Positions 1-64,000 of a stretch of DNA of 64,000 nucleotides are shown in pieces. The first letter of the stretch is position 1; each line of letters opens with the position of its first letter. The translations under genes were made by a program, and so were the position numbers. Below the pieces are notes generated by a model. That model saw only the letters and a list, made by a program, of their open reading frames with translations, made no database searches and was not told where the DNA came from. The DNA is taken from the NCBI GenBank assembly GCA_030408475.1, contig JAUHQG010000010.1, forward strand, positions 81,752 through 145,751, in the 5' to 3' direction. This DNA is from Candidatus Amphrikana amoebophyrae. GTDB lineage: Bacteria; Chlamydiota; Chlamydiia; Chlamydiales; JACRBE01.

Positions 1-8762: not shown

Positions 8763-10913
8763 TTAATAATTAGCAGGATAAATCTCTAAGTCCTTAATAT
8801 CTATCGCTTTCATTAACTCTTTTACAGCTTTCGCAAATGCTATCTTATCGACATCAATTTCAGAGTTAATCAAAGCCAATACACTCACGATGCGAGAAAG
8901 GCGCTGAATTTCAACATTTCTCTCCCGCACAAGTAGCGCTGGCGCAAAAATCATCCTCAAAATAAGGTCTTTTTCCTCTTCACTCCAATTTAAATCAGTG
9001 TGCATAAGCTTTAAAAAGCCATAAAGACCAAAAGTTGAAGTAGAACCTATATCGACCCCATCTTTACAAGAGTAACTAATATAAGAAGGCTTACACATGA
9101 AAATTATCTTCATCTCTAAAAATTGATAGAAAATCTCAATAAAATCGAGCCTATTTTTTCTAGTCAAAACATTCTTCTTATTGAAAAACAAATCGTGAAT
9201 TTGAACTATCGCATCTTTAGAAAATTGAAGGATTTCTTCCCTGTCTAATGATGGCGGAAAGTAAAATCCACAAGGCTTTCCTTGCTCAATTTGCTCTATT
9301 AAAATGTCCATAAATGATGTAGCATCATTATTCATTAAATATTCTTCAGCTTGGTGATAAAACTGAGTATGTTTAGCCAGTGATACCACTAAAAGGGTCT
9401 CTTTTAATTCGATTTCACTTTGTAATTTTTCAATCGTATCCGATCTCGCATGCCCCTTCCAAGATGTTCTATCTTGCAAATTGAAAATCAAGAGCTGCTT
9501 TTTTTGGTCTCCATCAGACAAATGTCTCATAAACCCCTTAAACTCCTCAACCACTGACGCTTGATTGATTACTTTTTGCCTGGTTGGGGACGGAAGTTTA
9601 ATACAAGTGCAGTCTAACTCACTTGATTTGAACCTAAATAACTTATATGGATAGTTATCATAGTCCATTGGAGAGTAACCATACTTATACTCTTTATCCT
9701 TAAAAATATCGATTGTCTTCATTAAAGGACCATTTGGGTAGTGTTTCAACAAATGGTGAACTGAGTCGTAACAATCTAATATCCAAGTCCAAATAGAAAA
9801 CTGGTGCTTAGGCGAGTCTTTCATCTGACCGCGCTTAAGCATATCACGTATAAACTCAACTGATCCAAGCTGATCACCGCTATGTAAGAAAAAGTTGCCG
9901 CAAAGAGTATGAACTATATGAACGACCTCTTTTTCATACCCACTCTCTTTTTGCTCACCTGTACTATATCTTAAATAGTCTTCATGATTGATCATATGAC
10001 GCAAAAAAACATGGAAGTCTCTAAAGTAACCCAAACAACTCTTTCCACGTCTCTCTTTAATCAAATTCTCTCTATTGGCAGCAGCCATTAACGCCATTAG
10101 TGCTTTGTATATTGTTTGCGTTAAACCATGTTCTTTATGAAGCTTTGCAACCGTAACAAAGTGATCTAACTCCGTCTTTATAGATTCAAGTATTTCATTA
10201 GCAGTTATATAAGCATCTTTATCTTGTACAACTTTCGAATAAATAAGCGGGTCATCACCTACAATTTCAGAAATCATCTCATCAAAATCGGTAACCAATT
10301 TCAAATTTCGTAAAAGTTTATTACTAAAAAAAGTTCGTCCATTTTCCTTTCTGATATAAAAAAGCTCGTATTCCTGGTCTCTTTTAACTTCTTCAATATC
10401 TCTGATTTTTAATGTATAGTTATCGTCAAATTGTTCAAGATCGGGAATGTCATTCATCCATGCTTCTTCTTTCTCAAGCACTTCCTTGAATTTTTCAATC
10501 ACCTGTTTTTGATAAAAACCAGATAAAGACCTATACTCTTCGTATTCAACAGCTTTCTTTTCTTTTGCTCTAGGCTCAAGCACCCGATATAAGTCATCAA
10601 CTCTTGATGCCGCGGCTTTTGTGAGCCCCATAATAGCTCGAATCCCCTTTTGAACTTCGACATCTTTCAATGCTTTGGCATCTTTAGTAATCACATGCTT
10701 CATATAGTCATGCACAACATTGAACGTCTTCTTTATCAACGCTTTAGTATGGTCACGATCTTCAATGTCAAGCCATCTAGCCGTCTCTCTTAACACCTCT
10801 AAAGCAGCTCTTCCCTTAGTCATAACATCGTCTATATCAATGTCTGCCATACTAGTTAAGTTGTCTACAGCCTCTAGTATTGTAAATTCTTCCTTATGAG
10901 CATGTTGTGCCAT
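8763..10913 (-). CDS. large hypothetical protein (716 aa)
   Basis: Long uninterrupted ORF with A/T-biased third positions. GAGG lies 7 nt upstream of the ATG at 10913 (MAQHAH), preferred over the track start at 10925. No family recognised. Confidence 0.7.
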   Translation of the reverse strand: MAQHAHKEEFTILEAVDNLTSMADIDIDDVMTKGRAALEVLRETARWLDIEDRDHTKALIKKTFNVVHDYMKHVITKDAKALKDVEVQKGIRAIMGLTKAAASRVDDLYRVLEPRAKEKKAVEYEEYRSLSGFYQKQVIEKFKEVLEKEEAWMNDIPDLEQFDDNYTLKIRDIEEVKRDQEYELFYIRKENGRTFFSNKLLRNLKLVTDFDEMISEIVGDDPLIYSKVVQDKDAYITANEILESIKTELDHFVTVAKLHKEHGLTQTIYKALMALMAAANRENLIKERRGKSCLGYFRDFHVFLRHMINHEDYLRYSTGEQKESGYEKEVVHIVHTLCGNFFLHSGDQLGSVEFIRDMLKRGQMKDSPKHQFSIWTWILDCYDSVHHLLKHYPNGPLMKTIDIFKDKEYKYGYSPMDYDNYPYKLFRFKSSELDCTCIKLPSPTRQKVINQASVVEEFKGFMRHLSDGDQKKQLLIFNLQDRTSWKGHARSDTIEKLQSEIELKETLLVVSLAKHTQFYHQAEEYLMNNDATSFMDILIEQIEQGKPCGFYFPPSLDREEILQFSKDAIVQIHDLFFNKKNVLTRKNRLDFIEIFYQFLEMKIIFMCKPSYISYSCKDGVDIGSTSTFGLYGFLKLMHTDLNWSEEEKDLILRMIFAPALLVRERNVEIQRLSRIVSVLALINSEIDVDKIAFAKAVKELMKAIDIKDLEIYPANY

Positions 10914-11027
10914 AATAAACCTCATCTCTTATTACCTTATTAATAACAAATTAATGTGATAATTTATATAAATAATTAATATATTTGTTAATATGCAGTT
11001 AAGAGGCAATATAATTGAGGGTATAAT

Positions 11028-11297
11028 ATGCGCTACTTAATGACATGTAGACTTAAGAACAATAAATCTTTTTGGGAACACTTAAATAAAGCAACGCCAC
11101 GCCTTCCTAGTGGATGCAGCATTCTTTATTCCTGGAATTCTTCGGACAAAAAACTAGTATGGATCATGTGGGAGTGTGATTCAATTGCATCGCTAAGGCA
11201 GTATATAGATAGATTCTTGATTTCCTTTGCATCGTTTGATTATCAACAGGTAATTGAAGAGAGTGTCGATATAAACGAGTTTAAAAAAGCAGCGTAA
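11028..11297 (+). CDS. small hypothetical protein, possibly DUF3303-like
   Basis: 89 aa. Overall pattern (K..FWEHL...P.G..ILYSW...D....W.MWECDS...L..YI) is reminiscent of DUF3303. Weak recognition only. Confidence 0.3.
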   Translation: MRYLMTCRLKNNKSFWEHLNKATPRLPSGCSILYSWNSSDKKLVWIMWECDSIASLRQYIDRFLISFASFDYQQVIEESVDINEFKKAA

Positions 11298-11321
11298 AAA
11301 ACGCTTAGCAAAGCGAGAATA

Positions 11322-12167
11322 TTACTGAATAATAATTTCTCGCTTCGCATGATTAAATGCTCCAGGAACAGGCTCATTATTAGGACCTAACAGCTCTAGC
11401 TCAACGCTATGCGATCCCTTGCTTAAGCCATATATTAAGTAAGGGGTCCATTGATATAATTTAGCAACTACTTCACCATTGATGGTCACTTGAACTTTAT
11501 ATAATTCTCTACCCAAAGAACAATTCGAGATATAAAAATCAAGTAAGATAGGATCATTTGCATTTTTCAACTTATACTCGCCATAAGGCTCATTGTAAGT
11601 TAGATAAGGCTTGTTTAAATCTTGTTGAATAGTTGGCTTACGACTACCTTTATAAAAAGTGGTAGCATCAAAATTACGAGGCTTTTTAATAGTTTCTCCA
11701 TATGATAACACTGGATAAACTCTCATTACATGCTCACCTTCAGGTATATCTTTTGGCAACCTAAAATTTAGCGATTTTCTAAACACATCTAAGTTTGCTT
11801 CTTCCGAATCTTCAGCGCCTAAAGTTAGAGTAAAAGGTTGTTGATTATCGATCATCACTCGAACTGTTTGACCATTGGGGTTTTCCCTTAGTGAAGGAAT
11901 AGAAGAGTTGTGAGTACGAACCCCTAAAGGAAACCCTAAAATTCTTACTTGTGATCTTATATTTGATGACTTTTCAAACGCTCTATCCTGAGGAAATACT
12001 ATGCGAATATGCATAGAATTTGGAGCAGGTGTTTGCTTAAGCGGAACAATTTGCAAGGGTAAAGAAGTATTCGAACCAATTAATCTAAAATGATCCTTAA
12101 TTTCAAATTCTTTAGAAAAAGCAACTGTTGATACAAAAAGCAATGCAACACAAATTAAACGCCTCAT
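11322..12167 (-). CDS. exported hypothetical protein
   Basis: 281 aa with a clear signal peptide MRRLICVALLFVSTVAFS. The remainder is beta-rich-looking. No family recognised. Confidence 0.6.
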   Translation of the reverse strand: MRRLICVALLFVSTVAFSKEFEIKDHFRLIGSNTSLPLQIVPLKQTPAPNSMHIRIVFPQDRAFEKSSNIRSQVRILGFPLGVRTHNSSIPSLRENPNGQTVRVMIDNQQPFTLTLGAEDSEEANLDVFRKSLNFRLPKDIPEGEHVMRVYPVLSYGETIKKPRNFDATTFYKGSRKPTIQQDLNKPYLTYNEPYGEYKLKNANDPILLDFYISNCSLGRELYKVQVTINGEVVAKLYQWTPYLIYGLSKGSHSVELELLGPNNEPVPGAFNHAKREIIIQ

Positions 12168-12188
12168 TATGACACCAAAATTAAACTA

Positions 12189-13703
12189 TTAATTACCCTC
12201 TCTATAGTCTTTCAAGTAAACTAAAGTCAACAACAGAGCAATAATTACAATAAACCCAGTACAAATATTAACTGCCGAAAAGGCTGCAAAAGAAGAGGTT
12301 GTAACTAAATTTTTGTATGAAGAAAGAAGTAGAGGATCGATGGTATCTGGCAAATAATGGACAATTTTATGAGCTTGCTTGAAGGTAATGTCTTGAATTT
12401 GCGGTGATTGAGCAATAAGGCGCGAAAAAGTTTCTTCTCTACTGTGAAAGCTAATATAACCTAAAATGACAACACCGAAGGCTGAACCTAAAAATCGCAT
12501 TGTATTATATATACCAGAAGCTAAGCCTCTTTGAGCAGCAGGGATTTTAGCAAGAGCAATGTTACCAACAGGAGTGAAAATAAGAGAGGTACCAATTCCA
12601 AAAGTAAATAGAGCGCAAATGAGAAAAAAGATGGTATGGAAAAGTGAGAAGAGCATCATGAGGAAAACAGAAATAAGAACAAAAAACAAACCTAAGTAGA
12701 TAGGAAGTTGGGCCCCTTTTTTATCCGCCATTAATCCCGATGCAGGGGCAGTGAATAAAACAGGTAGAGTAGAAATAATTAAGTATGTGGCTGTTTCAAC
12801 TGGAGAGTAAAAAAGCCCTTTTTGTAAAAAAATAGACCAAAATATGGGATTAACCATTACCATCCAAGTAAGCAAAGAGACTAATACTCCGATACGAAAA
12901 TGCCTATTTCTGAAGATAGAAAAATCAATAAATGCATTTTCTCTCCCCTTATTACGCAAAATAAGAAGTAGAATAAAAAATAGGCCAATGGCTAGACCAG
13001 TATAAAAATGAGCAGAATTTAAACCCCAAACTCTCGATTGCATCAAAGAAAACACAATAAAAAATATACCTAAAATGATCATAATCAAAGAGATGAAATC
13101 AATTTGTTCATTTTTACGTTTGGGCTCTTTTACTGATATATAAGTTAAGATAATTCCTACTGTTGCAATAGGCAAGAATAAGAAAAACAGTTTGCGCCAA
13201 TCAACAAACTCTACTAAAAATCCCGCTACTAACGGCCCAAGAGTTAAAAAAACTGAGCCAATACCAGCACTGATCCCAATTGCCCTCCCCCTTTCTTTAG
13301 GGGCAAAAGTTTCTATAAGAATAGCAAACCCAATGGGGCCAATTAAAGCAGCTCCCATCCCTTGAATAATACGACAAATTATCATAGGCAAGTAAGATGT
13401 AGAAACTCCAACTGCTACATTAGATAAAGCAAACATAGCAAGACCAAATACAAAAGCTTTACGATAGCCTATAATGTCTGCAACCTTTCCACCTACGATC
13501 ACCAAGGCTGCTGTCGTTAAAAAATAAGCATTTAAAAGCCACTGCACCTGAAAGCTAGTTAAATTCAGAACACTTTGAATGGTGGGCAATGCTAAAGGAA
13601 ATGTAGCAGAATCTAGCAATATCATGGAAAGAGCAGAAGTAGATGCTAACAGCGCTAGCACCTTTATATTGCTTCGTTTCCTGGTGAGTGCAAAAGTATT
13701 CAT
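12189..13703 (-). CDS. MFS transporter, DHA2 (EmrB/QacA-like, 14-TMS) drug/H+ antiporter family
   Basis: About 504 aa of repeated TM segments. Has the MFS motif GGKVADIIGYRKAF and a 14-TM length class. ATG at 13703 (MNTFAL) preferred over the GTG at 13733. Confidence 0.75.
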   Translation of the reverse strand: MNTFALTRKRSNIKVLALLASTSALSMILLDSATFPLALPTIQSVLNLTSFQVQWLLNAYFLTTAALVIVGGKVADIIGYRKAFVFGLAMFALSNVAVGVSTSYLPMIICRIIQGMGAALIGPIGFAILIETFAPKERGRAIGISAGIGSVFLTLGPLVAGFLVEFVDWRKLFFLFLPIATVGIILTYISVKEPKRKNEQIDFISLIMIILGIFFIVFSLMQSRVWGLNSAHFYTGLAIGLFFILLLILRNKGRENAFIDFSIFRNRHFRIGVLVSLLTWMVMVNPIFWSIFLQKGLFYSPVETATYLIISTLPVLFTAPASGLMADKKGAQLPIYLGLFFVLISVFLMMLFSLFHTIFFLICALFTFGIGTSLIFTPVGNIALAKIPAAQRGLASGIYNTMRFLGSAFGVVILGYISFHSREETFSRLIAQSPQIQDITFKQAHKIVHYLPDTIDPLLLSSYKNLVTTSSFAAFSAVNICTGFIVIIALLLTLVYLKDYREGN

Positions 13704-13831
13704 ATCTAAAACTAAAAAAAGTTGAGTTTCCACACTGCCAAATATAATAGATAAAATCTACTAAAATTTTACAACTTGCAAAGAATTTATAAAGAAGTTA
13801 TCGTTTTATCTAAATTTTGAGGAAGATTTAC

Positions 13832-15454
13832 ATGAAATTTTACCTTAGCGTACTTATCTTTTGCCTCTCGTTTTCTTGTGTTTCTTGCAAAAAACAGTTG
13901 CCAACACCTCAAGAAAAGGTGCCCGCTCCAAGAATCTTAAACCTCAATTTCTCAAATGACATTCCAACCTTAGATCCAAGGCGGTGCTCTGACCCTATAT
14001 CTTGCACCATGCTTTTTATGTTATTTGAAGGACTCACAAGCCACTCCCCAGGTTCATCGACAAAGTTAGCCCTCGCTAAACATATTGAGATTTCAAAAGA
14101 CCTCCTAACCTACACATTCACACTAAAAGACGCCTACTGGAGTAACGGGCAACGAATAATAGCTAAAGATTTTGAGCGCTCATGGAAAGATATGCTAACT
14201 CCAGAGTTTCCAGCCCCTAATGCCAATTTACTCTATCCTATTTTGAATGCTGAGCAGGCTAAAAAAGGGGCACTACCCCTTGACCAAGTGGGCATCCATT
14301 GCCCAAATAACCACACTTTAATAGTTCAACTTGAGTCCCCAACACCCTATTTTTTAGAACTGACCTCATTTTGCCCCCTTTTTCCCGCTTACTCACCGAG
14401 AGCAGGGGACCTCCCCTATCACGCCGAACATATTTCAAAAGAATTAATCTCTAGTGGACCCTTTAGAGTGAGTTCTTGTAAAATCAGAGATAAACTCATT
14501 TTAAAACAAAACCCTTACTATTACCAACCTAGTGAAATCAATATTGATCAAATCAATATCTCTTTTGTTCATGAAGAGATGACCGCTCTAGAGCTTTTCA
14601 ATCAAGGCTCAATTGATATCTTAGGGCTATTTTTTTCATCAATTCCTCATGACGCTTTAATTCATTTAAAAAAAACCAATCAAATCCAGTTTAAACCTAT
14701 AGCGGCTACTTCATTTATCTCTTTTAACCTAAGCAGCTTCCCATTCAACAACTCTTATATAAGAAAAGCTGTTCATCATGCTATTAATCGAGACGCTCTC
14801 ATAAAAAATGTGACTGAATTAGACGAAACAGTAGCAACCAGCCTAATCCCTCCCATTTTACTTCCAAAAGAAGAAAAGTACTCTGAAAAAGACTTTCACG
14901 ATGAAGCGCTAGCTAAAGAATATTTCATGAAAGGATTGAAGCAATTAAAAATTTCCGCCTTTGATATCCCCCCCATAACCTTAACAACTGTCAATAGCGA
15001 ACCTGAGAGACAAATTGCCCAAGCAATTCAAGATCAACTTGTCAATTGCCTAGGTCTACAAGTGAAGCTAGAAGAAGTGGACTTCATGCTTTATTTAGAA
15101 AAGGCTTACTCTCGCAACTACCAACTCGTATTATGTAAAGCCATTGCTCAATATAACGACCAAATGGATCTATTATCCCGCTTTGCATGGAAAGGGAATA
15201 CAAAGAATTACCCAGGATGGGAAAATACAAAATACTCTAAAGTTTTAGAAATGGCGATTAAACTACCTAATATCAATGAACGATATCTTCTATATAAAGA
15301 AGCCACTCAAATAATGAATGACGATCTGCCCATTTCACCTCTTTACCACTTCAATATGCCTTACATGGTTCAACCTGGAATTAAAGGGCTTCATATTTCG
15401 CCAATTGGCTCTGTTCACATCAATAGTATCACAACTGGCAATGAGCATGAATAA
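13832..15454 (+). CDS. oppA: ABC peptide-transporter substrate-binding lipoprotein (OppA/family 5), paralogue 1
   Basis: Signal plus Cys lipobox region (LIFCLSFSCVSC). PTLDPRR...FEGLT...WSNG...YPILN core typical of SBP family 5. ATG at 13832 preferred over the TTG at 13817. Confidence 0.75.
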   Translation: MKFYLSVLIFCLSFSCVSCKKQLPTPQEKVPAPRILNLNFSNDIPTLDPRRCSDPISCTMLFMLFEGLTSHSPGSSTKLALAKHIEISKDLLTYTFTLKDAYWSNGQRIIAKDFERSWKDMLTPEFPAPNANLLYPILNAEQAKKGALPLDQVGIHCPNNHTLIVQLESPTPYFLELTSFCPLFPAYSPRAGDLPYHAEHISKELISSGPFRVSSCKIRDKLILKQNPYYYQPSEINIDQINISFVHEEMTALELFNQGSIDILGLFFSSIPHDALIHLKKTNQIQFKPIAATSFISFNLSSFPFNNSYIRKAVHHAINRDALIKNVTELDETVATSLIPPILLPKEEKYSEKDFHDEALAKEYFMKGLKQLKISAFDIPPITLTTVNSEPERQIAQAIQDQLVNCLGLQVKLEEVDFMLYLEKAYSRNYQLVLCKAIAQYNDQMDLLSRFAWKGNTKNYPGWENTKYSKVLEMAIKLPNINERYLLYKEATQIMNDDLPISPLYHFNMPYMVQPGIKGLHISPIGSVHINSITTGNEHE

Positions 15455-17006
15455 ACTTCTCTTTCTTTTACTTACCTTCACTTGCATTGTGGGCTGTAAA
15501 AAAATCGAACACCCAAAAAAAACCACACCCCTTAAGGTTAACTTTCTTTCTGATCCAGCAACTTTAGACCCAAGAAAAGCAGCTGATTTTGTTACTGCTA
15601 CACTTCAGTTTTATATTTGTGAAGGACTAACCAGGTGCATTCCAAGCGCTGTAGCCGCTAATGGTTTAGCAAAAGAGATTAGCATATCTGAAAATCGCCT
15701 TGTCTACACATTTAAACTTCGTAATACTAAATGGAGTGACAACACCCCTTTAACCTCATATGATTTTGCAAAAAGCTGGACCTCAACTCTGGACCCCAAT
15801 TTCTTAGCTCCTAACGCATTTTTACTATACCCCATTCTTAATGCCCAAAAAGCAAAAGAAGGGTTATGCCCACTCTCTGATGTTGGGATTGCTACTCCCG
15901 ATTCTAAAACCCTCATCATCACCCTTCACACACCGACCCCTCCATTTTTAGAGATGATTTCATTTTGTAGTTTATTCCCTATCCAAGCAAACCTTGAGCA
16001 TGATTCGATTGGATCTAATTCAATTGGTCCTTACACCATTAGTGAATACAAACAAGGCAATTATCTCAGATTAAAGAAAAACCCTAATTACTGGGATGCA
16101 AAAAATGTCACACTCCAAGAAATTTACATTACCCTTGTTCAAGATGAAATGACTGCCTACCAAATGTATGAACTAGGTGAACTTGATTTCATCGGAACAC
16201 CATTTTCTTCTATACCCACTGAAATCGCTACTGAACTGCGAAAAACTGAACAATTTCACACCCAAGCTCTTTGTGGAACCACTTTTATTTCTTTTAACCT
16301 CAAACACCCCCCTTTTAGTAATTACAACTTTAGACAAGCTATATTTCACTCTATTGACAAACAAGTACTTGTTCAAAAAGTGACCCAACTAGGTGACTCA
16401 ATTGCTCATGGGATGGTCCCTCCTAAACTGTATGACTCTAAACACCTCTCAGTTGAATACCCAAACCCAAAGTTAGCCAAAATATTCCTAAAATTAGCTC
16501 AAAAAGAACTAGACTACACAATTGAAGATTTTAACAACCTTACTCTCTATTTTACCAACAACGATATACTGAGCAAAGTAGCCCCAATTATACAAAACCA
16601 AATTTTTGAAAATTTGGGCATCCAATTAAAAATACGCCCTTTCAGTCATCCGATTTTAATGCACAATCTCACAACTAAAACATATGATATTGCTATTTGT
16701 TCTTGCTTTGCACAATATTATGACCCTTTAAACATTCTTGAACGCTTTAATCAAGAAAACTCAATGAAAAATTACCCGAGCTTTCACGATGATAATTTCT
16801 CTGCTATTTTAGATAGTTCACATTATATTAAAGACAAAAAACAGCGCAAACTGTCACTGTCAACTGCTGAGCAAATATTAATCGAAAATCGAGCCGTAAT
16901 TCCTCTATACCATCCTAAGTCAACCTACATGTACAAACCAACGGTTTACAATATTCAATCAAACCCAACCGGCGGTATTTATCTTAACCAAGTGGAAAAA
17001 AAATAA
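15447..17006 (+). CDS. oppA: ABC peptide-transporter substrate-binding lipoprotein (OppA/family 5), paralogue 2
   Basis: MNKLLFLLLTFTCIVGC lipobox. Collinear similarity to paralogue 1 (ATLDPRK...CEGLT...WSDN...YPILNAQKAKEG). The start overlaps the upstream stop (ATGAATAA). The track start at 15318 is an in-frame read-through of the upstream gene tail. Confidence 0.75.
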   Translation: MNKLLFLLLTFTCIVGCKKIEHPKKTTPLKVNFLSDPATLDPRKAADFVTATLQFYICEGLTRCIPSAVAANGLAKEISISENRLVYTFKLRNTKWSDNTPLTSYDFAKSWTSTLDPNFLAPNAFLLYPILNAQKAKEGLCPLSDVGIATPDSKTLIITLHTPTPPFLEMISFCSLFPIQANLEHDSIGSNSIGPYTISEYKQGNYLRLKKNPNYWDAKNVTLQEIYITLVQDEMTAYQMYELGELDFIGTPFSSIPTEIATELRKTEQFHTQALCGTTFISFNLKHPPFSNYNFRQAIFHSIDKQVLVQKVTQLGDSIAHGMVPPKLYDSKHLSVEYPNPKLAKIFLKLAQKELDYTIEDFNNLTLYFTNNDILSKVAPIIQNQIFENLGIQLKIRPFSHPILMHNLTTKTYDIAICSCFAQYYDPLNILERFNQENSMKNYPSFHDDNFSAILDSSHYIKDKKQRKLSLSTAEQILIENRAVIPLYHPKSTYMYKPTVYNIQSNPTGGIYLNQVEKK

Positions 17007-17080
17007 CTTGATAAAATCTTTATTGTTTACAAATACAATGTTTATCATTATCTTTACATTTTTAACCCATAATTTAAAGC

Positions 17081-19216
17081 ATGAACGACGAGCTTCTTCA
17101 GATAAAGCTACAGTTTGAAAGCCCTCCTGAAGTTCAGGAAGGCCTAGAGTTTTTTGTTAAGTCTCTTGAATCTTCTCTTCGCTTGATGATCCCTAAGTCA
17201 GTTCTTGAAAAAGCGCCAGACCCCAACGACAAAGATGCAACACGAGCTTTCTTCGGAAAAATCGGAACAGAGCTCCCTCTTATATATACCTCCTTTGGAA
17301 AAACTGCCCCTTATATCATTTCGATGAAGTTCCTCGCTTTTTCTGAACTCACTCATGGTATGGGTCGATTTGTAAGTGATGTAGTCAGCCGATGGCTTGT
17401 TCCTGGAAAGCAACTCCCTTTGTTAAGCGTAAATTCAATGGCCTTTGAATTTGTTCGCTACCCAGGAATTGGCTTTTTTTTTCATGAACTTTTTTTAAAA
17501 GCTGAAAATGAGAACGATTTTAATGCGATTAAAAATAACTTAGATAATTTAATGGATCAAATTAAGCTCAATATTTTATCTGTTACCCATGCTAGAAAAA
17601 TCGTAGCTCAAAAAAACCTGACGCTCGATCAAAAAAAGATGATCATTCAAGAAAACATAGCCTCACTTTTAGGGAAACCCAAGCAAGTTCATGATGAAAC
17701 CATCTTCGACCAATCCCACCAATTTTTAGTCAAAATTTTAGCAGAAAAACAAGTTTCTTCCATTAAAGAACAAATTGCTCCACTTTTAGAACTGCGCCCT
17801 CAAATTTTTGAGCGTGACGTTTTTAATGAACTTCATGAAGGGCTATTACTACTAAAAGAGAGCTTTATCGCCTATAGAGACAGTAAACACCTCACTAGAA
17901 TTATTGCTTATATCTACCTATTTAGAAAAACTGTTGCTAACTCGGCTATATTACACCCCAATCAACGCCACTTAAGCCTAAAAGTTCTTAAAACTAAGAT
18001 CAAAGACAATAACAACATCCATCCTGTTTTAGGACTTGTCATTAGCCTTAATATTTTGCGCGAAAATGAAATTTTTGAAGAACGTCATCTCGCAAAGGCC
18101 ATTAATGCTATACTACCCTTCGCAAGGAAAGTTCAAGACTCTTATTTCGAAAGCAGAAGAGCCGATTCAGTTCGCAATTTCTATATAGAAATAGAAAAAA
18201 TCGACTCCACTCCATTTACTTCGCTTGAAATAGCCATGATTAAACAAAAGCTGCCCACTGAAGTTAAAACTCGAATTGAAACGGTCATTAACCCTATTTT
18301 TATTCAGAAGAATGAAGAAGAAGTAATGCGTAATATTTTAGTTCTAAGCAACCAACTAAAATATGTTCATGATATCCCTCAACTTATTATTTCATTCTTA
18401 AAGCAAACTGATAACTCCCTTTCTTTTATCGTAGTAATGGCCCGCCTATTACGCGGGAATGACCGCCCTCTCAAGTTTCTTCTTTCTAATTGTCCAGAAG
18501 GAATTCGAATCGAAAATCACGAAGTAAGATCAATGGGCCTTTTAAGAAAAAAATACCCTAAAGAAGCTAATGTTTTCGAAGTTCATATAGAAAAACAACG
18601 CTTTTTAAGAGAAGATTTCTCTTTAGACTTGTATGAAGCACGTCGAGTAGTGTATGATAGTTTATCAAGCGTATTAGGTGATATAAGGGATTATAACGGC
18701 GGCATGATTTCAAAACAAAATGAAGCTTTAGGCGAACTAACTAAACTATTATTAGAAGAAGATATTTCAAATAACTTTCTTATAGAAAATTATTTCTACT
18801 CTCTGAAACCTATCTACATGCAATCAGTATTGCCCCCTATTATTCTGAAAAAGCAATTCATGATGCTTATCCAACTCACTGAACACGACTACTCCCAACA
18901 ACCTTATTTCATGCAAATGCAAATTGTTGATAACTATTTCATTTTAATGCTCGGATCCATGAGTCCATCTTTCAAAGACATTATCTTTAATAGCATCGAA
19001 AACTGCGGCATTAACTCAAATGACCTCACCTCCTCACTTCTTAACAACCATGACGTTTTGTGCCTAGGATACCTTTACCAGTTTACTAATCCTAAAGATT
19101 ATGAGACCTTATTAATTTCAGTTACAGAAGGGATTAAAAATTGGCAGAAGTCTATCCAGTCACCACAAAAATTTGACCCCGTAACACTCCATTTAAAGCA
19201 AACTCAACGTCTTTAA
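17081..19216 (+). CDS. large hypothetical protein (711 aa)
   Basis: Long ORF with no TM or signal peptide. No family recognised. Confidence 0.65.
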   Translation: MNDELLQIKLQFESPPEVQEGLEFFVKSLESSLRLMIPKSVLEKAPDPNDKDATRAFFGKIGTELPLIYTSFGKTAPYIISMKFLAFSELTHGMGRFVSDVVSRWLVPGKQLPLLSVNSMAFEFVRYPGIGFFFHELFLKAENENDFNAIKNNLDNLMDQIKLNILSVTHARKIVAQKNLTLDQKKMIIQENIASLLGKPKQVHDETIFDQSHQFLVKILAEKQVSSIKEQIAPLLELRPQIFERDVFNELHEGLLLLKESFIAYRDSKHLTRIIAYIYLFRKTVANSAILHPNQRHLSLKVLKTKIKDNNNIHPVLGLVISLNILRENEIFEERHLAKAINAILPFARKVQDSYFESRRADSVRNFYIEIEKIDSTPFTSLEIAMIKQKLPTEVKTRIETVINPIFIQKNEEEVMRNILVLSNQLKYVHDIPQLIISFLKQTDNSLSFIVVMARLLRGNDRPLKFLLSNCPEGIRIENHEVRSMGLLRKKYPKEANVFEVHIEKQRFLREDFSLDLYEARRVVYDSLSSVLGDIRDYNGGMISKQNEALGELTKLLLEEDISNNFLIENYFYSLKPIYMQSVLPPIILKKQFMMLIQLTEHDYSQQPYFMQMQIVDNYFILMLGSMSPSFKDIIFNSIENCGINSNDLTSSLLNNHDVLCLGYLYQFTNPKDYETLLISVTEGIKNWQKSIQSPQKFDPVTLHLKQTQRL

Positions 19217-19228
19217 CTTGAGGTCGTT

Positions 19229-19681
19229 GTGTCAAATTATAGATCACACACCCTCTTTAACCTCTTTTTTCTTCTTCCCCTTTCAACACTTTCGGTCTTC
19301 TATTTCTTTGTCCCATCTAGATTTAACTTACTTCTCTATATAGGAACTTTCACATACGCTACATGCTTTATGACACCCGATGCCGATATAGCTAATAAAA
19401 TAAAACTGCTTTCTTTAAGAGGAGTAATGACTCTCCCTTTTAGACCTTATAGCATGTTATTCTCTCATAGAGGGATATCGCACATCCCCATCATTGGCAC
19501 ACTGACTCGGATTGGGTGGATTTGCGGGTGCTTCTTTCTAATCTATACTTTTATCTATAATCACACCTTTTCTTTTCACCCCATCATTGAATTTTATCAT
19601 ACTCACACCCTTTCTATTCACTACACTCTTTCAGCTCTTTTCGTTTCTGATATTGGACATTTGATACTAGATAAAAAATAA
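19229..19681 (+). CDS. membrane protein, DUF2227-like putative metal-binding hydrolase
   Basis: 150 aa with a GTG start. TPDADI...HRGISHIPIIGTLTRIGW resembles the DUF2227/YdjM-like pattern (SPDxD...HRGxSHxxxxGT). Confidence 0.45.
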   Translation: MSNYRSHTLFNLFFLLPLSTLSVFYFFVPSRFNLLLYIGTFTYATCFMTPDADIANKIKLLSLRGVMTLPFRPYSMLFSHRGISHIPIIGTLTRIGWICGCFFLIYTFIYNHTFSFHPIIEFYHTHTLSIHYTLSALFVSDIGHLILDKK

Positions 19682-19702
19682 CCCCCCTATTACACTGTCA
19701 AT

Positions 19703-20611
19703 ATGAATATGCCACCTTTAAAAATAAATAATCTAACGAAACGATATGGCGATTTCGTTGCAGTCAATGACTTGTCTTTCTCCATTAAACCAGGTGAGAT
19801 TTTTGGCCTACTTGGTCCAAATGGCGCTGGGAAAACCACCACCATATCTTGTATTACAACTTTAGAAGAGCCCACACAAGGTTCTATAGAAATTTTTGGT
19901 AAAAACAATATAGACCACCCTAATTTAGCTAAAAGTAAGTTTGGATGCGTCCCTCAAGAGTTAATCCATCATAGCTATTTCTCAGTTAAGCAAATTTTAA
20001 AATTTCACTCTCTTTACTACGGCGTTCGACACGCAAATTCCCACATTGAATACCTGTTGCACAAGTTAGATCTTTTTGAACATCGCAATAAGTTAGTTTC
20101 CCACTTGAGCGGTGGGATGAAACGGCGCCTTCTTATTGCTAAAGCTCTTGTTCATAAGCCAAAACTCATATTACTCGATGAACCTACTGCTGGCGTTGAT
20201 GTAGAGCTAAGGCATAGTCTTTGGGATCTAATCTTAACTCTAAAAAATGATGGAGCTTCCATTCTACTGACCACTCACTATTTAGAAGAAGCTGAAAAAC
20301 TATGTGATCGAATTGGAATTATTCAAAACGGCTCTTTAATTAAACTCGCCTCAACTAAAGAACTAATCGACTCTATGGGTATTCGTATTATCTCAGTAAT
20401 GCTCTCAGCCCCACTTGCTTCCATCAATCACCCCTATCTACACTCCCAGACAAACGCCTTGCTTATTTTTCATGCCCCTCAAAACTTTACCTTATCTACA
20501 TTACTTAGTGACTTACAACTTTGTAACTCAGCTTTTAGTGACATCTCTATTCAAGAAGGTCAACTTGAAAACATCTTTACTTCAATCTTAAATTCAAAAG
20601 GTTCCAAATGA
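19703..20611 (+). CDS. ABC transporter ATP-binding protein (ABC-2/DrrA-NatA type)
   Basis: Walker A GPNGAGKTT, signature LSGGMKRR, Walker B LLDEPTAGVD. Confidence 0.85.
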   Translation: MNMPPLKINNLTKRYGDFVAVNDLSFSIKPGEIFGLLGPNGAGKTTTISCITTLEEPTQGSIEIFGKNNIDHPNLAKSKFGCVPQELIHHSYFSVKQILKFHSLYYGVRHANSHIEYLLHKLDLFEHRNKLVSHLSGGMKRRLLIAKALVHKPKLILLDEPTAGVDVELRHSLWDLILTLKNDGASILLTTHYLEEAEKLCDRIGIIQNGSLIKLASTKELIDSMGIRIISVMLSAPLASINHPYLHSQTNALLIFHAPQNFTLSTLLSDLQLCNSAFSDISIQEGQLENIFTSILNSKGSK

Positions 20612-21390
20612 TTTGGCTCATACAAATACTAGGACTGTTTCAAAGAGAAGTAAAAAGGTTTATGTCTCTCCCTATTCAAACTTTAGGATCACCTATTATT
20701 AATTCCTCTCTCTATTTAATAATTTTTGGAATCGGGCTCGGAGGATTTATAAAAGCCCCAATTGGTGATAGCTATCTTGAATTCCTAATTCCTGGAATGA
20801 TTATGATGAATGTTATTCGTGGCACCTACGACAATACCTCCGGCTCCATCGTTTCCTCTAAATATGTTAACGAGCTTCAAGACTTAAGAGTCGCCCCCCT
20901 CTCTAAACCTCAAATAATCATTGCAACCGTTGCAGCTTCCGTGTGTAGAGGTGTAATAATCACCATTTTAACCTATTTTGTCGGTCTCTTCTTTTCTTAC
21001 GTTTATTTAGGAAAACCCCTTTTAATTGCACACCCTCTTTTCACCATAGCCTTTATCTTACTAGGTGGCGCTTGTTTTTCTACACTAGCTTTGTCTGTTT
21101 CCATTTTTGCCCGCACTTTTGAACAAATTACAGTTTTCGGCTCATTTATTCTCGCCCCCCTGATTTATCTGGGTGGTGTTTTCTTCACTTTAGAAATGCT
21201 CTCTCCTTTTTGGCAAAAAGTAGCTCAGTTTAATCCCCTTTATTATTTGATTGAGGGAATGCGTCATGCAATGTTAAATCAAAATGAACTACACTTATGG
21301 AAAGAACTCTCAATTCTAATCGCATTTTATCTTTTAATATCTATACTTGCATTTTTCTCCCTACGTAAAGGCAAGCGATATGTTAAGTAA
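20608..21390 (+). CDS. ABC-2 type transporter permease
   Basis: 260 aa with about 6 TM segments. ATGA overlap with the upstream ATPase gene. Length and topology fit the ABC-2 family. Confidence 0.75.
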   Translation: MIWLIQILGLFQREVKRFMSLPIQTLGSPIINSSLYLIIFGIGLGGFIKAPIGDSYLEFLIPGMIMMNVIRGTYDNTSGSIVSSKYVNELQDLRVAPLSKPQIIIATVAASVCRGVIITILTYFVGLFFSYVYLGKPLLIAHPLFTIAFILLGGACFSTLALSVSIFARTFEQITVFGSFILAPLIYLGGVFFTLEMLSPFWQKVAQFNPLYYLIEGMRHAMLNQNELHLWKELSILIAFYLLISILAFFSLRKGKRYVK

Positions 21391-21748
21391 ACTTGAAAGA
21401 GAACTCAAAAAATTTGTTCTAGATAGAGATTGGGATCAATTTCATTCTGTTAGAAATTTGGTGACTCAACTATCTTGTGAATCGGCTGAACTATTAGAGC
21501 ATTTTATCTGGTCTCAAGACGATAAACACCTCCAAGACCCTGAAACTCTTAAAAACATAAAAGAAGAAATAGGCGATGTCTTAAACTGCCTTGTTTTAAT
21601 AGCAAGTAAACTCAATATCGATTTACCCCAATGTGGCCTTGACAAACTAAAAAAAACAGCAAAGAAATACCCTGTTGAATTAGCAAAAGGCAAGTCGCTC
21701 AAGTACAACAAATTAAAAGAGAACAATAAAAATGGAACTCCCAATTGA
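21380..21748 (+). CDS. MazG-like nucleotide pyrophosphohydrolase (small all-alpha NTP-PPase)
   Basis: RDWDQFHSVRNL...ESAELLEHFIW...IKEEIGDVLNCLVLIA matches the EXXE...EXXD MazG motif. ATG at 21380 (MLSKLEREL) overlaps the permease stop by 11 nt. The track start at 21347 lies inside the permease gene. Confidence 0.7.
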   Translation: MLSKLERELKKFVLDRDWDQFHSVRNLVTQLSCESAELLEHFIWSQDDKHLQDPETLKNIKEEIGDVLNCLVLIASKLNIDLPQCGLDKLKKTAKKYPVELAKGKSLKYNKLKENNKNGTPN

Positions 21749-23516
21749 GGCTGTAACCTCTTCTTCTGCCATCATTACCCAATTAGAATTTGATCACCCT
21801 TCCCTTTATTACCTTGAAATGCGCCCAAAAGAAATGGGGCGAACAACTATCATGTGTAAAACTGATGACAAAGTAGTTGAAATCTTACCTAGCGAATTTT
21901 CAGTTGGGTGTAGCATCCATGAATATGGTGGCCGCGCATTAGAAGTGAGCAATGGTCGAATTTTCTTTGTAAGTTCAAATAACAATCCAGGTATTTATGA
22001 AATCATTAATGGCGAACCCAAGTTAATCTTTCATCACGATTCTATGCGTTTTGGTGACTTGCGCTTTGATAAGAAAAGAAACCAACTTTTTGCTGTTTGC
22101 GAAACTCATAACACCCATGTTTCAAATAATTTAGTTCGAATAAATATTGAACAGCAGTCGATAACTACAATTGCTGAAAACAGCGACTTTGTTTCTTCAA
22201 TCACCCTTCACAACGATCAAATCGCCTGGGTAGAATGGGATCACCCTCATATGCAATGGGATGAATCCCGAGTTCACACTTCACAACTAGATCAATTTGG
22301 AAACCTCGTTTGTATTCAATCTGTTTGTGCTTGCCCTAAAACAAGCGCTTCATCACCTAGGTTTTCACAAGAAGGAAAACTCTACTTTATGTGGGACCGC
22401 TCTGGATATTGGAATTTGTACGAAGCGGGTAAATTAGAAGCCCCTCTTTTTAAATTTGATGCCGATTTTGCTGAGCCTATTTGGCAAGTTGGAGAGTGCT
22501 CATATGAAATTGTAGATGATACCGCTATTATGATCGGGACTCAAAATGGAGAAAACATACTCGCTTCAACTCACCTTGAAACTCCTAAACTCCAATTACA
22601 CCCTCTCCCATATAACACCCTTTCTAAGTTGACTGTTTGCAACGGTTGCATAAGCTTGATTGCTGGATCCAGCCAATCTCTTCCTCAATTAATCCACTTA
22701 GAACTTCCATTAGACTCAAAACCTCCCCTTATGTTGCCCCCTGCCTTATTCTCCAATATTACAACACCTAAGGCTATTACTCAAAAAAACCGATTTAACA
22801 ACCATATTTATTCTTTTTTTTACAAGCCTGCGGGAATTGAAAAACCTCCCTTGATAGTAAAATGTCACAGTGGGCCCACGAGTCGCTGCTCACCACTTCT
22901 CAACTTACAAACTCAATTTTTCACATCAAGGGGTTTTGCTTTTCTAGAAACTAATTTTAGCGGTTCAACAGGTTACGGTCGTCAATATAGAGAACGGCTT
23001 AACTATAAATGGGGTGAGCTAGATGTCACTGACTGTATTGATGCCACATCCAATCTAATTGACAACAACACAGTTGACCCAAACAATATATTTATAATGG
23101 GCTCTAGCTCTGGAGGGCTAACCGCACTATCTGCTTTAAGCCGCTGTACTCTATTTAAAGCTGGAATAATCTTATATGGTGTGACCGACCTCATTGAGTT
23201 AACTAAAGAGACTCATAAATTTGAGCAATATTACTTAGAAAGCTTAATTGGCCCTTATCCAAACCAAAAAGATCTATACATTGAAAGAAGTCCCAGCTCT
23301 CATTTCGAACAAATATCAAGCTCTTTACTCATATTCCAAGGCTTAAAAGACAAAGTAGTCTCACCCACCCAAGCGACTAATTTACACAACATCTTTAAAC
23401 ATAGCTCAGAGCTAATAGAATTTGAAAACGAAGGGCACGGTTTTAAACAAGCTGATTCTAAAACTATAGTTCTTGAAAAAACCCTCTCATTTATTAAGTC
23501 TTTGTTAAGGCAATAA
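21732..23516 (+). CDS. S9 family (prolyl oligopeptidase/acylaminoacyl-peptidase-like) serine peptidase
   Basis: 594 aa. N-terminal propeller-like region, then a C-terminal alpha/beta hydrolase with nucleophile elbow GSSSGG and terminal EGHGF. Overlaps the MazG end by 17 nt. Confidence 0.75.
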   Translation: MELPIEAVTSSSAIITQLEFDHPSLYYLEMRPKEMGRTTIMCKTDDKVVEILPSEFSVGCSIHEYGGRALEVSNGRIFFVSSNNNPGIYEIINGEPKLIFHHDSMRFGDLRFDKKRNQLFAVCETHNTHVSNNLVRINIEQQSITTIAENSDFVSSITLHNDQIAWVEWDHPHMQWDESRVHTSQLDQFGNLVCIQSVCACPKTSASSPRFSQEGKLYFMWDRSGYWNLYEAGKLEAPLFKFDADFAEPIWQVGECSYEIVDDTAIMIGTQNGENILASTHLETPKLQLHPLPYNTLSKLTVCNGCISLIAGSSQSLPQLIHLELPLDSKPPLMLPPALFSNITTPKAITQKNRFNNHIYSFFYKPAGIEKPPLIVKCHSGPTSRCSPLLNLQTQFFTSRGFAFLETNFSGSTGYGRQYRERLNYKWGELDVTDCIDATSNLIDNNTVDPNNIFIMGSSSGGLTALSALSRCTLFKAGIILYGVTDLIELTKETHKFEQYYLESLIGPYPNQKDLYIERSPSSHFEQISSSLLIFQGLKDKVVSPTQATNLHNIFKHSSELIEFENEGHGFKQADSKTIVLEKTLSFIKSLLRQ

Positions 23517-23600
23517 AATTAAATTAACTTTTAAGTTTTTAAAAAATAATACTAAAGCTATACTCGTTTATTGCTTAATGACCAAAATTGAAAAAAGTTA

Positions 23601-25199
23601 ATGCGTAAAGTTTATTTTTACCTCCTTCTTATACTCTCTCCATTGCTAAATGCTGAAGAGAGTAGTGATTTAGAAAAACACATGATCAACTTTTCTAATG
23701 TAAAAGCATCTGAACTTATTCGCTTTGTTAGTAAGATTACAAAATCTAATTTCATCTTTAACGACAAAGACTTGCAATTTGAAGTTAGTTTTATTTCTGG
23801 TAAAGAATCTTCGGACAAGCAAATCTTAAGCTCTATGATCACTTTGCTTAAACATCACAACTTTAATGTGAAGGGGAAGCAAGGATCATTTGTCATAGAA
23901 AAATCAACAGAAAAAAAAACTGTTGCTTCAGCCAAGACTACTCCTGATAAAAATTCAAAGAAATCAGAAAAGTTAGTCAAGGCTATTACAAAACCCCCTT
24001 CACCCAATGAGAAGTTTTCAGTCTATAAACTGCAATACCATCAAGGTGATGAAATTTTGTCCGCGGTCAAACAACTAGCTGCCAACTCGCAAAGAAACGA
24101 CCCCGATTTTGGCGCTGCTGTCGCCTCAATGCAGTGGATTAAAACAACCAACTCTCTTGTGATTTCTGGAACTTCAAAAACTATCCCTAAATTACTCTCA
24201 CTTGTAAAAAGTTTAGATACTCCTCAAAAGCAAGTCTTCATAGAAGTTCTGGTAGTGGAAACTGATATAGGAAAAGGACATGAGTTTGGCTTGAATTGGA
24301 GCGCTAACTCCCAATATAAAAACAAGTTAGGACTCTCTATGAGCAACCAATCAGGAGCACCCGGTTTTGCTAATACGATGAAGTCGATTGTAGGTGCAGG
24401 TCTCCAGGGAATATCTCACATACCAGGAGCTGGTTTTAGTCTTGGAGTAATTGGCGATATTATAACTCACAAAGGAACCACTTTTCTCTCTTTAGGCTCT
24501 TTAGTCTCAGCCATTCAAACAGATAATGCTACTTCTATAGTTCTTAATCAAAAAGTGATTGCCCAAGACAACAAGACCTCTAAGATTTTTGTTGGTCGCA
24601 ATATCCCCTTCGCTGGATCCGTAGTAGAAACAGTAGGACAATCTCAACAAACCACTTCAAATATTGAATATCGTGATATTGGAACTTCATTAAGCATCAC
24701 CCCTTATATTGGAGATAATGGCATTATCACCATGGAAATTCATGAAGAAATTTCTGAAGCTCATGACCGCAATATGATACACTCAAAGAGAGTAAGTGGT
24801 ATAGAAACCACTAAAACCAATATGCAAACAAGAGTTCACGTTCCAGACACTCACTTTGTTGTTTTAACAGGTATGGTGCGCAATAAAAAGAAGAAAAATG
24901 TGTCTGGCATTCCTTGCCTTGGCGGCCTCCCTTGGATTGGCGCCGCATTTAGTAAAAAAGAAGAAGAGTCAGAAAAACGTAATATTATAATATTTGTCAG
25001 ACCTCACATACTTAATACTTTTGAAGACTATGAAGTGATCACCAACCTTGAAACTCAAAAGGCAAAAGAATCACAACTTACTGAAGAGCTAATTCAAGAC
25101 ATTCTTATAGACACAAAAGAAGAACCAACCACTGAAGAGTTGATTGAAGATGTTCTTACAGAAGCGTCTAAAACACCTCCTGAAAACCAAAACACCTAA
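23601..25199 (+). CDS. secretin family outer-membrane channel (GspD/PilQ/pIV superfamily), short form
   Basis: Signal peptide, then an N0-like domain (NFSNVKASELIRFVSKITKSNFIF). One further N-domain, then the secretin core (KQVFIEVLVVETDIGKGHEFGLNW...VSGIPCLGGLPWIGAAFS...IIIFVRPHIL). Confidence 0.8.
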   Translation: MRKVYFYLLLILSPLLNAEESSDLEKHMINFSNVKASELIRFVSKITKSNFIFNDKDLQFEVSFISGKESSDKQILSSMITLLKHHNFNVKGKQGSFVIEKSTEKKTVASAKTTPDKNSKKSEKLVKAITKPPSPNEKFSVYKLQYHQGDEILSAVKQLAANSQRNDPDFGAAVASMQWIKTTNSLVISGTSKTIPKLLSLVKSLDTPQKQVFIEVLVVETDIGKGHEFGLNWSANSQYKNKLGLSMSNQSGAPGFANTMKSIVGAGLQGISHIPGAGFSLGVIGDIITHKGTTFLSLGSLVSAIQTDNATSIVLNQKVIAQDNKTSKIFVGRNIPFAGSVVETVGQSQQTTSNIEYRDIGTSLSITPYIGDNGIITMEIHEEISEAHDRNMIHSKRVSGIETTKTNMQTRVHVPDTHFVVLTGMVRNKKKKNVSGIPCLGGLPWIGAAFSKKEEESEKRNIIIFVRPHILNTFEDYEVITNLETQKAKESQLTEELIQDILIDTKEEPTTEELIEDVLTEASKTPPENQNT

Positions 25200-25200
25200 C

Positions 25201-25629
25201 TTAGCCAGCGATAAGCCCATGAGATCGAGCATGGTGAAGATCTCTATTTTTCTCTTTTCCTTCTTTAAGTAAGTCAAGAATAATAGTAGCAAACTCTCTT
25301 TCAAGATGAGATAAATTCTCGTCTTCTAATTTATCAATTAAGATATTAATTACATCGGTCCAGTGAATGCCCTTTACTAATGAGGAAGTAAAAGGAGTTG
25401 GCCTTTCAGGAATTTGCTCAAACTCTGCTAACGGCTCAGAAGGTCTAATATCAAAAAGCCACTCCAGCCAAGTTCTTCCATCATTACGCCTGCGAGCTAA
25501 AGTTTGATCATCCCAGATAACACTATCAGTTGCAAAAGTTGCAGGGATCTCACCCATTTGGTCATCAATATACCTTTTATGTACTTCAGGCGGCATATTA
25601 TCGCGCGTAATTCTTTTTGTGTCGTACAT
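25201..25629 (-). CDS. hypothetical protein (142 aa)
   Basis: ORF with GAGG 7 nt upstream of the ATG. Its stop codon sits 1 nt from the secretin stop. No family recognised. Confidence 0.5.
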   Translation of the reverse strand: MYDTKRITRDNMPPEVHKRYIDDQMGEIPATFATDSVIWDDQTLARRRNDGRTWLEWLFDIRPSEPLAEFEQIPERPTPFTSSLVKGIHWTDVINILIDKLEDENLSHLEREFATIILDLLKEGKEKNRDLHHARSHGLIAG

Positions 25630-25713
25630 AAAAAACCTCGGTTTTTGAATAGACCATTTTAACTAGATAAAAATTATGGTGCAAACTTTTTCTAAAGGCG
25701 CTAAAACAAAATT

Positions 25714-26961
25714 ATGACTAATAGTAAAGCTCGCCAGATTATTCCCATATTGATCGTCTTATTTTTAGGCTATCTTGGTTTTGCCCTCGTCTTACCCATA
25801 TTCCCTCCCATGTTTTTAAGTAAAACTGGCCATACTATTGTTTCTAAAGCGTATTCTCCTGAAATGCGTACTACGCTTTTAGGTTTGCTTATTTCGACAT
25901 ACCCGCTTGGTCAATTATTTGGTGGCCCCATTTTAGGGCGACTATCTGATGTTTACGGTAGAAAAAAAATCCTTGTTTTCACTTTAGCTGTTATCATTCC
26001 CTTTTATCTGCTTTCCTGTTTAGCTATTGTGATTCAAGATTTATGGCTATTATTTGTTAGTCGTTTTTTTTGCGGCCTATTTGAAGGCAACTCTGTTATT
26101 GCAGCTGCCGCTATGGCTGACATTAGTGAATCGAAAAAGGATAAAGTTCAAAAATTTGGTCTTATATTAACAGTGAGTAGTCTTGGATTTATCCTCGGCC
26201 CTTTAATTGGGGGGAAATTAACCGATAGCACTCTAGTTCCTTGGTTTAATTATTCTACACCTTTTTGGATTTGCGCTGCTTTAGTATCAATCGCGCTTGT
26301 ATTGGTCCTATTTATGTTTCAAGAGACACTGAAACCTAACCAACACACTTTCCAACTCCTCAGAACTGTACGATCAATTTTTTCAGCCCTATTTAGATCT
26401 GATTTGCGCAACATCTTCTTATCGAATTTTTTCTTGTTTCTCTCGTTTTTCTTCTTTTTTGGTTTTTTCCCAGTCTTATTAGTATGGTGGTACGGCTTTA
26501 ATGCTACACATATTGGCGAAGTGATTTCGTACTTAGCCATACCCATTTGCCTCTCTCCTTTATTATACTCTATTATGTCTCGATATATGCACCCTAGAAA
26601 CGCAATGGTATTAGCCGCTATTTTATTAATGTGCAGTATCATCTTGCTTCTCACCTTCAATGGAGTCTTTGCACTCTATTTCTCATTAATACCTGTTGGA
26701 ATGTGTATAGCGATTGGATGGACCTACTCTTCGCTTATTATTTCAGATCGGGTAAGCCAAGATAAGCAGGGTGAAGCTCTAGGAACTAATCAATCTATTA
26801 CTATTTTAGCTGAGATTGTAGCGGCATGCCTAGGTGGAATTGTGGCTGGAGTGTCGATGTATTTACCCCTCTTATTTTCAGCTGGATTCGCCCTTATTAC
26901 TGCAATATGGCTACTTATCTTTGTCCCCAAAGATCAAGACTCTCATCAAGAAATTCGCTGA
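25714..26961 (+). CDS. MFS transporter (12-TMS, TetA/multidrug-like)
   Basis: 415 aa, 12 predicted TM segments, MFS motif A GRLSDVYGRKKIL. Confidence 0.75.
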   Translation: MTNSKARQIIPILIVLFLGYLGFALVLPIFPPMFLSKTGHTIVSKAYSPEMRTTLLGLLISTYPLGQLFGGPILGRLSDVYGRKKILVFTLAVIIPFYLLSCLAIVIQDLWLLFVSRFFCGLFEGNSVIAAAAMADISESKKDKVQKFGLILTVSSLGFILGPLIGGKLTDSTLVPWFNYSTPFWICAALVSIALVLVLFMFQETLKPNQHTFQLLRTVRSIFSALFRSDLRNIFLSNFFLFLSFFFFFGFFPVLLVWWYGFNATHIGEVISYLAIPICLSPLLYSIMSRYMHPRNAMVLAAILLMCSIILLLTFNGVFALYFSLIPVGMCIAIGWTYSSLIISDRVSQDKQGEALGTNQSITILAEIVAACLGGIVAGVSMYLPLLFSAGFALITAIWLLIFVPKDQDSHQEIR

Positions 26962-27962
26962 AGATCTCTTTTGATTTCAACTGTACAAGGGCCACCATCT
27001 GGATCTTTTGTAATCGTATAGGTCATTTTGAACTTATATTTTACTATTGCTTTATCATCAAAACGACCGTCCATGTTAATATCAGTAGAATCCCCTATTC
27101 CGATTTCACCAGTAACCTCAAACAAAGCTCTCTCTTGAGATAAATGCTTGATATCAAAAGATCTGCCTTCTTTGTTAACTACAGGGGCTAAACCAAATGG
27201 AATAAGGTAAGTAGAATTTAACTCACTATTTTCAAATGGATTAAATGCTCTATTAGCCATGAACATAATTAAAACTGAAAAAACATCACCTTTATTCTTT
27301 TCATACGGCTTATCATCTACTTTTGCATGAGCGTATAACTCTCTCATTAGTATACCGTAGTCAAATTCACTATCTTGACAATATAACAATCTACCTTCAA
27401 GTCTAAAGTCGTTTACAGCTTTTGAAATAGCTGTTAATTGAGCAGGTAACCTATCCTCGCGGGTATGATCTTCAGAAAGCAAATCTCCACTAAACTCAAC
27501 TTTAGCATCATCTACAACAGCTTGAGCTGTCACATAGTCAACTAAATCAGGATCAAAATTGTTTCCATTCTTCAAAACTCGACTTACGTTCTCTCTTATT
27601 CGGTCAGAATAGTCCATTTGTTTTAACTGAGAGACTACACGTTCAATTGCAACTTTTTTTCTCTTGTACCATTTTTGGTTATGAAGAGAAATCATCGCTC
27701 GATTAACTAAAACGCCTAAAGCTGGCACACCTACTAATGCTGATCCCATTCCTATTAAAGCTTTTGATGAAATAGAGACAACTAGACCAAGGGCTGCTGC
27801 TCCCACTATACCTGCAGCCAGAAAATACCCCCCTGCAAGAACTAATAACACCAATGCGCTAATGACAAGAGCCTTTTTAAAGGCTTTGCTCGACACTGCC
27901 TCTTGAGCCCTTTCGGCACATGTTTTTACCGGGCTTTCCCCTGATCCAACTACACCTGACAT
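26946..27962 (-). CDS. Inc-like membrane protein (bilobed hydrophobic domain)
   Basis: 338 aa. About 30 polar residues, then a roughly 55-aa two-lobed hydrophobic block (ALVISALVLLVLAGGYFLAAGIVGAAALGLVV / ALIGMGSALVGVPALGVLV), then a roughly 250-aa soluble domain. Confidence 0.5.
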   Translation of the reverse strand: MSGVVGSGESPVKTCAERAQEAVSSKAFKKALVISALVLLVLAGGYFLAAGIVGAAALGLVVSISSKALIGMGSALVGVPALGVLVNRAMISLHNQKWYKRKKVAIERVVSQLKQMDYSDRIRENVSRVLKNGNNFDPDLVDYVTAQAVVDDAKVEFSGDLLSEDHTREDRLPAQLTAISKAVNDFRLEGRLLYCQDSEFDYGILMRELYAHAKVDDKPYEKNKGDVFSVLIMFMANRAFNPFENSELNSTYLIPFGLAPVVNKEGRSFDIKHLSQERALFEVTGEIGIGDSTDINMDGRFDDKAIVKYKFKMTYTITKDPDGGPCTVEIKRDLQRIS

Positions 27963-28064
27963 ATTGTATTCCTATTATTATATAAATATTATAACATATT
28001 AAAACTTAGTGACCAATATAGTAATAATTTTAATTACTTTGTTTCTTGTTTTTAAAAATCCCTC

Positions 28065-28093
28065 TTGCAGAAATGTAATCATTTGTGGATAAT
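28065..28093 (+). promoter_or_regulatory. candidate promoter of gshF
   Basis: TTGCAG (28065-28070), 17 nt, GATAAT (28088-28093), 33 nt upstream of the ATG. Consensus match only. Confidence 0.3.
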
Positions 28094-28126
28094 TTGGCTC
28101 ATGAATGATCCTTATCAATAAAAAAT

Positions 28127-30502
28127 ATGAATTATTATTTCAATCCTAAGCTTAAGAAACTACTCTCTAAAACTTTTTGTGGACTTGAGCTTGAATCACT
28201 TAGAGTGACTGAAAAATCTAGTGTATCACAAACTCCTCATCCTAAGGAATTTGGATCTCCCCTATACCACCCATATTTCACCAATGACTTCTCCAAAGCG
28301 CAACTAGAGCACACAACATCAAAATACTCTTCTAATAAAGCCGCACTAAATGCTCTTAAAAACTCCGTTGCTTTTGCCCATCAAAATTTAGATAATGAAC
28401 TCTTTTGGCCTCTAGCAATGCCTGCTAAACTCAACCCTTTTTCGAAAGAAATAATCGCTAACTTCGGCTTTACTGATGAAGCGGAGATGAAACAACTATA
28501 TAGAGAGGGCCTAGTCAGCCGATATGGCCCTGATATACAGATGATCTCAGGAATTCACTACAATTTCTCCTTGAGTAAAGAGTTTTTTGTTGCTGACTAT
28601 GAAATGAGCCATTCTCAACTACCTCTTAAGGACTTCATTTCGAACCGCTACTTACATCTAATGCGTAACTTCATAGATAAAACGTACCTTCTTGTCTATT
28701 TATTTGGAGCCTCTCCTACCTGCCACAAAAGCTATCAGGCAATAAAAGGGGAATTCAAAGATGCCACTTCAATAAGAATGAGCCAATATGGCTATCATAG
28801 CAAACATCAGTGCCAGCTCGGAATTTCATACAACAACTTTGAAGACTTTTGTAAATCGTATGAAAAAGAACTCTCAACTCATTGCTCAGATTTTGAGCAT
28901 ATTGAAACCCAGATTAACAGCAATATTCTACAAAATGAAAGTGAGCTTTATGTCCCCATAAGAGCCAAAGGGAATATCCATTGTAAGAATGCAACCCTTG
29001 AGTCTATTAAACATTGCGGCATACACTATGTTGAAGTGAGAACAATTGATTTAAACCCTTTTGAGCCCACAAGTGTCAGTTTAGAAGATCTTGATTTTTT
29101 ACGTCTTTTCCTTATTTACTGCCTTGTCACTCCGAGCAAAAAGCTATCCAAACAAGAAATCTTATCCGCCCGATATAATCAGCATCATATTGCCCTTCAT
29201 GGCCGAAAACCAGGTGTTAAACTACACAGCAAAAAAAGTTTTAAAAATGAAGCTCTCAGAATATTGCAAGAAGTAATGGTAGTGGCAATAGAATTTAAAC
29301 TTGAACATTTAGTTGAAGTGCAGATTGAAAAGATTAAAGATGTAGAAAAGACACTTTCTTCTAAAATTGCAAAAAAACAATTTTTGAAATTTGGTGAAGA
29401 GAGAGCTCATTTCAATATGCAGTACTTTAAAAATTACCCCCTCTCTATTCCATATTTAAATAAATTAAAAAGACTTGCCACAACAAGTTTAGAAAAACAA
29501 ACTATTGAAGATGCTAAATCTCGCTTTAATCTAAAAGGTTATGAAACTTTAGAGAAATCAACTCAATGCTTAATTCGAGAAGCCCTAAAGCGAAAGATAA
29601 ATGTAGAAGTCATAGATGAGAAAGAAAACTTTCTAATTTTAGAGAAAAATGGTCGCAAAGAATATATAAAACAAGCGACCAAAACTTCATATGATTCCTA
29701 CATCTCTCCATTGATGATGGAAAATAAACAACTCTCAAAAAAGTTGCTTAAAGAACACCAAATTAACACACCTGATGGCCTCTATTTTTCTAGTGAAAAA
29801 GAAGCTCTTAATAGTTACCCTAGTTTTGAAAAACACAAAATAGTGATTAAGCCTAATACCACTAATTTTGGGATTGGCATCCACTTTATAGAGCCCTACT
29901 CCATTGACAATTACCAAAAATGTATTAAAGATGCTTTTCGCCATTCTAATGGAATTCTTGTTGAAACCTTTTTTTCAGGAGAAGAATACCGCTTCTTAGT
30001 CATTAACAAAGCTGTAATCGGAATTGTTAAGCGAATTCCTGCCAATGTAATAGGCAATGGCAAAGATAACATAGAAACCTTAGTTCGCAAAAAAAACAAA
30101 GATCCTAGAAATTATAAAGATAAAAAAACAGCTATACGCTTGCTTGAAAAAGAGAAATCTCATCTAGCTCAACAAAAACTAACAAAAAATAGCATTCCTA
30201 AGCTTGGTGAACAAATCTTCTTGCGTAGCAATTCAAATGTATCAACCGGTGGAGATTCTATCGACATGACAGAAGAAGTTAATCTGCTTTTTCACCCAAT
30301 CGCAATTAAAGCTGCCAGTTCTGCTGGGGCCAATATTTGTGGCGTTGACATAATGATAAAAGAGGTTTCAAAGCCACCTGAACCAGATAATTACACTGTT
30401 ATTGAAATCAATTACAATCCCATGCTCGCACTTCATGAGTTTCCCGTGATCGGAAAACCAAGAAATAGTGTGAAACCTCTTCTCGATTTTCTCGGTTTTT
30501 GA
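28127..30502 (+). CDS. gshF: bifunctional glutamate-cysteine ligase / glutathione synthetase (GshF, GshAB fusion)
   Basis: 791 aa. N-terminal GshA-type domain (GLELESLRV...HPKEFGSPLYHPYFTNDFSKAQLEHTT), then a C-terminal ATP-grasp domain (from about aa 470: KIVIKPNTTNFGIGIHF...EEYRFLVIN...VIEINYNP). Confidence 0.8.
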   Translation: MNYYFNPKLKKLLSKTFCGLELESLRVTEKSSVSQTPHPKEFGSPLYHPYFTNDFSKAQLEHTTSKYSSNKAALNALKNSVAFAHQNLDNELFWPLAMPAKLNPFSKEIIANFGFTDEAEMKQLYREGLVSRYGPDIQMISGIHYNFSLSKEFFVADYEMSHSQLPLKDFISNRYLHLMRNFIDKTYLLVYLFGASPTCHKSYQAIKGEFKDATSIRMSQYGYHSKHQCQLGISYNNFEDFCKSYEKELSTHCSDFEHIETQINSNILQNESELYVPIRAKGNIHCKNATLESIKHCGIHYVEVRTIDLNPFEPTSVSLEDLDFLRLFLIYCLVTPSKKLSKQEILSARYNQHHIALHGRKPGVKLHSKKSFKNEALRILQEVMVVAIEFKLEHLVEVQIEKIKDVEKTLSSKIAKKQFLKFGEERAHFNMQYFKNYPLSIPYLNKLKRLATTSLEKQTIEDAKSRFNLKGYETLEKSTQCLIREALKRKINVEVIDEKENFLILEKNGRKEYIKQATKTSYDSYISPLMMENKQLSKKLLKEHQINTPDGLYFSSEKEALNSYPSFEKHKIVIKPNTTNFGIGIHFIEPYSIDNYQKCIKDAFRHSNGILVETFFSGEEYRFLVINKAVIGIVKRIPANVIGNGKDNIETLVRKKNKDPRNYKDKKTAIRLLEKEKSHLAQQKLTKNSIPKLGEQIFLRSNSNVSTGGDSIDMTEEVNLLFHPIAIKAASSAGANICGVDIMIKEVSKPPEPDNYTVIEINYNPMLALHEFPVIGKPRNSVKPLLDFLGF

Positions 30503-30529
30503 TAAAGGGGAGAAAACCCCACATGAAAC

Positions 30530-31831
30530 ATGCACCATAAATTTGCTAAATTTTTTGAAATCAATCAATATAACACTACTTGGCGCGCAGAAATAATCGC
30601 AGGGATAACTACTTTTTTTGCTGTCGCTTATGTTATCATTGTTAACCCTTTATTACTGCAATCAGCAGGTCTTGATTATAGCGCCGCTCTAGTGGCCACT
30701 ATTGTTATATCCTTTTGCACTTCAATTGCCATGGGCCTTTTTGCCGGTATTCCAATGGCAATAGCCCCAGGCTTTGGCCTTTGCGTTTTTTTCACCTATA
30801 CACTTGTTCTTAAACAAGGATTATCTTGGAATTCAGCCCTAACAGCTAGTTTTTTTAGCGGTATTTTATTAATTATTCTTAATGTATTAAAGCTAAGACA
30901 AAAGATTATTCTTTCTATACCCACAACTCTTTTAAAAGCTATTACAGGAGCTCTTGGACTTTATTTAATCGTCATAGCTTTAAGGTTATTAGGTCTTGTT
31001 TCTATTCATGAACAAAGCCATATCACTTTTAACCCGATGATGAATAAAGAAATAGGCCTTACAATTGTTGGGTTTATTTTAATCAAGACATTACTCAAAA
31101 AAGGAATTACTAGCGCATTTATTATCGTCATAGTTCTCAATTATATATTAGCTCTCTGTATGGGAGTTACCGAATATAAAGGAATAGTCGCTCTACCCCC
31201 CTCTCTTAGCCCTAATTTACTTAAACTCGATTTTCAAAACATCTTTAACTTCACCTTTCTTAAAGGCTTCTACTCCATTTTTCTTGTTACCCTGTTTGAA
31301 TCAAGTGCCGGTCTTATAACTTTAGGACGTATATTGTATCCTTCTGGATATATACCGCGGATTCAAAAAGCACTTGTACCGGACTCTGTAGGTACAGTTA
31401 TTGGCTCACTTCTTGGAACTGCACCTATGTCCATTCGTGTCGAATCGGCAGCTGGAATTAGCATAGGAGGTAAAACAGGTATTGTTTCTTTTGTAGTGGG
31501 AATCCTTTTTATTGGATGTCTCTTTTTCTACCCACTCACCTCTTCTATTCCTCAATCTGCTTCAGCTCCAATTTTGCTAGTCTTGGGCATTACAATGATT
31601 AGACAACTTAAAGACTTGAACTGGAAAAAAGGAACTGACGTTATCGCTGTTTTGGCTACATTAATTATTATGCCACTATACTTCAGTATTTACTACGGAT
31701 TTGCGTTTGGGTTTATTTCCTACGTACTTGTTAAGAGTTTCACTCGTGAGCGGAAACAAATTCCTATTGTATGCTGGGTGATGGCTGCTTTATCTGTTGT
31801 GCAGCTTTTCTTTGAATGGCTAAATCGATAA
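30530..31831 (+). CDS. NCS2 family purine permease (AzgA/PbuG-like adenine-guanine-hypoxanthine transporter)
   Basis: N-terminus FFEINQYNTTWRAEIIAGITTFFAVAYVIIVNP is the AzgA-subfamily signature. 433 aa, polytopic. Confidence 0.8.
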   Translation: MHHKFAKFFEINQYNTTWRAEIIAGITTFFAVAYVIIVNPLLLQSAGLDYSAALVATIVISFCTSIAMGLFAGIPMAIAPGFGLCVFFTYTLVLKQGLSWNSALTASFFSGILLIILNVLKLRQKIILSIPTTLLKAITGALGLYLIVIALRLLGLVSIHEQSHITFNPMMNKEIGLTIVGFILIKTLLKKGITSAFIIVIVLNYILALCMGVTEYKGIVALPPSLSPNLLKLDFQNIFNFTFLKGFYSIFLVTLFESSAGLITLGRILYPSGYIPRIQKALVPDSVGTVIGSLLGTAPMSIRVESAAGISIGGKTGIVSFVVGILFIGCLFFYPLTSSIPQSASAPILLVLGITMIRQLKDLNWKKGTDVIAVLATLIIMPLYFSIYYGFAFGFISYVLVKSFTRERKQIPIVCWVMAALSVVQLFFEWLNR

Positions 31832-32759
31832 GAATATCGAGCAAATCACTAAATGGCACACCGCTTGCTTCCCACATTTGTGGATATAAACTAATTGCAG
31901 TAAAACCTGGATGCGTATTCACTTCATTAACATAGATTTTTCTTTCATTTGTGACAAACATATCAACTCGAGCCATCCCTTCACATCCTAATACTCGGTA
32001 TACCTTAAGCGCAAGTTCTTGAATTTGAAGTATCAATTCTTTTGGATATTTCGCTGGTATTTCAAATGTAGTCGCCTCTTGCTTCCCATACTTTGCTTCA
32101 TATGAATAAAACTTATCTATATTCCGAAACCTTCCTGGCAAACTTACTCTAGGATCTTCATTACCAAAAACTGCGCATTCTACTTCATCACCATCTATAG
32201 CGGACTCGATTAATACTTTTTTATCGTGAGCTAGAGCTAGACTTATAGCCCCATTTAATTCGCTTTCATTTTCAACTCTTGATATTCCAATAGAAGATCC
32301 GTTATTGGCAGGCTTTACAAAAGCAGGATAAGAAACTAAACACTTTTCAACCTCTTCTTTAAACAACAAATAGGGCGCCACTAAAATATTCGCATGCTCC
32401 AAAAGTCTTTTCGTTACCTCTTTATCCATACAAATTGCAGTAGATAACACATCACATCCTACAAAAGGTCTATCTATAAACCGAAGCAACCCTTGCAAAG
32501 TTCCATCTTCGCCATTTGGGCCATGTATAATGGGAAAAAGCAAATCAAATAGCCTTAAAAAAGGGACCAACTCGCTGGTTATACACCTTTTTGTATCTTT
32601 AGTAACATGGAACCATTGCAAATCTTTTGAAATCCAAATTTTTTCAATACAATATTTAGCGCCATCTAAATTGTTGAATATAGCTTCAGCTGATCGACAC
32701 GAAACCTCATGCTCTCCACTTTTGCCGCCAAAAATAAGTCCCAATTTTATCTTTTCCAT
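31764..32759 (-). CDS. ddl: D-alanine--D-alanine ligase (stand-alone)
   Basis: KLGLIFGGKSGEHEVSCRSA N-terminus, ATP-grasp core, YVNEVNTHPGFT C-terminal motif. 331 aa. Confidence 0.85.
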   Translation of the reverse strand: MEKIKLGLIFGGKSGEHEVSCRSAEAIFNNLDGAKYCIEKIWISKDLQWFHVTKDTKRCITSELVPFLRLFDLLFPIIHGPNGEDGTLQGLLRFIDRPFVGCDVLSTAICMDKEVTKRLLEHANILVAPYLLFKEEVEKCLVSYPAFVKPANNGSSIGISRVENESELNGAISLALAHDKKVLIESAIDGDEVECAVFGNEDPRVSLPGRFRNIDKFYSYEAKYGKQEATTFEIPAKYPKELILQIQELALKVYRVLGCEGMARVDMFVTNERKIYVNEVNTHPGFTAISLYPQMWEASGVPFSDLLDILIDLAIQRKAAQQIKQPSPSIQ

Positions 32760-32827
32760 TCAAATCCGAATTTTGTTTAACAGCCATTTCAAAAATTAGG
32801 CTAAATTATTTATTTTTCCTTTAAGCT

Positions 32828-32863
32828 CAAGTTGTGTGTAATCAGCTTGTTACACACAACTTG
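32828..32863. promoter_or_regulatory. 14-bp perfect inverted repeat in the ddl / tsaC divergent intergenic region
   Basis: caagttgtgtgtaa (32828-32841), 8 nt, ttacacacaacttg (32850-32863). Read directly. Confidence 0.5.
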
Positions 32864-32967
32864 GGTTTAAAATACTTTACAAAGAAAATAACTCATTGGC
32901 AATAATTTTTTTCATAAAAAAAGAAGGTTGTGTTACCATATAGCCTTTAAACAACTTGATTTATCCA

Positions 32968-33579
32968 ATGGAAGTAGAAATACTTGAGGCAGCCCGCCAA
33001 ATTAGTGAAGGAAAATGTGTTGCAGTCCCAACTGAAACAGTTTATGGACTTGCCGCTTCTATAGCTTTAGACGAAGCTATATCTTTGCTATATAAACTTA
33101 AAAAAAGAACCCACTCAAAACCGACTACAATCGCTATCGATAAAATGGATCAACTCGACCATTTAACTACGAACTTACCCCCATTTACTTTGGAATTGGC
33201 AAAAGCTTTTTGGCCAGGCCCTTTGACGCTAGTTTTACCAGCAAATCTCAATACAGTTCCTGAGCGCATTAGGGGTAAATGTGACACCGTTGGGATTCGT
33301 ATCCCCAATCACCCCGATTTACTGAGTTTGCTCTCAATTACAGGCCCACTTGCTTTACCCTCTGCTAACCCAAGCGGGGAAAAACCCCCTATCAGTATGC
33401 AAGAGGTTGAAGAATATTATTCAACTCAGTTCCCTGTTTTATATGGTGGCAACAGTGAGCTCAAAGTGGCATCAACTCTAATACAATATATCGATGGTAA
33501 ATGGACTCTTCTAAGAAAAGGAGCTCTTACCACAAAAAAAATATCCAATATAATAGGCTACGAACCTGTAGCAAAATAA
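32968..33579 (+). CDS. tsaC: L-threonylcarbamoyladenylate synthase (TsaC/YrdC/Sua5 family)
   Basis: VAVPTETVYGLAAS, PGPLTLVL, VGIRIPNHP and PSANPSG motifs of the YrdC domain. ATG at 32968 preferred over the TTG at 32956. Confidence 0.8.
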   Translation: MEVEILEAARQISEGKCVAVPTETVYGLAASIALDEAISLLYKLKKRTHSKPTTIAIDKMDQLDHLTTNLPPFTLELAKAFWPGPLTLVLPANLNTVPERIRGKCDTVGIRIPNHPDLLSLLSITGPLALPSANPSGEKPPISMQEVEEYYSTQFPVLYGGNSELKVASTLIQYIDGKWTLLRKGALTTKKISNIIGYEPVAK

Positions 33580-33590
33580 TAAAGGTAAAA

Positions 33591-34016
33591 ATGGAAGAAA
33601 TACAACCCCAAGTGAGAGTTCATTATGAAGTTAAAGAAGCTTCAACTGGAGAGTTAATTGACAAAAGCGAAAAGCCATTTGAATTCACACCTGGTAATAA
33701 AGAAGTTATACCAGGATTTGAAGCTGCTGTACTTACAATGAAAGATGGAGAAACTCGCGAAGTGGAGATCTCCGCTGAAGAAGCATATGGCAATAGAAGT
33801 GATGAATTAATTCGAGAAATATCTAAAGAGCAAATACCAAGTGATCTCCAAATCGAAGAAGGCATGCGCCTTCAAATCGGAGAAGATGAAGAACCGGTAA
33901 TTGTAACTGTTATCAATATTTCAGATGACAATATCGTTGTTGACGGCAACCACCCTTTGGCTGGGATAGACCTTCACTTCACGATTAGCCGACTTGGAGA
34001 CTCAAGTACCCAATGA
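33591..34016 (+). CDS. slyD: FKBP-type peptidyl-prolyl cis-trans isomerase, SlyD-like
   Basis: VRVHYEVKEASTGELID...FEFTPGNKEVIPGFEAAVLTMKDGETREVEISAEEAYG plus IF-domain-like insert and DGNHPLAG. ATG at 33591. The track start at 33501 lies inside tsaC. Confidence 0.75.
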   Translation: MEEIQPQVRVHYEVKEASTGELIDKSEKPFEFTPGNKEVIPGFEAAVLTMKDGETREVEISAEEAYGNRSDELIREISKEQIPSDLQIEEGMRLQIGEDEEPVIVTVINISDDNIVVDGNHPLAGIDLHFTISRLGDSSTQ

Positions 34017-35041
34017 TAGTATTAGGAATCGAAACAACATGTGATGAAACCGCTGCCTCTATAGTCATTGATGGAAAACATATTCTATCTAATACTATTT
34101 GCTCGCAAGCTGATTATCATAGTCAATTCCGAGGTGTATTTCCTGAATACGCCTCTAGAAATCATGTTGATTTATTGTTGCCCACGATTGAAAAATCACT
34201 TACAGAAGCTAATATTTCTTCAAATGACATTGATTTAATTGCCGTTGCCAACAGACCAGGGTTAATGGGCCCCCTCTTAATGGGCCTAAATTGCGCTAAA
34301 GCATTAGCCTTCTGTTGGGATATTCCATTTGTTTGTGTCAATCATCTAGAGGCTCATTTATACGCCGCCATGATGGAGCAAAAAACCATCTCCTTTCCTG
34401 CCCTAGGAGTGGTTGTCTCAGGCGGTCACACATTTATGGTAGAAATCAATTCTTTTAGAAACTATCGCCTTATTGGAGCTTCCATTGACGACGCCATTGG
34501 AGAAGCTTTTGACAAAGTAGCCGCTATGCTTAACTTACCCTATCCAGGTGGGCCAGAAATTGAAAAATTGGCTACTACAGGAGATCCCAAAAGATACCCC
34601 TTTAAAGCGGGCTTAGTGAAAAACAATCGATTCAATTTTTCTTTTAGCGGCCTTAAGACTCAAGTTCTATATGCTATAAAAGGGGCAAATTCAAATAAAC
34701 ATTCACCTTCTATTATTCATGAAGAAGACAAAAAGGATGTAGCGGCAAGCTTTCAACAAGTAGCATTAACTGATATTGTTAAAAAAGCGCTTAGTGCTGC
34801 TGTTGTTATTAACGCCACTGATATTTTTGTTGGAGGGGGGGTAACCAACAGCTCTAAATTAAAAGAAATTTTCACCATTCTCACTCCAAATAACACCAAA
34901 ATTCATTACCCTCCAAAAAATTTAAGTATCGACAATGGAGCGATGATTGCAGGACTTGGTTATCATGTTGGCACATCTGACTTAGCCTCAATGAGTTTCA
35001 AAGAAAATGCTGTACCGAGCGGCGCCGTTTTATTCGACTAA
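34013..35041 (+). CDS. tsaD: tRNA N6-adenosine threonylcarbamoyltransferase
   Basis: MIVLGIETTCDETAASIV N-terminus, HLEAHLYA, VSGGHT. 342 aa. Confidence 0.9.
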   Translation: MIVLGIETTCDETAASIVIDGKHILSNTICSQADYHSQFRGVFPEYASRNHVDLLLPTIEKSLTEANISSNDIDLIAVANRPGLMGPLLMGLNCAKALAFCWDIPFVCVNHLEAHLYAAMMEQKTISFPALGVVVSGGHTFMVEINSFRNYRLIGASIDDAIGEAFDKVAAMLNLPYPGGPEIEKLATTGDPKRYPFKAGLVKNNRFNFSFSGLKTQVLYAIKGANSNKHSPSIIHEEDKKDVAASFQQVALTDIVKKALSAAVVINATDIFVGGGVTNSSKLKEIFTILTPNNTKIHYPPKNLSIDNGAMIAGLGYHVGTSDLASMSFKENAVPSGAVLFD

Positions 35042-35116
35042 TAAAATTTTCATATCAAGTGATTGATTTTTATCACTTTTTTTGAGATGATGTCTACATC
35101 TAAACTCGGAGATACC

Positions 35117-35278
35117 ATGGCTAAGAAAGGCGCACGTGAAAACATTAAACTGAAAAGTACAGAAAGCTCAGAAGTTTATTGGACCAACAAAAATAAAAAG
35201 AACTCTACTGAAAGACTTGAATTAAAAAAGTTCGATAAAAAACTAAGAAAACATGTAGTTTTCAAAGAAGCTAAATAG
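35117..35278 (+). CDS. rpmG: 50S ribosomal protein L33
   Basis: [53 protein letters not shown]: 53 aa, basic, with the L33 pattern. The track start at 35063 is an upstream extension. Confidence 0.85.
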
Positions 35279-35291
35279 CTTTAAGGCATGA

Positions 35292-37343
35292 GTGATGATA
35301 GAGTTCAGTTTTGCACGGAAATACTTAATTCCCACTAAGAAAAAGCTCTCTGTCTCACTCATAGCCATACTCTCATGCGCTGTCATTTCGCTCGTTATTT
35401 GGCTCCTTCTTTTGTTTTTATCTGTCACAGAAGGAATGGAGAAAAATTGGCTTAAAAAAATGACTACCCTTAACGCCCCTGTGCGCATTGTTCCTACCTC
35501 AAAATATTTCAATACTTATTACTATCTCAGCGACACCATAAGCGCCTCATCAGGATACAGTTCAAAAACAATTTACGAAAAACTTCTAACAGATGAAACT
35601 GACCCCTATGACAGTGAATTCGACGAAGAAATCCCTAGGTTTTGGCAAAAACCATTATATGACTTTGAAGGCAATCAACTCGACTTAATTAAAACTGCTT
35701 TTTCTTCTATCGAAAAAGTGACGCCAATAGATACAAAGTCTACTGATTACCAAGTAACAGCTGGAATGCTTCGCCTTGAGTTATTAAGACCTACTCTATA
35801 CTCAACTGAAGAAAGTTACATCTCACAAGCTTCTTATATCTCTTCTTTTAACGAAGCAAGCTCTGACATAAAATCGCTACTTGTTGCCCCTACAGTTGAT
35901 GACCTAAATCATTTGCTCTATTTGTCTCAACTCAATAATCCAAAGCTTAATTCACCTGTTTCTCCAAAAAGCTTCCACCGACTACTGCAAAATTGTACCA
36001 TTAGTGAGCTTAAAACGACTCACGGTCGATTTGTTTTACCGCATGAACTTTTCCACTCTTGCTCAAACATACAAGTTTGGGTTAGTAAAAATCGTGACTC
36101 ACATAACATATTAGTTCCTATTAGCGCCTCTCCTGTTGCTAATAACTACACCGAAGCTACACTCTTTTCAAAAGAAAATAAGCTCTATTTAAAATACGAA
36201 GATGACACAGTCACCCCACTTGATATAAATAGCCGCCTTATTCCAAGCGACTCTTTTACCATGCAAGCGAGTTTAATCCCCTCTTCTTTAAAAACAGCAA
36301 CCTCCCTTTCAATGCTCAAATTTGGCGCGCAGTTTATATTGCAAAACCAAACCTTTAAAACCACTCTCCCTTTTCAACATGTAACCGTATCTCAAGCTAC
36401 ACTACAAACAGAATTCGACGCACCCCCTAAACTGCAACCTTTATGGCCTTACACAGTAGATGGTACTCTTATTTTACCTACTCATTTTTCAGGAAAGGAA
36501 GGAGTTTTAGTTCCTAAGAGCTTTATCAAGTCTGGCGTTAAAATTGGAGATAGCGGCTCTATCAATTATGCCGCTTTTACTGGCTCAAGCTCTCAAGAGA
36601 TGCGAGCCCCCATTTCAGTTGCCGGATTTTATGACCCAGGCCCTATGGCGCTAGGTGCGCGCTATATTTTAGCCCCAAGATCAGTAGTAGATCCTATATC
36701 AGCTGCTAACTCTAGCCAATCATTAGACCCTATGATGGCTAATGGAATTAATGTTTGGCTCTCTGATATTAAAAACACCCCTGAAGTAGCTCAGCAAATC
36801 GCCTTAGAATTTAAAAATGCGGGAATCGATCAATATTTTTCAATCATCCCATACTACGATTTTGAATTCGCGAAAGATCTCATCCAGCAACTTAAAAGCG
36901 ATCGCTATATTTTTACCCTCGTTGGGATCATTATCCTAGGTGTCGCTTGCTGTAATATCGTCTCCCTACTCCTTCTTCTTGTAAATGATAAGAAAAAAGA
37001 GATTGGTATTTTGAAAGCTATGGGAGCCTCCACTAAAAGCATCGTCTCAATCTTTGCTCTTTGTGGCCTGTTTATGGGAATTATTAGCTTTGCTATAGGA
37101 TCCATTGCCGCTATCTTAACCTTGAAAAATATTGACACCTTAGTCCATTTTTTAAGCTATATCCAAGGTCAATCCGCTTTTAATACCGAAATATATGGCC
37201 AAAATCTTCCAAGTGAAGTGAGTATGAGAGCATTATATGTAATGGCTATTGCAACCCCCATTGTCTCACTTCTTGCAGGACTTATTCCAGCCCTTCGAGC
37301 TGCCAAAATTTCCCCAACACAAATATTGAGGAATGAGTCATGA
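35292..37343 (+). CDS. FtsX-family ABC permease (LolC/E- or MacB-like) with enlarged periplasmic domain
   Basis: N-terminus FSFARKYLIP...TM1. About 475 aa of soluble sequence follows. C-terminal FtsX module (KKKEIGILKAMGAS... three TMs). Confidence 0.65.
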   Translation: MMIEFSFARKYLIPTKKKLSVSLIAILSCAVISLVIWLLLLFLSVTEGMEKNWLKKMTTLNAPVRIVPTSKYFNTYYYLSDTISASSGYSSKTIYEKLLTDETDPYDSEFDEEIPRFWQKPLYDFEGNQLDLIKTAFSSIEKVTPIDTKSTDYQVTAGMLRLELLRPTLYSTEESYISQASYISSFNEASSDIKSLLVAPTVDDLNHLLYLSQLNNPKLNSPVSPKSFHRLLQNCTISELKTTHGRFVLPHELFHSCSNIQVWVSKNRDSHNILVPISASPVANNYTEATLFSKENKLYLKYEDDTVTPLDINSRLIPSDSFTMQASLIPSSLKTATSLSMLKFGAQFILQNQTFKTTLPFQHVTVSQATLQTEFDAPPKLQPLWPYTVDGTLILPTHFSGKEGVLVPKSFIKSGVKIGDSGSINYAAFTGSSSQEMRAPISVAGFYDPGPMALGARYILAPRSVVDPISAANSSQSLDPMMANGINVWLSDIKNTPEVAQQIALEFKNAGIDQYFSIIPYYDFEFAKDLIQQLKSDRYIFTLVGIIILGVACCNIVSLLLLLVNDKKKEIGILKAMGASTKSIVSIFALCGLFMGIISFAIGSIAAILTLKNIDTLVHFLSYIQGQSAFNTEIYGQNLPSEVSMRALYVMAIATPIVSLLAGLIPALRAAKISPTQILRNES

Positions 37344-38008
37344 ATGAAAAAGTCGTCGAATTAAAAAATATTTCTAAAACCTTTCACCAACCTCATGAAA
37401 CTGAAATCTTATCTAATGTTTGCCTAACTGTTCATAAGGGCGAAACTATTGCAATTTCAGGACTTTCGGGAGAAGGTAAAAGCACCCTTTTACACCTCAT
37501 TGGACTTTTAGAAGCTCCCACTAGCGGAGACATTTTTTATGGAGGCAAATCTTATAAAAGAAGCTCTTTAACAGATTTGCGCCGCGAATACATTGGTTTC
37601 ATTTTTCAAGGATTTTATCTCCTTGAAGAAGAAACTGTTTTGAGTAACGTTTTAATGCCTGCAAAAATTGCTAAAAGACCGACTGGACCAAAAAGTGATG
37701 CTTACAAAAGATGTATTAAACTTTTAGACGAAGTTGGCCTTAGCGATAGAATCGACTACCCTGCTAAATTACTATCCGGTGGAGAAAAGCAACGCGTTGC
37801 TATTGTTCGCGCTTTTTGTAACGATCCTCCTCTTATATTAGCTGATGAGCCTACAGGAAATCTCGATCAAACTCACTCAGAAGCTATCCAAAATTTACTG
37901 ATCAATTGCTGCAAAAAATTGGGTAAATCACTTATTCTTGTTACGCATGATCACTCTTTTGCTGACTTATGCGAAAAGCAATACTATTTAAAAAACAAAA
38001 CCATTTAG
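37340..38008 (+). CDS. lolD: ABC transporter ATP-binding protein (LolD/MacB-type)
   Basis: GLSGEGKST Walker [24 protein letters not shown] overlap with the permease gene. Confidence 0.75.
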
Positions 38009-38015
38009 GTGATCT

Positions 38016-39347
38016 ATGCAATTACTCGTGATTGGAACAGGATACGTAGGACTTGTAACAGGCACTTGTTTCTCAGAAATGGGTCACCATGTCACTTGTC
38101 TCGATATTGACAAAGAAAAAATTGAAAACCTTAAAAGAGGGATGATCCCTATTTACGAGCCAGGACTTACCGAACTGGTTATCAAAAATATGGACGCTCG
38201 TCGCTTAAAATTCACCACTTCTTATGAAGATGGCATTCGAGACGCTAAAGTTTGTTTTATCGCTGTTCCTACTCCTTCATCAAATGATGGCGCGTGTGAC
38301 CTCTCATTTGTCTTAGCGGCAGCAAAAACAATTGGTCAATTAATGGATCACGACTTAATTGTTGTTAATAAATCAACTGCACCACCTCATACTGCTCACA
38401 ACATTGCATCAGTTATACACGCTGAACTTGAGAAAAGAGGAGTCGATTTCAAATTTGAAGTAGTTTCTAACCCTGAATTTTTAAAAGAAGGGAGCGCTGT
38501 ATCTGATTGCATGAAACCAGACCGTATCATTATAGGCAGCGATAACGAACAAGCTGGACAACAGGTGAAAGCTCTCTACTCATCATTTTCTCTCAATCAC
38601 GACCGCATCCTCATAATGTCTACAGTTTCTGCTGAGCTTACTAAATATGCTGCCAATGTAATGTTAGCTTCTCGCATATCCCTTATGAATGAACTCGCCA
38701 GAGTTTGTGATAAAACTGGAGCCAATATCCATGATGTCCGTATTGGAATCGGTTCTGACAAAAGAATTGGATACCACTTTTTATATGCTGGGGTTGGATA
38801 TGGCGGATCGTGCTTTCCAAAAGACATAAAAGCTTTAGCTAAAATCGCTTATGACCTTGATATTGAAACTCCTATGCTTAAAGCAATTGAAACTGTTAAT
38901 CATCAACAAAAAAGACTTTTATGTAAAAAAATTGGAACTCATTTTGGAGACGACCTCTCTAATTGTTGTATCGCTATTTGGGGACTATCTTTTAAGCCCG
39001 ACACCGATGATATTCGCGACGCACCTGCTTTGCAATTAATTGAAGATTTACTTTCTCGTAATGCCAAAGTTAAACTATATGACCCCATTTCGATGAGCCA
39101 TGTAAAAAAATGCTTCCCACCATCTGATCAAATCGAGTATGCTGATTCTGAATATGAAGCAGCTAATGGCGTGGATGCTATTGCGCTTGTCACAGAATGG
39201 AAACAATTTAGATTTCTTGATCTAAATAAAGTTGGTCAAAAAATGCGCTCTAAAGTATTTTTTGATGGACGCAATCAGTACAAACCTAGCCAATTAAAAG
39301 AGGAAGGGTTTGTCTACTATGGAATGGGAGTCCCAAACAAAGAATGA
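38016..39347 (+). CDS. ugd: UDP-glucose 6-dehydrogenase
   Basis: VIGTGYVGLVTGTCFSEMGH Rossmann N-terminus, GGSCFPKD catalytic Cys motif. 443 aa. Confidence 0.85.
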   Translation: MQLLVIGTGYVGLVTGTCFSEMGHHVTCLDIDKEKIENLKRGMIPIYEPGLTELVIKNMDARRLKFTTSYEDGIRDAKVCFIAVPTPSSNDGACDLSFVLAAAKTIGQLMDHDLIVVNKSTAPPHTAHNIASVIHAELEKRGVDFKFEVVSNPEFLKEGSAVSDCMKPDRIIIGSDNEQAGQQVKALYSSFSLNHDRILIMSTVSAELTKYAANVMLASRISLMNELARVCDKTGANIHDVRIGIGSDKRIGYHFLYAGVGYGGSCFPKDIKALAKIAYDLDIETPMLKAIETVNHQQKRLLCKKIGTHFGDDLSNCCIAIWGLSFKPDTDDIRDAPALQLIEDLLSRNAKVKLYDPISMSHVKKCFPPSDQIEYADSEYEAANGVDAIALVTEWKQFRFLDLNKVGQKMRSKVFFDGRNQYKPSQLKEEGFVYYGMGVPNKE

Positions 39348-40237
39348 ACACTTTTGAGGAAACAAAGAAGCTTATTGAATCAACTTTAAGCGATCTGCTC
39401 GCCCTCAAAAAAGTGGATCACAACGCTCTATATCAAGCAGCCAGATACTCTACCCTCTCTTGCGCAAAAAGACTACGCCCTCTAATCGTTATTGAGCTAG
39501 CTAAAAGCTTTGGCGCTCCTACTCATCATGCATTAAAATGCGCTTGCGCTATCGAATTAATTCATACTTATACGTTAATACATGACGATCTTCCCTGTAT
39601 GGATGATGAAACTGAAAGAAGAGGTAAACCACCTCTTCACCACGCTTTTCCTGAGGGTGCTGCTGTATTAACTGGAGATTTTTTACTTACCTATCCATTT
39701 GAAATTATTTCTTCCGAAGAGATTTTATCCCCAGCAATGAGAGTAGATTTGATTCAAGCTCTATCTAAAAGAATCGGTGGAGAAGGAGTCATTGCAGGAC
39801 AACTATTAGATCTCTATGGAGAGATAAAAAATCAAGACCAGTTTAAAACTATGGTCTTAAGAAAAACAGCCGATCTATTTAGTGCATGTTTTGAATTTGG
39901 AGCTATTATTGGAAAAGTGAGCCAAATCGATAGAGATAATCTAAAGGAATTTGGACAAGTCTTTGGATTAGCTTTCCAATATATAGACGATCTTGAGGAT
40001 GATAATGAATATTCTAGCGACTATATTCAAGATAAAACGACTGCTACTACTATCTTTGGTATAGAAGGACTTCACCTTGAAATCAATCAACTCATAAATA
40101 AAATGCGTAAGATTGAAAGCTGTTTTAACAATGAATTACTCAAGTTTTTAATAACTTTTATAAATGATAAACTTAATTCTTTTCTTTTGGGAAAACCTCA
40201 AATACAAGAACTGGCTGCGAAAAACCTTTTAAGGTAA
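39344..40237 (+). CDS. ispA: polyprenyl (farnesyl/geranylgeranyl) diphosphate synthase
   Basis: First DDxxD-type motif LIHDDLPCMDDETERRGKP and second motif FQYIDDLED. Confidence 0.8.
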   Translation: MNTFEETKKLIESTLSDLLALKKVDHNALYQAARYSTLSCAKRLRPLIVIELAKSFGAPTHHALKCACAIELIHTYTLIHDDLPCMDDETERRGKPPLHHAFPEGAAVLTGDFLLTYPFEIISSEEILSPAMRVDLIQALSKRIGGEGVIAGQLLDLYGEIKNQDQFKTMVLRKTADLFSACFEFGAIIGKVSQIDRDNLKEFGQVFGLAFQYIDDLEDDNEYSSDYIQDKTTATTIFGIEGLHLEINQLINKMRKIESCFNNELLKFLITFINDKLNSFLLGKPQIQELAAKNLLR

Positions 40238-42584
40238 TAGCTTTCAATTCTGTAAATGAAATGGCTTCTTTTACTTTGTAAGACTCTAGAGTTTCTTTTG
40301 AAATTAATAATTGCATTTCTTTGGCAAAAGAACATAATCTAGCTGCTAAATTCACATTGGCGCCAAGCACAGTATAATTCATTCTATTTTCAGCCCCCAT
40401 GTTTCCAGCAACAACAATTCCAGTATGAATCCCAACACCAATATCAAAGGTTAATTTACTCTCCCCTTTTCGATGTCGATTAAATTCCCTAACCCTCTCA
40501 ATCATAGCAAGTCCGCATTCAACGGCTCTAAAAGCGCTCTCATCAGAAGAAAGAGGTGCCCCAAAAAGTGCCATCACTTGATCACCTACATATTTATCTA
40601 TAACACCATTATGCTCGTCAACGATTTTTGATAACAACGTCATATAAACATTTAACACTTTAATTAACTCTGCTGGAGGGATTTTTTCAGTCAATTCAGT
40701 AAAATGTCGAACATCTACAAAAAGAGTCGTGACAATCTTTTCTTCTCCACCAAGCTCAACTTGACCCTCTAAAATCTTATTTGCTATTTCAGGCGAAACT
40801 ACCTTATTTAACACCCCTTTTACCTTCTCTTTCTCTTTAAGACCAATAATCATATCGTGAAAAGATCGATATAGATCGCCAATTTCATCTTTTGTATCAT
40901 GGTCTTGTAAAGAAAGCTCAACTTTCTCTAAATCACCCTCTTTCACTTTCCTAGCTGAGTCAGCTAATATAGTAATTGGAGTCGTCACTTTTCTTGAAAC
41001 GAAATGGATAACGAACATCACAATGATAATAGTTAAAAGACCAATGATTGACATTTGAAAGGAAATCTGACGGCTTAACTTTTTAGCTACCGAAGAAGCT
41101 AGATCTAGTAAAACAAATTCTTTATTTTTTGTATTAAATAAAATAACTCGTACATTGTCATCGACAATTGGCCTTACTGAAATATAGTAATATTCCTTAC
41201 CTAATTTACTTTTGAAAACCCCTTGGTCTTTCTTTAATATCTCTACTAATGGAAAGCTCCCATTTTTATACGTGAATTCCACCCCATGAACATCATAAGA
41301 TTTAATCACTTGGCCATTAACAACTAAAAGCGCATTATCCTCAGAAGCTACAGTCAAACCTTTTAATATATTTCGGATATCGACACCAAGAGTTAGGGTT
41401 CCTTGGTTAATTGAGGAATCATTTATAGAATCAAATCCAGTTGTCTCTCCAATGAATACTCTTCCAGCATCAGCTGTAAACACTTGATCAGTCAATCTCT
41501 CAATTTGTCTATCAAAAAAAAGCGATTCAGTTAAAATCGACTTCCCTATCACCTGATCTTTAACAATATGACTAATCCCTTTTGGCGCACTAAAAGCTAG
41601 AGGATCATAATCATGAATTCCTGTTGCATTGAGAGCTAAAATCTGCCAAATTAAATTAACTTGATCATATCGATCAATCATAATTTGATCAATATTATAG
41701 AGTTCGTTATGCCCGCTTACAACATCATATTGATTTTCAAATTGCTCATGTAACCACTCTTTTTTGGTATACGAAAGCTTTTGCGCTAATTGAGGGTTTT
41801 CTTTTAAATGTTTTTGAGCCTTTACTAGCCCTTGTTTCACTAATTCAACAGACTCTGCTAAAGCCGATAATTGCTCAAAATTAAGTTTTGTATCTGTTAA
41901 ATGTTTAGAAAAAGCTATCACTTTAAATTCTTCTATCTTCTTGTTCACAGATTCTAAATCGAACTCCATCACATAGCGAGGATCGTAAAATAAATAGAAG
42001 TTCAGCTCAGGATTAGCTTGAGCCATTGGCGAAGATATGTTGGGATACTTTACATATGACAATGAGTTAAATGGGAATGGAATAGCAATAAACGGCCCTT
42101 CTAATTCTTTACCAGGAAGTTGAGGGTCAACAACTGCTATTTTTATATCCTCCAAAAATGGTAAATTGAGAACATGATACGGAGGCGGTTCATCGAGAAT
42201 AATCAAAGACGAGAGTTTTTCATTGTTAATATTTTGAATAAGATCGAGTCTTTTATTATTTGACAACAAGGTTGCCGCGGATAGCCACGTATTAGTTTGT
42301 AAATTAAATTCAGACGGTTTGAATGCATCAGCCCAATACGTGGCTGATTTAACCCTTTGTAGCAAAGCTCTAGTTTTAGCTTGGGCATACTGAAGTTCTG
42401 TCTTCATGTATACTTCGACAGCATTCCTCTTGTTACTATTGCGATGAGATATTTGCTTATCAATTTGCAATTCGCTTTTCTTAACTAATTTTGTCGTGAC
42501 GATTTCATCGAGAATTTGAGCTACGAGAAAAGAAATGACAAAAATGCCACCGATAAGGAGAAAGATTTTCGTTCTTAACTTCAC
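40173..42584 (-). CDS. membrane-bound class III adenylate/guanylate cyclase with large periplasmic sensor domain and HAMP
   Basis: TM1 (aa 5-25), about 480 aa extracytoplasmic, TM2, HAMP (PITILADSARKVKEGDL...DEIGDLYRSFHDM), cyclase domain (TTLFVDVRHFTELTE...KYVGDQVMALFGAP...GIHTGIVVAGNMG). Confidence 0.8.
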   Translation of the reverse strand: MKLRTKIFLLIGGIFVISFLVAQILDEIVTTKLVKKSELQIDKQISHRNSNKRNAVEVYMKTELQYAQAKTRALLQRVKSATYWADAFKPSEFNLQTNTWLSAATLLSNNKRLDLIQNINNEKLSSLIILDEPPPYHVLNLPFLEDIKIAVVDPQLPGKELEGPFIAIPFPFNSLSYVKYPNISSPMAQANPELNFYLFYDPRYVMEFDLESVNKKIEEFKVIAFSKHLTDTKLNFEQLSALAESVELVKQGLVKAQKHLKENPQLAQKLSYTKKEWLHEQFENQYDVVSGHNELYNIDQIMIDRYDQVNLIWQILALNATGIHDYDPLAFSAPKGISHIVKDQVIGKSILTESLFFDRQIERLTDQVFTADAGRVFIGETTGFDSINDSSINQGTLTLGVDIRNILKGLTVASEDNALLVVNGQVIKSYDVHGVEFTYKNGSFPLVEILKKDQGVFKSKLGKEYYYISVRPIVDDNVRVILFNTKNKEFVLLDLASSVAKKLSRQISFQMSIIGLLTIIIVMFVIHFVSRKVTTPITILADSARKVKEGDLEKVELSLQDHDTKDEIGDLYRSFHDMIIGLKEKEKVKGVLNKVVSPEIANKILEGQVELGGEEKIVTTLFVDVRHFTELTEKIPPAELIKVLNVYMTLLSKIVDEHNGVIDKYVGDQVMALFGAPLSSDESAFRAVECGLAMIERVREFNRHRKGESKLTFDIGVGIHTGIVVAGNMGAENRMNYTVLGANVNLAARLCSFAKEMQLLISKETLESYKVKEAISFTELKAITLKGFSQPVLVFEVFPKEKN

Positions 42585-42697
42585 AGCAAATACTCATTAT
42601 ACATAAATATTGTACATATAACTAAGAGCAGATGAAATGAAAAGAAAAATATCAAGTCCAGCTTTTCCAATATTCTCATTTTTCATTCATTTACCTG

Positions 42698-42727
42698 TTG
42701 AAAAATTTCCTATGATTCATTTACAAT
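42698..42727 (+). promoter_or_regulatory. candidate promoter of the sugar-transferase gene
   Basis: TTGAAA (42698-42703), 18 nt, TACAAT (42722-42727), 37 nt upstream of the ATG. Consensus match only. Confidence 0.3.
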
Positions 42728-42764
42728 AGTCGACAATACCCAGTTTTAGCCCACTAGACTCAAT

Positions 42765-43424
42765 ATGAAAAACCAACCAACTAAACTATACTTATTTGGC
42801 AAGCGCTTATTTGATATCTTGTTTAGCATACTCGTTCTCATATTTGGTTCTCCTATTTTTTTTGCTATTGCACTTTTAGTCAAGTTAACCTCAAAGGGAC
42901 CTGCCTTTTACTCTTGCATCAGAGTAAAAGAGAGCTTCAAAACTTTCTCTATTTTTAAATTTAGAACCATGTATTGCGATGCTGATGAAAGACTCATTAA
43001 AATGCTCGATGAAGATGAAGAAGTGAGAAAAGAGTGGGCTCAATATTATAAACTTAAGAATGATCCGCGCATTACTAAAGTAGGGCACTTTTTACGTAAA
43101 ACTTCTCTTGATGAATTACCCCAATTTATCAATGTATTACTCGGTGATATGAGTTTAGTCGGACCAAGACCTTTTGCACCAGTAAAAAAAGATTGCTCCA
43201 TCAAAGAAGAACTCACTCAATATTTAGGCTATGATGGGTTGGCAATTTTTTCTATTAAACCGGGATTAACTGGTCTATGGCAAACTTCAGGTCGCAGCAA
43301 TTTAACCTTAGAGCAAAGGATTAAATTAGACGTAGAATACATAGAGAAACGAAATTTTCTTTTGGATCTAAGGTTGATTGCAAAAACAGTTCCCCTTATG
43401 ATAAATCCAAAAGGTGCTTATTAA
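42765..43424 (+). CDS. bacterial sugar transferase (undecaprenyl-phosphate hexose-1-phosphate transferase, WbaP/EpsL C-terminal-domain type)
   Basis: N-terminal TM, then FKFRTM...[37 protein letters not shown]. Confidence 0.8.
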
Positions 43425-43427
43425 TTA

Positions 43428-43946
43428 ATGTCTCTATCTTGGCTTATTACTTACTCTCTTCTTTCTCAATTTGTATTATTTAGATTTTTACCTAATACAC
43501 TTATTATCGCCCCCATTTTTGCCCTCGCTTGGGGAGTTAAAAAATTGCAAATGCCTTCTTTGCTCTTGCTAGCTCTTTTCTTAGGCCTTTTTTTTGATCT
43601 CTTCTCATCTTCTCTTCCTGTGGGTTCTCATCCCCTGATTTTCATCTTGTCAGCCTTGATCATAAGACAATTTCACCACTATTTTTATGACGATAAACTT
43701 ATCACAATTACGGTTCTTTCTCTCACTTTCTCTCTTTTTACCAATCTATTTACTATCATTGTTCATATTATCAATTCACAAATTTTTCAAATTAACCCCC
43801 TTTTTGTTGTATCAGAAATTATTATTCCTTCTCTGCTTGATGCTGTTTTTTGTATTATTTCTACTCTCATTTTTAAAGCGACGCTCCCTGTTATCAAATG
43901 GATTGCAAGCAAGTTCACTAAACGAATAAACCCGCGAGCTATATAA
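43428..43946 (+). CDS. polytopic membrane protein, function unknown (MreD-like size and topology, not established)
   Basis: 172 aa with about 5 hydrophobic segments. No diagnostic motif. No mreBC neighbours. Confidence 0.45.
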   Translation: MSLSWLITYSLLSQFVLFRFLPNTLIIAPIFALAWGVKKLQMPSLLLLALFLGLFFDLFSSSLPVGSHPLIFILSALIIRQFHHYFYDDKLITITVLSLTFSLFTNLFTIIVHIINSQIFQINPLFVVSEIIIPSLLDAVFCIISTLIFKATLPVIKWIASKFTKRINPRAI

Positions 43947-44740
43947 TGAACCATTCATTATCCGAATTAAGCCAATTTTCTATAGAGTTAGCTCTTGAAG
44001 CTGGAAGAATCTTAAAAGAAGGCTACGGCTCTTCTTTTTCCATTAAAACTAAAAGTGGTAGGCACGATCTTGTTACAGATTATGACTACAAAGCTGAAGA
44101 ATATATTTTAAGCGCGATTAAAAAAAAGTATCCCAAACATGGCGTGTTATCTGAAGAAGCTGGCTCTTTACCTTCAAGTGATTCTGAAGTTCTTTGGATT
44201 ATAGATCCTCTTGATGGCACTGTCAATTTTGCTCATAGCATTCCTATGTTTGCCACTAGTATAGCCGCTTCATTTAAAGGCGAATTAATTTGTGGAGCAA
44301 TTTTTAATCCCATTACAAATGAACTTTTTTCTGCTCAAAAAGGGCACGGTTCTTTTTTAAACAAAAATAAGATAACGGTCTCTGCTACAGACTCTTTTGA
44401 ACACGCCTTCTTAGCTACGGGATTCCCCTATAACATTGAGACAAATCCTGAGCACTGTATTGAACATTTAAATCATATTTTAAGTCTTGGTATACCATTA
44501 AGGCGTATTGGATCTGCAGCTATTGATTTAGCTTACATAGCAGCTGGACGATTTGACGCTTTTTGGGAAGTTGTTCTTCATCCATGGGATTTCGCAGCTG
44601 GCGCCCTCATAATTGAAGAAGCAGGCGGCAAAGTAACTCAAATGAAAGGTGAGCCACTAGTACTAACTGAACGCAATACTATTGCAGCAAGCAATTTTAC
44701 ACTTCATAACAAAATTTTGACCCATTTAAGACTTCCATAA
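43946..44740 (+). CDS. suhB: inositol monophosphatase family protein
   Basis: SEEAG...WIIDPLDGTVNFAH...WDFAAG motifs. Confidence 0.8.
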   Translation: MNHSLSELSQFSIELALEAGRILKEGYGSSFSIKTKSGRHDLVTDYDYKAEEYILSAIKKKYPKHGVLSEEAGSLPSSDSEVLWIIDPLDGTVNFAHSIPMFATSIAASFKGELICGAIFNPITNELFSAQKGHGSFLNKNKITVSATDSFEHAFLATGFPYNIETNPEHCIEHLNHILSLGIPLRRIGSAAIDLAYIAAGRFDAFWEVVLHPWDFAAGALIIEEAGGKVTQMKGEPLVLTERNTIAASNFTLHNKILTHLRLP

Positions 44741-44785
44741 ATTGTAAATTTAGGCTAATATAGTGAAAATTTTAGCGAGATCAAC

Positions 44786-45640
44786 ATGATAATTGACGGG
44801 AAGAAAATAGCAGCTGAATATCGTAAAGAAATTCAAGATGAAATTAAATCTATGGGGGGAAGACCTCCTGGTCTTGCTGTTATTTTAGTTGGTAAAGATC
44901 CTGCTTCAGAAACCTACGTTAAAAATAAGCAAAAAGCTTGCTCAGAAGTGGGCATTGTCTCTAAAACTTATAATTTAGATGAAAATATTGAAGAGGCAGA
45001 GCTTCTTGCTACCATTCAAATGCTTAATCTCGACCCAGAAATAGACGGCATATTAGTCCAACAACCTTTGCCTGACCACTTAAACACGATGAAAATCGTT
45101 GAAGAGGTCTTGCCTGAAAAAGATGTTGATGGTTTTCACCCTCTAAACCTTGGCAGAGTGATGATTGGTGATCCTCGCGGCTTTGTCCCTTGCACACCTC
45201 TTGGCATATTGAAATTAATGGAAAAAAGCAATATCGACCCTGATTCTAAACGAGTTGTCATTGTAGGAAGAAGCAATATTGTAGGTAAGCCACTTGCCTC
45301 CTTACTGATGCAAAAAAGAAATGGGTGCAATGCAACCGTTACAGTTGTCCATAGTAAAAGTCAAAATTTCCATAAAATCTGCGCTCATGCTGAAATATTA
45401 ATAACAGCCATAGGCAAACCTGAGTTTATTACAGATAAATACATCCAAAAGGGAGCTATTGTTATTGATGTTGGTATAAACCGTGTCACTCAAAATGGCA
45501 AATCGACACTTGTTGGTGATGTTGATTTCGAAAAAGCTTCACAAGTAGCGTCTCAGATTACACCTGTACCCGGCGGCGTGGGTCCTATGACGATTGCTAT
45601 GCTTCTTTATAACACATTAAAAAGTCGAAAAAACCGATGA
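44786..45640 (+). CDS. folD: bifunctional methylenetetrahydrofolate dehydrogenase / methenyl-THF cyclohydrolase
   Basis: IIDGKKIA...PGLAVILVG...YVKNKQKAC...DVDGFHPLNLG...PCTP...VVIVGRSNIVGKP...TPVPGGVGPMT. Confidence 0.9.
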   Translation: MIIDGKKIAAEYRKEIQDEIKSMGGRPPGLAVILVGKDPASETYVKNKQKACSEVGIVSKTYNLDENIEEAELLATIQMLNLDPEIDGILVQQPLPDHLNTMKIVEEVLPEKDVDGFHPLNLGRVMIGDPRGFVPCTPLGILKLMEKSNIDPDSKRVVIVGRSNIVGKPLASLLMQKRNGCNATVTVVHSKSQNFHKICAHAEILITAIGKPEFITDKYIQKGAIVIDVGINRVTQNGKSTLVGDVDFEKASQVASQITPVPGGVGPMTIAMLLYNTLKSRKNR

Positions 45641-46602
45641 AATGGTTAATCCTACCCCTCATTTTCCTATTTGCCTGCAAAAAAAATGAGCAAGAGGAAA
45701 TTGCCCAATTTCAAGGTGTGGCTATGACCATGCCCTATCAAATCAAAATAGCAAAACCTCTTTCAATTTCTGAGAAAAAATCGGTTCAATCCATGATTGA
45801 CCAAACTTTTGATCGTATCAACAAAAATGTCAATCACTGGAATCCCAACTCTGAACTCTCTAAAATCAATCAGCTTAAGTCTTATGAAGCTCTTTTGGTA
45901 TCTGATGATATTCGTGCCCTTTTTACTCTAGCTATTCAACTTAATAAGATAAGCAATGAAAAATTCGACCCCTCTTTATGCCCTCTTTTAAAGCAACTTA
46001 AATCCAATCAAGCAATTGACACTTCTGTCAGTATAGGGCTCAATAAATTTAAACTGAAAGGACATGTTCTTACTAAAGAACTTACCCATCTTCAATTAGA
46101 CTTCGATGCTATTGCAAAAGGGTATGCTGTAGATATTTTGAGTAAAAACTTAGCCAAAATGGGGTATGAAAACACTTTCGTTGTTTGGGGTGGAGAAATC
46201 AAAGCAAAGGGAGCTCCGAGTAAACTTCGAAATTGGAACATCTCAATACGTTCGCCACACTCACCCCATATCCAAGACTCAATAGCAATAGTCCCACTAG
46301 TTGATGAATCGATAGCCACGAGTGGTGACTATGAACAACAATTTACTTTGAATTCCTCAACAAAAAAACTAGTGACACACATAATTGACCCCATATCAAA
46401 AAAAGCGCTAGAGATAACAGATGATTCTATAGCCGCTGTTTCTGTAAAAGCAACTAGTTGCGCCTTAGCTGACGGCTTAGCTACTGCTACAATGCTTATG
46501 AAAGGTGAAGAACTCTCTAGTTGGTTAATAAAAATAAAAAAAGAACATCCCGAAATTGATATTTGGGTTATTAGACATAATGGAAGTAGCGATATCAACT
46601 AA
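45637..46602 (+). CDS. apbE: FAD:protein FMN transferase (ApbE), lipoprotein
   Basis: Lipobox LIFLFAC. FDAIAKGYAVD and ATSGDYEQ motifs. ATGA overlap with folD. Confidence 0.8.
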   Translation: MKWLILPLIFLFACKKNEQEEIAQFQGVAMTMPYQIKIAKPLSISEKKSVQSMIDQTFDRINKNVNHWNPNSELSKINQLKSYEALLVSDDIRALFTLAIQLNKISNEKFDPSLCPLLKQLKSNQAIDTSVSIGLNKFKLKGHVLTKELTHLQLDFDAIAKGYAVDILSKNLAKMGYENTFVVWGGEIKAKGAPSKLRNWNISIRSPHSPHIQDSIAIVPLVDESIATSGDYEQQFTLNSSTKKLVTHIIDPISKKALEITDDSIAAVSVKATSCALADGLATATMLMKGEELSSWLIKIKKEHPEIDIWVIRHNGSSDIN

Positions 46603-46694
46603 AACCACTTAATCTACACAACCCAGGTTTAAAAGCGGCGATTAATTACTAAGTGTGTTAACCTACAATTTAAGTAACTAAATACTGTGGATAC

Positions 46695-48800
46695 ATGCCC
46701 TCAAAAAGAAAAGCTCTTAACCTTGAAGCTCTTACGAAATCTCTAAAAGAATTAATCGAAGGAAGAAAGTACACCCCCCTTAATTTTAAGGAGATTGTGT
46801 GTAAGCTTAAACTCCCTCCGAAATATGAACAGCTCGTTCAAGATGCCATCACCTCTCTTATTTCTTCCCAAATAATCTATGATAAAAAAGGGAGATTATA
46901 TCCCGTAAACGCTCCAGAGAAAAATAGTTTCTCTACTGGCGTTGCCTCTGTTCACCCTAGAGGATTTGCCTTTGTTTCTATTGAAGGCGAAGAGCAAGAT
47001 TTGTTCGTACCCAAACCATGTACGAATGGAGCTGTTGACAAAGACATTGTCGAAGTTGAAATCGAAGCTAAAGTGTCCTCAAAAGGTCCCGAAGGTAAAA
47101 TTGTCAATATAGTCCAAAGAGCTAGAAGTGATGTTTACTGCGTAGTAGAAGAAAAATTCGATGAGAAAAGCTTCTACACCTTCTCCCCCCTTTTAGGAAT
47201 GGACAAAGATCTTATCGTTTCTGCCCCTAAAGAGAAGAAACTAAAACGAGGAGATCGAATTATTGCCAAAGTAACTGAGTGGGGGCAAAGTGATGAAGCT
47301 TGTTTTGGTAAATTAAAAGAAGTTATTGGCTCTATAGATAAAGCTGCCATCGATATAGATTGCGCCATTTTTGAGCACCACTTAAACGATAAATTTCCAA
47401 AAGGAGTAGTCGCCGAAGCTAAGAAATTTGGAAAGGCTGTCTCAAAGAAATTAGAAAAAGGGCGCATTGATTTAACTCACCTTGAAACTCTAACTATTGA
47501 TCCCACCACGGCCAAAGATTTTGATGACGCACTCTCTATCGATAAGGATAAAGAGGGTAATTTCAATCTAGGTGTTCATATAGCTGATGTTTCCCATTAT
47601 GTTACACCAGGAAGCGCTTTAGATTTAGAAGCTTTTAAGCGGGGCAATTCAACCTATTTTCCAGGACGTTGCGTTCCTATGCTCCCTGAAGAGCTTTCAA
47701 ATGAACTTTGCAGCTTAAAAGAGAATGTAGAGAGATTCACAGTTTCTATCTTGATGAAGATATGTCCAGATGGCCAAATCTTAGAGTATAAGATCACTAA
47801 AGCCGTTATTAAATCTAGAAAGCGATTCTCTTATGAACAAGCAAAAGAAGCTTTAGATGGTAAACTAAAAACTCCTCATTTACCTAAACTTGAACTTTTA
47901 GTAGAACTTTGCCATGTTTTTAAGAAACTTCGAAGAGCTAGAGGGAGTGTAGACTTAACTCTACCCGAAAATAAGATAGAAGTTGATGATCTTGGCAACC
48001 CCATCGGAATGAAAACTATTGAATACGATATCACTCACCAATTAGTTGAAGAGTGCATGTTAAAAGCAAATGAATTGGTAGCCACTCATTTAAAAAACAA
48101 GCAAGTGGGCGCCATTTATCGCGTACACGACTGTCCTGGTGCTGACCAACTCAAAGATTTACAATCTCTAGCTCTTATACTTGGGTTTAAGCTCCCCTCT
48201 GATCCAACACCTCATGATTTACAAAAGCTTTTTGATGACGCTAAAGAATCTCCATTGGTTTTTCAACTATCTGTAGCCTATATTAGAAGTATGAAACTTG
48301 CCATGTATAGCCCAGAAAACATAGGGCACTATGGACTTGCTTTAGATTATTACACACATTTTACTAGTCCTATTCGTCGCTATAGCGATTTAGTAATTCA
48401 TCGCCTTTTATTTGATCCAAAAAATGTTACAGATTTACAAGCTGTTTGTGATCATTGCTCTACGACTGAACGAGCAAGCTTCAAAGCAGAAATGCAAGTA
48501 ATACAAATGAAAAAGTTACGATTACTTGATCAGATGCAACATGACAACCCTAAAGCCATTTATAATGCAGTTGTTACTAAAGTGAAACCACAAGGAATTC
48601 ACTTTGAACTCGAAAATTCTATTACAGATGGATTTTTACATATATCAAATCTGAAAAAAGATTACTTCAACTTTGACTTTGAAAAAAATCGTCTCGTAGG
48701 TTCTAATTCAAACTATCAATATTACGTCACAAAAAAAATTGCCCTTAAAATTGTGGCCGTTGATCTCGTTGTTTTAGAAGTCGAGTGGAAAGTGGTTTAG
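46695..48800 (+). CDS. rnr: ribonuclease R
   Basis: 701 aa. RNB domain motifs (TIDPTTAKDFDDALS, HIADVSHYV, YFPGRCVPMLPE, GHYGLALDYYTHFTSPIRRYSDL) plus a C-terminal S1-like domain. Confidence 0.9.
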   Translation: MPSKRKALNLEALTKSLKELIEGRKYTPLNFKEIVCKLKLPPKYEQLVQDAITSLISSQIIYDKKGRLYPVNAPEKNSFSTGVASVHPRGFAFVSIEGEEQDLFVPKPCTNGAVDKDIVEVEIEAKVSSKGPEGKIVNIVQRARSDVYCVVEEKFDEKSFYTFSPLLGMDKDLIVSAPKEKKLKRGDRIIAKVTEWGQSDEACFGKLKEVIGSIDKAAIDIDCAIFEHHLNDKFPKGVVAEAKKFGKAVSKKLEKGRIDLTHLETLTIDPTTAKDFDDALSIDKDKEGNFNLGVHIADVSHYVTPGSALDLEAFKRGNSTYFPGRCVPMLPEELSNELCSLKENVERFTVSILMKICPDGQILEYKITKAVIKSRKRFSYEQAKEALDGKLKTPHLPKLELLVELCHVFKKLRRARGSVDLTLPENKIEVDDLGNPIGMKTIEYDITHQLVEECMLKANELVATHLKNKQVGAIYRVHDCPGADQLKDLQSLALILGFKLPSDPTPHDLQKLFDDAKESPLVFQLSVAYIRSMKLAMYSPENIGHYGLALDYYTHFTSPIRRYSDLVIHRLLFDPKNVTDLQAVCDHCSTTERASFKAEMQVIQMKKLRLLDQMQHDNPKAIYNAVVTKVKPQGIHFELENSITDGFLHISNLKKDYFNFDFEKNRLVGSNSNYQYYVTKKIALKIVAVDLVVLEVEWKVV

Positions 48801-48917
48801 AAATTAGTTTTTTTTAATGCTTTTAAAATTGCTAAATATCCCCATAATTTTAAAACTACCTCTTGCTTGCTAATTCTAATGTGCTCATAATGATGAGAAA
48901 CAACGAAATTGAGACCT

Positions 48918-49580
48918 ATGAAAAAATATTTCATCACTGGCCTAGTGATTCTTTTACCTTTAGCTGTCACAGTTGCCATCGCAACTTTTGTCGTGAATTT
49001 TCTTACCACTCCTTTTATTGGTATCGCCTCAAAATTCCTTAAAGAATATCACATCATTAATAGAGGATTCCTCGTTCTCTCTCCTGAACAACTTTTACTT
49101 TATGGATCTCAGTTACTCATCTTAATCGGCCTATTTATCATCACTGTCGTCTTAGGAATGATCACACGTTGGTTCTTTTTTAAAACTTTAATCTCGTATT
49201 CAGATAAACTTTTACACCGCATTCCTATTATCAATAAAGTTTATAAAACTTCTCAAGAGATCATTAAAACTCTTTTCTCTACAGACAAAAACGCCTTCAA
49301 ACAAGTTGTAATGGTCCCCTTCCCTCAAGCCGGAACATACGTAGTAGGACTTGTCTCTAGAGAATCTCCCGATGAATGTTCTAATGCAGCTGGTGAACCA
49401 CTTGTTTCCGTTTTAATCCCAACTACGCCAAACCCCACAACCGGCTACTTACTTATGTACAAAGAGTGTGATCTTATTCGACTCGACATGAAGCCAGAAG
49501 ATGCCATTAAATATATCGTCTCTTGTGGCGTTATTACTCCTGAAAAAGTTATACCCAAGATTGAGCCAACACGAGAATGA
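48918..49580 (+). CDS. DUF502 family membrane protein, copy 1
   Basis: MKKYFITGLVILLPLAVTV...IPIINKVYKTSQEI...PTTPNPTTGYLL pattern typical of DUF502. ATG at 48918 preferred over the TTG at 48909. Confidence 0.7.
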   Translation: MKKYFITGLVILLPLAVTVAIATFVVNFLTTPFIGIASKFLKEYHIINRGFLVLSPEQLLLYGSQLLILIGLFIITVVLGMITRWFFFKTLISYSDKLLHRIPIINKVYKTSQEIIKTLFSTDKNAFKQVVMVPFPQAGTYVVGLVSRESPDECSNAAGEPLVSVLIPTTPNPTTGYLLMYKECDLIRLDMKPEDAIKYIVSCGVITPEKVIPKIEPTRE

Positions 49581-50254
49581 AAAAGTACATACTAACAGGC
49601 TTAATGATCCTCCTGCCCATTGCTATCACCCTTTGGATTGTTCGCTTTTTCTTCGATATATTAACAGCTCCTTTTATTGGATTGATTAAGTTTTCTCTCA
49701 ATACGTACGGCTTTACGCCTGATCTTCACCCTGTCATCCTATTTTTTTGCAAAATCTTAGTCTTAATCATCTTTATCGCCCTAATTTGTATACTAGGCTT
49801 TATCGCTCATAAAATCTTTTTTGATTGGATTCTTAAATTAACCCATAAGCTCTTTTCTAAAATCCCCATTGTTAAAAGCATCTATAAAATCACTCAAGAA
49901 ATTATCAAATCAATTTTTTCTCCGGGAGCTAAACCATTTAAAAAAACCGTTATGCTAGACTTCCCTAACAAAGAATCGCGAGCACTTGGGTTTTATACTG
50001 GTGATGTCCCTCAAGCACTAAAAGATGCAGAATCTGAAATGAAACATAGCGATCTTAAAACTGTCTTCTTGCCCACCGCTCCACATCCTATTTCCGGCTT
50101 TTTACTCGTTTGCCCTAGTGCTAATTTAACTGATGTCAATATCTCCGTAGAGGAAGTCTTTAAAATACTCATTTCTTGTGGATCGTACCGCCCAGGTGAG
50201 GATACAGAAACTAACACTCAAGAGAAAAAAGATGCAAACCCAAACCCTAGTTAG
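49577..50254 (+). CDS. DUF502 family membrane protein, copy 2
   Basis: MKKYILTGLMILLPIAITL...IPIVKSIYKITQEI...PTAPHPISGFLL, collinear with copy 1. ATGA overlap. Confidence 0.7.
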   Translation: MKKYILTGLMILLPIAITLWIVRFFFDILTAPFIGLIKFSLNTYGFTPDLHPVILFFCKILVLIIFIALICILGFIAHKIFFDWILKLTHKLFSKIPIVKSIYKITQEIIKSIFSPGAKPFKKTVMLDFPNKESRALGFYTGDVPQALKDAESEMKHSDLKTVFLPTAPHPISGFLLVCPSANLTDVNISVEEVFKILISCGSYRPGEDTETNTQEKKDANPNPS

Positions 50255-50663
50255 AGTTATTTTTTTTCCAGCAAATAATCCAAATCAAAAAATGGCTGCC
50301 ATTTACAACTCAGCTCGCGATAACTTTGATAAGGGTCACAAACTAACTTTATATGTCGATAGCGATGCATCCCAAAATTTTGTCGATAAATTACTTTGGT
50401 CAACCCCGAATCAAAGCTTTTTACCTCACGACACCCTCGACCCATCAAATGAACTTATTGCCATTACTCGCAACTTAAATAATACCCATCAATCAAGCTC
50501 ATTATTTAATCTCAGCTCCAAACCTATACTCTCTTTTCACCCCTTAATTACCACCATTTTTGAACTCGAAGACAACACTTCTTCTCAAAAAAAAACAATC
50601 TCTAAAGAAAAATTTGACCACTATAAAGCCCTCGGCTTTCACATCATTCAGTCCTCTAGCTAA
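50232..50663 (+). CDS. holC: DNA polymerase III subunit chi
   Basis: HKLTLYVDSDASQNFVDKLLWSTPNQSFLPH and EKFDHYKALGFHI align by eye with E. coli HolC (KRVLIACEDEKQAYRLDEALWARPAESFVPH; ERYKAYRVAGFNL). 143 aa from the ATG at 50232. Confidence 0.65.
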   Translation: MQTQTLVRVIFFPANNPNQKMAAIYNSARDNFDKGHKLTLYVDSDASQNFVDKLLWSTPNQSFLPHDTLDPSNELIAITRNLNNTHQSSSLFNLSSKPILSFHPLITTIFELEDNTSSQKKTISKEKFDHYKALGFHIIQSSS

Positions 50664-50671
50664 AAAAGTAC

Positions 50672-50700
50672 TTGCATCATAGAGTTTTACTCTATATACT
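50672..50700 (+). promoter_or_regulatory. candidate strong sigma70/66-type promoter
   Basis: TTGCAT (50672-50677), 17 nt, TATACT (50695-50700), 30 nt upstream of the ATG at 50731. Confidence 0.4.
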
Positions 50701-50730
50701 ACCGTTATTCATTAATTGGAGCGAATCACT

Positions 50731-50898
50731 ATGGTCAGAATAAGTAAACAAGGCAAAAGAAGAGCAGTTTCTCCTTATAAAACTAAGTACCCAGCTGCTA
50801 AAACTGGTTCTAAAAAAGATAACTTGGCAAAAGGATACAAGGAACATGCAAATGTCTCACCTCTTTCTGCAAACACGTTCATTCCTAAGATTAAATAA
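50731..50898 (+). CDS. small, highly basic hypothetical protein (55 aa)
   Basis: MVRISKQGKRRAVSPYKTKYPAAKTGSKKDNLAKGYKEH... GGAG lies 10 nt upstream. K/R-rich. No family recognised. Confidence 0.4.
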   Translation: MVRISKQGKRRAVSPYKTKYPAAKTGSKKDNLAKGYKEHANVSPLSANTFIPKIK

Positions 50899-50912
50899 GT
50901 TAAGGTTAAGAA

Positions 50913-51071
50913 ATGTCTAGACACAGAAGTTACGGTAAATCAGGTAGCGGCGGCGCTAAAAGAAACGTTCTCAAAAGATTCGAAAGAATTGATGTACTAA
51001 AATCTATTGGAAAATGGAAAGATGGCGAGAACAAAAAAGTGACCGGATTACCTAAAACACCAGCTAAATAA
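50913..51071 (+). CDS. small basic protein (52 aa) of the type seen in Chlamydiae/Verrucomicrobia
   Basis: Hand-translated, below the ORF-track size cut-off: MSRHRSYGKSGSGGAKRNVLKRFERIDVLKSIGKWKDGENKKVTGLPKTPAK. Resembles from memory the roughly 50-aa 'small basic protein' of PVC genomes. Unverified. Confidence 0.5.
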   Translation: MSRHRSYGKSGSGGAKRNVLKRFERIDVLKSIGKWKDGENKKVTGLPKTPAK

Positions 51072-51087
51072 GGCTCATTGGAGATTC

Positions 51088-51534
51088 ATGGAAATCGATA
51101 TTGAAAATCTTCAAACCGATTTAAAACTGAATCTCCCTGCTATCAAATCACTCATCACCTTCACACTAAAGCATTTAGGTGTTAAATGTGATGAAATTTC
51201 TTTTCGCTTTGTTAGCGAACAAGAAATATGTCAAATTCATGCTGATCATTTTGACGACCCTTCCCCTACGGACTGTATCACTTTCCCTATGGATGATGAA
51301 GACTCTAATACTGGATATCGCCACCTGGGAGAATGCATCATTTGCCCTAAAGCGGCCATAGATTATGATGATAAAAAATCAGCCCATCACGAACTCTCCT
51401 TATATATAGTACATACTATTTTACACTTAGTAGGTTACAAAGACCTAATTGAGAGTGACATAAAAGTAATGCGTGCTCAAGAAAAGAGCTGTATGGAAGC
51501 TTTAGAGAAAAATAATCTAGTGCTTACTGACTAA
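51088..51534 (+). CDS. ybeY: rRNA maturation endoribonuclease YbeY
   Basis: 148 aa. Zn-binding motif HTILHLVGYKD (HxxxHxxGxxH-type) near the C-terminus. Confidence 0.85.
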   Translation: MEIDIENLQTDLKLNLPAIKSLITFTLKHLGVKCDEISFRFVSEQEICQIHADHFDDPSPTDCITFPMDDEDSNTGYRHLGECIICPKAAIDYDDKKSAHHELSLYIVHTILHLVGYKDLIESDIKVMRAQEKSCMEALEKNNLVLTD

Positions 51535-51592
51535 ATTCAAAATATGCTAATATAAAAAAAATAACCGATTAACCAATAAGTACTTTACCTTC

Positions 51593-52948
51593 ATGTGGAT
51601 AGAACATTTCATCCTCCCTGCACTATTTTTACTAGCTTCATCAGCTTTGTACGCCATTAGACTTGCCTTAGAAAACGCAGGCCTCATATCCAGCAGAGAG
51701 GAACTCAATCAACACAGAAAATATTACGCATTTTTTCACGTCATTCAAAAAAGTGATCGCTCTAGCCAATGGAGCTCGCTATTTGATTTTGTAAGACTTA
51801 CTAACCAAATCACTAGACTCGTTTACACAATTACTTCCCTTATATACTTCTTAAAAAATGCTCAGGGAATATTAGGCTACTCAATCAATAACAAAGATCT
51901 CCAAGTTACAGCTATTTGGGTAATCGCTTTTTTCTTTGTTATTTTACTTTTACAGCTTATTGTCGATCTACTGTTTTCTTTAATCAGCCGATCAACTCCC
52001 ATCAAAGCACTCAGAGTCTTTGCATGGTTTGCCACTCCTTTTTTAGTAATATTTTCACCCATTGTTTTATTAGTTTTAAAAGCCACTAGATTACTTAAGA
52101 AAAAGAAAAATGAAACTAAAGAGATGTCCAATGCCAGAGTCAAAGAAAAACTCTTAGAATTTGTTCAAGAAACAGAAATTAAAACCCTTCTCTCTCCACT
52201 GGATAGAAAATTACTCGTCTCTGTCGCCTCTTTTCAAGAAAGAGTTGTAAGAGAAGTTATGATCCCACGAATTGATGTCTTTAGTGTACCTGCTGATCGC
52301 AGTATTTATGATTGCGTAGAAGAATTTATCGAGGAAGGTTATAGCCGAATTCCTGTTTATGAAGATGATATCGATCATGTCATAGGCATTCTCCTTTTTA
52401 AAGATCTCCTCACATTCTATGCCCATAATATCGGTGATCATGAAATCGCAAAAACTACTACCATTAAGGAATTCATAAAACCTGCAATTTTTACTCCTGA
52501 AACAAAAAAAATATCCCACTTGTTACAAGAATTCAGAAACAAGCACTTTCATTTAGCCATCGTTGTTGATGAATATGGAGGAACCGAGGGGATTATTACT
52601 ATTGAAGATATCTTAGAAGAACTTGTAGGGGAAATTGAAGATGAATACGATGAAGGCGAAGACCTACTTTATATTGCCCAACCAGATGGTGGATGGATCG
52701 TTGATGGAAAAATGTCAGTTATTGATATCGAGCAAGAACTTCAAGTGAATATCCCTTCAACTGGTGAATATGAAACCATAGGCGGATACATCTTCCATAG
52801 AGCAGGTGCTATTCCAAAAAAAGGGTGGCGAATTCACCAAGATAATTTCTATATCGAAGTCGTTAAATCAGATGAAAAATCAATAGAAAAAGTTCGCATA
52901 ATCCCCACCTTAAGCGAAACTCAAACTGTCGAAGATGAAAACGCTTGA
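51593..52948 (+). CDS. hemolysin-family / CorC-type protein (DUF21-CBS pair-CorC_HlyC)
   Basis: N-terminal 4-TM DUF21, two CBS repeats (VREVMIPR...; HLAIVVDEYGGTEGIITIEDILEELVGEI), and a C-terminal CorC_HlyC-like domain. Confidence 0.8.
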   Translation: MWIEHFILPALFLLASSALYAIRLALENAGLISSREELNQHRKYYAFFHVIQKSDRSSQWSSLFDFVRLTNQITRLVYTITSLIYFLKNAQGILGYSINNKDLQVTAIWVIAFFFVILLLQLIVDLLFSLISRSTPIKALRVFAWFATPFLVIFSPIVLLVLKATRLLKKKKNETKEMSNARVKEKLLEFVQETEIKTLLSPLDRKLLVSVASFQERVVREVMIPRIDVFSVPADRSIYDCVEEFIEEGYSRIPVYEDDIDHVIGILLFKDLLTFYAHNIGDHEIAKTTTIKEFIKPAIFTPETKKISHLLQEFRNKHFHLAIVVDEYGGTEGIITIEDILEELVGEIEDEYDEGEDLLYIAQPDGGWIVDGKMSVIDIEQELQVNIPSTGEYETIGGYIFHRAGAIPKKGWRIHQDNFYIEVVKSDEKSIEKVRIIPTLSETQTVEDENA

Positions 52949-53004
52949 AAAACAAAATAAAATGATGCATCATGGTAGCAATTCACCCTACCCAAGGCTA
53001 AACC

Positions 53005-54912
53005 GTGCGTCGCTCTATTTGTTATTGTGAACCTAAATCTGCTCTAGCTGGATCTTCTCAAACTAGAAGATTTGTTTTTATCCCTTCACACAATTTACCC
53101 GCAAAAACAAAACTACTTTTTGATATGCAATCGGATGGACGTGATATCGAATGGGAGGTTCCTAATACTGATATGAAAATGGGGAAAAACACTATCTGGA
53201 TGGAACTCCCAAATGAGAAAAAAGTTGTAGCTACTTGCGTTGGTGAACAAGATAATCCAGCTAAATTTGAATTCACATTGCCTTCTGAAGTTCTTGAAGG
53301 TGAAAACCTCATTATTACAATCGGTGACACTAGTGAAGAACCAACCCCTTCTAACGGAAATAAAGCTCAAAATTATATCCAAAGAAGACGCCCTTTTTTA
53401 CTTTATATAGACATAAAAGGTAAGCGTGATTACAAAGAGTCTGAAAGCTTCCATCTAGATGTTAAAGGAAATAAGCTTCATAATATCAAAATTATTGCCC
53501 CTTCAATGCTTTCAAAAAACCAACGCTTTGATGTAGTGGTCCGTTTTGAAGATTGTTATGGAAACTTAACAGGCAATGCTGAAAATAACAGCTTAATTGA
53601 ACTCTCCTACGACCAACTAAGAGAAAACCTTAACTGGAAACTCTTTATTCCAGAAACCGGTTTTATCACACTCCCTAATCTCTACTTCAATGAACCAGGT
53701 GTTTACAAATTCAAACTAACAGATACTAATAGTGGCAAAGTATATTTTTCTGCTCCTATCAAATGTTTCCAAGAAACTCCAAATCAAATTTATTGGGGAC
53801 TTCTTCATGGTGAATCTCAAAGATATGACACTTTAGATAATATTGAATCTGCTCTTCGCTACTTTAGAGATGACAAATCACTACAATTCTTCTCAACTTC
53901 AAACTTTGAATCTGAAGATGAAACTAAAAATGATCAATGGAAAACTATTGCTAACCAAGTAGCCGACTTTAACGAAGACGAAAGGTTTTCAACTCTGTTA
54001 GGATTCCAATGGCTTGGAAGCATCCCTTCAGAAGGTCTTCGACATATTATATATGCTAAAGATAGCAAACCTATACTACGTAAAAAAGACACCAAATCTA
54101 ATTCCATTAAGAAGATTTATAAAAGTCACTCCCCTAAAGAACTCATCTCGATCCCCTCTTTTTCAATGGCAAAAGGACTTCACTACAATTTTGAAAGCTA
54201 CACTCCTGAATTCGAGCGTGTCGTCGAGATTTACAATGGATGGGGCTCATCTGAATGCTCTGAAAGTGAAGGAAACTTAAGACCTATTAAATCACAAAAT
54301 AATGTAGTTGAAATTGGTGATGGAAGTATTCGCAACGCTTTAGCACAAAACATGCGCTTTGGATTTGTCGCTGGTGGTCTTGATGATCGCGGAATTTATG
54401 AAGATTTCTACTCAAGCGACCAACAACAATATAGCGCAGGTCTCACTGCCATTGTTGCCCCTGAGCACACTCGTGATTCAATGATTCAAGCTTTATACAA
54501 CCGATCTACATATGCTACCACTGGTGAACGAATGGTCGTAGCCTTCTTTATTGCAGGCGCATCAATGGGTCAAGAGCTCTCCACTTACGCAAAACCTGGA
54601 TTAATGTATAATAGACACATTTCGGGCTTCATTGCAGGAACCTGTGATCTTGAAGAAATTCAAATCATTCGAAATGGCACTTTAATTCATACTATCAAGC
54701 CTGAAAGCACTTACTACTTTGAATTAGCCTATGATGACTCTACCCCATTTGAGGATATTGCTTTTAAACCTACCCAAGAAGATCAAGTTCCATATATATA
54801 CTACTATTTAAGAGTTATTCAAAAAGATGGTCATGTAGCTTGGAGCTCTCCTATTTGGGTTGACCAAATAACAACAAAGCCTCCCGAGCCAGTAAAACCT
54901 GTTAAAAAGTGA
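53005..54912 (+). CDS. PHP-fold / DUF3604-like protein with extra N-terminal domain
   Basis: 635 aa with a GTG start. The C-terminal 380 aa follow the DUF3604 pattern from memory (YWGLLHGESQ, GFQWLG, EIYNGWGSSE, GLTAIVAPEHTRDSMIQALYNRSTYATTGERM, YYYLRVIQKDGHVAWSSPIWV). The first His-rich motif is degenerate. Confidence 0.45.
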   Translation: MRRSICYCEPKSALAGSSQTRRFVFIPSHNLPAKTKLLFDMQSDGRDIEWEVPNTDMKMGKNTIWMELPNEKKVVATCVGEQDNPAKFEFTLPSEVLEGENLIITIGDTSEEPTPSNGNKAQNYIQRRRPFLLYIDIKGKRDYKESESFHLDVKGNKLHNIKIIAPSMLSKNQRFDVVVRFEDCYGNLTGNAENNSLIELSYDQLRENLNWKLFIPETGFITLPNLYFNEPGVYKFKLTDTNSGKVYFSAPIKCFQETPNQIYWGLLHGESQRYDTLDNIESALRYFRDDKSLQFFSTSNFESEDETKNDQWKTIANQVADFNEDERFSTLLGFQWLGSIPSEGLRHIIYAKDSKPILRKKDTKSNSIKKIYKSHSPKELISIPSFSMAKGLHYNFESYTPEFERVVEIYNGWGSSECSESEGNLRPIKSQNNVVEIGDGSIRNALAQNMRFGFVAGGLDDRGIYEDFYSSDQQQYSAGLTAIVAPEHTRDSMIQALYNRSTYATTGERMVVAFFIAGASMGQELSTYAKPGLMYNRHISGFIAGTCDLEEIQIIRNGTLIHTIKPESTYYFELAYDDSTPFEDIAFKPTQEDQVPYIYYYLRVIQKDGHVAWSSPIWVDQITTKPPEPVKPVKK

Positions 54913-55094
54913 TGGATGCTTTTTTCACTACTTTTGCCATAGCTTTTATCTTAATTGCACTTTCCATTATTGGCCTTGCCATAGGAAAGCTCATTACGGG
55001 TAAAACAATTAAACTAAAAAGATGTGGCAAGCCAGAATGCAAGAAAAAATCCTCTTGCGGACTTTGTGAAAATAAAAAAAAGAATAGCAAGTAA
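54912..55094 (+). CDS. small Cys-rich membrane peptide, NqrM (DUF539)-like
   Basis: 60 aa. One N-terminal TM (FFTTFAIAFILIALSIIGLAIG), then four Cys (CGKPECKKKSSCGLC) and a basic tail. The ATG overlaps the upstream stop (TGATG). Architecture matches NqrM as I remember it. Confidence 0.35.
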   Translation: MDAFFTTFAIAFILIALSIIGLAIGKLITGKTIKLKRCGKPECKKKSSCGLCENKKKNSK

Positions 55095-55157
55095 AGTGCT
55101 CTCTACACTTACTAATAAATACTAACCACTGAATCCAGCTTTTAGTCCAATCTGCGA

Positions 55158-55586
55158 TTAAGCCTTCTTAGCGTCTGCAGGTAGTACATTTGTAGGACTT
55201 GGAGCACCACAACTTGCTTGTGATCTACTCCGAGTTGCTGTTTGAAGTAATAGCAATACTTCCATATCAGCACGTGAATCGGGACGTGGTGTTGTTTCGT
55301 TGTGAATCCATCCTATTGGGTACACTGTTGGATGCCCACAAGGTTCAAATCTGAGAAGATTAGCAATTACACTACCTAAATATGCTATTGGCCCCACCCA
55401 ATCAGAAGAAGGAGCACGAGGGGAATGCTCAACAGTTGAATGTCTACCATCACCCAAACCAGTTAACTCAACAAAGGAACGAGTTGGCTTTAAAGGAGAT
55501 AGTCCTGAAGCCTCATCACTTCCACCATCAAAACATATTCTATCACTTGCTACTGTCTTTAAAGCTAATGCTGATGCTGATGCCAT
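55158..55586 (-). CDS. orphan hypothetical protein (142 aa), compositionally atypical
   Basis: The ORF has A/T-biased third codon positions on the minus strand, which supports coding. The product is G/A/S/P/R-rich. About 46% G+C in a hand-counted 100-nt sample against about 36% in ordinary coding sequence here. No family recognised. Confidence 0.5.
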   Translation of the reverse strand: MASASALALKTVASDRICFDGGSDEASGLSPLKPTRSFVELTGLGDGRHSTVEHSPRAPSSDWVGPIAYLGSVIANLLRFEPCGHPTVYPIGWIHNETTPRPDSRADMEVLLLLQTATRSRSQASCGAPSPTNVLPADAKKA

Positions 55587-55800
55587 AATTTTAACCTTAT
55601 TGTTATTTCATACTATTTCGAAAGGACATTTTAAACACATTCTACAAAAATTTGAAAGAAAAAAATTAGAGCTATACTAATTAAAATAAACAATACCCAT
55701 TTACATCATGCTCATTAATAACAGCTTCCACTATATTCAATAAATTACTTTAATCTACATCTTAACAATAAATTTAATTTACGTCAATATTAGGTTAATA

Positions 55801-55809
55801 TGATATAAT
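55801..55809 (+). promoter_or_regulatory. extended -10 element (TGaTATAAT) upstream of 55899
   Basis: tgatataat at 55801-55809, about 90 nt upstream of the ATG. The -35 region is poor. Confidence 0.25.

Positions 55810-64000: not shown

Follow-up and report, generated by a model that had tools for sequence, protein, structure and literature searches.

A short secretin gene of Candidatus Amphrikana amoebophyrae belongs to a family conserved across the Chlamydiota

The window analysed here, a 64-kb stretch of DNA from Ca. Amphrikana amoebophyrae, carries an ATG-initiated open reading frame whose 532-aa product is a secretin, with MDN3504196.1 from the same organism as its exact database match. 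The layout read from the DNA in the original prediction is borne out by the ORF, Pfam and AF2 analyses: a signal peptide, an N0 domain, a K/S/T-rich linker, one further N domain and a secretin core are all present (Table 1). The N-terminus, MRKVYFYLLLILSPLLNA followed by EE, resembles a Sec signal peptide when read by eye and has no lipobox cysteine; cleavage is predicted to fall before the EE. Both PF21305 and PF03958 exceed their Pfam cut-offs, and PF00263 is matched over its full model with 131.5 bits (cut-off 27.5). In the AF2 model, which is that of a monomer, the N0 domain has a pLDDT of 86-92 over residues 30-100, and the single N domain, which directly precedes the core, one of 82-91. 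The linker, with 9 K, 5 S, 5 T and 4 P, is disordered in the same model (pLDDT <50 over residues 105-131); its length varies between family members and it is the gappiest part of the family alignment. Many core residues are invariant across that alignment, as is Cys439 within the motif PCLGGLP. Members of the secretin superfamily form gated pores of 12-15 subunits in the outer membrane, and the short secretin would likewise assemble as a multimeric gated outer-membrane pore. Predicted promoters and terminators were no more numerous around the gene than in shuffles.

Table 1. Features of the secretin locus (positions are those of the window)
Feature	Position	Strand	Basis
Short chlamydial secretin gene, 532 aa, MDN3504196.1	23601-25199	+	ORF; Pfam N0 + Secretin_N + Secretin
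Sec-type signal peptide (predicted), residues 1-18, MRKVYFYLLLILSPLLNA	23601-23654	+	sequence reading; AF2 helix 2-16
N0 domain, residues 29-101	23685-23903	+	Pfam PF21305 at 29-90; AF2
K/S/T/P-rich disordered linker, residues 102-136	23904-24008	+	composition; AF2 pLDDT
Single periplasmic N domain (N3-like), residues 137-211	24009-24233	+	Pfam PF03958 at 140-211; AF2
Secretin core (barrel + gate), residues 212-473	24234-25019	+	Pfam PF00263 at 304-471
Acidic C-terminal tail, residues 474-532	25020-25199	+	AF2, composition, comparison with relatives and CdsC
Repeat copy 1, TEELIQDILIDT, residues 494-505	25080-25115	+	tail comparison
Repeat copy 2, TEELIEDVLTEA, residues 511-522	25131-25166	+	identity to copy 1
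142-aa diverged DUF5399 protein, convergent with secretin	25201-25629	-	hhalign; position
MFS transporter	25714-26961		

Beyond the core, the AF2 secondary structure gives a helix over residues 474-502 and a low-confidence remainder, and residues 477-532 hold 15 D+E against 4 K+R. The direct repeat that had been noticed in this tail is real, and it lies at the site which in other secretins holds the S-domain or the peptide bound by the pilotin. Its two copies lie 51 nt apart and are identical at 8 of 12 residues and, counted by eye, at 27 of 36 nucleotides; an internal match equally good arose in only 4 of 5000 tail shuffles, and the repeat was not called by Tandem Repeats Finder. Copy 1 is the counterpart of a clade motif, EE[LM]I[QE]D[IV][IL]L, that occurs once only in the relatives P0002, P0003, P0005 and P0007, and copy 2 is an additional, lineage-specific copy that duplicates the motif found singly in close relatives. 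The amphipathic acidic motif, duplicated here, would sit where an S-domain or pilotin-binding peptide is otherwise found, and probably aids ring stabilisation or targeting to the outer membrane.

Upstream of the secretin stand two paired ABC-2 transporter genes together with a MazG-like gene and one for an S9 peptidase. The MFS transporter named among the neighbours in the original prediction is indeed there, but what it called a 'peptidase operon' is no such thing: transporter and MazG genes stand there besides the peptidase. When all ORFs of at least 100 aa in the window (580-63412) were scanned with Pfam, no T2SS, T4P, T3SS basal-body or phage genes turned up, and the absence of partner genes first claimed for 20 kb thus holds for the whole window.

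The gene convergent with the secretin, whose stop codon is separated from that of the secretin by a single base (25200), had been taken for an orphan. It encodes instead a diverged DUF5399 protein: hhalign against 41 DUF5399 neighbours gave a probability of 97% (E 1.1e-10, 88 columns), six control families each gave 0.2% or less, and the gene occupies the same position as its DUF5399 counterparts. The Pfam DUF5399 model PF17377 found no match in this 142-aa protein even at E up to 10. The tail-to-tail arrangement recurs in loci L003 and L004, and DUF5399 is kept beside the secretin in two different gene orders across the loci; it is the gene that flanks the short secretin throughout the phylum. 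The 142-aa protein has neither a signal peptide nor a TM segment, and its AF2 model is of low confidence (pLDDT 59, pTM 0.31). For DUF5399 there is no NCBIfam model and no solved structure, and our literature search found no paper mentioning DUF5399 or CT573.

The secretin itself had also been described as an orphan, and this description did not hold. More than 800 homologues were retrieved, of which the best 120 are 470-603 aa long and share the same layout. Among species-representative genomes, the best 80 with the short secretin are all Chlamydiota and carry one locus each; at least 80 chlamydial species is the safe count for the family, as the 361 genome relatives mix short forms with CdsC, the chlamydial T3SS secretin, one search pattern matching both. 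The synteny of this single-copy family is conserved (lptB, kdsA, dapB and DUF5399 on one side of the secretin; a DHH-motif protein, KhpA and RluD on the other), and the deep-branching short form P0379 lies in a housekeeping context as well. Complete genomes with the short form include OY970364.1, OY970369.1, CP073762.1, CP073763.1 and NZ_OZ197277.1. Altogether, the gene is found among housekeeping genes in >100 loci and adjoins platform genes in none of them, which makes the absence of platform genes a rule of the family. A search of 83 short-secretin loci for GspE-type Walker A motifs and prepilin N-termini found neither, no pilin or PilB/T-type ATPase signatures were seen in the short-secretin loci, and tblastn with E. 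coli GspE, GspF and GspC found no match in 90 loci (1.64 Mb) and 17 further metagenome loci. The downstream neighbour of about 880 aa was considered as a platform component or substrate and rejected; it lacks both a signal peptide and TM segments, contains DHH-type motifs, yielded nothing informative in NCBIfam and is most likely, to judge from its sequence, a cytoplasmic phosphoesterase. We found no paper on 'Amphrikana' or on pc1898, a secretin of Protochlamydia amoebophila. Within its family, which is conserved across the phylum and little characterised, the short secretin of the window is unexceptional.

The reduced layout had suggested a kinship with phage pIV or with pilus and competence secretins, a view that stands for the domain layout and fails for the sequence. 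N0, one N domain and a core are what f1 pIV (7ofh) has, and f1 pIV and the pIV of Vibrio phage fs2 share this minimal layout at about 400-500 aa. A filamentous-phage secretin or prophage remnant would also agree with the detection of pIV as a homologue, by 45 bits for 7ofh in the PDB search and by phage matches, but the identity is partial and only about 25-30% (25-26% to fs2 pIV over the aligned core), and the sequence is far closer to CdsC (46-49%). Unlike pIV, moreover, the short secretin is chromosomal and vertically inherited: at least 80 species have one copy of it in conserved chromosomal synteny, its relatives are absent from the IMG/VR viral contigs, the 64-kb window contains no phage genes, and the GC content of the gene equals that of its flanks. 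A pIV or prophage origin is for practical purposes refuted and can be called extremely improbable. PilQ and HofQ have a homologous core, PilQ scoring about 78 bits in the PDB search; the short secretin reaches 153.7 bits on TIGR02515 (PilQ), whose cut-off is 284.35, it has no AMIN domain by Pfam, and no pilM-P or pilin genes lie near it in the loci examined.

The nearest relative of the short secretin is CdsC (C. trachomatis CT674), represented in our comparisons by P0188, P0357 and P0380. The two share 46-49% identity over 360-420 aa (E ~1e-108), and the mean core identity of the short forms is 0.41 to CdsC versus 0.24-0.26 to E. coli GspD and fs2 pIV. The N0 domain is 35-41% identical to the N0 domains of CdsC, and BLAST of this domain against the N0 of E. 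coli GspD gave no match. The single N domain matches the final one of CdsC in the alignment, the cysteine of PCLGGLP is present in 120 of 120 short forms and 119 of 120 CdsC proteins, a C-terminal helix and a tail of the type [DE]FDxG[LI]xLVxP are common to both, and both score best on GspD models. They differ at the N-terminal side, where CdsC is extended by a long N-terminal region or by 2 to >20 additional N domains (2-24 matched N-domain stretches in proteins of 728-2368 aa) and the short secretin, at about 530 aa, has one N domain. They differ as well in genomic place: CdsC ends a T3SS cluster, with Pkn5 upstream and a TPR protein, YidD and Der downstream, and the short secretin is never found there. 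Both genes can be found on the same contigs. The identity of CdsC is backed by T3SS context in loci L087, L088 and L092; the long secretin of locus L024 with 120 relatives and the mid-length secretins P0357 and P0380 had been candidates for a canonical GspD, and all were rejected as CdsC by context. Taken together, these sequence relations identify the short secretin as a close paralogue of CdsC that differs mainly in lacking the N-domain array.

Such a relationship could mean that the short secretin belongs to the T3SS: it would be a shortened duplicate of CdsC in the service of the injectisome and outside any T2SS, and might make an outer-membrane ring that is auxiliary or specific to one stage, or assemble together with CdsC. 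The closeness to CdsC in N0, N domain, core, tail motif and signature cysteine agrees with this, as does the label 'type III secretion protein C' that JGI attaches to many members, and chlamydial secretion systems, T3SS genes included, are in any case dispersed across several loci (PMC3459982). The tree, which was rebuilt with strict class definitions because truncated CdsC fragments had confounded the labels, unites short forms and CdsC in 100 of 100 bootstraps and nests the short clade (68/100) among CdsC lineages and not clearly outside them, with CdsC monophyly at 2/100; the backbone of this NJ tree is short, however, and its rooting uncertain. T3SS genes adjoin the short secretin in 0 of >100 loci, while CdsC keeps the order Pkn5...secretin-TPR-YidD-Der. 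The Chlamydiaceae, in which the T3SS works, have only CdsC and GspD, and the two-secretin count of Protochlamydia places one of its secretins in the GspD cluster. We consider a T3SS role of this kind unlikely.

The remaining question is whether the short secretin can be a GspD, the T2SS secretin known as XcpQ in P. aeruginosa, PulD in K. pneumoniae, GspD in E. coli and, with experimental support among chlamydiae, CT572 in C. trachomatis. TIGR02517 (GspD) gives the highest score of all secretin models, 224.2 bits, and this lies below the curated cut-off of 351.35. Context-verified CdsC proteins reach 368.6 bits (P0188, above the cut-off) and 303 bits on the same model; since CdsC thus outscores the short form, 'GspD-like' cannot separate a T2SS from a T3SS role in the Chlamydiota. 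XcpQ and GspD are the top PDB sequence matches. GspD structures also rank first in the fold search, with TM-scores of about 0.25, so that this search confirms the secretin fold only. Like GspD, the short secretin has an N0, an N3-like domain and a core, the last about 25% identical to that of E. coli GspD; unlike GspD, whose architecture is N0-N1-N2-N3, it has no N1 or N2, it is unlinked to gspC/E/F/G, and no pilotin or GspB/AspS-type partner was identified for it. The gspD gene of C. trachomatis directly adjoins gspE/F/G, an arrangement that the short secretin never shows in the loci examined.

What favours GspD ancestry is a count of secretins. C. trachomatis has only two, GspD (CT572) and YscC (CT674) (PMC6686042), and in P. 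amoebophila pc1898 clusters with CT572 and pc1475 with SctC (PMC2811131 supplement). In our exhaustive search all of the 150 best matches have either the short layout or the multi-N-domain layout of CdsC, and every non-short secretin with readable context is CdsC; these two were the only types seen in environmental chlamydiae. From the literature tables and these secretin counts, the short secretin, CT572 and pc1898 probably form one orthologue cluster. As chlamydiae appear to have two secretins per genome, the short form is most likely the GspD-lineage T2SS pore. The same counts indirectly favour the alternative that the original prediction named as its refutation, in which the protein would group with chlamydial GspD as the sole gspD of its genome. 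We therefore regard the gene, with moderate confidence, as the 'short' one of two chlamydial secretins and as a T2SS pore of GspD descent. Several observations count against this assignment: the GspD score below cut-off, the want of linkage to gspE/F/G, the position of the short clade among CdsC lineages, and the length of CT572, at about 760 aa some 230 aa above the short-secretin family. A further one is the absence of CPAF, the best-known chlamydial T2SS substrate, from the clade of Simkaniaceae and Rhabdochlamydiaceae (PMC5826181). As a T2SS pore, the short secretin would be the exit channel of a reduced chlamydial type II secretion system, in which N0 would dock to an inner-membrane partner and the genes for a platform of GspE/F/G type would lie at another place in the genome; the adjoining DUF5399 gene would be its conserved companion.

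The same loci could instead be taken to describe a channel that stands alone or is differently partnered, one that needs no classical platform of T2SS or T4P type and perhaps works with DUF5399; it might for example carry incoming DNA across the outer membrane to ComEC, or serve another substrate. None of the loci searched has platform genes close to the short secretin, DUF5399 is the sole constant neighbour and adjoins it in both gene orders, and chlamydial DNA uptake is without a known outer-membrane step, pilins having not been found (PMC6686042). However, DUF5399, lacking a signal peptide and a TM segment, cannot directly touch the periplasmic and outer-membrane parts of the secretin, and the two genes may be neighbours through shared regulation or through synteny alone. 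No substrate has positive support, and DNA uptake by the Chlamydiaceae would be left unexplained if the family was lost there. We judge a channel of this kind to be decidedly improbable.

Returning to the T2SS pore, two bolder propositions go beyond it, and we hold them jointly as rather doubtful, though somewhat less so than a T3SS role. The short secretin may represent the surviving donor lineage of the chlamydial T3SS secretin, which would then have been built from the short form by duplication followed by amplification of N domains. Or it may represent a third class of secretin, minimal and working without a linked platform, whose gene would form a phylum-wide genetic pair with that of DUF5399, a small cytoplasmic protein.

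The apparent oddity of the window thus turns out to be an ordinary, conserved chlamydial gene. HMM names are unreliable in this phylum, because CdsC passes the GspD equivalog cut-off and JGI labels the short form 'type III secretion protein C'; such a name cannot assign chlamydial secretins to the T2SS or the T3SS, and it is gene context and the number of N domains that separate them. The constant pairing of secretin and DUF5399 makes the latter a candidate partner and provides a handle on this chlamydia-specific protein. Finally, it had been inferred before that the chlamydial injectisome took over a T2SS-type secretin; the paralogy of CdsC with the short form agrees with this, and the two proteins offer a concrete pair for studying how it happened.

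The secretin gene of the original prediction was recovered as an open reading frame of the claimed extent, and its short layout was confirmed by Pfam, with N0, a single Secretin_N and a full secretin domain all scoring above the gathering thresholds. The N-terminus (MRKVYFYLLLILSPLLNA, followed by EE) looks like a Sec signal peptide and lacks a lipobox. The K/S/T/P-rich linker is disordered in the AlphaFold model, in which N0 and the N domain are confident and the usual secretin sheets are followed by a long helix. The exact protein is deposited as MDN3504196.1 (Candidatus Amphrikana amoebophyrae, Rhabdochlamydiaceae), and GC content is even across the secretin region.

Coordinates of the features discussed (window positions unless a related locus or protein residues are named)
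Feature	Location	Strand	Remark
Short secretin	23601-25199	+	532 aa
GspD-type N0	residues 29-90		Pfam, above gathering score
Linker	residues 102-136		
Secretin_N	residues 140-211		Pfam, above gathering score
Secretin domain	residues 304-471		Pfam, above gathering score
Long helix	residues 474-502		AlphaFold
Conserved cysteine	24915-24917		Cys439
Tail repeat, copy 1	25080-25115		
Tail repeat, copy 2	25131-25166		
DUF5399	25201-25629	-	142 aa
DUF5399, related loci	L001 9291-9785; L002 9382-9882; L095-L108		
S9-family peptidase	21732-23516	+	no signal peptide
TPR protein and flanking ORFs	2136-5191	+	
HAMP/cyclase protein	40173-42584	-	803 aa
~880-aa protein, related loci	L001 13850-16459; L002 11776-14427		no Pfam match
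WD40, F-box/WD40 cluster, related locus	L086 998-8873; 17848-19392		

The gene is not an orphan: more than 800 homologues of the secretin were found, and the 120 best measure 470-603 aa and share its layout. In species-representative genomes a scan placed at least 80 loci, all in Chlamydiota and one per genome; its total of 361 matches mixes the short form with CdsC (SctC), the long chlamydial T3SS secretin, as one search pattern fits both. The best 150 matches of an exhaustive phmmer search against 1.84 billion representatives all show one of two layouts, the short one or that of CdsC with its multiple N domains, and these were the only two types met in environmental chlamydiae in these searches. 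Genuine and well described as it is, the window secretin is ordinary and belongs to a chlamydial secretin family that is conserved. Many public MAG records with a chlamydial short-secretin locus (L006, L010, L014, L016, L017, L069, L079 and L082) are titled Verrucomicrobia, Acidobacteriota, Aerophobetes, Melainabacteria or 'Chlamydia trachomatis', labels that look wrong given the chlamydia-specific gene content of the loci.

The domain layout had been likened to that of pIV or of small pilus or competence secretins; by sequence, the closest relatives are CdsC proteins. At one related locus, L024, a second, long secretin lies two genes from the short one. Its family measures 1026-1764 aa among the best matches, and contigs with lengths of 2284058, 390671, 463619, 60943, 125419 and 772661 appear in the match lists of both forms. 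The long secretin follows YscO-like, SctQ and Pkn5-type kinase genes in L087 and ends a full cluster of CesT, CdsD, needle protein, SctN, YscO, SctQ and Pkn5 in L088, with the same pattern in L092; this T3SS context identifies it as CdsC. Over its residues 136-490 the window secretin shares 46-49% identity with CdsC (E about 1e-108). Mean core identity is 0.49 among short forms, 0.44 among CdsC and 0.41 between the two, whereas E. coli GspD and fs2 pIV reach only 0.24-0.26, and in 100/100 bootstraps short forms and CdsC form one clade that leaves out pIV and E. coli GspD. The likeness extends to N0, where the window secretin is 35-41% identical to CdsC and the E. coli GspD N0 gave no BLAST match, and to the tails, which end in ...EEFDEGLDLVKLPENE in CdsC and in ...DFDxGIxLVxP in most short forms. 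Given the low identity to pIV, the chromosomal synteny of the loci and the absence of relatives from viral contigs, a pIV or prophage origin is highly improbable. All 120 short forms compared, and 119 of 120 CdsC, have the cysteine of PCLGGLP (P0001-P0250); E. coli GspD has leucine there (VPLLGDIP against IPCLGGLP), and the cysteine may be relevant to the disulfide cross-linking of the chlamydial outer membrane. Short forms group together in 68/100 bootstraps. The tree backbone is short, so they could be either sister to CdsC or nested within it. That the short secretin is itself a T3SS-associated paralogue seems unlikely.

CdsC ranges from 728 to 2368 aa through Secretin_N amplification, with up to 24 matched stretches (P0131-P0393; L086, L087, L088, L092), and the genes downstream of it do not change (a ~300-aa TPR-like protein, YidD and Der). 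In L086, from a 2.28-Mb chlamydial chromosome, CdsC adjoins a cluster of WD40 and F-box/WD40 proteins, which have eukaryote-like domains and are likely host-targeting effectors.

Among curated models, the window secretin scored 224 bits with TIGR02517 (GspD; cut-off 351), 154 with PilQ and 90 with SctC. GspD structures were the best matches in a PDB sequence search and came first in a fold search, where TM-scores of about 0.25 confirm the secretin fold only. Two CdsC proteins verified by context (P0188 and P0357) gave the same ranking at higher scores (GspD 369 and 303 bits, SctC 91-96), in agreement with the T2SS-like character of the chlamydial T3SS secretin described by Abby & Rocha (PMC3459982). 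Within chlamydiae, a 'GspD-like' score is no indicator of function. A true CdsC exceeds the NCBIfam GspD equivalog cut-off (369 vs 351 bits), and in JGI annotation the name 'type III secretion protein C' is given to many of the short forms.

The predicted tail repeat is real, its copies lying 51 nt apart and being identical at 27/36 nt (counted by eye) and 8/12 aa; 4 of 5000 shuffles of the tail equalled its internal match. The closest relatives (P0002, P0003, P0005 and P0007) have a single copy of the motif EE[LM]I[QE]D[IV][IL]L and the window secretin has two, which makes the repeat a lineage-specific duplication of a motif of this clade. The motif replaces the DFDxGIxLVxP ending of other short forms. 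Lying past the C-terminal helix and the final strand of the barrel, it matches in position the S-domain or pilotin-binding peptide of other secretins, as known from PulD/PulS and GspD/AspS, and it may help to stabilise the ring or to target it. The analysis turned up no candidate pilotin.

The expected lack of partner genes was also upheld, since Pfam searches of every ORF of at least 100 aa found no T2SS, T4P, T3SS basal-body or phage gene in the 64 kb. Neither a GspE-type Walker A motif nor a prepilin N-terminus occurs in the 83 loci used for neighbour clustering, and tblastn with E. coli GspE, GspF and GspC gave no match in 90 loci (1.64 Mb) or in 17 further metagenome loci; the partner-less state is thus a property of the whole family. 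A channel with different partners, serving for example DNA uptake, is a doubtful explanation. In the majority order, lptB-like, lptA/C-like, kdsA, dapB and DUF5399 genes share one strand; the secretin and DUF5399 are head-to-head, and after the secretin come an ~880-aa protein, KhpA, RluD, RecX and HemA. The window's clade (also L003 and L004) has a different order: S9 peptidase, secretin, a small convergent ORF, MFS transporter.

The S9 peptidase, on the same strand and 84 nt before the secretin start, is among the neighbours of the secretin in 18/83 loci. The conserved ~880-aa protein (43 loci, found 3' of the secretin in most chlamydiae) has DHH-type motifs (GSPDLDT, MDHHKS) and neither signal peptide nor TM segment, which makes a cytoplasmic enzyme probable; it resembles a phosphoesterase family not described before. 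Elsewhere in the window, a 165-aa protein matching TPR_3, a family that includes T3SS class II chaperones, has unannotated ORFs on both sides (upstream one of 247 aa, downstream two of 400 and 188 aa) and could belong to a T3SS chaperone/translocator operon like Scc2-CopB-CopD. A protein with HAMP and class III adenylate/guanylate cyclase domains may be a membrane-bound cyclase sensor.

The 142-aa neighbour, previously taken for an orphan, has no Pfam match and only six relatives in 5.8 billion proteins. Profile-profile comparison of these six sequences with 41 DUF5399 (PF17377) neighbours gave a probability of 97% (E 1.1e-10, 88 columns), while six control families of the same loci reached at most 0.2%. 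DUF5399 proteins are small, acidic and chlamydia-specific, without an export signal. The head-to-head arrangement holds at most genome loci and at 9/9 metagenome loci whose flanks were long enough; the window's clade has the two genes tail-to-tail, so they have remained paired despite a rearrangement.

The only two secretins of C. trachomatis are GspD (CT572) and YscC (CT674) (PMC6686042), and its gspD is contiguous with gspE/F/G. P. amoebophila likewise has two, of which pc1475 falls in the SctC cluster and pc1898 in that of CT572 (Heinz et al., PMC2811131 supplement), and Domman & Horn counted gspDEF and CT_573 among the genes conserved phylum-wide. With two secretins in these species and only CdsC and short types met in environmental chlamydiae, the short family is most simply read as the GspD lineage and probably provides the T2SS pore, a link we infer. 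DUF5399 may be the counterpart of C. trachomatis CT_573, a gene reported to go with gspDEF. Modestly new are the constant pairing of DUF5399 with the short secretin, the close paralogy of the latter with CdsC and an annotation pitfall: both names, GspD and type III secretion protein C, are unreliable in the chlamydial phylum.
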